Positions 1-64,000 of a stretch of 64,000 nucleotides of DNA are shown piece after piece (positions within the stretch are counted from its first letter, which is position 1; each line of letters opens with the position of its first letter). The stretch lies in contig MU626267.1 of the NCBI GenBank assembly GCA_025603075.1, positions 1 to 64,000 on the forward strand, written 5' to 3'. The notes under the pieces were generated by a model that saw only the letters and a program-made list of their open reading frames with translations, searched no databases and was not told the origin of the DNA. Source of the stretch: Neoconidiobolus thromboides FSU 785. Taxonomy: Eukaryota > Fungi > Entomophthoromycota. The position numbers were made by a program, and so were the translations under genes.

Positions 1-573
1 AAAACTTCGCTTAAAATTCTATAAAATCACATCTTTTATTAAAACAAAAGTACCCAAACACAGTTCTAAATCATTCTATTATAGCTCATACTGTAAGTTA
101 GTTGAATTTCTACTAGATCTTAAATACATGTTCTTATAAAGCTTAATTGAGAAATATTTATTATCAACTGCTTTATAACCAACATTGTAGATTTATTATC
201 AAATAAATAAACTATTTTAATGTTATAATTACATTATTAATATATTGCCAAGTTAATAAATAGCTGCATTGGAGGGAGTGGTTAGCCCCAAAACTATAAT
301 TAACCATCCCCATATAGTACGAATAATATAATAATAGTTTTTACATATTGTTATAATTACTTGTTCTTTGACTATTTATTAACTTAATTATTAATAACTT
401 AAGCAATATAACATTTAGTAATCTATTTCTATCATTTAACAAACTACTTGCTTAGTAAATATAGAAAAATTTAAATTCTCTGTTATTTTCATAAGATAAG
501 CTAGGATTGATCTTTTAATTTTTCTATTTTCTATAGACTCTATAACTTTAATTGGAACTATATCGCTTTTTTT

Positions 574-1434
574 TTATGTATCAGATACTGGATAACAATG
601 TAGTTTATTCTTATGTTTAATAAAATGCAAATACTTCTTAATGCCTTCTATTTCTATTATTCTTTTATTTTTGTTTTTTTCATACTTTTTAAAAATTATA
701 TCTGTTTTCGCATTATTAACAGTCGAGTTATTAATTTTATTGTGCTCGCAAATAAAAGCCTTGAATCTTGAGATTAATCGATTAATGTCTTCTATTTTAC
801 CTAACGCTTCAAAACTACTTTTCCATTTTGAAAGGTTTCCAAAATGTCCATCAACTATACTTTTTCCATGATACTCAGCAAAAAAATTAAGATTGACATT
901 CAAACTACTATTTATTTTAGGATTTCTTTAAATATATGGGGATGTATTTTTGTGTTTAAGAATTTTACTAACGAATTTTCCGCTTAAATAGTGCTTGAAA
1001 AATGGAAAAAATAATGAAGTCAAAAAAAACACTCCCATATAATGTAGGAATTCTTGGGATCTAAAATGATTTCCTGTATCTGCCCATATATTAATTTTTG
1101 TAAACTTTTTAAATAAAAGCTCTGTAGAGACTAAATCGATTAAACAACCTCCTGCATATCCTGAATCATGATTTAATATTTCAGATAAATAATCAAGGTA
1201 AACTTTGGCTATTGTTTTATGATCTTTTAAATATAAAACACCAAAACCTAATACTGATATAGCTTGTTTATTATAATGATCTAGATTTATTGAATCTGGT
1301 CTTGTTCCTATTTCCATATTTTGTTTAAAATCTAAAACTATTATACAACTTTTATTATTTAATTTTTTAATAGTTTCATTAAATGTGTTTTTTTGAGTAT
1401 CAACACAGAATTTATGTAATGTGAAATCTGATAC
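574..1434 (-). pseudogene. Sola2-like DDD transposase relic, split by a MITE insertion and a 1-nt frameshift
   Basis: The frame is open from 1434 (upstream of the listed ORF at 1317): ...LHKFCVDTQKNTFNETIKKLNNKSCIIVLDFKQN...INIWADTGNHFRSQEFLHY | MITE 938-1036 | ...NLNFFAEYHGKSIVDGHFGNLSKW. The three acidic motifs (DFKQN, WADTGNHF, HGKSIVDG) match my recollection of the Sola2 DFxEN / SDGxxxQ(H)FK / HGKxxxDG pattern. Confidence 0.75.
938..1036 (+). mobile_element. ~99-bp MITE copy, inside the transposase relic
   Basis: GGGGATGTATTTTT...AAAAAAAACACTCCC, flanked by ATAT/ATAT. Confidence 0.9.
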
Positions 1435-2010
1435 TCAGTGTTTAAAGTCAAAAACAGCTATTGCTTGGTTAACTACGCTATGAGCCGAAAGGTCTTACTT
1501 TATGTGACTAAGATAGACTTGAATTATGAAGAGTAGCACGTAATAGGCTACGGACTATGTAAGATAAATAAAGTAGACAATACTACTGTAAAATCTATGT
1601 AAACTAGTATTAAGAAAATTTAGTGGCTTTATTAAAGACACGATACCAGGGAATAATTCAGTTAAAAAGCTTCGAGCTACTATGTTTTAGAATCTCTTTT
1701 ATACTCTAACAAGTATGAATATTAGAATGAGAAGATAATGGTTTTTGAGATGAAGCTAAAAATTCTCATAGCAAATCAAACTAAGAGTGTGGGGTTAATT
1801 GTCTCTAAAATCGAGAACACATCAGTTTAGATGATTATTATGCTATACTAATCATGGGGCTGACAAAGCGATATTTCACATGATATAAATTATAATAAAA
1901 TAATTTAAGACTGTGTTGGGTATTTTTGGTTTTTGATAAAGAACTTGTTTTGAATATAAAATATTTATAAATTGGATAAAGAAATAAAGCCAGTTTCGAC
2001 ATCTCCATAT

Positions 2011-2107
2011 GGGGATGTTTTTTCTAGATTTATCACTTTTTCCATCTTAAGCACTATTTGAGTGAAAAAATTGTTAGTAAAATTGTTAAATACAAAAATA
2101 CATCTCC
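2011..2107 (-). mobile_element. MITE copy
   Basis: Reverse orientation; ATAT/ATAT flanks. Confidence 0.88.
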
Positions 2108-2643
2108 ATATGGCATTTACTTAATAAGATCCAGTAAAAAGTGAACTAAATTTAAAAGTATATCCTCAGGATTTAATTTATTTATTCTGAAGAACCCAAT
2201 ATAATATATACGTTTGATTTGACATTCCTATATGATTTTGTTGCAACAACAACTCGTTATACAATTTTAGATTGTTTGATCTAACAAAAGCTCTCAACTT
2301 TTTATGTAGTAATTATCTAAATGTGAAGATATTATATAATGAAAAAATTGTCCAAAGTATAGCATATTAGAAAACAATAAATGAGATATGTGGATAAATT
2401 CATACTAAAAGATTATTAAATAATGTTCTCAAATTCAACTAGGAGTAACAACAGTATTTAATATACCCTGTGATATTAAATAGGGAATTCTATTTAAATT
2501 ATGTATTGCTAAGACTTAGGAAAATATAGTGCCTAAAATAGAATTTAATAATTTTGAGTTTGATAACACTAATGTTTCACTGTATTTCCAAAACTCATGC
2601 AACTAGAGGAGTGAGATACTCAAACACAGTGCCAATATAATAT

Positions 2644-2741
2644 GGGGATGTATTTTTGTGTTTAAGAATTTTACTAATAATCTTTCCACGCAAATAGCGC
2701 TTAAAAGATGGAAAAGTAATAAAGCCAGAAAAAACACTCCC
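2644..2741 (+). mobile_element. MITE copy
   Basis: GGGGATG...CACTCCC; ATAT/ATAT flanks. Confidence 0.9.
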
Positions 2742-2747
2742 ATATAT

Positions 2748-2841
2748 AGGGATGTATTTTTTCATTTAAGAATTTTACTAACGATCTTTCCACTTAAGTA
2801 GCGCTTAAAAAATGGAAAAGTAATGTAATAAAAAAAATCCT
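2748..2841 (+). mobile_element. MITE copy, tandem to the previous one
   Basis: Starts 6 bp after the previous copy; slightly eroded ends; ATAT/ATAT flanks. Confidence 0.85.
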
Positions 2842-2889
2842 ATATAGCAATATTTTACATGCAACAAAAATCAGAAATCCAATTTAAAT

Positions 2890-4207
2890 CTACCCAATAA
2901 ATTCATTAATAAAATTGGACCATTTATTAAACACGCTAAATATTAAGTTGAATTCCGGAAATTACAAATCATCTTCTATCTGATAAATCCTACAATAAAA
3001 TCCTAAACCTTCTTTGTCACAATAGAACCAAGATAGATGACTTGAATTTCACCCTTCACAAACTTCTTATTAGATTTATATCATTAATTCATTACTATAA
3101 TTTTAATCAATATAGCTCTTACTGTTGACAGGAAAATGTTACCTAAGCAGGGAGCTAGCTTAATATAGAAAGAATTTAAAAATAAGTTTCTTCTTTCACA
3201 ATTGGCTTTAACTACATTAGTCAATCCCGATTGCCTATACATACTATAAGATATGCTTAATTTTTGTAATCGGACAATGGATTAAGCCCATTTTATTTTC
3301 AAAACTTGTATTTAACTTATTTCCCATTCGAAAGCACTATCCATATTTGCTACTTAAAACAGTAAGTACATTCTCGTATTTCAATATATAATAGTATCAC
3401 CCACACCTATGATACTTCGAGGCATAAACAATAAGCTCCCTGCTATCTTGTGAAAAATCAACTACGCCAATGAATTGTCTTGTATTTTTTGCACAGTTTT
3501 TCAATATAAAATAAGCTAGTTTTCTAGTTTCCTGTCAATTAATATCTTAAGGTTGGTATCTCTTTCTGTATTATATATAAATACAATTTTTCTCTATTAG
3601 GCTGGAATTCTTAGAAATAACATATAATTTATTTATATGTTAATATTACAACAAATGAAATAAGCATATTAATTACCTTACATACTTTTTATAGCCCCTT
3701 TATTACTATTTACATCACTGTTACCATCAATTATTGGTTATTACAAAAGCTTAAGTTAACTTAGTATTATTTTTCTCCTTCCACTTTAATATTTTTTATT
3801 AATACTTCAACTCTCTGTCATTTTTGACGAGCCCTATCCGTTACTATCTTTCGCTTTTCTAAAAATTGATAAAACTTCCTCAATTTTTCTATTTCTTTCA
3901 TTTGTCTTCTTAATTTTATCACTGTCATCCTCATTAGTTGATTGTTTTTTCTTTTTGTTAAACTAAAGAATAAATAATTTTGCCTAAAGAAAATTTATCC
4001 TTACCCTTCAATGATTTTATCCCTTTCTTCACCATTTTTTTCGTCTACATGCAAATAGCATCTCCGTCCTTCCAGTACATACGGGATTTTATCAATATTT
4101 ATAGTTATCTAAAGCCCGCATTCTCTAATCCCATAAAGCTTTACCAAGGTATCCCGATCATTTTTTACTTTTATCATGATATCTTTTTCTGTCCCGTCTT
4201 CCATCAT
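2890..4207 (-). pseudogene. Decayed copy A of an unrecognised intron-containing gene family
   Basis: Collinear nucleotide and peptide similarity to 11353-12712 and 14715-16075 (e.g. MMEDGTEKDIMIKVKNDRDTL, GLIHCPITK, HLSWFYCDKEGL); multiple stops and frameshifts. Confidence 0.7.
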
Positions 4208-5630
4208 GCTTAAGTTGATAATATTGCTATTTCATTAAAGTAAGCAATAAAATCTTTTGGTTTTTATAAAATTATGTAAATTATAATGTTTCTTAAAATG
4301 GTGCGTTTTATTGGTTAATTGAATATCGCAGAATGTAAACTAGGAGTGTGTTTTATTATCATTGTTTAAACTATAATTTGTATTATTGTTATTAGTATAA
4401 TGGCAGTTTTTTTGATATGAATTTTAAGCCAATAGGTTTTTTTAAACAAGATTAATTTGTATTACTAAAGTTTGAATTTTTTTTGGAAATTTGTTACTCA
4501 AAAAATAAAATAAAAATAACTTAAACAATTATATAATAATATAAATATTAAAATTTCTTTAAGTATCATAATACCTACAAAAGCAACAGTTCTATATAAA
4601 ATGAAAATATAAGTAAAAGATAAAAATACTTTTTTTTAGCTATGTCATCAACAAACAGTTAGGAATAAACAATTTAATTATAACATTATAAAAAATACAA
4701 AACCATATTAATACGAAAAACTTAGCTATGCTCTTAAAACTGGTTTTAAAATAAAACAACAATTTTACATATTTATTATTTTAAATATTAGATTAAATTA
4801 AATACACATGGATCAACAATTTCAATTTAATTTTTGAACCTATTAAACTATAGCGGGTTTTAAGCAATTATACTTATTTTTTACAATTTCAACCTAAAAA
4901 GTAATCTTGTAATTTGTAATTAGATTTTGAAATTTAGTGCTAGTTATAGTTATTTTATATAATCTCATCCGATTTGAATTTTTTTTTGAGCACTGAAATT
5001 AAGCAAGCTTAATTATTGTAAATTAAATTAAATCAAATCTACTAGCAATGGATAGTAATAATAGCATTAAATAGATTATATTTGATAAAGTATGCAGTTT
5101 TATTATCATATCTGAATTAAAATGTAATAAATACTTTTTAAGTGCTTTACAAAAACCATTGTAATAAGTTAAATATTTTTGTTCTAATATTTGTTTATGT
5201 TCAATCTCTTAAACCATAAGTACTAATAAAATAAAAAATGCTGCAGCTTATTTCCTATTAAAATTTACTGGCAAAGTTTGAAATTAACCATAGTCCCTCA
5301 AAAAAAGTCAAATTTAGTAAAATCGGAAATAATTGCCACCACCTTTAAACGAAAAATGGCTTAAAATTTTGTTTCAAATAAAGCTGGAATCATAGAAAAT
5401 AGTTAACTTTAGCTCAAAGTTTTTAAACCGAAACCCAGATGTCATAGGCCTAAATAGGTGTCAAAAAATAATTCCAAGCCACAAGAAATAATATAATTTG
5501 CCTAGAATCTGTTATAATACAATGAACAAGATGGTGGCTTTATAAATGAATTTATAAAATAAAAATCAGACGAAAAATTCAATCAAATAAAAACAAGATA
5601 TATCTATTAGTTATCTATTTATTTTATTGT

Positions 5631-6380
5631 TTATAAATTTAAATATTTTTTCACCATAAACCAAGTTTGGGTAGAAGGTAAATAAAACTTACCGTTCAAT
5701 ATATACTCCTCTAACTCTTCTAAAGTAATGTTTTCAATAATTTTAATATATTCTTCATAATCTAATTCCCTTTCGTTTTCTTTTTTACTTAATATTGGAT
5801 CTATCAACAAATAGGGATAGAATTTATTAGTACCCCATTTAATTTCTAAGATGCCTTCACTTTCCTTTCCTATATTTCTCTTCTCATTATTAAAATAATC
5901 CAATAAATTAACCAACTTCCCATCCGAATACCCTACTTCTTCTAATACCTCTGCTTTTACACATGCATCTATATCCAAATGTTTTTTATTGTCGAAACCA
6001 CCGGATACAAAACCAAACAATAGATTATTATTACCTTGAGAATATTCTTGAATTAAAGTAAAGGTCTTTGTAGCTGAATGATAAACACAACATACAATAA
6101 ATTGATGCTTGAGATTATGACCTACAATATCGTAATCTATAATTTTATTTTGTTTAGGGAAGTGAACGGTTTGAGAATAGAGCTTTAAATAACGGGAGTA
6201 TTGAAGAGATTGTGAGACAATTTGAAAGTCTTCATCAAAGGAACTGATGTTGTTGGTTGCAGATTTATGCGTTGAAGGGCCCATACCTTTAGCAATAATT
6301 GAATAAGATAAAGTTGATAGTAAATCAAAGTAATTGAAGTTGAATTGTGACATTAAATTGATTTTCTTTGATGACATCAT
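5631..6380 (-). CDS. NUDIX hydrolase family protein
   Basis: Variant Nudix box GGFDNKKHLDIDACVKAEVLEEVG and C-terminal LDYEEYI; first ATG at 6380. Confidence 0.8.
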   Translation of the reverse strand: MMSSKKINLMSQFNFNYFDLLSTLSYSIIAKGMGPSTHKSATNNISSFDEDFQIVSQSLQYSRYLKLYSQTVHFPKQNKIIDYDIVGHNLKHQFIVCCVYHSATKTFTLIQEYSQGNNNLLFGFVSGGFDNKKHLDIDACVKAEVLEEVGYSDGKLVNLLDYFNNEKRNIGKESEGILEIKWGTNKFYPYLLIDPILSKKENERELDYEEYIKIIENITLEELEEYILNGKFYLPSTQTWFMVKKYLNL

Positions 6381-6552
6381 CAATTCTCAATCCATATAAT
6401 GTTAATATTTTCATTTGTTAATTGTTAGATGAATATGATATTCTAGAAACATAAAGTAAACAGTAAACTGGTAAAATACAAATAATTCAAGAAGCTATTT
6501 ATTTCTATTATTACTTTTATTTCAACTTTTACATTATTACATATATTTATTA

Positions 6553-7527
6553 TTATTCATCATGATCCGCCCTTAATTTACCATAGCAATTATCTATCAT
6601 ATCTTTTTCATCATTAAATTGTATACCGCAATAAATACAATAATAGTAAGTATCTCTTAAATAGTCTATTAGCTTTAATAACATTTCCTCTATCTATATA
6701 AATGCATTTATTGGATATTATTCATGTAAATAAACATTAAATAATAAACTTACGCTATCGTCTTCCATTTCAATTTCCATTAATTCTCCCATTTCATTAA
6801 AAAAAGGTAACCATAGTGGGTTTGAACGAATACTCTACATAAATTACGTTGAAATAATAAATAAGAACAAAATAAAATAAAATAAAAACTTACACTATCT
6901 TCATCCAATTGTCTAGTAGTATTTAAACATTTGATCAAATCAATTAATAACGTCTTCTTTTCAAACCTTTTTTTTTGAATTTTCTTATAACTTTCATTTT
7001 GTTTCGTTTCCATTTTCATTATCGTATCTCTTTTTTCTTTTAATTTTTCTAACTCATAAGATACCAGTCCTAGCCCCTTATTATCTACAGAAAGCATAAT
7101 AATGTATTAGTTATTTAGGATTATTGTTAGTAATCTATATTGAGATTTACCTCCTTTCAATTCAATTTTTACGGGGGCTGTTGTTTTTTCTGGACTAAAA
7201 TAAAAAAGATACATTAAAATCAATCCTTTCTTTACATGTATAAAAGAGAAAAACTTACTTAAACCCCATCTTTTGAAGTAACTTAAAACCAACATTATCT
7301 TTTTTAATCGGTTCATTTAGTTTTTCTAGTAACTGTTCTTTAGCTTCATTAGCGTTGACATGCTTTGTAACAACTGGTTTGCTTTTTTTGGTTATTTTTT
7401 TATTATATTTTTCTTTTTCTTTAACTATTTTGTTATGTTCTTCTTCTAATTTATATAAATCTAAACTCATATAGTCTTCTTCTTCGGAGGATTCCATTTC
7501 TTCTGTCTCTATTCTTCGTTTACTCAT
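6553..7527 (-). CDS. GPATCH11: G-patch domain protein, GPATCH11-like (multi-exon)
   Basis: N-terminal EEDYMS; G-patch NVGFKLLQKMGFK...KGLG split by introns; last exon YLRDTYYYCIYCGIQFNDEKDMIDNCYGKLRADHDE* (DUF4187-like). Confidence 0.8.
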
Positions 7528-7761
7528 TGAAAATTATTGAAATATTTTGATGATAAAATTAAACTTAGTAAATTTATCAATAAACTTGATTTATCAAAAT
7601 TGAGTGATTAAATTGATTGGTTCAAACCTTAAAATCTCCCCATCTTTTTATGAATATTTAAATTAGTCAATATTTAAACCATCCATATTTATACTTGCTT
7701 ATAAAATTTATTTTCTTTTTTAATTTATTTCAATACAACACAACACAACACCCTTTATAAA

Positions 7762-8837
7762 ATGGAAATTTTGATATTATTAGGTTTATCTATAGGTAAA
7801 TATTACTGCTCTTTCTCTCCATTTTCATAAAACAATCATTAATCTTCCAAACAGGTATGTTTTTAGGAGCATTATTAGGTGGTTATATCCCTTTGATGTT
7901 TAATTTTAGCTCTAACAAATTGCGTTTAATAACTTGTTTTGGTACTGGCTTACTAATCGGTTGTTCATTAATAATAATTTTACCTGAAGGCATAGAAACC
8001 ATTAATAAAGCTCAATTAAATCTTAATAATAAAGATACAACAAAAATATTGTCTTTATTGGAGAATAATAACACTAACAATGATAATCCGATGGAAGATA
8101 ATAATAAGAATGAGACCACTGGTATAAACAATAACACAGTAAAAGATTTCAATATTATTAAAAGAAGCGAAGCAGAAGAAGATAACAATATAAAGATGGA
8201 TCATAAGTTAATAGGTTTAGCATTAATCTCTGGGTTTAGTGTTATGTTCTTAATTGATAGTTACTTGGGCACACACTCTCATTCTATTTCCGATTCGCAT
8301 ATTGGAGTACCACAAGAATTGCGACCATCAATAGAAGAAAATCTCCGGCCACTTGAAGAAGATTTAGAATCAACACAAAACCCTCTAACAGCTTTATTTG
8401 GTTTGTTGATTCACTCAGCAGCAGACGGTATTGCACTTGGAGCAGCTAGTATAATTGAACAAAAAAGTTTAGAATTGATATTATTTATTGCTATTTTATT
8501 ACACAAACTACCAGCTGCTTTTGGATTATCGACAATTTTGTTACAAAAAAAAGTGAAAACAAAGAAGATTATTCCTTGTTTGTTATTGTTTGCCGCAGCC
8601 GCTCCGATAGCTTGTTTAATTACTTATGGATTATTACATGTGTTCCAAGTACAAGATTTAAAGTTGTTGTTTCTTTTTACTGGCTTTTTGTTATTGTTTT
8701 CTGCAGGTACTTTTTTATATGTAGCTATTATTCATTCTCTTAATGAAGTAACTCATGATACTCAATTATCTCATATGGAAATCTTTTGTATATTATTAGC
8801 CATGTTCTTTCCATTAGTATTACCTTTGGATGATTAA
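7762..8837 (+). CDS. ZIP-family Zn/Mn transporter (ZIP9/ATX2-like), 2 exons
   Basis: Exon 1 at 7762-7795 is spliced to 7855; motifs GLLIHSAADGIALG, LHKLPAAFGL, FSAGTFLYVA; His-rich loop. Confidence 0.9.
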
Positions 8838-8973
8838 TTTGGAATTAAGTTGGTGTATTAATAGAATAAGTAATAGTAATAAAATTAAAAAAAGTAAAAA
8901 TAGTTTAATTTTTTTATTTTTAGTAATAAAAATTCTATAACCTTATAATACTACTAACGACTATTCTTCTTAT

Positions 8974-10294
8974 TCACATCTCTTTAAATACATTTTTAGC
9001 TAATTTAAGTTGAATACTATCATGCTCAAAATCAAAATCTTTATTCAAAAAATTATCCATATCACTAAATGTATTTGATTGATTTAATCCTTCAATATGT
9101 TTCCAATGCTCTTGATGATTTTGATTATGATTTTGATTATTTTCCAAAATATTTGTATTATTTTCACTAGCATTTAAACCATAAGCTTGACCAAGGTTGG
9201 CCAATTCATTAAAAGATTGATTCAATGCTAAATTGTTACTATCTTGTAAATTAAATTCGTCATAATTCATTTCCATGTCTTCTTCTTTAAATGTAAATAG
9301 ATTGCGGAAACTATTATCCATCACTGATGTATTATTATGTTGATTATTCCCAACATGTTCATCTTCAGGTATTGTATCATAAAGATTTTGATTCATATTA
9401 TTAGGGAAAGCATCAAACATATCTTGGCTTATAACATCATTAAGTACACTATTAAATATATTTTGATTTAAATCGTGATTAGGAATAGCACCAAAAATAT
9501 CTTCATTTAAATGGAGATTAGGAACCATATCAAACGTACCCTCAGTTAGATTATCATTAGGAACCGTATCAACTAAATTCTCATTTACATTCTCATTAGG
9601 AACTGTAAATTGATTTTGAGCCTTTTTAGGAATTTCATTTGATTGTAAAGGTTCTGGAGAAGGTATAATTTCAAAATTACCCTTTGATAAATTATCATAT
9701 CTACTTTTAAATGGATTTGGGCTACTTTGTTGACATTCCATATCATGCTCATTATGAAATTGTTCAAATTCTTTTTCTTCATCAATAGCAAAATTATCCA
9801 ATTGTTTCTTTTGTACTTCTTCTTGGACATCAAACTCTTTTTCTTTAATTCTAGCTTGTTTTTCTTTCCATAACTTATCAATATCTGGAATCTCACGTAA
9901 TTGATACTGTTTTAAATCGATATCTAATTTGGGCAACTCCACCATTTGATATCGCTTGAATTTTTTTAATATTTTTTCTTTGTCTTTTTGATCAATCTTG
10001 GGCTCTTTTTTAATACTACCTTTTTTACTCTTTTTATATAATTCAGGATGCTTTAATACTTTCACTTTTTTAGGTAATCGAATAACGTGAGTCGCTACAT
10101 TTTTTTGATCTAAGGGGTAGACACACTAAAAAGAAATAAAAATTTAAAGGTTAGATATCAGTTTATATTGAAAAAAATAGAGTTACCTTTTCGTCGGGGC
10201 ATAGTAATATCATCTTATCTAGATTGATCCATTCCAATTTCAACTTCGATTGACATTTAGGACAACATTTTTCACTAGGCTTTGTAGAAGACAT
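8974..10294 (-). CDS. Protein with an N-terminal C4 Zn-finger (CPKC...LLCPDEKCVYPL) and a long acidic/Asn-rich low-complexity region; 2 exons
   Basis: Exon 1 at 10294-10187 (36 codons); GT-AG intron; exon 2 at 10125-8974, in frame with the listed ORF. Confidence 0.75.
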
Positions 10295-11352
10295 GGCTTA
10301 ATTAATTTTATTTTTTTAAATTAATAAATAATATGAATTACTATTATTAGAATTTAAAAAAAAGTATTCAATGAACTTGTTAAGAAAAAATCAGCAGTAA
10401 ATACATTTTAATTACCCAATGAAAGAACAACTATTCTATCTGTAGATAGCGATAGCCAATAAAATTGGAAAGATTCCATGGATTAAAATCGATTCAATCC
10501 TTAACTTGAAAGCTTTCCTTAGAATTTTTAAAATTTGAAGCCTATTTTATCACATCGGTATGTCACAAGTACCCCCTTCTTCCGAATCTCTAGCTTACGC
10601 TTACCTAATACAGCTTTTGTTCTCTTACTGCCAACATTGCTCAAGTCCATGCATTAAACCATCATCAACCAATCAATCATTAGCTTTCACAACCAGCTGA
10701 ATTTTTTGATATTATTTTATTGTGGGATGAAAATGCAAATTAACTATCAAACTTTAGGCATTTATTCAATCGAAAAAAGTCAAAATTGTAGCGCTTACTG
10801 GATTTGCAATCCTAGATAGATTATTCAAAAAAAGCGAACAATCTGAGTTAAATTTTCTTGATAATTAAATCTAGTGAAAAAAAACTGCAATGTAAATTAA
10901 TTTAATCATGGTGAAGATCCTTTTGATTTAGTTAGGATATTTAATTTTTGTTCGCATTTTGATTTAATCATTATTAAGAAAATTTAGTCTAACCTATTGA
11001 CTTTTCCGAGATAACAGATAGGGTTGGAAACCCTGTAGATAAATCCAAGTTTTATATAAAATATAACAAGATTAATTTAAAAAAACCATGCATTAGCTTG
11101 CAGGGCGAGCCAAACATGATACTGATATATTAATAGTAATACAAGCAGTAAACATTGTATTCTAAAGTTCAACTTTTTTTATACCATCTTTCAAACAATA
11201 GGAACATCAGGAATGTACTTCCATCTCACACCCTTTTTTGCCCAAAAAATAGCCCAATAAAATGCGCTTACTTATAACCATATTAAAATCTTACTATTAA
11301 AAAAAATCATTTTATGACTTGATCTTATAGAAATCAATTCATCAGTTTAAAA

Positions 11353-12712
11353 ATGTTAGGTGATGAGGCAGAAAAGAGTGTTATAGTAGTAGTAAAGAAT
11401 AAACAAGATACCTTGATAAAATTTTGTGATCCTAAAGATTGTGAGCTTTGAAAAGCTATTCAAATAAGTAAAGTACCTTATTAGTCGGAGAGATGGAGAT
11501 GTTATTTACATGTGAATGAAAATGACAACAAAATGATTGGGGGGTAAAGATGATTTTTCGACTTTAGGATTTTTATTTATACTCTGATTTAACAGGGAGA
11601 AAGACAATCAGTAGATGAAAATAAAGGGTTGAAGCTGAGAGAAAGTATCATAAAGGATAGTCTTTTAAAACAATTAAGGTAAGTACAATTGTATAATTTG
11701 AATAACGTTTTATCTGATTGCTTAGGAAGGGGATAGAAGCTAATCGACATTTCATATCAAAAAAAAGCTAAGAACTCTAATTCTAACAAAGACGAGATTA
11801 AAGTGAAAGAAGAAGAAGGGTATGAATAATTTGATTAAAATTTCAAAAATAATTAGCAATCAATAGTAATGATGGTACAAAAAGAAATGACGCAACTTCA
11901 GAAAAGACACAAGGTAATTAACGTATTTAGTTTGTTTATTATAATACTAATATAGGATTAGAACTATGTACTACTTCTAATGATTTTAATTTATGTGACA
12001 ATCATCCTAGTCTCAAAAAGAGCATGGGTAAGGATAGTAAAGTTGAAGTTTTAATTGAAGAAGAATTATCAGCTCAAATCGTGTTTTATCTAAAAAACGG
12101 CAAAAAAGATACGACATTTCATTAGGTCGTTTGATTATTCACAAAAGGACACAGGCAATTTATACATTTATGCTTCAGAATATCATAGGTAATAGACACA
12201 ATATTATAACAATATGTCGAATGGATTGTTTTAGCTATTTTTAATAGTAAACATGGACAATATTTTAGAGTAGGAAACAAATTGGATACAAGTCTTACAA
12301 ACGCAATGAATTTAATCCATTGTCCAATAATAAAGAAACTGAATACAACTAAGTGTCTATATAAGCAATCACAATTGAGTAATGTCATTAAAATCAGATG
12401 CGAAAGAAAAGATTTATTATCAAATTTACTACAGATGGAATTAGCCGCATATTTTCATAACATTGTACAACAAACAGTAAATATTATATTAGAGTCTTAC
12501 TAGAATGATATTAATGGTTTATATAAAAGGATGTGTGTAAAGGTAGTGGTTCAGCTCATCTATATTGGTTCCATTGTAGTAAAGAAGATTTAGCTTAGAA
12601 TTACAAATTTTATCAATTAGAAAAGGATGTGGATATATCCAGGATTAAATTTGGCACTTAATGTGGCTAAAAAATGGGTAGATTTTATTGGTGAAATGAA
12701 TAAATCAATTTA
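11353..12712 (+). pseudogene. Decayed copy B of the unrecognised gene family
   Basis: MLGDEAEKSVIVVVKNKQDTL...CYLHVNE; intron-like GTAAAG...TTTAACAG; HGQYFRVGNKL, LIHCPII, HLYWFHCSKEDLA; several stops. Confidence 0.7.
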
Positions 12713-12744
12713 AATACTTTTCATAAGTTTTAAATTTGTTATAT

Positions 12745-12841
12745 GGAATATATTTTTGTGTTTAAGAATTTTACTAACAAATTTTCCGCTCAAATAGTGC
12801 TTAAAAAAATGGAAAAAGTAATGAAGTCAAAAAACACCCCT
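12745..12841 (+). mobile_element. MITE copy
   Basis: Consensus internal sequence; ATAT/ATAT flanks. Confidence 0.85.
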
Positions 12842-13249
12842 ATATCCCATTTTATTATGTATTACAATAAGTCAGATTTAAACCTTACACTCTTGATTCC
12901 TAAACTTCTAAAGTATAATAAAGCATTAATCCTGTCAAATTCAAAGGGATCTTTAGTGTTTTCTAAAACTTTTTTTCTGGAAATTTTAAAGTAAATAATC
13001 CAAAATAAAAAATTTGTTTAGCTCCACAAGATTATACAAATTTAAAGTAGTGGGATAAGGATAACACATTGACAAAATAAATAGCAGTATAAAAGACAAA
13101 AAACTTTATTTTGCAAATTAACAATATAGTAGATACATCTTCGATCACAGTAATGGCAGACTGCTCTTTTATATCCTTCAATAGCTTATAATCATTATAT
13201 CAGCGTAGATGTTAGTGTCTTTAACTCTAGTTTAGCCTAATTCATTTAA

Positions 13250-14300
13250 TATAGTAGGCATACACTTTCTCTAATAATAAAACCCTCCTTGTTGTTATTA
13301 AAAGGTCATCTTGACTTTTTTGGTAAACCATTACGTTTTATAGACAACAACTTGCTCTTAAACCAAAGATTTGATAATTTAGAGTCGATTTATCCTTTAA
13401 TTCCTTGAGAAGCTGGCGAGTGAGATATCATGAGTGCTTTCTTAGCTGGTGCTATTTACTATCATGTTGGATTTCGATGTTGTTTGACTTATAAATATTG
13501 CTTAAAAAGTGGATGTCTATACTGTTTTTAATAGATATATCATGATATAAGCTCTTTAAATTATTAGCGGGTAATAGGTTTAAGTCATTTTTATATCTAC
13601 TTTCAGTCTAAATCTGATTGAAATATGACCACCGGTCATATTGGCTAAGGATTCGGATAGACAAAATAGTAAAACTTTAATTCGTTTACAGAGAGTGTTT
13701 AATACAATATAAATTATAGTTAATCTTATAAGTATTACACTATTCTTTGAGCTAACTAATAGCTTGTCTTATTTAACAGGCTAGCTATTCCAGAACCAGA
13801 GGAAGTATATTTTTCGAAAATTATTACTTTTTTAAAAATATTTCATTCAGCTAAAACCCTTCCCCTTTAACTCAGATGTAAACTGCCTAAAACAGCATTC
13901 TTTGACGCCATTGTAGCTGAGTAATCAAATGTTGAATAAAATTCTCATTTTTTTCGAGCTCTTCAACTACTTGCATACAAGTGATGATTTGAATCGTCAA
14001 TTTTTTGCCAAAGTCTAGGCTTGACGAGTTAGTTCGTCAGATTTGCCTTAGTTAACCCTTTCGGTTGTATGTATAATATAAATTGATAATGAACTTTGAT
14101 CAAAGTGGACTTATTTTTTAAAATCTATTTTAATCCAACAAGCATTAAAATTTGCTTGGTATAAAAAGGATTGAATTAAAGCAACGTACTTTCTATATGG
14201 CAAACAGTAACTTAAATAGCTGGGTGTTTTTGATATCGTTATTTACCTATTATTTTATATATAGCAGTGCTTTCAATAAATTCTATAGAGATAGTTAGCT
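13250..14300 (-). mobile_element. Possible heavily decayed non-LTR (L1/Tx1-like) ORF2 remnant
   Basis: Minus-strand peptides FKLLFAI..., IKIDFKK and LHLS*RGRVL resemble the LLFADD / KINxxKS / LSxxGRxxL series of L1-clade RT; many stops. Confidence 0.3.
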
Positions 14301-14714
14301 TCTAGTATAACTTATTTTATCACTAGTTAATTAATCTACATTTGTATCTAAATAATGTTTAAAATATTAAAAAATAATATAAAAGTAAAAAACAACAAAT
14401 TTAAGCTTCATTAATAAAAAATAACGACAATTTTTAAAAAACGTTCCTTAAATAAAAACAAAAATTAAAAAACAGAATTAAGGTATTGATAACATCAATA
14501 TAAAATATAATGATATGAGATATATTTAACTAAATATAGTAGAAAATAATAATAAGATCACTCTCCTTTGATCCCTTTCTGCGCTATTCGAAAATGCACC
14601 AATAAAACGCGCTCATTTTAATCAATTAATTCTTGCATAGTATTTATTACAAAAAATCAACTGATTTCATCTCTAAACTTTTTTTCATAAAATATCAGCT
14701 CATCAACTTAAAGA

Positions 14715-16075
14715 TATTAGGAGATCGGGTAGAAGAGAGTGTCATAATAACAATAAAAACAAACAAGCTGATTTGTTAAATTCCTGTGTCAATAAAGAGT
14801 GCGAGCTTTGGACAGCTTTTCAGATTGATAGAGTCACGTATGTACATAAGAAACCGATATACTATTTACATGCGAATGAAAAGGATTATAGCGAGATGCA
14901 AGATAAATTGGTTGAAAGTTAAAATTTGATCCTTTTTAGTTCAAATTTAATGTTTATGCTTTGATTCAACAGCCAGAAAAGACAAGCGATAAATGAAGAT
15001 AGTAGTAATAAAACTAATAAGATAGATAAGAAACATTCAAGAGAAGTGAAGTAAGGAGACTGATACGAATTGAATAGACCATTAGTTAACTTTATTGGAG
15101 ATCAAAAAAGGATAGTGGACAACACAAAATGAGCATGAGAGAGAATTTAAACTATAATGAAGTAATAATTAAAGTGAAAAAGAAAGAGGAATTTAGATTA
15201 ACTAAAATTAAATAACAAATGATAATCAATAATAGTAGTGATTCAAGCTTTGTTAACGTGGCTTCAAAAAACATAGCAGTTAAATATTAGATTTACATTA
15301 TTTATTATAATATTAATATAAAATTAGATTTATACACTGCTTCTAAGGATGACAATTTAAATGCTAATAATATGATTTTTAGAAATAATACAGTAATGGA
15401 TTTTAGGTTTGAAATTTTAATCGAAGGAAATTTAGAAGGTCAGCTTATATATTCAACTAAAATTATGCCAAAAAGATACATAATTTTATCAAAACAGTTA
15501 ATTTTTCATAAGAGGATAGCAGCGAACTCTTTATTTGTACTACAAAACATCATAAGTATAAACTATTGATTTAATAAACTATGTTAAATAGCTATAGTAA
15601 CTGCCTTAAATAGTAACCATGGACAATATTTTCAAATAAAGGACAAATTGTATATGACTTCTGAAAATTCAAGTAATTTAATTTTCTACCCAATCGTAAG
15701 CAAATTAAGTATATATGATGGTACATATAACTTATCGGAGTTGTATAAAGAGTTTAAAATCATTTTCAGAAGAAAGTTTTACTGTCAAACCTACCACAGG
15801 TTAAGATAACTTCATACTTAAGCAGCTTCACTTACCTAACACTAAGAGTCTTATGAATTAAAACTATGATTATAAGTTATATTAATTTTATAGGAAGTAT
15901 GTATAGGTTATGGCTTAAGTTATTTATATTGACTCTGTTGTAGTAAAGAAGATTTGGCATTTATTTATAGTTTTATCAATTGGAAAATGATTTAAGATAT
16001 CCAGAGTTAAGCTTCATACTTAGTATACTTGAAAAATGGTCAAATTTTATTGATAAGATCAACGACTTAATTCAA
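14715..16075 (+). pseudogene. Decayed copy C of the unrecognised gene family
   Basis: Collinear with copy B: KECELWTAFQI...YYLHANE, HGQYFQIKDKL, CSKEDLAFIYSFYQLE, EKWSNFID. Confidence 0.7.
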
Positions 16076-16374
16076 AATACTTTGCAGTTTACAGCGCATT
16101 GTTGTATCTGATATTATCATCTATTAATTAACTTATTCAAAATCTTGTATTATTTCTTGATCTAACTTTAGCAAAGCATAATCAAATATTGCTACAATTG
16201 AATTCGAAAGAGCTAGTAAATCTTATCTTTAATACACTACTTTTGGGAGTCCTCAGAATAGGTAATTTGATAACTTTTTATATTATAATTTTTCCGTGTG
16301 TTTTTTTCTTACATCCTTTTTTATGAGCTTTATTGACACCGATGTACTTTCGACTTTTTTTCCTAGTGTAACGC

Positions 16375-16850
16375 GTTTAAATTATCATAAAAATCGTCAT
16401 TAATAGTTGAATAGCATTCACAAACTAAAAATTCTGAAATGATTATAGCGAGATGTAATTGTAATAAAATAATATATGGGTATTAATAAGAGAAGTAATT
16501 TATGGGATGTAACTACAATGTATTAAAGACAAAGGATATCATATAATAATTAAGATATGTTATTTTATTTAGTCATCAAAAACTGGTTTATCATAGGAAA
16601 CTGGTTGCATGGAGTAATGAAAGTCGATACACTATGAGCTGTAGCAAATTCTGATTGCATAGTTTTAATATGTTTATGAGAATGAGTTAAAATGATAGTT
16701 TTGTAGTAAATTACTAATTAAAAGATTGTAGTATAGTTTAATAAATAAAATCAATGCTCTGAGGTATTGCACTATTTAAGCGCTTTCAATCCTTTAAAAA
16801 AGAACTTTGACTATATAATACGCTGATATACCTAACTGTCTACTTAAATT
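16375..16850 (+). pseudogene. Pseudogene of the glycosyltransferase-like gene at 54059-54718
   Basis: VILFSHQKLVYHRKLVAWSNESRYTMSCSKF aligns with ILLFSYTKQLLYWNLIAWSNDSRYIMDCNKF; stops, frameshifts and loss of the EDD motif. Confidence 0.75.
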
Positions 16851-17416
16851 GCAAATTTTATATTATAGTTAAGTATAAAAAAATAAATCAATTTATAATT
16901 TCTCTTAAGTTAGTTTAGTTAACTACTAAACCTTGATGTAACCAAATCTAACCCATTTAAATTTGAACATTTAAACATTTCTTATATTTGCTATCATCGC
17001 ATCTTCAATAAGTCTAGCAATATGTAACATTATATTTACAATATCAGGTTATTAAATACCTACAACAGTTGGATATACATCTATCATAAATCTGATGTTC
17101 TGAAGTTCCTTCACACATGATTTAAAACCACTAATTTTTTACTTTGTTTAATAAATAGAATAAGTAGTAAATGTTCTTTTATATTTTGATCTTTATTTTC
17201 CAAAGTATAGTGCGTTTAATCTATATTAGGCAAATAACAAATAATTGCTCACAAATTGTTCAAATAATTATTAAATTCCAATAAATTTGATAGTTGTAAG
17301 TTACTATTGGGTAAATAGCTTATGATTTATTATTTATGAAAGTTTTATCAAAAGATGTTATAATATGCACTACTATTTAATAAACTAAAAGTGATGTTTA
17401 AACAAAACAATTTTGT

Positions 17417-17701
17417 TTATTCAAACGAATTATACAAATAGCCATCAAAGAATCGCAAATTTTCATTTTCATCCATATAATCCAACTGATATGATGGTAC
17501 TTCTCCATAATTTTCAACTGAAAGAAGGCTATAGGTTGAAGTTGGAGAAGGTGGGGTCAAGCAACTTGAAAAAGTGATTGTAAAGGTGGAGGGCAATAAA
17601 AGAGGTATCTCATCTCTCTTACGACATCTCTCGCTGCAGTAAAGATCAGTATCTGAATAATCAATATGTCTACCACACATAGGACACCAACTTGTATCCA
17701 T
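17417..17701 (-). CDS. ecl1: Ecl1-family small Zn-finger protein, copy 1
   Basis: MDTSWCPMCGRHI...LYCSERCRKRD followed by a Ser/Pro-rich PPSPTS segment; first ATG at 17701. Confidence 0.8.
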   Translation of the reverse strand: MDTSWCPMCGRHIDYSDTDLYCSERCRKRDEIPLLLPSTFTITFSSCLTPPSPTSTYSLLSVENYGEVPSYQLDYMDENENLRFFDGYLYNSFE

Positions 17702-18379
17702 TGTATTTATAGTTTTAGTAATAAAAGTATTTAAATATAGTTTAATGAGATCCAAACAATCGCGTTGACTCTTTAATTAATAAAGTTGCTAACGAGGGAG
17801 CTTTTCTTTCAGTTAAGCTTAGAGTAGAAAAGAATGAAAATCGTCTTTTTTATATAAAATAATTTGAAAAATTTGCAAACTTAAATTTACATAACTACTT
17901 AAATATCTGACTGTATATTTATTTTTAGTAAATTATTTTTAGTAAATACTTTTGTAAAGTATATTAGTGAATAAAACCTGTTAGAAGCTACCCCTGGAGC
18001 TATTTTCAGCTCAGTTGTAGCTTCAAATCCTAATACAAAATACATATACGAAATCTTTTTGAAAATATAAAACCCAAATTTACTTAATGTTACTTGTTTA
18101 GTCTCTTTTATTAAATAAAATAGTGCTTTGTAGAAAAAAATAAAAAATAAATCTGTTTTAAAACTTTTATATAGTATATAAACACACATTAATTGAATTG
18201 TCATTTCTGATCCTTAATGATCAAAGTCATTCGAGAATAAAAACATGTTTACACATCGAATTTCTCATCCCTTTGTTTAATATTGCTAGTCACTCATATT
18301 TTTTGAAATTATACAAATCTAATGCAACAAATAAAACGGTAACAAATAAATAATAGTAACTTTATTTTTATTTAAAGTT

Positions 18380-21300
18380 TTAACTTTGCATCATTTGACT
18401 TAGGTACTGTATAAATTCATTTATAAAAGCAGCCTCCCATTCACTATGTTGATTCAATAAATCTACTTGCTGGCTATAAGAAAGCGATAAAAACCTCTTA
18501 ATTAAATAACCATCGACGAAATAAATTTGATCATTATCCATCTGACTATAACGTAAAGAGTACCAATCATTACCCAGTAACGGTTGACAAAATTTACTAT
18601 TAGCTAATATTGTTTGCAGTTCAATCAATTGTAGATGATATCTATAACTCAATGCTTGAACATGAAATAAAGAACCTAAAATAGTACAGCCCATAGCAAT
18701 TGTATTATCATTGTCATTTAACTGCTTTAAATTGGTAACAATTTCATTAAAATAGAACATATTCACCTCCTTTAATTTTGTGTTATAATTTTTATAGCTA
18801 ATACTATTATTCTTTTGGTTATCTGTTTTAGTTTCCATCAAAATCAAATTACCAACTCGATCAAAAGCAAGTCCATATCTTTGATTTAAAAATATGAACT
18901 TACCGATATTTCTTAATTGTTTACTATTCTTTATCAACTTCAATTCGTTTTCTTCAAATGTAAATAAATAAACACTCTGTTGTTTAGTACTCACAGCAAT
19001 CTTATCACTGTGATTATGATTAATATTAGTAACGTCGGAATCAATAGTATGTGAGCAAATTATATTTAAACTTATTAATTTAAATAATTGATTTTGATTA
19101 TTATAATTAAAATTAGGCAAATAGAATTGGATACATTTGCCAGAGCTTAATATCAAATGCTCTTTAAACTTGCTTAGAGAACAAACAATACCCATAGGTA
19201 AATCCATCTTATTAATTACTGTAAATTTGATATTACAAATTGTACTTAGTTGAATTTTATCATCTTCCATTACTTGACTACCATAATTAAACTCAATTTC
19301 AATCAAAACTACTAATAATCTACCACCACAATTATTCTGACTATTCCTTCCATCCAAGATCCCAGTACCTATAAAATACACTGCTTTATATTTCCATACT
19401 TTACTTTTACTTAAATAGAATTTGGAATCCCATAATAATTTGGAAAACCCTTGTTCATTTTCGTTTAATTTATATTGAGCGTAGATATTCCCATTGGTAG
19501 GATGTATTAATCTTAAATAGGATTCAATCTGATAATTTTTGTTCTCTTCATTTATCATTATCAACAGTAACTCCATTTGTTTATTATAATGAATACGTCT
19601 TGGAGTGCCACCAATTATTAATTTGTTGCTTAAATATTCTGACTTTAACTGAAGTTTAAAATATCCCAAATAACTATACTTATTATTATTATTACTGATA
19701 TTATTACTGTTGTTGTAAAATAATTTAGGTGATTGATTCTTTGGACTTTGTTTATGATGAGGTTGTAATTTTGGTGATGTGACAATATTATTCATGTTGT
19801 TTTTATTATTACTATTAAAATCAAATGGGTGGTCATTGATTGCTAATAAATATGCTTTACTATTATTATTATTAAGATTATCGAAATAGTTATAATTAAC
19901 AATTGTTGCATCAAATAATTGGTTTAAATTAAAGTTAAAGTTTAGTACTAACTTGAAATCAATCAATAAGTTATAATTAATTGTTAACAAATATAATTGA
20001 TTCGATATACACAACACAGTATTCTGATTAATGTATTGGAATTTCACCGGCAGTTTCCCTAATTCAACTTGTTTTTTAAATTCAATAAATTCTATTTCTT
20101 CCTCCATATTAAACTCGAATACCACTACCTTTCCGCTCTTTAATCCTATCAAAATAAATTTTTCATATAAAATGATTTCGTTAGCAACTATATATTCTGT
20201 TGGATTTAAAAACTTTAATTCAATTGTAGTAACTAATTCAATTTCTTTGTTAAACAGTGAATAGATTAATACTTCCCCACTAAAATTAGCTATAAAAATC
20301 ATCCGTTTTTGCTCAATTTTAAAACATTGTAAATAGCAAGGTTGGTAATTTAATAAAATTTGCCCTTCTTTTATCAAACAGATTTCATTGTTATTCAAAC
20401 TGATCGTATAGCAAGTCAAATAATACTCCCCATTATAGCTACATTGAATCATAAACAATTGATTTTGTATAGTCGTTGCAAACAATACATTACTATTTCC
20501 TTCCACTTCAAACTTAATGATTCTAGCACCAAACAGATCATGCTGAATCAAATGATAAAACACAATCTCATTTTCTAATATTTGTAAAAAATATTGCTGC
20601 TCTTCAAAATGACTAAAATGGTTGAAGTAAATTGTTGCCTTTGATCGATCAATACTTAATTCGCTAGATATATCTATTAATTCTTCCTTAATTAAATGAT
20701 ACAATTGAATTTTATCCTCATTGTTGTACATTACAATAATTATCATGCTATCTTGTTGAATATAAATAGTTTCTATTTTATATATCATACTTCTGATAGG
20801 CTGTAACAACTTATTGGTATTGCTTGGCATGTTACTATTGATTGTAGCTTTATCCAAGTAAAATTCCTCTTCATCAATATTCTCAATACTATTCGTACTA
20901 TAATTGTTACTAATTGTTGTATTACTTGTAATTAAGTTAATTAGTTTAATACAATTACCATATTGTAAAGAATAGATACTGCCGTTAGGATATAAATTAG
21001 AGCAGGTGACAATTTTATTATTAATTAGTTCAAAATCAATAATTGGACTACGATTAAAAAACAACAACTCATAATTTAATAATTTGATATTATTATAATT
21101 AATTAGATTAAATTTATTGCTCTTATACTTCAACTTATTATTTCTATTCTCTTCTTCATCATCATTATTATTATTATCAAAATACGGATTATTAACTTTA
21201 AAACTATAACTATTAAAATAATTATAGTCATCTTCGTTATTAGTATCCCCTTTATTCGATATCCAAATCACTCCACTATCACTAAAATCCGTAGAAAAAG

Positions 21301-22870
21301 CAACTACATCAAACTCCCAATCTCTTTCGATTATCTCTAATGAATTTCCAAAACTTTTATTTTCTATCCTTCCAATCAATTTCAATTTTAGTTCAATTTG
21401 CTGTTGAGTATTTCCATTCTTGTTAATATCTAATCTATACAAATATCCTTTATCACTGCCTAAATAAATATAATTATCTTTTCCTGTCTTTTTATATACG
21501 CTTGGATCACTCCAGCATGTTATTAATGATACTAATTAAACAAATAAATATATATATTACATTATTATTTATATTATTTTACCTTCATCATTGTTATTAA
21601 TCTTAGGCAAATCCAATCTAGGAAAATGAATATTGGCAGCAACTACATGATCAGTAGTTAAAAACATGATTTGATACTCGGTAACAATAACCATCGAGTC
21701 ATAAAAAGAGCTCAAAGGTATCAAATGCAATGGCATACCGTCGATAGCTAATTCCACTAAATAAGAGTAAAAAATTATTATACTAATAGAATAAAATCTT
21801 ACGATTTCCAATAGGTAGTTTATATCTTTGATAATTAATATCTTGATTTTCATTCATAAAATTTACGTTTTCTTCCGAATCTTCTTCTAAATGTAATTGG
21901 TGTGGTGCACCATTTTTCAGCGAATAAAATTCATATAATATTAATGAGGAAGTTTTATCAATATCACTATATAAAATTTAATAAGCCGGTTACTAGAATA
22001 GTTGTTACTATAGCTAACTTACTCTAAAACAATCAGCGCTAAAACGAATCTATTTTTAACCTCTTTTTTCATAAATAAATAACTCATAGCCCAAATCACT
22101 CCTTGAACTTCAAAGGTAAAATCCTAAGTTAATATTAATATCATCCTACTAATCACTATTTTACTGTTTACTTTAATATTACTGTTTTTAATCCATTTTA
22201 CTGGCTCTTGTTCAAATTTATTTTGATAGCTGTTTATAAAATATATAGTGAATTTGGTCAACCAAGCTGCCACGGAAAAAGAATGTTTTCTAAATCAGCC
22301 AGTTCATTATTTTACTAAATCATCAATTTTTAGATCAAAATACCTTCCTTCTACCGCCAACTTTCTATTTAAAAATTGATATTCCGAGTCCAAAGAATTA
22401 ATAACGATCTATCCGAAATCGATAGTTTAATATCATTTGTAAAAGTTTTTATAAATCTCACTTACCTCTCTAACCATTTCCAAATCACTACTTTCGCCTT
22501 TTTTCCCTCTATTAATCCTCAAAAAACAAGCTTTGCCAGCATCCGAAATAGCTAATAACATATCCTCTCCAAATAGCCAGATATCTTTACATACTCCAAA
22601 TAGATAGCTTTGATAGTATTGACTAATTTTTATCTTTTTGCTTTTTAGTTTAATATGTTTAATTTCTAGATAAGTTTCTCGATTTAAGATGAGCTCTTTC
22701 TCTCCAGTGATTATCTGATGTACCAATAGTTTGCGTATAATGCTGTTTTCTAAGAGAGGTTTGATGAGTAATAATGGAGGATTACTGGTGTCTGTTATGT
22801 TGCTGTCTGTATCTTCATTTAATGTATTATATTGCTCGTCAATTATATTGGCTGTGTACGATAGACTCAT
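18380..22870 (-). CDS. Mms1/DDB1/SF3B3-family multi-beta-propeller protein (MMS1_N + CPSF_A), multi-exon
   Basis: 1020-aa ORF with C-terminal CPSF_A-like motifs (GRLLVVLIE, AFDRVGNL, VDGYLIKRFL); upstream ORFs 22870-22433 and 21853-21569 are likely further exons. Confidence 0.75.
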
Positions 22871-23479
22871 ATTTTTATAAGTTAAAATTGAGTGAAATAG
22901 GGGGTTGAATGATTTGTAAAATTAAAAATTTCAAGTTCAATAAAAAAGTAATGAAATTGATTGGTTGTGATAAAAAGATTACTTGATTTTAGGAAACGGA
23001 AATGAGTTGATACTCTATGTATGCTGCGTTTAATTATTCTTAGGTAGAGGGATAACCCTTATCAAAATTTAAGCTTTAGTGCGAAGCTAATACTTGCAAA
23101 TAAACTTAATTTTATTGGTTGAAATTTTAGTCTTTTAAACTGCCAAAATCACCTACATCTCAGTTTACAAATCATTTTTAAATTTTATATCTGTTTATTT
23201 TAAACACAAGTACTTTTTATTAACATTAAATTGTTAACATCTTTCATTAAGGTAAAAATGTTTTCAATTGGTACTTTAGAAAAGATAAAAACTAAATTAG
23301 CTTTCAATAGCCTTAATAATGTTATTAATGAAGATGAGTGAGTATACTAGATTTATTAAAATTCATCAAACTAAAAGTATCCTTATAAAACTGGAATTTC
23401 ATTAAAATGAGATTAACAAAGATGTCTTGATAATTATTAGCCTTAATAAAACCAATAACAGCATTTTATGCCTGAAAAT

Positions 23480-24390
23480 TATTCCTGAATTGATACTATT
23501 GTATTTGCTACTGTTGAATACAGTTACAATTTAATTACTAATGACTCTAGTGCTTTAACTAGCAATTGCATGTGTGTGTTTTTTTTTTGCTTCATTACTT
23601 TTTCTATCTTTTAAGCACTATTTGAGTGGAAGAATTATTAGTAAAATCCTCAAATACAAAAATAAATCCATTAATTTTCAACTTTGATCTCCTCGACTAA
23701 AAAAATACGAATTAGCTAGTATTGAGCATGGGACTAGACTATCCGCTATTTATCCTCGCATTCCAACTAATAACTATGTATTAATTGATATTGAGTCCAA
23801 GTATAAATTGTCTACTATTAATACTGTCTCAGCTAACAATCATAGATTATCTATTACTAACCTCAAGGTTGAATTATCCACTACTGATTCATATATTTCA
23901 AGCAATGATTATGTATTAATTAACAACAAACCTAAGACTAAATCATCATTGATTAACTATAGCATTCCAGCTAATAGCTGTAAACTGACAACGCTTCATT
24001 TGAAGCTGTATCTTCTCCTATTAATTACAATCTTTTAGCTAATAATTTTGAAACAGCTAATACTGGCACTAAAGCTAAATTTTTTGTTAGCAATTCTCAT
24101 ATTCCAAATAATAGTTATGTTTTAATTGATATTAAATTCAAAACTAAATTGTATAATGTTTACTTTGATATCCTAGCTAGTAATTATAAATTAATTGATG
24201 GTAAGTTAAAATTAAACTGTTTGTTACTAACTTTAGTATTCGAATTAGTAATTATAAATTAGTTAATACTTTATCTAAAGTTAGATTGTTTTTTATTAAT
24301 TTTGATATATCAGTTAATAATTATAAGTTGACTAACACTGGCTCTAAATCCAAACTTCCTACTATTAATTTTCACTTCTTAATAACTATG
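23480..24390 (+). repeat. Degenerate ~69-bp tandem repeat (about 12-13 units), interrupted by MITEs
   Basis: Unit starts at 23760, 23826, 23895, 23964, 24032, 24101, 24170, 24238 and 24307; consensus ATTCCAGCTAATAATTATAAATTAATTGAT...; + frame reads IPANNYxLIDxxxKxKLxxIN. Confidence 0.75.
23572..23669 (-). mobile_element. MITE copy with eroded termini
   Basis: Internal TTCATTACTTTTT...GCACTATTTGAGTGGAAG...AAATACAAAAAT. Confidence 0.8.
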
Positions 24391-24391
24391 T

Positions 24392-24605
24392 GGGGATGTT
24401 TTTTTATTTCATTACTTTTTCATTTTTAAGCGCTATTNNNNNNNNNNNNNNNNNNNNNNNNNNNNNNNNNNNNNNNNNNNNNNNNNNNNNNNNNNNNNNN
24501 NNNNNNNNNNNNNNNNNNNNNNNNNNNNNNNNNNNNNNNNNNNNNNNNNNNNNNNNNGAGTGGAAAAATTATTAGTAAAATTCTTAAATACAAAAATACA
24601 TCCCC
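24392..24605 (-). mobile_element. MITE copy (or two half-copies) spanning an assembly gap
   Basis: The left half ends at GCGCTATT and the right half resumes at GAGTGG; flanks ATGT/ATTT differ. Confidence 0.8.
24438..24557. other. Assembly gap (120 N)
   Basis: Run of N. Confidence 1.
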
Positions 24606-25532
24606 ATTTACTGTTTGAAGCTGAGGTAATAAAGCTCATATAAAAGCTGATTAATTTTTTACTTTACTATAATTAAAATCTTCAGATTAAAGTTAGAAAT
24701 GAGTTTTTTAGGATATTTTGACAATTTAAATATTCAATAGTTCTATTAATTGAACCCTTGTATTATCTACCAATGATGTCATAAAAACTGAAATATTTAT
24801 TTAATTGGTTAATATAATTTAAATTAGTTAAGAATAACTTAATTTAAAACTAAAAAATATCACTAATTTAAATAAATTTAGCAAATCTTAAGTAATGAAA
24901 TGTAAATAAAATTTGAAATTGAACTACTATTTAAGAACTTCAATGGATCTAGCACCCATTGGTATCAATAAATTAGTTATGATGTCAGTATAAAAAGAAT
25001 ATTTACATTGTATTATTATTAGATATGGCTGCTTACTATACTTAAATCACATGTTGTATTTCACAGACAATAATAAGGACAACTTTTTAGAATATAAAAG
25101 CGCTAAAGAAACTAACTCTTGATTAGAAAAGAAAAAAGAAGAAAACAGCTTAGGAAACAATCTTTGATTAAAAATGAATAAATAAAACTTAAATAATCAC
25201 ACTTGATTTTGAAATGAATATCAATATTCTCGATTGCTATCTTTTCTACAATACAGATCTCTTCAAGATACATAGCTATTTTTATTTAGTAGCCCTGCAC
25301 TTAACCTTATGAATAAAGATAACTTTGGAATATTGTAGAAATATTTTAATAGTTATTTTAAGATTCATATTTGAAGTTGACTTATTTATAACTTTAATAT
25401 AGCTTATATTTAGCATCAATCTTGGCAAAAGCTTGACCCAAGGTAATTTAATCCAAATGTATAATAGGGTGAGTTTTTCAATTCTAGTATCCAATAAAAA
25501 ATTAATTAACAATACTAGTATTATCTTTATAT

Positions 25533-25628
25533 GACAGTGTTTTTTTGTCTTATATCACTTTTTCCATTTTTAGGTGCTATTTGAGTGGAAAAATTACTAA
25601 TGAAATTCCTAACAAAAAATATATCACC
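25533..25628 (-). mobile_element. MITE copy (diverged)
   Basis: ATAT/ATAT flanks; internal consensus retained. Confidence 0.8.
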
Positions 25629-25773
25629 ATATGCATATTTATTAATTACAACAGTTACATAATAGTATTAATATCAAAGAACATTAATATTTAAAGGTTG
25701 TTGACTCGGTAAAATTAAAATTTACTTTTTTTAAGAAAATTAACTTACTTTAATAGCTATTAATCAACAAAGG

Positions 25774-26970
25774 ATGAAGTTTCATTATAGATACATATTT
25801 CTATCATTTATGGCAGCAACAATAGTTTTTTTAATAGTGGTGTTAATATATGGAGCCCAAAAGAAGGAAGGTGATGATACAAAATATTTGACATGGGAGG
25901 TACCAGGGTTTGCATATATAAATAATCAAATGATATTACATGTAGCTTCAGAGTTATATAATCCAACTAATAGAAAGGTTGTTCATCCTAAGTTATGGTT
26001 TCCATCAATTTATAATACTCAAAATAAATACGTTGGGATAAATGAGTTGTATGAAGAAAAGTTTGAAAATTTAACAGATGAAACTTATAAAGATGTAGAT
26101 ACCGTCAGTGAAGCACAATCATCAGATGATAATTATATCCGCATAAATAATAGCAGAGAATCCTATTGGAGTTATATGTACCCTAGGTTTATAATTTATA
26201 CTTTTGTAATAGGCGGAAATTGGAGAAAACAGGCACATTCAATAATGAATCGATATCAATATAAAAAAGGAGGTATAATAAATAAATGTATTGAAATGGC
26301 AAAAGAACAATATCCTATAAAAGAGAGTATTGGTATTCATTTAAGGACGTGGAATAAAGATGTTTCGTTAGTAAACTCACATGAGTGTGATAAAATATAT
26401 CACAATAATCCCTTAAAGTTATTATGGTCTTGTAAATTAGATGAAAATAATGTAAGTAATATGATTGATTGGTTATCAAATGACAAAGATACACCTATTT
26501 TGGTTGCAACTGATGATTCACATTCTTCACTTATTTCTAACTTAAAGAGTAAATATTCAAAATTATATCTAATTAATTATGATAAGTTATTAAATCAATG
26601 TTTTAATGAAACTAAAGAATTTGATCAAAAATGGATGAAAGTACACGGATTAGCAATTATAGATAATGAATTATTAGCTAATACTGGCCAATTTATTGGT
26701 AATTTATTTTCAACTTTTTCTGATATTGTAGCTATAAAGAGAGAAAATAATAGTTATTTTGTGCAAAATACTCATCAATATTTATTAGAACATTATTTAT
26801 TTTTATGGGTATTCTTAATATTATGTCTTATCTTTAGTCCATTTGTTTTCTTAATTTATCATTGTAAGTTAAGATATAATAATGGCAATAAATACATACG
26901 ATTAAACAATGATGATGTTGGTGCTATAAACTTGAGTGATGTAAATAATAACTCAAATAATAGTAATTAA
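25774..26970 (+). CDS. GDP-fucose O-fucosyltransferase-like (GT-B) protein with N- and C-terminal TM segments
   Basis: GFAYINNQ...RKVVHP, IGIHLRT, ILVATDD and FIGNLFSTFS motifs. Confidence 0.72.
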   Translation: MKFHYRYIFLSFMAATIVFLIVVLIYGAQKKEGDDTKYLTWEVPGFAYINNQMILHVASELYNPTNRKVVHPKLWFPSIYNTQNKYVGINELYEEKFENLTDETYKDVDTVSEAQSSDDNYIRINNSRESYWSYMYPRFIIYTFVIGGNWRKQAHSIMNRYQYKKGGIINKCIEMAKEQYPIKESIGIHLRTWNKDVSLVNSHECDKIYHNNPLKLLWSCKLDENNVSNMIDWLSNDKDTPILVATDDSHSSLISNLKSKYSKLYLINYDKLLNQCFNETKEFDQKWMKVHGLAIIDNELLANTGQFIGNLFSTFSDIVAIKRENNSYFVQNTHQYLLEHYLFLWVFLILCLIFSPFVFLIYHCKLRYNNGNKYIRLNNDDVGAINLSDVNNNSNNSN

Positions 26971-27095
26971 TAAAAAGCTCTAACTTTATTTTTATTTTTA
27001 TTTTTATTTTTATTTTTATATAAATTAGGGCTTATTAAAATATTTCTTATTTCATAAATATCAACTATTTAATAAACAACTTAGTAGTGTAATAT

Positions 27096-27195
27096 GGAGA
27101 TGTTTTAGCTTCATCACTTTCTATCTTTTAAGCGCTATTTGAGCAGAAAAATTCTTGGTAAAATCCTTAAACACAAAATACAAAATACAATTCTA
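27096..27195 (-). mobile_element. MITE copy, right end eroded
   Basis: ATAT+GGAGATG start; internal GCGCTATTTTGAGCAGAAAAATT. Confidence 0.75.
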
Positions 27196-28249
27196 CATTT
27201 AAAAGATTGTTTTAAAATTTTATATTATCTATCCGATACATTAAAATAAAATGCTACTGTGTAAACATTTGACAGCTTCTCTAAAAATGAATATTTTTCA
27301 AGCTTGGCTTTATTATTTCAAATCCACTTATTAGTACTTCATTCACAATATTTCATGCTACTTTATATTTGAATTATAATCATACTAGAAATATACCATT
27401 TATAACTTTTCTTGAATTAATATACTCTAGTAAGTATTTGAGATAAGATCTTGGACTATGTTAGTTTATTTTTAAATATACGCATATAAGGTAAGATACA
27501 AAAATAATTAGTAAACATATATGTATAATTATTTTTGAAACTAGCTTCATTAACCTTTAAGTATGGTAAATATGAATAATTTAAAAATAAAATATCACTT
27601 GCATAAAAGCTTAACTGCAAAATATAAATTAATGCAATATAATAATTTTTTAATTTAATCTAATAATAGAATAAAAATTAACATAAGTAAATTTAATAAT
27701 AGAATGGAACAAAAATCTTAATGCTAATAAAATGGGTTTTTTAAAGCGTTGGCATTTATTTTTTAGATTTTTCATTTAGCTATTTTTATATTTTGGTTTG
27801 AAATTTTCAACCATTTTTTGTAGAAATTGGTTAAAATTATTGTAAATATTGAAACCTAAATACCAATTTCGATTACTACTAATCCAATTTAAACGAAATT
27901 AAACTTTTTACTTTGTTATTTTTATTTGTTTAAGCTTTTACTTGCATTTAATTTCTCAATGATAATTGAATTTTTAACTTAAAGTTTTGACAAATTAAAA
28001 AATTCAATTTCATTTAAATTTGATGAACAATATAATCTAAAACTTGGTAATAATCTAAGGGACTTTTTAACTGTTAAAGCATAAATTAACTGGGGTATTT
28101 CATTATTATTATTAACTTTAAACTAAAAATAAAAACTAAAAATTGAGAAATTACACTATAAAAGCATCGAAAATGATACATCAAATAATCAAGAAATTTA
28201 AGTAGTAACAATCATTTATTAATTCATTAATACTACTCTAATCCTCAAA

Positions 28250-28942
28250 ATGTTTAAATCTATCTCACTCATGGTTGGCTTAGCTTTGACTTCCGTCCTT
28301 GCTGTTCCAGTACCAAACAATTCAGTATCTCAAGTAAGCGGCTCGGGTGCTATTGGTGGCTCTACCAATGGGGGAAGTGCTTCTGTAAGCTCATCATTTG
28401 GTTCAGCAGCTGGAAGTGGCTCTACATCAAATTATGGAACAAGCGCTGGTGTTGCTTCAGGCTCAAATTCTTCTTTTGGTGCTAGTTCAAATGTATCAAG
28501 TGGTACTGCTAATCAATACGGTAACGCTTTTTCATCAGGAAATAATGCCATCAATGGCGCAACTGGTAATTCTGGATTTGTTAATGTAGGATCTAGTTTC
28601 GGAAGTGGAAGTAATAATGGGTATGGTTCCAATGCCAATTCTTTTGGTACTGGATCTACTTCGGGTGTCACTTCAGGCAACGCTGGCTTTGGTGCTTCTT
28701 CTGGCTTCCAAGCTTCTCAAAGTAATTTCTTAAACTCATCTGGGGTCACTGGATCAGGGACTAGTTACGGTCAATCCCTTGGTTCATATTCAGGTACCAA
28801 TGCTGGGAATAATGTAGCAGTTATTTCTAATGGAGCTGGAACTGTTGGTACTTCTAATAACTTTGGTTCATCTACCGGAGTCGGGATTATCGGTGCTGGT
28901 ACTAATTTCAATGGCTTTAACAAGGCTACCTCATATCACTAA
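28250..28942 (+). CDS. Secreted Gly/Ser/Asn-rich low-complexity protein (230 aa)
   Basis: Signal peptide (MFKSISLMVGLALTSVLA|VP); GC-richer coding-like sequence; recurring (S/N)(F/Y)G; downstream AATAAA. Confidence 0.85.
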   Translation: MFKSISLMVGLALTSVLAVPVPNNSVSQVSGSGAIGGSTNGGSASVSSSFGSAAGSGSTSNYGTSAGVASGSNSSFGASSNVSSGTANQYGNAFSSGNNAINGATGNSGFVNVGSSFGSGSNNGYGSNANSFGTGSTSGVTSGNAGFGASSGFQASQSNFLNSSGVTGSGTSYGQSLGSYSGTNAGNNVAVISNGAGTVGTSNNFGSSTGVGIIGAGTNFNGFNKATSYH

Positions 28943-29048
28943 TTTGTAAATAAAAGGTTAATTTTGAAAACTACTTAAATTTTTCAGATATTGTTTTTAC
29001 AACAATTACTTATTTTAAAAAAAAATAGACCATTATTTGAAAATACAT

Positions 29049-29147
29049 GGGGATGTATTTTTGTGTTTAAGAATTTTACTAACAATTTTTCCACATAAAT
29101 AGCGCTTAAAAAATGCAAAAAATAATAAGGCTAAAAAAAACATCCCC
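29049..29147 (+). mobile_element. MITE copy
   Basis: GGGGATG...CATCCCC; ACAT/ATAT flanks; 106 bp after the stop of the GS-rich gene. Confidence 0.9.
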
Positions 29148-30101
29148 ATATTACTAAATAAAAAATAAATTATAATTAGTAGGCCAAAAACATTTAGGTA
29201 CATTAACAATAAGAGCTTTGATGTAGCTTACTTGATAAGTTTTTGAAATCGTTTTAATGAAGATGTTCCATATTTAGCAAAAATATTCATGTATTAACTA
29301 TAGGTTAATTTTAATATAATTTTCTCTTAATTAATACTAATTAAACATTAGAGCTACTAAATTTAGAATTAAAGGTCTCTTAATTAAAATAATATTTTAA
29401 ATTGCTATGGTTCAGATCAACGTAATCCTCATTATAAATATACTATGTGTTATTGGTATATTTGATCTCCCAAGATTGAAATTATTTTAGAACATGATAT
29501 GGGAATACATTTTTATGTTGAAAAATTGCTAGTAAATTCTTGAGCAAAAAGAAACCTTATATCTATAAAACATATACACAAGCTAGAAAACAATTTTATA
29601 AAAAAATTGTATTTAACTTGATGCCATAATATACTTAATTTAATGCTATAATACAATCAAAAGTTAAAGGCATGTAAATCGTCTTTAATATTTAAAAATT
29701 ACTAGCATATAACTTTCCAAGTTATAATGTTTTCTATTTATTATTTTGTATATTGATTCATAAAACAACTAAATAAGAACATTTTAATTTCAAAATATTA
29801 AGTCATACCATAAAAAATAATCCAAAATAAGAATAAAATATCCGATAATTTATATATTTACTTAAGGGTTTAACACTTGTTATAACCAAAATTTTTAAAT
29901 GATTTACTATTTACATTACGTGTCATTAAGTGATATGCCAAATGGTTGAAATATTAAGGTGGAGTGAGTAAAATAGGAGATATAAAAACAGGAGTATTTC
30001 AAATGTGATAGATGCCAAGGAATATCAAACATTAACCAGTTTTTTGAGCTATACAAAAGCATATAAAAGTAAAATGAAGTACGGGTTAATCTTTCAAAAA
30101 A

Positions 30102-30530
30102 ATGCTAAACATATCTAGAGTTCTTTTGCTCTCTAGCATCTTTGCTATTTTGGCATCAAATGTGAATGGCTCTACCAATTACGAAGTAAAATGTAGCTCG
30201 AATTTTAAAAAACTCAGCCACCCTAATAATGAAATTAAATATAGAATGGATTGCTATTGCTCTACTGTATACAATGGTGAAAAATTATCGACTTCTTGTG
30301 TTCAAAATGGAAGAACCACTTCCGATCTTATCTGTACTTCTGCATTTGAGGATGTAAGTAGTGATGGCGAACTTGGGTTAAAATTCGAAAACTGCTCTAG
30401 TGACAATACTGTTGTTAAAATCAACTTCCCTAAGTCTGGAACTAGTGTTGAATCTAAAATTGAATTCAATTGCGTCAACACTGATCAATCTAATTTGGAT
30501 TGTAACAGTATTGGAAACATCTCGAGTTAG
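30102..30530 (+). CDS. Small secreted Cys-rich protein (142 aa, 8 Cys), effector-like
   Basis: Hydrophobic signal peptide; 8 Cys in the mature part; a decayed paralog at 46292-46711 supports a real gene. Confidence 0.8.
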   Translation: MLNISRVLLLSSIFAILASNVNGSTNYEVKCSSNFKKLSHPNNEIKYRMDCYCSTVYNGEKLSTSCVQNGRTTSDLICTSAFEDVSSDGELGLKFENCSSDNTVVKINFPKSGTSVESKIEFNCVNTDQSNLDCNSIGNISS

Positions 30531-31130
30531 TTTTAATAAACTATAAAGTGGTCTTATAAACTTTTATACATTCAAAAAAATCAATTTTATCGATAATATA
30601 AATGATCTTCGGTCTAGAGTTTAAATATTATAATATACAATAAGACTTTGTAATGGTTAAGGAAGTCAAATCAAAATCTTTGTAATTAGACAAATATTTT
30701 TATCATAATAACTAGGAATATTTTGATAGTTTTATGAGTTGAAAAATGTTATGAATACTCCAGATAGATGCTAAATCATACTTAGGTATTAAAATGTTCA
30801 TAGTTAATATAGATAGTGTTACCGCAACAAAGAGATAATTTAATAAATGTTCTAAAATTCATCAAGGATAAAGCAAACAAGGATTATCATTTCTCAGTTT
30901 GATGTAAACAGATGATAATTCATGCTATTTATGATTTTCTTCAGAGAGATTTTAGTTAAATTACCAGTTAATAAAACATTAGTCTAAATTTTAATCATAT
31001 AACGAATAGGATTATTTCTAATTAAAACTATCTTTTACAAAAGCTAATAAAAAACAAAAGTTTGAAAGCTAAACTAATATTGAAAAATGTATTTTTTTAA
31101 TAAATTAAAATTAAAAATTCAATAACATAT

Positions 31131-31226
31131 GTGGATGTCTTTTTTGGCTTCGCTTTTTTCATTTTTTAAGTGCTACTCAAGAGGAAAATTTGTTAGTAAA
31201 ATTCTTAAACACAAAAATACATCCCC
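31131..31226 (-). mobile_element. MITE copy
   Basis: ATAT/ATAT flanks. Confidence 0.88.
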
Positions 31227-31387
31227 ATATTATATTTAAATCAATATTAAGATGATAAAGTTTAATAACATAAAATTGATGCAATGAATTTTGAAAATAC
31301 AATTACTGAATTAAAGTAGTATTAGAAGAATTTTGTTAGCAACATTTATATAAATTATATCATCTTGTCTAAGATTAAACTACATAT

Positions 31388-31477
31388 AGGGGTGTTTTAG
31401 TCTCATCACTTTTTCATTAAGTGCTATTTGAGTGGGAAAATTGTTAGTAAAATTCTTAAATATAGAAATGCGCTCCC
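31388..31477 (-). mobile_element. MITE copy (diverged)
   Basis: ATAT/ATGT flanks; internal consensus. Confidence 0.8.
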
Positions 31478-32579
31478 ATGTTTTCATTTTCAAGTAATAA
31501 AAAGATCATTTAACTAGTTATAGAATCGATTAGAAATAGTATTCCTTTCGAAAATATAAGAAACTTAAAAGTAATAGAAAATACATGAAGAGTTTAGGTT
31601 GATTAAGGTACCGGAATATTAAGTCAAGGCTGTATTTAGTAGTATACTATTATAATAAAATGATATTGAAAGTTTTACACGTCAATGGATAGTGGCATCA
31701 TTTATTTATAAAATACCATTGTTTTACTGAAACTTAATTGCTAAATATAATGATAACCTTCATTTTGTAAATTGTAGTAAATTTGGTTCATACAGTTTTG
31801 ATTACAATTATAATAGAGATAGCTTATAATGTCGAGTCTATAATGAAGTTTTAATTTAAATATAAAAGCTCTATTTAATAAAGAAAGTCAAAACTGAGGG
31901 CATCATATTCTTATTGTTTTCAACATATGGAAAAAATGGGCTTCTTCATATGTAAAATAGCAATACCCCTAGTGTTAAATATTAACTATAAATTCCATGT
32001 CACGATTAAGCTCTTTATAGTCAAATGATTTAAATTTGAAAGTAGGTTTTTGATTTTATCTAGTTGATTACAAATCCCTATAGAATTAAAATCGAAAGTT
32101 GTAATGCTTATTATCTTGGTTATTGATGCACCTTAAACTTAAGGTAACTTTTAGCTAATAATTTTATCTACAAATAAAAAACACTTATAATAATTTTTTA
32201 TATGACCAAATTTAACATGATAGTTTGAAATTCCTTCTAATATAATCAAAAGCATTCACTTCACTTTAACTCCATTTTAATAAATAATAATAGAATAATA
32301 AATATTCTTGCTTTTATATTTGGTCTTTAGATTTTGCAAAGCGTGCGCAGTGCATCCAGCCTATATTAGGCAAGTAACAAACAAAGTGTGCATAAAATAT
32401 TCTATAAAGTACTTTGTTTTCGATGAATTTCATAGTTGTAAGTTGCTATTGGGTAAATAATTAGGATTGTTCTTTATTATTAGGATTTTTAAAAAAGCTC
32501 TTATCAAATGAGTTCTCATATATCTTCGCTGCTTAGCTAAACTAGAAACGGTATTTATATACAACTAATTTTATTTTTT

Positions 32580-32861
32580 TTATAAAGAATTATACTTATA
32601 ATCATTATTGAAACCAGAATCTCGATTTTCATCAATATAGTTCAACTGAAAATACGGTACTTCTACGGAATTTTCAATTGAAAGAAGGCTGTAGGTTGAG
32701 GTTGGAGAAGGTGGATCAGGACAACCTGGAAACGTGATGGTAAAGGTAGAGGGTAACAAAAGAGGTATCTCATCCCTCTTACGACATCTTTCGCTGCAGT
32801 AAAGCTCGGTATCTGAGTAATCAATATGTTGACCACAGATGGTGCACCAACTTGTATCCAT
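32580..32861 (-). CDS. ecl1: Ecl1-family small Zn-finger protein, copy 2
   Basis: MDTSWCTICGQHI...LYCSERCRKRD; close paralog of 17417-17701. Confidence 0.8.
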   Translation of the reverse strand: MDTSWCTICGQHIDYSDTELYCSERCRKRDEIPLLLPSTFTITFPGCPDPPSPTSTYSLLSIENSVEVPYFQLNYIDENRDSGFNNDYKYNSL

Positions 32862-33288
32862 TATATTTACAGTTTCAAGGATGGAAATAATTAGTTTTAG
32901 TTTAATGAATCGAAACAAACACGCTGACCCTTTAATTCAATAAAGTTGTTAACGAGGAAGTTTTTCTTTCAGTTAAGCTTAGAGTATAAAAAAATGAAAA
33001 CTATCTTTTTATACAAGGTGTTTTAAAATTTTGCAGCTTTGAAGATTGCTTAGTCATCTGTTTTATGCACTTACTTATATTATTTGTTGTTTTCAATAAA
33101 AAAACATATATCTTTATGAAGAATACCATTGGTTAAAACTAACTACGGCTAATACTTTCAAAGCTGCTTTTGGTTCTATTAATAGCTTTAAATCCTGGTA
33201 CAAAACACAAGTTTGTAATCTCTTCAAGAATAATAATCAAGTATTATTTGATATTGCTTTTTTGGATTGATTTTATTAAACAAGATAT

Positions 33289-33385
33289 GTGGATATTTTT
33301 TTGGCTTTATTACTTTTTCATCTTTTTAACACTATTTGAGTGGAAAAGTTGTTAGTAAGATTCTTAAACACAAAAATACATCCCC
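33289..33385 (-). mobile_element. MITE copy
   Basis: ATAT/GTAT flanks. Confidence 0.85.
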
Positions 33386-34117
33386 GTATTATTTTTGAAG
33401 GCAAAAACTCAAAACATATATATCTATTTCAAACCTCATAACCATTGACTAGAAGAAGTTTATCTTAGAGCAGTCTTTTTGGTTATTATACCTAATGAAC
33501 AATTGCTGGTAAAATCATTCCTATGACGTTGAATTTTTTCATTTTTATTTTCAAATCATTATCCTTTATTTCATGAAAGTTATAGGCCTTATGCAATAAA
33601 GTAGGTTATATTCTAAACTATAATCAATAATTGTCTATATTTGCCAGTGACACTTTATGGCATCAAGTATTCAACCTGAGTTAGTTAAACCTAAGGAACG
33701 ATTTTTTCCCGGTCATGGCTTGTAAAGAAGTGTTAGACACAAATGCCACAAAAGCTTTTTTAATTTTAGAATTGCCTTATGAATATCATTTTAGTTTGCC
33801 ATCTATAAGAATGTTTCAGAAATAATCTCTTTTGAGCAAATCCACTAAGACGATGGTACAAAATTAATTATCATAACAGCTATAGCCTTTAATTTTTTAG
33901 TCTAAAGGAGAAATTGCTTTCGAAATAATCCTATACCTTTTAATTTTTGTAGATACCATATCATGTAGAAAATAGACAAAATAATGAAACAAAATTCATG
34001 TTAGCATATGATCTTGCAAGTTTAGACCCAAATCAGTGGAAAATTCATTTCGAGTTTTAACCAAGCTCTTTTGAGCTCACCTAGATATAAAAAATACAAA
34101 ACTACAGAATAATATAT

Positions 34118-34216
34118 GAGGATGTATTTTTTTGTTTAAGAATTTTACTAACAAATTTTCCACGCAAATAGCGCTTAAAAAATGGAAAAAGCAATGAAGT
34201 CAAAAAAAACACTCCC
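34118..34216 (+). mobile_element. MITE copy
   Basis: GAGGATG...CACTCCC; ATAT/ATAT flanks. Confidence 0.9.
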
Positions 34217-34964
34217 ATATAGTATAAAGTTAATAAAGCATTAACTAGTTATTATTTTTCCACCAGTCAAATCTTATATTACTAATATTGTTTTAGAGAA
34301 ATAGTTTGACCTTAAAATCTTTACTGAGCTATAGTCGTGCCGTTCATTTTATTAATTTAGTTATATATACTTATGAGTAGAAATATAAAATAAATATATA
34401 TGAAGGTCCAAGTTAAAAATTCCAAAAGAAATTATATCAGATAACTTTATTTTTAGGCTATTTTGTGAGCATTTCATTATTTAATACAAGCATTTAAACC
34501 CTGTGCTTATATCTAAAATATTATTAAAACAGGTCAAATCTAAAAATACCTCAAATTAGCTTTATTGATGCCTAATGAAGGCCTGAAGATAAAGTTTTAA
34601 AGGTATAAAAAGTAATAATCTAAATAAAAATAACTTTGTGTGTTGATGCTAAATACAACTGCTGCAACTTTATTGCAACTTATTTTGTGCTAATTTTTAG
34701 AGCCGATTGCTTGTTTGTTTTTAGAAAATTTCATTAGGCTCACTCATAATTTAGCAAAATTCTGCTTCTAAATGGATGGTTTGTTAAATCGCAATAGAGT
34801 TGCAACAACTATATTAAAAATAAAATTTAATAAAAGGCATAAATGAAGGCTGAATTTATTAAAGATGAACAAATGTATTAAACCAATAAGGTTGAAATTT
34901 TCAAAAGTATATAAAACGCAAATGGAAAACATCATATTAAGATAAAAAAATAAAAAAGAATAAG

Positions 34965-36486
34965 ATGAAAGAAATCGAGCGTTTAACACGTAAAAAGTCT
35001 TTAAATCCGTCATTATTGGATATCGAGTTGGCAGAAATCCCAAAACTTCAGTATACCAAATATCATAAATTTTTTTATTTGATTCTGGCTTCTTCAACCG
35101 CTGTTTTACCACCTTTAAGTAGTACGATTTATGTAAGCATTGAGTTAATAATAATATTAAAATATTTCTAAATTCTTACTTAGTTACCATCTCTTGTAGA
35201 AATTCAACATGAGCTTAATACAAATGAAACAATGATGGATTTATCTATTGCTCTCTTTTTGGTTTTCTTAGCTGTGACTGTAAGATTTAATGTTTAATAG
35301 CGTTATAAATCAATACTGATATTATTGTTACTTAGCCATTGATTTGGGGCAATTTGGCAGATTATTATGGTCGTAAAATAGTTTATGTTTCTTCTCTAAT
35401 CATTTTCATTATTGGTATATTTTTATTTTAAAGGCATTATCTAATTCATTAACACAGTAATGTGTAGGAAACATAGGACTACTTTTTAGCTCAAATATTT
35501 ATATACTATTAATAATGAGAGTAATACAAAGTATAGGATCAAGCTCCGGAAATGTGTGTGGGATAGGAACGATCAGTGATATCTATATTGAGGAAGAGCG
35601 TGGCTTTGCAATGGGAATATTTTTTCTAGGGGCAATGATAGGGCCTATTTTAGGGCCTATTTTGGGAGGGATATTATCAAAATATTTTAACTATAAATCA
35701 ATATTCATCTTTCTAATTATTTATGCCAGTATCATATTGATGTTAATTGTTTTCTTTTTAAAAGAAACAAACGTTCATGCTAAGCTTTATAAGGATAATC
35801 AGAAGATGAAAGATAGTAGAAAACATACATTTAAAATATTTAAATTTTTCCAGTTTATGAATTTTATTATTATAGTATTAATTATGCTTTATAATGGAAT
35901 TAATTTTGCAACATATATGTTATTAGAGACAAGTCACCCACTTATAATGACTCAAAAGTTTGATATGAATAGTTTCGATATAGGACTATCACTTATACCA
36001 ATTGGATGTGGTAACATAGTAGGCAGTATGGTAGTTGGCAAATTGAGTGATAAAATAAAAATCACTAATGAGAACAATAATACTGTAAAACACGAAAACA
36101 AATTCAAGATAATAATAGTAACTGGAGTAATAATTATATTAAACTATTTACTGTACTGTCTATTATTTAATGGTATTAATTCCATCTATATATTATTGGT
36201 GTTTCACTTCTTTATTGGATTTTCAAGCATAAGTATAATGATCATTACTTCAACATATTTAATTAATCTATTTCCCTCAAACTCGTCTTTAGTTTCTGCT
36301 TGTGCTAATTTTTTTCGGTACCTATTAGCAGCCATTTTAGCATCTTTCTCATCCACTTTATTGCGTCTATTGAATGTTCAAGGTTTATTTTTGCTCTTCA
36401 CTATTCTAGCAGTATTCGGCTATTTAATTGGTTTATTTATATTCTTTTTTGGAATGAAAATTCGATATGTAAAATTGTTTAAATAA
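34965..36486 (+). CDS. MFS drug:H+ antiporter (DHA1-like), 4 exons
   Basis: PLSSTIY|LPSL..., PLIWGNLADYYGRK (motif A), GPILGPILGG (motif C); GT-AG introns. Confidence 0.88.
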
Positions 36487-36534
36487 AGATTTATTACTAT
36501 TGAAATAATATTATAAAATTCCATTTTTGTTAAA

Positions 36535-38041
36535 ATGATGAAAAAAGTAATAAAATAACAACTAAATAATATAATATTAAATTTCAATAGAGGAGAGTTA
36601 CTGAAAGGATAGCTTTAAGCAATGCTAATATGATACCTTTGAATTCTGGCGAAAAAAAAGAGACTATATTAAAAGGAGAACCAAGAAAATATACTGTAAG
36701 TGTAGCAATACCTGGGTCAATAGTCGCAAATGCTCAATCCCAAGAGTTGAGAACTTATTTAGTTGGACAAGTAAAGAATAATAAGGATAAATAAATAAAT
36801 AAGTGAACTTTATATAAAATAGATAGCAAGAGCATTAGTAGTATTTAACGTGGATGAAGTAGTGGTATATAACGACAACTTAAGCCCTATTGAAGCACAA
36901 AATGCATACAAAGAAGTAGCAAGCGACTTATCGGGCACTTTTGAGCCAGCAAACAACATACAAAATCCGGATCTATTTATGGCCCGTGTTTTACAGTATC
37001 TGGAAACTCCACAGTAAGCCTTAAACTATAAAAAAAATTAATAATACTAAATTACATTGCATAAAGATATTTAAGAAAACAGTTGTTTCCTATTCATAAA
37101 GATTTGCAATTTGCTGGTAAATATTAGTATTGTTTAATACGCTTGGTTATTTAGCAAGTTATTAGGATTATTAAATCCACTAGATTGCCCACACCATTTA
37201 AGATCAAGCGAAATTTCTCGCTTTAGAGAAGGTATCATATTGAATAAGCCAATCAAACAAAACAAAGGCTCTTTTGCTTATTGTGGTTTAAAAAAAGTAA
37301 TAAATAGTAATAGTGTGTATTATACGCTAATAATCTAAGGAATTATCGCTTGATAAAAGTATTAAGCCAGGGACTCGTGTAACTGTAGAAATTGATGAAC
37401 AAGACAGAGATTGTAAAATAATAACATAAAATTAATAAGTAAATAATATCTTTAAATAGTCAATGCTATCAAATCAAGTTATATTCGTGGAAAAGTAGTA
37501 AGCTATAAAAAACCACGTGAAGAAGATGGTATTTATTGGGGTTATCAAGTGCGCCATGCTAGCAATTTATCGAATGTTTTCGATCAATCTCCATATAAAG
37601 TAAAAATTATTATTATAATTAATGCTATTTTATTAATAATCTAAAGGGCGGTTATGACTTAAAGATTGGTACTTCAGAAAGAGGAGAATCTATTGATAGT
37701 TTTCATTCTAAAATGCCCGAATTTAAGTAATTTATGATATTAAATATAGTTAAATATATTAATGAGTGGTCAGCCATTTAATTATAGTGTTTGGTGGTGT
37801 AGCAGGTATCGAGGCAGCTGTTGATGCAGATCAAAGTTTACAAATTGCTGGAGATGAAGCTTCTTCTCTTTTTGATTTTTGGATAAATACTTGTCCTTCT
37901 CAAGGATCTAGAACTATTCGTACTGAGGTAATATCGTTTCTATCATTGATATTTGTAATACTTACTTTTTTGCAGGAAGCTATTCTTGTCACTATTTCAG
38001 CATTAAGACCATCTATAGAATCTAAGGGTAAAAAGGTATGA
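36535..38041 (+). CDS. SPOUT1: SPOUT methyltransferase SPOUT1/C9orf114 (DUF171), multi-exon
   Basis: TVSVAIPGSIVANAQ, IARALVVFNVDEV, QYLETPQYLRK, LDCPHH, REG, GIYWGY, NTCPSQGSRTIRTEE. Confidence 0.9.
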
Positions 38042-38392
38042 AATATAGAAATTATGAATAGAAAAATAATAAAAGCAAAAAACTAAACACTAAAAGTACA
38101 AATTTATTATTTATATTTTTAAATAAAACTTTTAATCTATTATTTTAAGTTAAACATGTATTTTTTTATAGCTTATTTTTTTTACTAATGTTAATGATGA
38201 TTATTCTAATAACAGGGAATGAAAGAAATTAACCAATCAATTTATGATTAGTTTTATCATACCAAATTATAGATAAACTCAATATACTGATAGTGCAAAA
38301 TCTCTATCTTTTCAATAAGGGGCATAATGGATAGGTGGACGGCGAGATCTAGTATTAAATTAGCATTTTTGGACTCTAGATTATATTTTTAA

Positions 38393-39236
38393 CTACCTAT
38401 TTCCTCTACCACGTCCTCCACGTCCTCCACGTCCACCGCGTCCACGTCCACGTCCTCCACGAATGTGATTACTTTTACCACGGTTAGATCCCATTCCAGG
38501 TAAGTTGGTACGTTTATTAAGTACCTAAGATTACATTTAATGATATAAAAATAAATAACAAAATCTATACCTTGATCTGACGACCATTAAGCACGGAATC
38601 ATTTAAAACTAAAGCATTGGCAACTAAAGAAGCATCTGAAAATTCAATATAACCAAAGCTAAATTATTAGTAAGTTTTCAAAAATTATATAGCAAAAATA
38701 CCCTTTTGGTTGTTGAGTGACTTTATCGCAAATAATGGTAACTCTATTGATGTTACCGCAAGATACGAAATGCTCCTGTAATTTGTCTGGGGTAACAGTA
38801 TAATCCACCTTTAATTTTATTCAATGTTAATTTATTAATTCATATGTAAAGCTTACGTTCCCAACGTAAATGGATCTTGAATCAATTTCTGCTTTTTCTA
38901 AATGAAGTTTAATAAATTTAAATATTAATTGATAAAGATAATACCTTCTTCAGTCAAATACATTATTTCACCTTCAAAATTTTCATGCAGATTTTTTAGT
39001 CTAGCCGCTTCCTCTTCCATCTCTTTCACTCTCTGTTTCATGGCTTCAAGTTCCTTTAAAAAACTAATTTATTTTAAACCCCATAATCAAATTTCAAATA
39101 TTACTTCTGCAGTTTCAAGCGATCTTGTTGAGTCCAAATCATTAGCTTGGTTTCCATTTTGTCCTGCACTTTCACTTATTTTCATTTCACTATTATTAGT
39201 GTTTAATTCATTATCGTTGTTTCCTTGGCTAGCCAT
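38393..39236 (-). CDS. pab2: Nuclear poly(A)-binding protein (PABPN1/Pab2/Sgn1-like), multi-exon
   Basis: Coiled coil [19 protein letters not shown]; [12 protein letters not shown]|VDY...PKG|FGYIEF; C-terminal RGG repeats. Confidence 0.9.
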
Positions 39237-39583
39237 TTTTTATAGTTACTGATTCAAGCTTATATATTAAACTCTTCTTCCAATCCTTTATAAAAGTAAA
39301 ATTCAAGATAAAATTAATATTTTTCAATACTTAATTTCTAATTACGACTTTGCTCATTCATGATTTAATTTAAAATGGTAAATAGTTTAGTCTATTACAG
39401 ATATATTTTGATTTTCATTGGCCACGATAGTCTATGATAGCCAATAGCTGCAAAAAAGTGCCTGCAAAACAACTTTTAAAAAAGCTCATCATTGCAAAAA
39501 TATTGGGATTAGAATTATGGGTAATGATAGTTTTTAAATCCAATCTAAAAATAATCAAATTTTCAAATATCTAATTCTACATA

Positions 39584-40342
39584 ATGTATCATGGCAAACA
39601 CTTAAAAAAATTGGGTCGGAAGACGACCCAACATCGAATGGACATGTTAAAGAATATGGTAACCTCTTTGATCAAAAATGACCGTATTGAAACCACTTGG
39701 GTTAAGGCAAAGTCAATGCAACGTTTGGCGGATAAGGTAACTAATATGATAAGCTAAAAGAGATAATTATTAATCTTTAGATGGTAACACATATTAAAAA
39801 AAACAGTTTACATTCCGAAAACTTATGCAAAGATTTTGTTAGAGTAAGCAAAATAAAACTTCATAACTTATTATTAACATTAGCATTAGGAACATGATAT
39901 AACTATCCCTAAATTAAAAGAATTAGCTGAAAGATTTAAAGAAAGAGATGGTGGATATACAAGGGTATTTAAAAACGGAAACAGACATGGAGATAACGCA
40001 CCTATGGGTATCATTGAATACATAGGAGGTGAGAATGACCTCAAAGCATTTATGACTGTTAAAGCCGAAGCTCGTCGTCGTGTAGAAAAAGAAGAAAAAA
40101 ACTTCAGAAGTTCCAAAGAGATCCACGAATTTTTACTGGCTTGTAAAGAGAAGGGTAATTCATTAGATAAAAAAGAGTTTTTAAGAATCAAAAATCAACA
40201 AAAAGCTATGTTAGCTTTTGAAAGACGTATTGAAAAGGTTAAAGACTCTCTTAAGTTGGACGATAAAGCTTGGGAAGCAAAAATTGCTGAAGAAATGGAA
40301 CTTCTTACCAAAAAGGCTAGTGAATTAAAAATTTCTCAATAA
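39584..40342 (+). CDS. MRPL8: Mitochondrial ribosomal protein bL17m, 3 exons
   Basis: [43 protein letters not shown] and ERDGGYTRV...[11 protein letters not shown]. Confidence 0.9.
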
Positions 40343-40573
40343 ATAGAATTCAATTTTAGAAATAAAACATAAACTTATTTTTGTTAGATTCTAAAGTCTT
40401 TATATTTTTATACCTTTAAAATAACCTTGCGTAGTATAACTTTATTAACTTGTATAATACATGTTCTTAAAAGATTTATTAATAAAAGGATGGAGGGTAT
40501 AGTATAAGAGGTCAGAAAGGCTAAACAACAATAGAGTTCTATAGAAAATAAAGCAGTTTAAATTAATTTCTAT

Positions 40574-41290
40574 TTAATCACGGACACCGAATATAGCTTT
40601 TAAATTACTTGGATCGCTAGTGCTCATTCTCTTGTTTCTAACATATTTTGCACGTGAGCTATAAATTTATATTAGATTCAATTCAAATCATTGAACATAT
40701 ATACTTACTGTAATCTAACATTAGTGGTAGTGATTGTTACTGATTTTCTACTATCAGTACTAGTTTCATCATCTGAGCTTTTTTTCTCTTTTTTCGATTT
40801 CTTCTCTTTTTTACTCTCTTTAGTTTTTTTGTCATCACTTTTCTCTTTCTTGGTTTTTTTTTCTTTCTTTTCTTTTTTCTCTTTCTTTTCTTTCTTTGGT
40901 TTGATTTCATTTCTTACCTCTTCCTCCTCTTTATCATCTTGTTTTTCAGTCTGTCCAGCGTTAAGCTTAGCTAAAAGCTGAGAGAATCCAGATGTATTTT
41001 CAATCCAATTATCCTCTGTCTTAGCATCAGCTCCAAGCCCACGCTGATCTATCTTAACAGATGTTTTAATATGAACCTTTGAACCATCTTCATTTAAGCC
41101 CAACCCATTTCCCGGCGTCCACCCCATCTTTTCTAGCATTTTGAAACCAAAGCGGGAGGTGTCTTTAAAATGAAACCAGATTAGTTTGATTTATATTTGT
41201 TTTTTACATGGTGTACTTACTTTGACTCCATGTTGTGTTTTGTGGATCTTCACCAATGCGTTGCTTTTTGCGTGGTTCAGAAAGGCCCAT
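40574..41290 (-). CDS. PXR1: Pxr1/Gno1/PinX1 G-patch nucleolar protein, 3 exons
   Basis: MGLSEPRKKQRIGEDPQNTTW|...FGFKMLEKMGWTPGNGLG; KKE repeats; last exon RAKYVRNKRMSTSDPSNLKAIFG. Confidence 0.9.
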
Positions 41291-42161
41291 ATTTTATACT
41301 TTACTTTAAGTAAAAGAAAGCTTTTGAAATTTTGAGCTTAATTTTTATGCTCGGGTTTTAACGGCTTAATAATTTTAAATTTTATTAAATTCTTATTTAA
41401 TATAAACAAATCATTAAATAAAAATACTAGTGTTTTGTACTGGATATAGAGAATGTATAAAACATCCTGTAATTACAAATAGAATATTAAAAGCTATAAA
41501 GCAATTACAAGTAGATAATATAAAAGATAAAATAAAGTCTATAAATGTTTTATACAAAGTAAAATTTAAGCAATGGTAATAAGACACTTTAAATCATAAA
41601 AGCGTTAGAATAATACCCTAAGACCTTTCGTTATTGCTACAATATATTATATTGATCTATATAAAGATAGCTATTATACCAATTACATTAAATATAACCT
41701 TGGTGAAAGTAGTAGAAGCAGTTTAAAGACCTTCATTAAAGTAAACTGAAAAAGTGATAGATAATTAACTGTATAAAAATTAATTCAAAAAGCTAATGTG
41801 ACAAAGAAATGCTAGTTAAAAAGTTGCGACTTATTTTCTTTCAACGTTTTGTTTGCTGTTTAAGCTTAAAATTAATATTTTAAATTCTATTTAAAAATAC
41901 TCATTTAAAGCAATTTTAAGCTTTAGTTTTAGTTTTAAAAATATGGGGTAGATTTTATATTTTTTTGTATGATTAACCCCACTTGAGTACCACAGACAAA
42001 CATTGCTCGCACGACTTAAATCAATTAACCCTTTAGGTATTGAGTTTTAAAAAAACTAATTTAATCAGCATAAAATCAATAGGAAATCGTGACTCAATCA
42101 AACAAAAAAATTTTGAGACTTTCGGTACTCGAAGAGCTATTTTTCTTTAAATTTTACTATT

Positions 42162-42257
42162 GAGGATGTTTTTTTGGCTTATTACTTTTCCCATCTTTTA
42201 AGCACTATTTAGGTGGAAAAATTGTTAGTAAAATTCTTAAATACAAAAATACATCCC
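42162..42257 (-). mobile_element. MITE copy
   Basis: GAGGATG...ACATCCC; TATT/AATT flanks. Confidence 0.87.
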
Positions 42258-43344
42258 AATTACAGAACTGTTAGATTTAAAATTAGTTAATATATATATA
42301 AGGATCAAATAATTCAATTATAAATTAATTATGAGTTGTAGACTTATTGTTCTAACTATTAATAATAAAAAATCCTAAATAGATAAATACACATTTGATA
42401 GTTTTATTAAATTTATACCCAATATTTCTTTTAATAAAATATAAATCCATCAGTTATAGTTTGATCTATTTCTAAAAAGAACTTTAGACAATTGTTTTAA
42501 TTTCTATATTTTATCTATTATGAGATTGTATAGTTTAGATGATATGGGGTAGACACAACGTTAGTCATTTGTAAAATCTGTTACCAAAGGCATTGTCCAA
42601 AATTTCTATTCTGTATCCTCAAATACTATTTGGCTAGATATGAAACCCACCTTTTTATAAACCGGCCTTATGCTCTCAAAATATTTCAAAAGTTGGAAAG
42701 CTAATGCTAAAACTCTTTATTTCCACAAAATTTATTCATATTTGTGCTCAATTACCTTGCAACATTTTTATGAACACAACTGACTAACAAAAGCAACTGT
42801 GAATTCTATTTTTGAAAATTAATTTTACATTACAACTATAAAATTAAATATATATAAGTGTAACTCCCGCTTTAAAATAACCGTTTACAAGCTGTTGCCA
42901 TACTGTGCAATAAAAAATAACCAGTAGAATTAGCTAATTAAAATGATTACAAATTTAAAATAAATGGCCTAGACCTTTTAATTTAATAACCTTCAAATAT
43001 TATTTGAACTTTTTTATGCAAAATTTAAGCACACAAACTAACGCTTTTAGTTTAAATTAAAGCTTACAATTTATAGTCAAATAAAATTCTAAATCTGTTG
43101 GACACAACATCTAGTTTAGTTTATCGATTTATTCTGAAGTCTAAAAGATTAGAATGTATCATTCATAATAATTTACCGTATTTAATTAAATCAATGGCAT
43201 GATGTCGTATTGTCTAAATAAAAGCAAATGAAGATACGCTATGATAAAAAGTAATGATTAAAAATTTACAAAATCCTAGAGAAAGGGATTAGTTAAATTT
43301 AAAAAGATGTTTATTTATATATATAAGGAAGATGAAGGGTTCAT

Positions 43345-44358
43345 TTAAATGACTCTTTTAACTAAAGGTGGTGCTATGAAAAAATCATATACAATAATAC
43401 CAAAGATAGCTCCAAAAAAAGGTGCAATCAATGGTACCCAAAAATAATGATTTGCTGCAGTGAATGGCTCTGTGCCCCAGCCTGCTGCCATCGTAAATAA
43501 TCTTGGTCCCATATCTCTGGCTGGATTTAAAGCAAATCCAGTTAACCAACCAGTACTAAAACTAATAGCACCTATTGTAAACCCACATGCAATAGGAGCT
43601 AACCAAGAAGGAGTGCCATGTCTCTCATCATTAATACCAAGAATCCCAAGGATTAAGAAAGTGGTACTTAACATTTCAATAAAAAATGCATTTGCAATGG
43701 TTACGTTTGGGGCTGGATACGTAGCAAAGATTCCGGCAGTAGCAAGGTTTCCACTGGTGGCTCTAATACCACCGTCGAATAGATCAATGGCAGGATAATT
43801 AAATAACATAACTAAACAAGCTCCGCAAAAGGCTCCGAATAGTTGAGCAAACATGTAACCAGGGACCTTTTTCCAAGGAAAACCTCTTAAAAGAGCATTT
43901 GCTAAAGTAATAGCAGGGTTCACATGAGCTCCAGAAACAGGACTAGCAATAAAAACAGCTAACATTAAAGCAAAAGCAAAACCTAATGAAATGATAATTG
44001 CTCCAGAACCTTTAGCATTAGCGTTGGTTACTGCAAGTGCAACTGCACCATCACCAAAAGTAACCAAAATTAAAGTGCCCAAAAACTCAGCAAAATATTC
44101 TCTCAAATTATAACGAAATCTACCATAGGCACTTAACTTAGCCAAGTCAAAATCAGCTCCATTTTCAACGCGGGTAGTATCACTGTATTGGTGTCGATAT
44201 TCCTGTTTAATGCCAGTATCGTGGACTTGATAACGATTTAAAGAATTATTATCAATTGAAGCTCTTTCATTTGGCACAATAGCATTGCTAGTAGGGAAGA
44301 CTACTGGATTTTCAAAATTTCCACCAAGTCCAGCGTTATTTTTATTAACTGTGGCCAT
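43345..44358 (-). CDS. Aquaglyceroporin (MIP family, GlpF/Fps1-like)
   Basis: SGAHVNPA and GFALNPARD (Asp after NPAR is typical of glycerol facilitators); AEFLGT. Confidence 0.95.
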   Translation of the reverse strand: MATVNKNNAGLGGNFENPVVFPTSNAIVPNERASIDNNSLNRYQVHDTGIKQEYRHQYSDTTRVENGADFDLAKLSAYGRFRYNLREYFAEFLGTLILVTFGDGAVALAVTNANAKGSGAIIISLGFAFALMLAVFIASPVSGAHVNPAITLANALLRGFPWKKVPGYMFAQLFGAFCGACLVMLFNYPAIDLFDGGIRATSGNLATAGIFATYPAPNVTIANAFFIEMLSTTFLILGILGINDERHGTPSWLAPIACGFTIGAISFSTGWLTGFALNPARDMGPRLFTMAAGWGTEPFTAANHYFWVPLIAPFFGAIFGIIVYDFFIAPPLVKRVI

Positions 44359-46291
44359 GTTTTATTAAAACAAAATAATTTTATTTGGAAGTTAATAGAT
44401 AATAGATTTATTTATATACTTTTTTATTAAAAAAATTAATATGCGATCTGCGTAATTTAAGAATTGGTTAAGTAAATATTCTACTTAAATTATAGCACCG
44501 TTTTAAAATGTTTTGCAAATGAATTTCCCAGCTTTTTTTTAAAGAAAAATCGCATAATGTAAAACTTAATACGTACTTTTATGTATTCTGAAAAGGCCAT
44601 AAATTGAGGCTTTCAAAAATAATAGTTTTATTATGTAGAAAACTCTAAAATTTAAAGCTTTATATAGACTTTAACTTCAATATATTTAATATAATACCAT
44701 ATTTTACACTATTGCCACTAAAGTCGTTTTTACAGAGAATTTTTCGATATTAATAAATGGTGGAAATATACTCATGTATGAATAGATAACTTGATCAACC
44801 GATCAACCACCGTTAAATCCAAAGGAAATACAAAACAAAGCCCAAAATTGGGGTGGAAATAACAAAGTTTTCCAAATAAGATATATTTAGATAATTAAAA
44901 TTTTTAAAGAATTTGGGTTTTTATTTGATATTATTTAAGATGTTCAAGACATTAAAAGCATAATCTAAAGGTGTATTTGTTTAAAATAAAAATAAAATAT
45001 TGATTTTGGATTTTGGATTTCAGATTTCAACTTTATTACAGTTAATTATTACAAACTAGATTCTTTAAACCCAACTGATTCGAATAAAGTGGGGTGAAGG
45101 CTAAAATTTTAAGAATATAAAAATATTTTTTGCAGTCATATAGTATACTTTACCACGTTCACCCCATATTCCTTAATATATTTTTGTTTTCAATCACTTT
45201 ATAAGATATTAAATAATACTATTTTTTGTATAGTTTTACTTATGATTTCATCATTTTAAAAATAAAAGGTTAAATTTAGATAAATTTTGTATGAATTTGT
45301 TTTATATGCTTTAATGTTTGAAATTAGTGATATTTAATCCGAATTTTTGATAAAATATTTACCTCCGAATTTTTGCAGTTAAATTAAACTATACCAAAAG
45401 CTACATTAGCTTGACATTTGTTTTTGCTTTAATGATGTGGTGGGGATATAAAAAAAATACTGGGATTGAGGGGTTTTAGTTTTAGTGTGTTAGATTCCTT
45501 GCACTAATTTGTTGTATGTGTTGTAACTATAATATGCGCTAGATTCTATCTTAATTAAATTTTCTGTCTCTAAGATTTAAACTAAATTCTGAAGGTGGAT
45601 ATTGGTGCAATATATGGTTTTTTTAAATAGCTTAGCTTTTTATCGTATCTCAAAAGTGGATAACTATTAATGGAAAACTCACTGCATCTTGCAATTACAA
45701 TCTAAGTTAAACTAGCACAAAAAGCCTAACACATTATATTTACAGCCTCTTCATCCTACAACTTTTTTGACCTTCCCTTGTAATAATTTTTAGAAGGTAT
45801 AATAAAATCAAGTAAAGATCAAAAGCTATTATCTCTATAGCCTTTTCTTTTCTCCACTAGCCATTTACATCTATCTGTATTATATTATTAAACTGACTAA
45901 GGACTTTTCTCTTGTGATGATATAAAAAATTAGATAATAAATATATAACTATCATAAAATACCACCAAAGTCCAAAGTAATGGCTTGCTCACAGTTTTTT
46001 CTCTCCTTGAAGCATATTAGTAACAATTAAGATATTATGTTCTAGACATTTTTTTGTATAAAGTTGCTTTAATTAAAGCAGATATTTAATTAAAGTAATC
46101 ACCATTTTATCCTTTTATAGTATGATTATAAAATAATGTATTCTAAATTAAGGTTATGTTTATAATGTGAGTAGCCACTTTTATGTACAAACTAATTAAT
46201 ATTCAGCTGTAAAATCAAATAGAATTATAATGGTTAAAATACCGGAATTCTGTAATAAAATTTTACAATAATTGTTTCGTATTTTACCAAA

Positions 46292-46711
46292 CTAACCAGA
46301 GATATTTCTAATACCGTTACAATCTGAGTTATATTAACTAGCATTAAAGCAATTGAATTTTTCAGATTTGTTGTTAGTCCCAGATTCAGGGAAATTGGTT
46401 TTAAAATACTATCTTTTGAGCAATTTTCAAAGTTTAAACCAAATTCACCATCGCCACTTGCCTCTCTAAATGCAGAAGCGAAGATAATGTCGAAAGTGAC
46501 TCTTTAAATTTTGAACATGAGAGGTAGATAGTTAATTATCATACACAACAAAACAATAAGAACCTATTATACATTTAATTTCGCCAACGGGAGGGCCAAG
46601 TTCTTTAAAGTTGAGGTTATATTTTACTATATAATTGGCGGAACTACTTGTATTAGATCCTAAAATAGTAGCGATAAGAGGGAACTAAAGAATTTTAGAT
46701 ATGGTTAGTAT
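46292..46711 (-). pseudogene. Full-length pseudogene of the Cys-rich secreted protein at 30102
   Basis: Collinear from the start (ATG changed to ATA) to ...CNGIRNISG*; SAFREASGDGEFGLNFENCS matches SAFEDVSSDGELGLKFENCS; frameshifts and an internal TAA. Confidence 0.85.
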
Positions 46712-46799
46712 TTTTTGAGTGTTTGGAATATTTTTTGTTCATTTTTACATGTTTGTTTAGTTTAAAAAACTGATTTATAATTTTAAGTTATTAACATTT

Positions 46800-46898
46800 G
46801 GGATTGTTTTTTTTGGCTTCATTACTTTTTCCATCTTTTAAGCGCTATTTGAGTGGAAAAATTACTAGTAAAACTCTTAAATACAAAAATACATCCCC
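46800..46898 (-). mobile_element. MITE copy with a perfect ATTT TSD
   Basis: ATTT+GGGATTG...ACATCCCC+ATTT. Confidence 0.92.
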
Positions 46899-47128
46899 AT
46901 TTATTACATTTAACCATTACAATGTTTTCTTAAAATATTGGAGGAGTTAGATCTCCAAGTGGTTTGTTGTTAATAATAAAGCCAGGGCTATGATGTTTTA
47001 TTTTTATAATTATAACAACCATCATTTCAGTTCTTCAAAAATTTTATGAGGTAAATAGTACATTTTTTATAAAAAGAGAAACACTAAAAGCAATATAAAC
47101 CCTAAATAAATGTTAAAAATCATCACAC

Positions 47129-47219
47129 AGGGATGTATTTTTTTATTTAGGAGTTTCATTGGTTTTTCCACTCAAATAGTACTAAGAAACATAAAAAGTG
47201 AAACCAAAAAAACACTCTC
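47129..47219 (+). mobile_element. MITE copy (diverged, internal deletion)
   Basis: AGGGATGTATTT...CACTCTC+ATAT. Confidence 0.75.
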
Positions 47220-47484
47220 ATATATTTATTGCCATTTTTTATTGAGATTTGTGATTTTATAGTTAGCGTAAAAATGATAATGAAATACTAGAAATAAATA
47301 AAAAGCTTATAAAATAATAACAAAGCTTAAACTCAAAAGCATATTGTTCTTTCTAACTTCCAAGTATAACTAAAATTAAAAACAAAACTTCATTTGAGTT
47401 AAATTTCATATGTTGTTATGCCTTTCATAGACATTCTAAATTAACTTTAACCTTAACAGAGTCAAATGTATAGCACAAATATAT

Positions 47485-47584
47485 GGGGATGTATTTTTGT
47501 GTTTAACAATTTTACCAACAAATTTTCCGCTCAAATAGCGCTTAAAAAAATGGAAAAAATAATGAAGTCAAAAAAAACACTCCC
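47485..47584 (+). mobile_element. MITE copy, near-consensus
   Basis: Very similar to 938-1036; ATAT/GTAT flanks. Confidence 0.92.
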
Positions 47585-47810
47585 GTATAATGTGAGATAA
47601 TTGTTTATAATTGCAGCGGCTAAAAATAAAATGATTAGTTGCAAAAATTTACATTAAACCTGAATGGCTTCAATATTCAAACATGATACATTAATAGTAA
47701 AAATATAAAATTTCGAAAAAGTTAATTTAACTATAAATGACTATTTGCATAAAATAAAGATAGCTTAGCTACTTTTGAAACAATTTTAAAATTGAACTTT
47801 TATTGATAAA

Positions 47811-48070
47811 TTGATGGTATGATTCAGCGTTGTTGTAATTATTGAAGCTAGTTCCAGCACCAATAACATCTAATCCAATAGATAGACTATATTTATTGAA
47901 AGTACCAACAGATCCAGTTACGTTAGAAATAACAGCAGCGTTATTACCTAAATTGATATTAGGGTATGGTATGAGACACTAGCCATAAGTGATTCTAGAT
48001 TGAATTACTTGTATTAGAGCTTTTCGGCTATAAATCAAACCTGATATTTATTTTCGCCAGAGATCTTGAT
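47811..48070 (-). pseudogene. 3' fragment pseudogene of the Gly/Ser-rich secreted protein at 28250
   Basis: NLGNNAAVISNVTGSVGTFNKYSLSIGLDVIGAGTSFNNYNNAESYH aligns with NAGNNVAVISNGAGTVGTSNNFGSSTGVGIIGAGTNFNGFNKATSYH; 3'UTR also similar; internal TAG; the 5' part was not found. Confidence 0.85.
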
Positions 48071-49670
48071 TTTTTCTTATCAACCTAATATTCAATTCCC
48101 TTACCCTCATATCTTTAACCCATTTGAATACAAAACGTTTGTAATATAAATTCTAAGGCCTGATAAAATAATATTTAGAGTACAAAAAATTAAAGAGTTG
48201 TTTATAACAACAGCATTAAGGAGGTTTTAATTATTATGGGCAAGTATCAAATAAAAAGAGCATTAAAAAAGTATATTCATGATGCCTTTTGTTAATAAAA
48301 AGGTGGGATTGAAAGGATTTTTGGAAAAGAGAAAGAAGCTTCACTAAAACAGTTCTTTTATTAAAATTATTTAAAATTCTACTTCAAAATTTTAGCGCTT
48401 ATGACTTAAACTAGTAGGAAAAGATATATACATAACTATATAAGTTGCGGTATAAACTTAAACAAAAAATTGTACATAAAATTCAATATGGCTGTAAAAA
48501 AATTATAAGCATATAATGTAGAAAATAAAGCTTCAAAAAAAGGTCGAAAAAAAGCTTTAGTATTAAAGAATATTAGGAATTTTGATAGCAATTAGCACTT
48601 CTTAATAAGTAATTTCTATTTCCAAAAGAATTATCCGCATTGACAAACAGGCCAGGTTTATTCATACTTACACATTTACTTCTTGGTGATGTGAAAGTAT
48701 TTTATATATTAGTTTATTATTTTTACTCAAGAAAATAGTGTCTTTGTTGGTTGCAACAGTAAAAAGATTTTTTATATGTAAGTAATTTTTTTCTAAAATG
48801 AAGATTCAAAGAAACCAAAATTATTTATGAAATGCTCAAGTAATAAAAAAGTTATATTAAGAGTTTTGAAAAAATAAAGTAATGAAAACATGCAAATACA
48901 ATTTTTATGAGAAGTATGTGCAACCATAAGAATAATTAAAAAAATGTGATTGTTATTTATTGTTGAATGGTTATATTAATTAAAGTCAAATTATAGCCTT
49001 CTAATTAATGTAGGAGATAAAAACTGCTTGCTCTCATAGCTGCTCATTTTTTTACATTATATAATAACAAAATGAACCAAATTAAAGAAATTAGTGAACT
49101 TTAGTATTTACGTATATATCTATAAATGTTTCGATATAGAATATACAAAAATTGTAGTAATTTTACTTTTTTAACACAAATTAAAAATAATATGTTTAGA
49201 TATTTAATTCCTTAAAAACCTTGATAAAGCTGACTTTTAAGGTTAATATTTATTCTAGTTTGAACTTTCAAAAAAAAATTTTAAGATTTTTAATTAAATC
49301 AGAAATATCGCTAAAATTATACATTGTAGTTAAAACTTTAAGAGACCCCTTTTAAAAGAAATACAGACATCTTCACCACTTGTTCTCTAAATTTGCTTTG
49401 TTGAATCACTTGGGAAAATCGTTATCTCAGGAATTTGCATAAAAAATTAATTTATCTAAATAAAAGATTTATCAGATTTATATTCATTATAAATTATTAT
49501 CAAAATAAAATTAAATAATAAAAAGGGATGATAAATGTACGTGAAAAGTTAAAAATAAAAAAATGTATTTTGTTATTTAAAAACTAGTTTAAAAGCGAAT
49601 CTCTACTACTTTAATTAGCAATTTATTAATTTAAGTCAGCATTTATAAAGTAAAATGAATATATTTATTT

Positions 49671-50615
49671 TCAAAATAATAAAACAATAGCCAGGCTTAA
49701 TAATGATAACACCGAAAAATGATCTAATGTACCATTTGAAGATGAATTGTTATTTTTACCAAGTGGTCTTGATGAAAGAGTCGAGGAGAGGATACTTGAA
49801 GATGTATCAATCGAAGTTGCATTTGTATTAGATTTAATGTTATTATTTATATTATCTTTTTTCTCATCGTTTTTTAACTTTAATTTATCTATCTGATAGC
49901 CAGAGGAAACACCTAAGCAAGTCTCCATATTTACAAATTTGTATTTTTTCTCTCTGATAAACCTAATGATATCAGGCAATTTGGCCAGTCTAGGTAGAGT
50001 GGTTTCGTGCTGTAAAGAAATAAAGGAGTTTTTAGTTGGGTCTGAGTTTTTAACTCCATTAATGATATTCCATCGGATCATATCTGAATTACCGCTCTTC
50101 TCTCTCCAGTCAAAAGAATCTACCGAAACATGGATATTTTGATAGCCTAAAGAAGCAACAATTCTTTGTACACGCTGGTCCATACTAAGATAAGGAAACC
50201 TGAAAAATGCTGGCCTTTTCCCAATAATATCAAATATAAGATTTTCTGTTTTCTTAATTTCTTCTACTATCTGTTGGTCATTTCTTTCTAGAAATTTAGG
50301 ATGGGAATAAGAGTGGGATGCAATGGTATGACCTTCTTCGAAGGTGCGAACCAATTTACTTTTGAGCTCATTTTTCTCAAGCTGGACACCCAATACAAAA
50401 AAGGTTGCTATTACTCTATGCTCTTTGAGGATGTTTAATATTTCATCGGTGTATTCGGTTGGCCCATCGTCAAAAGTTAGTGCAAAATGGCCTGGAGTTT
50501 TACAGTTAAAGATCGGAGGTAGATCGCAGTTGCTTTGGTTACATTTGATTTCTTCAGAAATAGTACAGATCGATAATATAAATACCACTAAGGCAAACAA
50601 AAATAGAAAGTTCAT
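49671..50615 (-). CDS. Secreted, probably GPI-anchored polysaccharide/chitin deacetylase (CE4, NodB domain)
   Basis: Signal peptide; TFDDGP, HSYSH, RFPY, DSFDW and LQHE motifs; Ser/Thr linker and hydrophobic C-terminus. Confidence 0.92.
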   Translation of the reverse strand: MNFLFLFALVVFILSICTISEEIKCNQSNCDLPPIFNCKTPGHFALTFDDGPTEYTDEILNILKEHRVIATFFVLGVQLEKNELKSKLVRTFEEGHTIASHSYSHPKFLERNDQQIVEEIKKTENLIFDIIGKRPAFFRFPYLSMDQRVQRIVASLGYQNIHVSVDSFDWREKSGNSDMIRWNIINGVKNSDPTKNSFISLQHETTLPRLAKLPDIIRFIREKKYKFVNMETCLGVSSGYQIDKLKLKNDEKKDNINNNIKSNTNATSIDTSSSILSSTLSSRPLGKNNNSSSNGTLDHFSVLSLLSLAIVLLF

Positions 50616-52847
50616 CCTTTGTTTTAATAAAGTAGAAAGTATTAAATAAAGAGAAGGACAAAGTTGGTTTTTATTTTAAACGAATATTTATACCATTTTT
50701 ATTCAATTTTACAATTTCCTATTTTATTTGGCCTTCACTCTGGATTGTTACAATTCCTATGTGCTAAAAATAACATAAAGTTTTTGTTTATACTGATATC
50801 TTTTAAACCAAACAAATTTAATATAATGAATTGTATGTATATTAAAGAATATTCTTATAAATTCGATATTAGAACAATAGCGAAAATAACAGTAATCCAT
50901 GAATTGAAGTAAACATTTAATAAGAATGGTAGATTCGCTAATGTCATTGTAAGGTCATAAGTAAAGGTATTAGACTAAACTTGATATTGTTAATAATAGT
51001 ATGGCTTTTGTGTTCTTATTTCATTAGAAGATACTGTTTAATCTGATAGCTTTCATAAAGTATCAAATTACCATATTTAACAAACGATAGTAACAAAACT
51101 ATCTCAAAGCTTTGATACTAATTAAAATTAAATGATATCGCAGTTATATTCCAATGCTATTTTTATAGTTATAATCATAAGCTAAATTACTATGGTTCCT
51201 TTTTTAAATGTATTCATTGTTTTTATAATAAGATTATTAATCCATACTATCTATATCAAGAAACCTTAGTATTTGATCAAATCTGATTAAATTTAGGGGC
51301 TACCAGCTTTAATTTCACAAGTTCATTTATTTTTAAATTGCACCCAAGGTACTAAATATCAGTAAAATAAGCCACAACTCCTTTCACTTCTAAAGCGGTC
51401 ATCAATAAAAGCTATCTTTTTACTGAAGGCTGATTATCTAATTCATTATAATAATTCAGCTTAAAGGGATATGGAACATACGCACTCCTAAGTTACAACT
51501 TGTTTGACGAAGGATTGAAAATTTAAGCATAAGTTCCTTAAAATTCCAAGCTTGATCTAATTACTAAATTTAGAAAATGTGCCAAAATTGCCAAGACGCT
51601 TTTTAACATTTTCGCTTTCTTGTAGCTATTTATGTCACATCTTACCTTATGATAGTGCTTAATTCAGATACATAATTGAATCTTTTATAAATATTTTAAA
51701 ACTTAAACAATATACAAATACTGTAAGAATCCTATTAAGGAGCTTGACCTGACATTAAATTATTCAAAGTTCGAAATTACGATTACAAAAATTGTTAGAT
51801 ATTTTATGGTGCTGTTTACCCTCTATATTATTTTGCTCCATATCCTAAATACACATTTGATTATAATAGGTTATCTAATCATTATCCTGTGAATATTAAA
51901 GTTTGTGAGTTGTTCTTCGAATTTAGTTACTTTTAAAGCCAATAAAATCAATTTCAATATAAATGTGTAATTAAATATGGCTTAATAAAAATTAAGGTGC
52001 AATTATTTAAAATTCAAAAGCTAATGTCACCATAAAGATAACAAAATAGTATGTTATACTATATGTTATATTATAAAATTGATGCTTTTATTTGTATTTT
52101 TTGTCATAATTTAGAATAAAGGCTCGTCTATTTTTCCTAATCAACTACTGGAAGCAGGTCAATATGAATTGGAAAAAATAAAAAATTAAAGGTTGTTAAA
52201 AGCGAGACTTAAGTTTAAAGGGATTCTGTACTTCTGAAAGTACAGGAGGAACAATATTATATATTAGTTCCCAAAACAATTCGAAAAATGGATATGTGGT
52301 ATAACCTTTGTTGTAGAAAGCCACTATGTAAAGTGCTATTGCCATTATAGTTTCATAATTTTTGTTTCAACCATACTTCAACAGCTATTTATAAAAATGA
52401 ACTAATGTTTTTTAAAAATACTCATAATATAGCACAAAATACCAGCGCATTATCTGGTTTATATGGACTTATGGATAGTAGATAGAAACAAATATTAAGG
52501 AGCCATCAAGGGAATAAAATTAAAAGAACTAGCTATATAGCCTAGTGGTATTTCTTATTCTTAGTTTTTGTATATTTTCCATAGTCATTTATGATAAGCA
52601 AAAACACTACAAATGAATATAATCAAAATAAATACAGGTAGGATATAAACATTCAATTATACATAAAGTAAAGTAATATATAATTACTGCTCATAGATAG
52701 CTAGGGGTTAATGTATTAAATATAGCCAAACCTTAAATTATTAGTTTATAGGCTTTATACAAAAATTAAGATGTTTTTTCTAGGATGGCAGTGAAACTGC
52801 TCCTAATATGAACTTCAGTTACAGTTTAAGATTAAAAATTAATAAAT

Positions 52848-52945
52848 GGGGGTGTTTTTTTGTGTTTAAGAATTTTACTAACAATCTTTCCACTCGAATA
52901 GCACTTAAAAAATGGAAAAATAATGAAATTAAAAAAAACATCCCC
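52848..52945 (+). mobile_element. MITE copy with a perfect AAAT TSD
   Basis: AAAT+GGGGGTG...ACATCCCC+AAAT. Confidence 0.92.
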
Positions 52946-53409
52946 AAATACTTTGGAGACAGGTTAGATAACATGTTTTTCTAACTTTAAAAAATCAAAA
53001 GATAGGATATTAAGCGCTTCGTGCTACTCTATTAAATTATATAAGGCTATTATTAAGTTACTTGAGAGTAGTTATCCTGCTAATCTCAAGCAGATCATCA
53101 TTGGTACTTCAGTCAATAGGGGTCCAATAAAGCTATTATCCAAACAAAGTGTCTACTGAAAACACATCAAAAAGTTATTTCAAACAACTCCTAAGCTATA
53201 AAATTTAAACCATTTTTTTCGAGGATTTAGAGTTGATAATAACCTTGGTGATATTAGATTGAATCAAAGGAGCCTTGTTCAAAACTTCATATGTGGTTTT
53301 TTTCAGTTTTATATCATTTTTACCTAGGGCTGGAGTAATCAAGAATAATACAGTTATTTTAAGAGATACAAAAAATGATTAATTATAAATTTTCTTTCCT
53401 TTAACATAT

Positions 53410-53508
53410 GGGGATGTATTTTTGTATTTAAGAATTTTACTAACAATCTTTCTGCTCAAATAGCACTTAAAAAATAGAAAAAGTAATGAAACCAAAAAAA
53501 ACACCCCC
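53410..53508 (+). mobile_element. MITE copy
   Basis: GGGGATG...ACACCCCC; ATAT/ATAT flanks. Confidence 0.92.
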
Positions 53509-54058
53509 ATATGCTACTCCAATCATAACCTAGCTAGGAGTAAGAGACTATCGTAATTTAGAAAGCCTTCAAGTGCCAAATCTGATAAAACTATTCGACC
53601 TAACACCATATTGCATCTACTATTGGAGCATTATATTGGCTAGTAATAAAATATATCAAGACTTACATTTAATTTGATATAATACTGTACTATATTATTG
53701 TTTTAGTCAAACCAATCAAGTCAACTTTCATTTTTAATACCAACCTTTGTAGTTTTTGAATACCCAAACAAAGCTCTTGTTGGTAACTCAGTTAAATGGA
53801 GGTAGGAAAGTCAACCCTTACCTAATGTTATATAAAATCAAATAATAAAACTGTTCTAGTATTAAATAGTGGTCATGTTTGAAATATTTAGTATTTTTTT
53901 TAGTGTTTATATTTTGAGCGTTCTACTAAAATAAATGATGATACAAACTCAACTAAAACAATTTAAAATATCAAAGTGTAGAATTTGATCTTATTTAGTC
54001 TCTCTGTTTTATTAAAAAAAATTCTTAAACAAGTGAAATATAACTTAATTTATTATAG

Positions 54059-54718
54059 TTAAGGTTTAGGTTGAACACTAGGCATATTACCATTTTGTAC
54101 TGCTAAAAACCTTTTTTCCTCAATACCCTTTAAACATCTGGGAAGTATAAGGTCCGCAGCCCCAACATTATTTATTAAACAATGCTTTAGCTCTTCGATC
54201 AAAAATTTACTGTAAATTCGACACTGTAAGCCATTACCATTAACCTCATAATTATATCTGTATAGTCCAAATTTGTTGCAATCCATAATATATCTACTAT
54301 CATTACTCCAAGCAATTAAATTCCAATAAAGTAGTTGTTTTGTATAACTAAATAAAAGTATATCGTCTTCCATTAACATACAGTATGTTTTACTTTCATT
54401 ACATTGTAATAATGCACTATAAAATACATTTTTAATTCGACACTCTCGTGGTGTTATTCTCTCACAATTAGTACTCTCTATAATCTTTTCAGGATACTTC
54501 AGTTTACCGAAACTATTCATAACTTTCTCTATTGCTTTATAATTCCTTATCTTATATTCTGAAAGTAATACAGTTTCTAATCGACTGCTTAATAGTTCAT
54601 CAATATCCTCATTACTTGGAAATAAAAATACATACGCTAACCTTAAATAAAGTAATACAAATACTACTGGTATTAACAATAACATTTTTTTTATACTAGG
54701 TCGAGTTAATAATCCCAT
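54059..54718 (-). CDS. Type II membrane glycosyltransferase-like protein (GT-A-like, MEDD motif)
   Basis: N-terminal TM; YCMLMEDDILL; C-terminal AVQNGNMPS resembling the QHxGxxS motif of GT54/PGAP4-like enzymes; Cys-rich lumenal domain. Confidence 0.6.
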   Translation of the reverse strand: MGLLTRPSIKKMLLLIPVVFVLLYLRLAYVFLFPSNEDIDELLSSRLETVLLSEYKIRNYKAIEKVMNSFGKLKYPEKIIESTNCERITPRECRIKNVFYSALLQCNESKTYCMLMEDDILLFSYTKQLLYWNLIAWSNDSRYIMDCNKFGLYRYNYEVNGNGLQCRIYSKFLIEELKHCLINNVGAADLILPRCLKGIEEKRFLAVQNGNMPSVQPKP

Positions 54719-55870
54719 TTTGATTCAATCTTCAATTGTTATATTGCTAGACTTTGTAGATTTGATATTTGTTTTATGTCCACCACTATTGTTGGATTAA
54801 ATTTTTCACAAAAAATATCAAAACAGTACATTTGTTTTTATTTATATCTTTTCATACTATGATTAATTTATTTTAATTCCGACGATTGTTGTTTACAGTC
54901 TAAATTTAATTTAAAAATAGCCTTTTAGTGACTACATCTCAATCAAATGACCTAAGAAAAAGATTAGGATACTATTTTTATATAACAATAAATCGAATTC
55001 ATGGACATTAACCTCTCTAGCTTACATTATTCTTTTAAAAGCTTTGATAGCTATACCATTCTTTTACATTATGTTACTGGAAAATGTAATACAGTTTAAA
55101 TAATAGTTATATGACTATATTTTCATAAGACCTAATTTATAACAAGTGGTATACCTTATTCGTTCATGGCATTTTACTTTCTAATTTTTAATACTAAGTT
55201 CTTAAAAGAATGTTAATGAATATATATATATTTGAGTTTTTTTAAGAGGCAAAGATACCATATAAAGAAACATAATATCCTAACTAAGATTTTTAAGCCT
55301 TTTTTATAATATATCTTTGTTTCTAAAACACCAACTGTCCTGAGATAAATATAAAGTACTATGTTTAATGCCAAGGATTTCGATGAGATTACATCAAGCT
55401 CTTCCATAAAAACTTTGTTCTTATTAGAAAGTAAACTAAATTTGATTGAAATTCAAATTATGCTGTTGTATCTCTATTGTGATCTAATTAATAATTGGTT
55501 TAATAATAAAATTTTGTTAGGATTGGATTAAAATCTAAAGGTTAGGCATGAAAAAAACCAAATAAACGACTTAAATATTTTAAAATCACCACAAATTAAA
55601 TCTGAATAGAGTTGCTATAGCAGCTACAAACTAATTTTTTTTAGAGAGTAGCTGTTTTTTTTATAAACCTTGAAAGAGCTGGGGGCTTCTAAGTGTTTAT
55701 TGTTAAGGGATAATTGAAAACAAGCGCATGATCGATAGGATAGTTAGGTAGATGTAGAAGGTAATGAGCAGTTTCTAAGGTTTAAAACATGGATTTAAAG
55801 GTTTAGATCCATTTGATTAATGTTTTTGATAAAAATTGGTAAATTCAAGCTTTTTAAACGTCTTAAATAT

Positions 55871-55969
55871 GGGGATGTATTTTTTTGTTTAACAATTTTA
55901 CTAACAATGTTTCCACTCAAATAGCGCTTAAAAGGTGGAAAAAGTAATGAAACCAAAAAAATCATCCTC
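55871..55969 (+). mobile_element. MITE copy
   Basis: GGGGATG...CATCCTC; ATAT/ATAT flanks. Confidence 0.9.
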
Positions 55970-56380
55970 ATATGGTATTCCATTATAAATCCAAGTTATC
56001 TATTAACCTAATATTTTGAATCCTTATGTAACTCCTGAATACATTTTGAGATAAACTATACTATATCTATTAAAAAGCACCAGCTGTCCAAAAATTTTAA
56101 GTATAGTCTATAAAAAACATTGACAATTTTGCAAATAAATCACTATAGTTTTTTGTATATACAATAAAATACTATGAAATTAATATACTGGATACCAATA
56201 TGCAAAAACTACTATGCAGGAATTTTTTGTTAAACTTCATTGTATTTTTAGTGATATTAGTGTTCGAAAATAATTTGACATATATGAGGCTATGTCGAAA
56301 ATAAGTCGATTTTTAATAACACAATGAGAACGAAACAAGTTGAAAATTTATTGTATAATAGCATTTATATATCAGTACAT

Positions 56381-56477
56381 GGGGATGTTTTTTAGCTTCA
56401 TTACTTTTTTTACCTTTTAAGCGCTATTTGAGTGGAAGATTTGTTAGTAAAATTCTTAAACACAAAAATATAGCCAC
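56381..56477 (-). mobile_element. MITE copy
   Basis: ACAT/ATAT flanks; internal consensus. Confidence 0.87.
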
Positions 56478-57056
56478 ATATACTGTTATAATCTCATAAA
56501 TTTCTAAGTTCTATTTATAAAGTTATAAATGCTTTTTCGAAACTTTTCGTGACCGCTATAAATAAAAGATATCAATTTTTAACTCAAATAAAAAATAGCT
56601 TTCATAAAAACCCAATATTAATTTACAATCCTCGATTAAATTATTGTTACATTCTTTTTTTCATTCATAATATTTCTTAAATATAATGATTTTTTTAAAT
56701 AAGTAAATCATGTTTAATATTTCAACTGCTAAGGATTTATGAATATTAATGTTATTTTAAATATGTTTAGAACTTTATCCAAGTATATAAGTGAAAGTAG
56801 TAAATATGGAAGGTAATATGGTTGTTATCATTTTCAAAAAGATGGGTATAAATAAATTCTAGATCTTGGGTTTAGTTTGGTGGTACTTATTTTATCTATA
56901 TTTTAAATCAGCCTAAGTTTTTAAAACTATGGAACTTTATAAAGGTCTCAAATAAAATCAATTAGAAGAGACTTCAATAATAATAGTCTATCATAAATTA
57001 CAATATTATTAAACAATTATTACAATAAACATAACAACCAATATATTTTTCAGTAT

Positions 57057-57149
57057 GAAGATTTACTTTTTGTTTAAGAAATTTATTAGTATTTTTTCCC
57101 GCTTAATAGCGCTTGAAAAAGTGAAAAAGGAATAAAACTCTAACACCCT
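57057..57149 (+). mobile_element. MITE copy (old, diverged)
   Basis: TTTGTTTAAGAAATTT...CCGCTTAATAGCGCTTGAAAAAGTGAAAAAG. Confidence 0.7.
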
Positions 57150-57206
57150 GGATATAAAATAAAGTTCAAAATTTAAACTATACCTTAATCTTTGAAATTA
57201 TGATAT

Positions 57207-57303
57207 AAGAGTGTTTTTTTTGGCTTCATTACTTTTTCCATTTTTAAGCACTATTTGAGCGGAAAAATTGGTACTAAAATTCTTAAACGGAAAAAGGCAT
57301 CCC
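57207..57303 (-). mobile_element. MITE copy
   Basis: ATAT/ATAT flanks. Confidence 0.87.
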
Positions 57304-57506
57304 ATATATATAAAGAGGTCTAAAAAGGTTCAGAAGTTTTCTAGATTTTTAAAAAATTAAGTTTTTTAAAAACTATTACTTTGTCTTTACAACTCAAGCA
57401 AAAAATCAAATGTACTTTTATTAAGTAGTTATTTGTTATCATTTACTTTGCAATAACTTAATTTATACCGCCACTCCATAGATATCAAACAAAACTCATA
57501 TCACAA

Positions 57507-57602
57507 ATGTATGAGCTCACTATTGAAAATTTTATCAAACTTGCTTACTATATCGAAACAAATGATTTGGATTTTATAAGGTTTATCCTTGATTTTTGTT
57601 AA
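57507..57602 (+). CDS. Putative 31-aa micropeptide, copy A (MYELTIENFIKLAYYIETNDLDFIRFILDFC)
   Basis: Below the ORF-track cutoff; near-identical paralog at 58978; AAATG start context; AATAAA just after the stop. Confidence 0.6.
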   Translation: MYELTIENFIKLAYYIETNDLDFIRFILDFC

Positions 57603-58517
57603 TTTTAATTTATATAATAAATGCTCCTTTCTTGCTAATATTTTTATGTTTATATTCTTTATTCACAATCAATTGGATCTGTTCCTATAGATAATCATTA
57701 GTGATACACTGGGATGTTAAACACTGCTAAAGTCATATATAAACCAATAAACTTGTACCAACACTATGTACTATTTATAACTCTTAGTATCATTTCTAAA
57801 TTAATTGGAATTGCTATTGGTTTTTAATACTTATCTATTTTACCCACACTACAGTACTTCACTAAATTTCTCATAAAAGAACAAACAATAACTTAACTCC
57901 CTTTAAGCACCCATTATAAAGTAAGATCCTTTATAATTAAACAGTATCGCTTAAATAATCCCTCCTTTTCTATCCAAAAACAATATAGGAATGCTTTTAA
58001 GAATTGTCCTTTTTGTTACATTTTCAAAATTTAGAAATCAATCAGTCAATACAGCTTTGTTCGAGCTTAGAAGTGTATTATCTAGCTGTTCATTTCATAA
58101 TAAAAATTCAAAATATTAAGCTGTAAATAAGCAAATAATTAAATAAATATATACTTTATGACTATTCAACGCATATTTGAACATCTAAACAATCAGATCA
58201 TTAACTAATTTCTAAAATGTAAAGTAGCAAAAAGGATAAATAATAAAAATATTCCCACATTTTACCATTAGAATCATAAACTTAACAGCCTATATAATAA
58301 ATATTCTTTGAACAAATTTAAAAATAAGGTTTATAATTATTATAATAAAAATTATTTAACAAACTAAAATAATGGAACCAAAAAAACAGCCTCATATTCT
58401 GTTTTAAAAAAACCTAAATACAATTTATTATTATAACTAATAACTTTATGTCTTAAAAAGGACTATTTGTTTATAGGTTGTTTGTATCTTAATTGTTAAA
58501 CTTAGTTTACAAAATAT

Positions 58518-58612
58518 GGTAATATCTTTTTTGTTTGAGAAGTTTAAAATTGACTTTTCCATTCAATACGACTCAAAAATGGAAAAAGTAGTGAAACAAA
58601 GAAGTACCTCCC
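58518..58612 (+). mobile_element. MITE copy (diverged)
   Basis: ATAT/ATAT flanks; ends in CCTCCC. Confidence 0.72.
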
Positions 58613-58977
58613 ATATGGATCGAATAATAAAGTCCGAATTTAAAACTACACACCATCTTTTTAAACTGCATTTAGAATACTTGTTTATCATTTAGGCTGC
58701 CCCTAATTTCTTAGGTTTATATTTTTTGCATAAATATCGGCCATTAAAAAATGGGCTTATTTGATAATTTTGCAATACAGTTTTCTTCGATAAGGCTAAT
58801 AATCTGAAGGTTGGTGAGCACTGCTGAAAAGTATAAATACTCTTATACGTTACTCATTTTAAAAAAATATTAACCATATTCTCAAAAAACAATAAGTTTA
58901 TTACTATCTACTCTCACCTTTTAACTTATTGCTGTATATCGCACTCTCTATAAATCAAATCTAAGGCTGCATCATAA

Positions 58978-59073
58978 ATGTATGAACTCAACATCGAAAA
59001 CTTTATCAAACTTGCTTACTATATCGAAACAAATGATTTGGATTTTATAAGGTTTATCCTTGATTTTTGTTAA
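58978..59073 (+). CDS. Putative 31-aa micropeptide, copy B (MYELNIENFIKLAYYIETNDLDFIRFILDFC)
   Basis: In-frame TAA directly before the ATG; 5 nt differences from copy A, giving 3 synonymous codons and 1 amino-acid change; AATAAA after the stop. Confidence 0.6.
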   Translation: MYELNIENFIKLAYYIETNDLDFIRFILDFC

Positions 59074-59124
59074 TTTTAATCTAATAAATATTTATTTTTT
59101 ATTAATATTTTTAGTACTTTATAT

Positions 59125-59219
59125 GTGGATGTATTTTTTTGTTTAGGAATTTTATTAACAGTTATTCTACTTAATGTTTGAAAAATAGAAAAAGTGATGA
59201 AATCAAAAAAAGTATTACC
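59125..59219 (+). mobile_element. MITE copy (diverged)
   Basis: ATAT+GTGGATGTATTTT...; starts 51 bp after the stop of micro-ORF B. Confidence 0.78.
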
Positions 59220-59722
59220 ACGTCTTAAATTTCACACATATTTTATTAAGTATTCTAATCGATTTGTGACTAATAGAACATTCAAGTTAAACAAAGTTCT
59301 ATAAATTATTGGACTTGAAATAAAGTCATAATGCTATTTATAATTGTTTATTAGGACCTTATAGGTCTACTTATAAACAAGCTACTATTAATTTTTAGCT
59401 TCATCTTTTTCTCACACTTTAATATGATCCATATTCAGTATTATAAAACCTTAATAAAATTGGTTTCACTTCAAGCTCTATTAAAAATACCATCATTTTA
59501 ATTTAGCCAATAATATCCTTTGTACTCCCTTTTCTAAATAAAAAAAGCCAATCAATTTTCAAAGCGACAAAAATAGTTACCATTAAAATACATTTTTTAA
59601 AACAAGTTAACAATGACATAAAACAACTGATGAGGTAAGCTTTAGTTCATTCTAAACATAAAGTATAAAACCACATAAACAACTACCAGCTTTCTTTTTT
59701 ATAATAATAAACAATTGAAACG

Positions 59723-60175
59723 ATGTCAGAATTAAACGAACAACAGACAAAGCAAGCTAAAGATATCTTTAACCAATTTGATACTGATAAGAGTGGTAAG
59801 ATAAGTGCTGATGAGCTCAAAAATATGTTGCCAAAATTAGGTGTTGATCTTGATGACGCTGGTATAAAAAAGATGCTCTCATCTGCTGATAAGGACCAGA
59901 ATGGAGAAGTCGACTTTGAAGAATTTAAAAAAATAGCAGGTGGTATGTTTGCTGTAGATGTAGATGAAGAAGAAGATAATCGTAAAACTTTTGATGAGTT
60001 TGATACGGATAAAGATGGCCACATTAATAAAGTAGAATTTGCAAAAGCAATGAGAGCGGACGATCCAGAGATTGAACAAGAAGAAATTGATGGAATTTTT
60101 GCTGAAACAGATGACAATGGTGATGGTTTGATTTCATATGATGAATTTTGTAAGGCAGTTAATAAAGGCCAATAA
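59723..60175 (+). CDS. Calmodulin-like 4-EF-hand protein (diverged from canonical calmodulin)
   Basis: DTDKSGKISADE, DKDQNGEVDFEE, DTDKDGHINKVE and DDNGDGLISYDE loops. Confidence 0.92.
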   Translation: MSELNEQQTKQAKDIFNQFDTDKSGKISADELKNMLPKLGVDLDDAGIKKMLSSADKDQNGEVDFEEFKKIAGGMFAVDVDEEEDNRKTFDEFDTDKDGHINKVEFAKAMRADDPEIEQEEIDGIFAETDDNGDGLISYDEFCKAVNKGQ

Positions 60176-60295
60176 AGAAGTGAAGGTGTGAAATAAAAAG
60201 AAAAAAAGTGAAAAATATTAATTTCGTGTTCAAAATTGAGTTTATTCTATATTTTATTATTCTATACACGTATTAAAGGTAATTCATTTAATTAT

Positions 60296-61127
60296 TTAAT
60301 ATTGTTTTTTTAAAAATTGTTGATAACCTATACAATTATTACAACCTATTGGATATTGATTATTAAGCTTAAGTTTATATTCTTCAATAGTATTGTATTT
60401 AGATTTATATTCTGCATCCTTACATATCCATTTAGTTTAATACAGTGTTTGTTAAAATATATTAATTTACCTCATCACTAGGTAAATAGTCGGCTAGAGC
60501 TTGAGTTTGGAACTGTAAATTTTTTAAACAGTCTGAACAAAAGGAATTAGGCTCTTGAAGTTTATTTCCACCTATTTGAATTAAATTAATGTCTCATATT
60601 TAACAAAAATATGTAATAGTGACTTACTTCTCAATGTAAACCCAATGTTTCTTTCCTTTGCCATTAATGGAGTAAAATCCACCAAATCACCGTTCTACCA
60701 ACAATGATTATTAAAAAAATCAACAATTGAATATTTGTCTTACCTCATCTCTAAAATTCATTTCCTTACACCATTGACATTTCCATAATTTCTTATTAAC
60801 TCTCAGCTTCTCAAACTTAGTACTTTGATTACAATTAAAACACTTTAATCTAACTGAATTGAACAAATAATTGTTCATCAATAAATAGCTGATTCTGTAG
60901 ACTAAATAAAGACTAAGGATAAATAATAGATAGTAAATGTAATTGTTTTCTAAATTGAGCCATGGTAAATATTGTTGAGTTAGATGATTAAGGATCTGTT
61001 CATCGGTTAAACCTTCCTTTTTTAATATTTGAGCTTCAAGAATTATAGGTTCGAAGATGACTTGAATTGTATTATTATAAATGTATTGATCGAGTTTATT
61101 TAATAGAATGAGTGCTTTAGTTAACAT
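60296..61127 (-). CDS. ima1: Ima1/TMEM201 (Samp1)-like nuclear-envelope Zn-finger protein, 4 exons
   Basis: CFNC...WKCQWCKEMNFRDE|NGDLVD...FCSDCLKN...LADYLPSDE|...YPIGCNNC after removing three GT-AG introns. Confidence 0.78.
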
Positions 61128-61310
61128 TATCGGATTAATATTTAGAAAAAACAAAGATAAAGATTTTGATTCAAATTAAAAAAAATTAAATTCCATTCGA
61201 AAATTCAAATTACCATAATATTTTGGAATTTTATTCTTTAATTAAATTAAATTCAACTATTTTTACATATTTTTCCACCATAATAAATTGATTAAATTAT
61301 TTTATCAACT

Positions 61311-63599
61311 ATGTTACTAAAACCCAAATCAGTTCCACCGATTCGGTTATCAATCATCAATCGCATAATCAAACCAATTAAATATCCATTATTATACATC
61401 AATTCCTCATTCACTACTACTCACATTTCCTCTTCCTACGTCCAACTAACCACCGACTTTTTTAAATCCGTTACCGAGTCTTCAATAGAATATGATAACT
61501 CTCGTTTAAGAAGACAAGCACGTAGTCGTAGTAATAATCAATTAAAGGTTCAACAAGATACCAATGAAGAATGGCAAAATTTACGCTTACAAAAAAGGAT
61601 TAAAAAATTAAAATCAATATTAAAATCTCATCAAATAATTGAATTAGAACAAGTATGGGAAAGTTATTTAGATATTAAAGAAGTTTCAGTTGAAAGTTTA
61701 AAAGGGTTGGAAAGTAAAATATTTGAAAGAATGATTTATTTATATCAATGCTGTGAATTGAAAGAAAATTATTATAATATTAAAATAATTACTGAAGATA
61801 TGATTAAGTTAAATTATAACATCGATAAAAAACAAATTCAAGGTTATTTAAGAGCATGTCTAGAATTAAAAGAATATCATAATATTATTAAATTTACTCA
61901 GTATTTAGTAAGAAAACAGTATACTTTAGATACTTTTATATTGAATCATTTATTCTCTGCTTATGTTCAACTCAATGATATTGAAAGTAGTTTGATGACC
62001 TTAGATCATTTTAAAACAGAAAATGTATTAAAAGATCAATACACATTATCAACAGAAGTCTTATTAAATTTTAAACGAAATGAGCCTCAATTAGCATTGT
62101 CCACTTATACCTCTATTTTCTCAACTAATATCAAAATAGATACATGGACATTAAATATGTTTCTTCAAATATTTTCACAATATAGATATTGGCAGGGTAT
62201 TCAACAAGTATTAATAGATATGAAACAAAAGAATGTGATACCCGATTTACATACATTTAGTATTTTATTAAAATGTTGTATTTTACCATTTAATGATAAT
62301 TGTATTATTTCGTATAAAAAGAAACCATATTTACGTCAACAAATTGAAATTGTTAATAAGATTTATTTTAATCTCAAGGCCTCTTCTTTCCCATTAGATA
62401 AATATATCTATTGTAATTTTATTAAATTTTATGTAACAATTCAAGAATTTTGTTTTGCTGAAAATATATTATTAGATATGAAACAAAAAGGAATTCAACC
62501 TAATGAATTTGAATATTCAATACTAATGGATGGTTATTCTAAAGTAAAACAATGGGATAAATTATGGAAGATATATCAAATAATTAAGCAAGAAAATATA
62601 TCAATTAATCAAATTATTTATTCTTGTATGGTTAAAGCATATACAAAATTAAATGAAAATAGAATCAAAGAAGAGGGCGGAAGAGCTATAATGGAAGACG
62701 ATATATTCAAAAAAGATCAAATCACTTATAATTTATTTTTAAGACAATTGGGCAAATTAGGAAAAGTAAAGGAGGGATTTGAATTATATATAGAAATGAA
62801 AAATGAAAATATTCAACCCAATTTAATGACTTATTATCATTTATTAGATGGATTAAAAAGGAATAATGAAATAGAAGATAATAATATAAAAGAAAAAGAA
62901 AAAGAGAAGAAAAAGATTATCGAAATAATATTTAATGACTTAATTACTTCTAATTTAGTACCTAATCTTTCAATATTTAATCATTTTATTTATTTATTTA
63001 ATCAATATCAACTTATCAATTATATTAATATTACTTACACATTAATGATTGAAAAATATCAATTATTACCTAATCAATATAGTTTGTTACCAATGGCATC
63101 TATTTTATTAAATGGTTGTAATATCAATGAAGTTGTTAATAATATAATATCATCTAAATATCCACAATTAATCTATTCAAGTTCAATATATGCTTTAATA
63201 AAAAATGGAGAATTACAAAAGGGAATTGAATTATTTGAATATATTAAAAAAGGAGGGGTGATAGGAGTAAAAAATGATTTATTAATTTATTATTATTTAT
63301 TATATGCTTGTATTCAATATAAGGAGTTTTATTATTTAATGAAGTTAATGCAACAAATAGACAAAGAAAATATTATTATTACAAAAACAATGTATTTAAA
63401 ATTAAATAATAAATTAAATGCAATCAACTGCGATAAACAAATAATGAGATTATGGAATAGGTTTGAATATAAAGAAAAAGAAGCGGAAGAAGATAAAATG
63501 GAAAAAATGATGGAAATAGATTTTAATAATAATAAGATACAGTCACATTTAATTATTCCATTATTAAAAGATTGCTATCTTAGGATGTTAAATCATTAG
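61311..63599 (+). CDS. Mitochondrial pentatricopeptide-repeat (PPR) protein
   Basis: Basic N-terminal presequence; 35-aa repeats such as PDLHTFSILLKCC, PNEFEYSILMDGY and PNLMTYYHLLDG. Confidence 0.88.
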   Translation: MLLKPKSVPPIRLSIINRIIKPIKYPLLYINSSFTTTHISSSYVQLTTDFFKSVTESSIEYDNSRLRRQARSRSNNQLKVQQDTNEEWQNLRLQKRIKKLKSILKSHQIIELEQVWESYLDIKEVSVESLKGLESKIFERMIYLYQCCELKENYYNIKIITEDMIKLNYNIDKKQIQGYLRACLELKEYHNIIKFTQYLVRKQYTLDTFILNHLFSAYVQLNDIESSLMTLDHFKTENVLKDQYTLSTEVLLNFKRNEPQLALSTYTSIFSTNIKIDTWTLNMFLQIFSQYRYWQGIQQVLIDMKQKNVIPDLHTFSILLKCCILPFNDNCIISYKKKPYLRQQIEIVNKIYFNLKASSFPLDKYIYCNFIKFYVTIQEFCFAENILLDMKQKGIQPNEFEYSILMDGYSKVKQWDKLWKIYQIIKQENISINQIIYSCMVKAYTKLNENRIKEEGGRAIMEDDIFKKDQITYNLFLRQLGKLGKVKEGFELYIEMKNENIQPNLMTYYHLLDGLKRNNEIEDNNIKEKEKEKKKIIEIIFNDLITSNLVPNLSIFNHFIYLFNQYQLINYINITYTLMIEKYQLLPNQYSLLPMASILLNGCNINEVVNNIISSKYPQLIYSSSIYALIKNGELQKGIELFEYIKKGGVIGVKNDLLIYYYLLYACIQYKEFYYLMKLMQQIDKENIIITKTMYLKLNNKLNAINCDKQIMRLWNRFEYKEKEAEEDKMEKMMEIDFNNNKIQSHLIIPLLKDCYLRMLNH

Positions 63600-63694
63600 A
63601 GAGAATGAATTTATTATATTATTTATTTCGTTATTAAAGTTAATTATATAGATTAATTTATTTACTATTATTATTTTACTTTTATTTTTATATT

Positions 63695-64000
63695 TTAATT
63701 TAAAAATCCATTAACATTACTAATTGGTTTTAATTTATTACCAAATTCTCTTTCTAATTTACTACTTAATATTTTTATACCTTTCATAACATATTGAAAC
63801 TAAATAAAAATAAATATTAATAACAAAATAAAATAAAATAAAAGAATAAAAATTAATTACTTGTTGTAAACTAAATTGTGGATTAATAACTAACTGCCAT
63901 AATTCGGGTAATATTAAAGTAGCTATTTGTTCTAAATCTAATGATTTATCCGCTATTGAATAATATAATTCATACATTGCTATCTAATAAAATAATAAAA
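63695..64000 (-). CDS. 3' end of a SCY1/SCYL2-like pseudokinase (truncated by the window edge)
   Basis: IATLILPELWQLVINPQFSLQQ|FQYVMKGIKILSSKLERE resembles the SCY1 post-HEAT segment; intron GT-AG. Confidence 0.6.

Follow-up and report, generated by a model that had tools for sequence, protein, structure and literature searches.

The a-factor-type pheromone precursors are short, carry a cysteine near the C-terminus and are often encoded by several gene copies, and prenylation needs a C-terminal CaaX box. Several of the MSDIN precursors, from which Amanita cyclic peptides are made, also end in a cysteine. The MSDIN precursors constitute a multi-copy family of very short genes encoding 33-37 amino acids (aa), in which a conserved 10-aa leader and a 17-aa follower are placed around a hypervariable core of 6-10 aa that is bounded by two prolines and cut by a dedicated prolyl oligopeptidase (PMC5159998). 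The two 31-codon open reading frames (ORFs) of Neoconidiobolus thromboides FSU 785 that are described here resemble the MSDIN fungal RiPPs in that the putative precursor genes are very short and present in multiple copies, and they resemble the a-factor-type lipopeptide precursors in combining a short predicted product and several copies with a cysteine near the C-terminus. The predicted peptide, however, ends in D-F-C-stop, with the cysteine as its last residue, no CaaX box and nothing after the cysteine, and we rejected both an a-factor-type lipopeptide pheromone precursor and the lipidated signal that a first-pass annotation of this DNA had proposed. The same annotation had also proposed a ribosomal peptide (RiPP) precursor. 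The predicted peptide contains no proline, its sole variable residue between the copies is position 5, and it has neither the proline-flanked variable core of the known fungal RiPP precursors nor sequence similarity to the MSDIN/cycloamanide precursors, so that this proposal was not upheld either.

The pair can also be compared with lineage-specific small ORFs (smORFs) and proto-genes, such as are known from weakly transcribed intergenic DNA, with which it shares a short ATG-to-stop ORF, an absence of homologues, an intergenic-like composition and low-level, unspliced RNA. Unlike these, the pair consists of two copies that keep the reading frame with one amino-acid difference, and the predicted peptide is more amphipathic and acidic than is usual for a chance ORF. 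A further comparison is that with the concerted evolution of nearby paralogues by gene conversion, to which the locus is similar in its identical center, its ends diverged by ~20% and its arrangement as direct repeats 1.5 kb apart. Here, however, the homology spans ~155 nt only, which is near the lower limit usually held sufficient for recombination, and conversion is deduced from the pattern of differences rather than observed. We describe the pair as a candidate smORF, lineage-specific and contained in a short duplicate on which gene conversion has probably acted, and not as a discovered micropeptide gene.

The two ORFs and their setting

The window, that is, the whole stretch of DNA analyzed, covers the initial 64 kb of contig MU626267.1 (assembly GCA_025603075.1), and the genome is AT-rich with a GC content of ~26%. 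In the public annotation, no gene is found between positions 54718 and 59723. The resulting 5-kb spacer (54719-59722) contains neither an annotated gene nor a long ORF; MITE copies and palindromic segments rich in AT (57982-58261 and 58238-58536) account for most of it, and its RNA cover is low and patchy. ORFs of at least 25 aa are frequent in this AT-rich DNA, with 40 found in 5 kb. The two small ORFs and the MITEs next to them are:

57067-57307, no strand assigned: MITE copy, 200 nt 5' of copy A
57507-57602, + strand: copy A, a 31-codon ORF from ATG to TAA
58527-58618: MITE arm, flanking the two small ORFs
58978-59073, + strand: copy B, a 31-codon ORF from ATG to TAA with Asn for Thr at residue 5
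59121-59211, no strand assigned: solo MITE arm, 47 nt 3' of the stop of copy B

As reported in the first-pass annotation, each ORF runs from ATG to TAA over exactly 96 nt and is predicted to encode 31 aa, and the two starts are 1471 nt apart. Alignment of the copies likewise reproduced the five nucleotide differences, which are located at ORF positions 9, 14, 15, 18 and 24. Four of the five are at third codon positions; together they alter three codons synonymously and residue 5 once (Thr/Asn), and the last 72 nt of the ORF are identical between the copies. The start context ATCA(C/T)AAATG and an AATAAA 10-14 nt past the stop (57616-57621 and 59083-59088) are present in both copies. Neither copy is interrupted between its ATG and its TAA (n = 2 copies examined). 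Copy B has in-frame stops on either side, including the TAA noted earlier directly before its ATG (58975-58977). The antisense frame of the ORFs is open too, and the differences there are at first codon positions; an exon on the minus strand was rejected as a poor fit for that pattern.

A 76-nt core of the pair matches only two places in the window and gave no match in 100 shuffles. No further copy was found at the DNA or the peptide level in 70 kb of the contig, where the copies number two. Both copies are also present in the DNA of another strain, where contigs of a separate DNA run connect each copy with the flanking sequence proper to it, and the duplication is therefore real and not an assembly artifact. 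In that DNA, copy B carries a C>G substitution at 59030, inside the stretch that is identical between the copies, which would change Thr18 to Arg. With a single change in 96 nt, SNPs are as dense here as in the flanking non-coding DNA.

The earlier observation that both copies sit among MITEs was borne out by the elements listed above. These belong to the same family as a 615-nt MITE-like element at 55867-56481, whose terminal inverted repeats are ~105 nt long (94-nt arms, 87% complementary). The family yields 55 blastn matches in 70 kb of the contig, and its word depths in RNA-library contigs are 10^3-10^4; it is therefore embedded in many transcripts.

Extent of the duplicated unit and its mosaic of identity

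The duplicated unit is longer than the ORF and is divided into three parts that differ in their degree of identity:

57500-57655, + strand: repeat unit A, ~155 nt, from 7 nt 5' of the ATG to ~50 nt past the stop
58971-59120, + strand: repeat unit B, ending at the start of the solo MITE arm (59121)
57531-57609, + strand: 79-nt identical tract in copy A, putative gene-conversion tract
59002-59080, + strand: 79-nt identical tract in copy B
First 31 nt of the unit: 6 differences
Next 79 nt of the unit: 0 differences
Last 44-47 nt of the unit: 10 mismatches and an indel

On the 5' side, similarity ends sharply 7 nt upstream of the ATG, in agreement with the decay just before the ATG that had been described earlier. 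On the 3' side, the earlier statement that near-identity stops 7 nt past the stop is correct for perfect identity and incorrect for the end of similarity. The 79-nt tract extends from ORF position 25 through 7 nt past the stop without a difference, and beyond it the copies remain ~77% identical (34 of 44 positions, with a 4-nt indel) for ~47 nt. The flanks of the two units align no better than random or shuffled sequences, even when the MITE is skipped. Given these non-homologous flanks, the unit carries no upstream promoter region, and no promoter was copied with the ORF. A larger segmental duplication or a decayed paralogue 3' of copy A was also rejected, as the flanks score like shuffles.

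The differences at third codon positions follow the same mosaic: they are found in four of the first eight codons versus none of the remaining 24 (Fisher p = 0.002). Judged from the sequence of the two copies, this distribution points to a probable gene-conversion tract and not to selection on the peptide alone. Peptide selection alone would not produce the identity over 79 nt, because the synonymous sites and the 7 nt past the stop are identical as well. The identical tract needs either recent gene conversion or re-copying, or a function at the nucleotide level, and we infer gene conversion because no sign of a nucleotide-level function was found. Gene conversion is also the outcome that had been named beforehand as speaking against a constrained peptide, and the mosaic fits a conversion tract.

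The nucleotide-level function considered was that of a structured non-coding RNA or another constrained element, which would account for a tract that is perfectly identical regardless of codon position. We consider it very improbable. An Rfam scan of 55000-61000 gave no match over either copy at E values up to 1, and the sole weak match in this region is at 56025-56084. The folding energies of both copies on both strands are like those of shuffled sequences (z-scores of -0.17 to +0.86). Reading of the sequence revealed neither C/D nor H/ACA boxes, and the tract contains a substitution in another strain.

The explanation to which we assign the highest probability, at about even chances, is that the pair is a short duplicate of non-genic DNA in which a chance ORF or proto-gene was subsequently subjected to gene conversion. 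A local duplication of ~155 nt of DNA would have occurred in the 5-kb gene-free and MITE-rich spacer, after which the ends of the duplicate would have diverged by ~20% and the central 79 nt would have been made identical again, either because gene conversion took place between the copies or because part of the unit was copied a second time. The 31-codon ORF is most likely no established gene; it would be fortuitous or, at best, a proto-gene of recent origin, and it would be transcribed only within the patchy, low-level RNA that covers the whole spacer.

The sharp left boundary of the unit and its transposon-rich setting would also suit a piece of a larger multi-copy family, two members of which happen to be in this window. 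Such a piece could have been picked up or transported by a mobile element, or it could be what is left of a coding gene located elsewhere in the genome. The coding-like substitution pattern would then be inherited from the parent sequences. In support of such a family, the depth of the other strain's DNA over the repeat is ~105 versus ~27 predicted from single-copy contigs, an RNA run reaches a depth of 81 over the repeat versus 15 in the listed contig, and a second contig carries the C>G variant at 59030. Only two copies are found in 70 kb, however, versus 55 matches for the local MITE, and the unit possesses no terminal inverted repeats, TG..CA ends, polypurine tract or poly(A) tail; the excess of depth could also stem from chance placement of AT-rich contigs. 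We consider a family of this kind improbable, yet clearly less so than a structured RNA.

Known classes of mobile elements were rejected individually. A MITE or another transposon with terminal inverted repeats does not fit a unit that has no inverted arms at its ends and is present in two copies in 70 kb versus 55. For a pair of LTRs or a TRIM, the unit starts with ATCA and has no TG..CA ends, there is no purine-rich stretch before copy B, and there is no tRNA-complementary site after copy A. A Helitron 5' end or a retrocopy was rejected by reading, with no CTRR end and no poly(A). For the LTR, Helitron and retrocopy classes alike, conservation should be highest at the ends of the unit, where it is in fact lowest.

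Over the repeat (57467-57663), the depth is thus 3-5 times that of single-copy sequence in the other strain's DNA and in the RNA run. Further copies, perhaps better expressed, may be present elsewhere in the genome.

Coding potential of the ORFs

The next most probable explanation after a duplicate of non-genic DNA is a lineage-restricted micropeptide gene pair. According to this alternative, a predicted 31-aa acidic, amphipathic and helical peptide would be translated from each ORF. Purifying selection would act on the two genes, gene conversion would make them evolve in concert, and they would be expressed mainly outside the sampled RNA conditions. We consider it possible but doubtful. In its favor, neither ORF is disrupted, and the repeat has its left edge at the start codon. 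ATG ORFs of 31 codons or more are present in only 0.8% of the 110-nt and 7.8% of the 155-nt segments of intergenic DNA in the window. The excess of differences at third positions (p = 0.045), which is based on five substitutions, also favors a gene pair, as does the change of a single residue. When five random substitutions of the observed types were placed in nt 1-24 in a simulation, the ORF was destroyed in 56% of the cases and remained intact with at most one residue changed in 1.1% (p = 0.011); given an intact ORF, at most one amino-acid change occurred in 2.6%. The remaining 24 codons are identical in both copies and are uninformative on synonymous bias.

Several other properties count against a gene pair. 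Position -3 is occupied by C and T in the two small ORFs versus a purine in all 13 local genes (12 A and 1 G), for which the 13 long ATG ORFs of the window were taken as genes. By a codon-usage log-odds score trained on ~5,000 local codons, the small ORFs score -0.05 and -0.09 bits per codon, where the mean of chance intergenic ORFs is -0.09, and are below 91% of the 31-codon windows from real genes. Their GC content is 25.8%, compared with 25.6% for intergenic DNA and 31% for genes. Promoter homology, as described above, was not copied, and the Thr18Arg change in the other strain is radical and occurs at neutral SNP density.

Taken jointly, the coincidence of the ORF with the repeat, the substitution pattern and the amphipathicity and acidity of the predicted peptide favor a coding history, but these signals are small, rest on five substitutions and one peptide, and overlap with the reasons for which the pair was first selected. 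Start context, codon usage and RNA depth look intergenic. The constrained micropeptide put forward in the first-pass annotation is supported in part, by the simulation and by the amphipathic and acidic nature of the peptide, and disfavored in part, by the identity that extends to synonymous sites and by the intergenic-like start context, codon usage and RNA depth.

The predicted peptide and its homologues

The amphipathic-helix spacing and the acidity attributed to the predicted peptide from reading are in line with the calculated values. Its helical hydrophobic moment is 0.371, a value attained by 1.7% of its own shuffles and by one ORF in a null set of 73 chance ORFs, which start with ATG, encode 26-40 aa and were taken from that intergenic DNA. 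Its acidic content is 19% versus a null mean of 5%. These values, which are within the top 1-3% of chance ORFs, favor a gene pair. AlphaFold predicts two helices, spanning residues 6-18 and 21-30, with a mean pLDDT of 79. In a control, however, a chance intergenic ORF was predicted to form a helix at a pLDDT of 80. The predicted helix therefore carries no weight for a gene pair, because a chance ORF gives equal confidence.

No homologue was found in the sequence searches, which also counts against a gene pair. Neither peptide was on record in exact look-ups among called genes, and an exhaustive phmmer (HMMER) search against 1.84 billion representative proteins returned no match. A word-index homologue search with the 46-aa stop-to-stop frame of copy A was empty, a degenerate back-translated pattern had no match in metagenome contigs, and no usable match came from NCBIfam, the ESM Atlas or the sequences of the PDB. 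The Pfam family DUF5049 matched over 22 residues with 14.8 and 15.1 bits (E ~0.02-0.03), which is below its gathering threshold of 28.7 bits; membership in this family was rejected, and the match was taken as compositional or due to chance. Gene callers rarely call ORFs of 31 aa, and for this reason the lack of homologues is weak evidence. The proteins of the neighboring EF-hand and PPR genes, when used as queries, match only themselves, from which it follows that the genomes of relatives are effectively absent from the collections.

Transcription of the spacer and of the two ORFs

The RNA figures given here are from contigs without strand information and cover three RNA-library runs of two strains. 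The contig over copy A, the neighboring highly expressed gene and the introns verified beyond it are:

57323-58286, no strand assigned: RNA-library contig over copy A, 964 nt, collinear with the genome and unspliced, depth 15, 0 differences
59723-60175, + strand: EF-hand gene, highly expressed, RNA depth 837
60418-60469, - strand: RNA-verified short intron of 52 nt within 60201-61126
60570-60625, - strand: RNA-verified short intron of 56 nt within 60201-61126
60695-60743, - strand: RNA-verified short intron of 49 nt within 60201-61126

The left end of the contig over copy A adjoins the MITE at 57067-57307, where assemblies break. Copy A is also represented in the RNA of a second strain, by a 165-nt contig over its start with a depth of 4.5, and its presence in RNA-library contigs of two strains is in favor of a gene pair. 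The copy-specific 5' part of copy B is found in one 203-nt contig with a depth of 2.8. In the run in which the EF-hand gene has a depth of 837, the spliced gene beyond it has a depth of 372, and this run is RNA because that gene appears spliced in the contigs. RNA depth over the other unique parts of the spacer ranges from 0 to ~36. The small ORFs do not stand out from this patchy intergenic transcription because their depths of 15 and 2.8 are within the range of the spacer, and these depths are ~2% or less of those of the neighboring genes. A transcript clearly above the local background, which the RNA check proposed earlier could have revealed, was thus not seen, and RNA depth within the spacer background is a further argument against a gene pair.

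RNA depth is also relevant to the proposal that the ORFs are exons of a longer spliced gene, or that copy B is an upstream ORF (uORF) in the leader of the EF-hand gene, which it precedes by 650 nt on the same strand. A GT is present after the last sense codons, as an exon would need. The candidate donors GTTAAT and GTTTAT, however, are unlike the verified local donors GTAAGT, GTAAGA and GTAAAT; in-frame stops flank copy B on both sides; and the RNA contig of copy A is collinear with the genome. As to a uORF, the contig of the EF-hand mRNA starts at 59248 and has a depth of 837, compared with 2.8 for the 5' part of copy B. Copy B is no uORF of the EF-hand gene, because it is ~300 times scarcer than the EF-hand mRNA, and no gene is found downstream of copy A for 2.1 kb. 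We regard an exon or a uORF as highly unlikely, on a par with a structured RNA, and the two proposals remain very unlikely even when taken together.

Elsewhere in the spacer, unique intergenic sequence at 58620-58845 has an RNA depth of ~36 in one run and ~8 in another, which exceeds that of both small ORFs.

Implications of a translated or an untranslated pair

In weighing these explanations, we set the prior probability of a gene low, as for any intergenic duplicate of such short length. A more specific version of the gene pair, in which an acidic, helical and Cys-ending pair of 31 aa evolves concertedly, possibly as a small family, and is expressed only in states such as sporulation or insect infection, appears doubtful, though its probability is far from negligible. 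We know of no peptide of this kind in this early-diverging entomophthoralean fungus. If translated, the pair would be an unannotated and species-restricted micropeptide gene pair of an insect-associated, early-diverging fungus, and it would show gene conversion keeping very short genes alike. If untranslated, which we infer to be somewhat likelier, it would be a caution about short duplicates in AT-rich and transposon-rich DNA, as an intact, helix-like ORF with seemingly synonymous differences would then be possible by chance and gene conversion.

Neighboring genes

The region 60201-61126 on the - strand, whose three introns have the donors GTAAAT, GTAAGT and GTAAGA, provides a local reference for splice sites. 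The RNA contig of the EF-hand gene, starting at 59248, begins just past the solo MITE arm at 59121-59211 and gives this gene a 5' leader of at least 475 nt. This arm may serve as promoter of the EF-hand gene or contribute to its leader. In another strain, the segment 59794-59956 of the EF-hand gene is represented by two deep RNA versions, with 1 and 14 differences in 163 nt, respectively, which hints at either a close paralogue that is expressed or an allele that has diverged.
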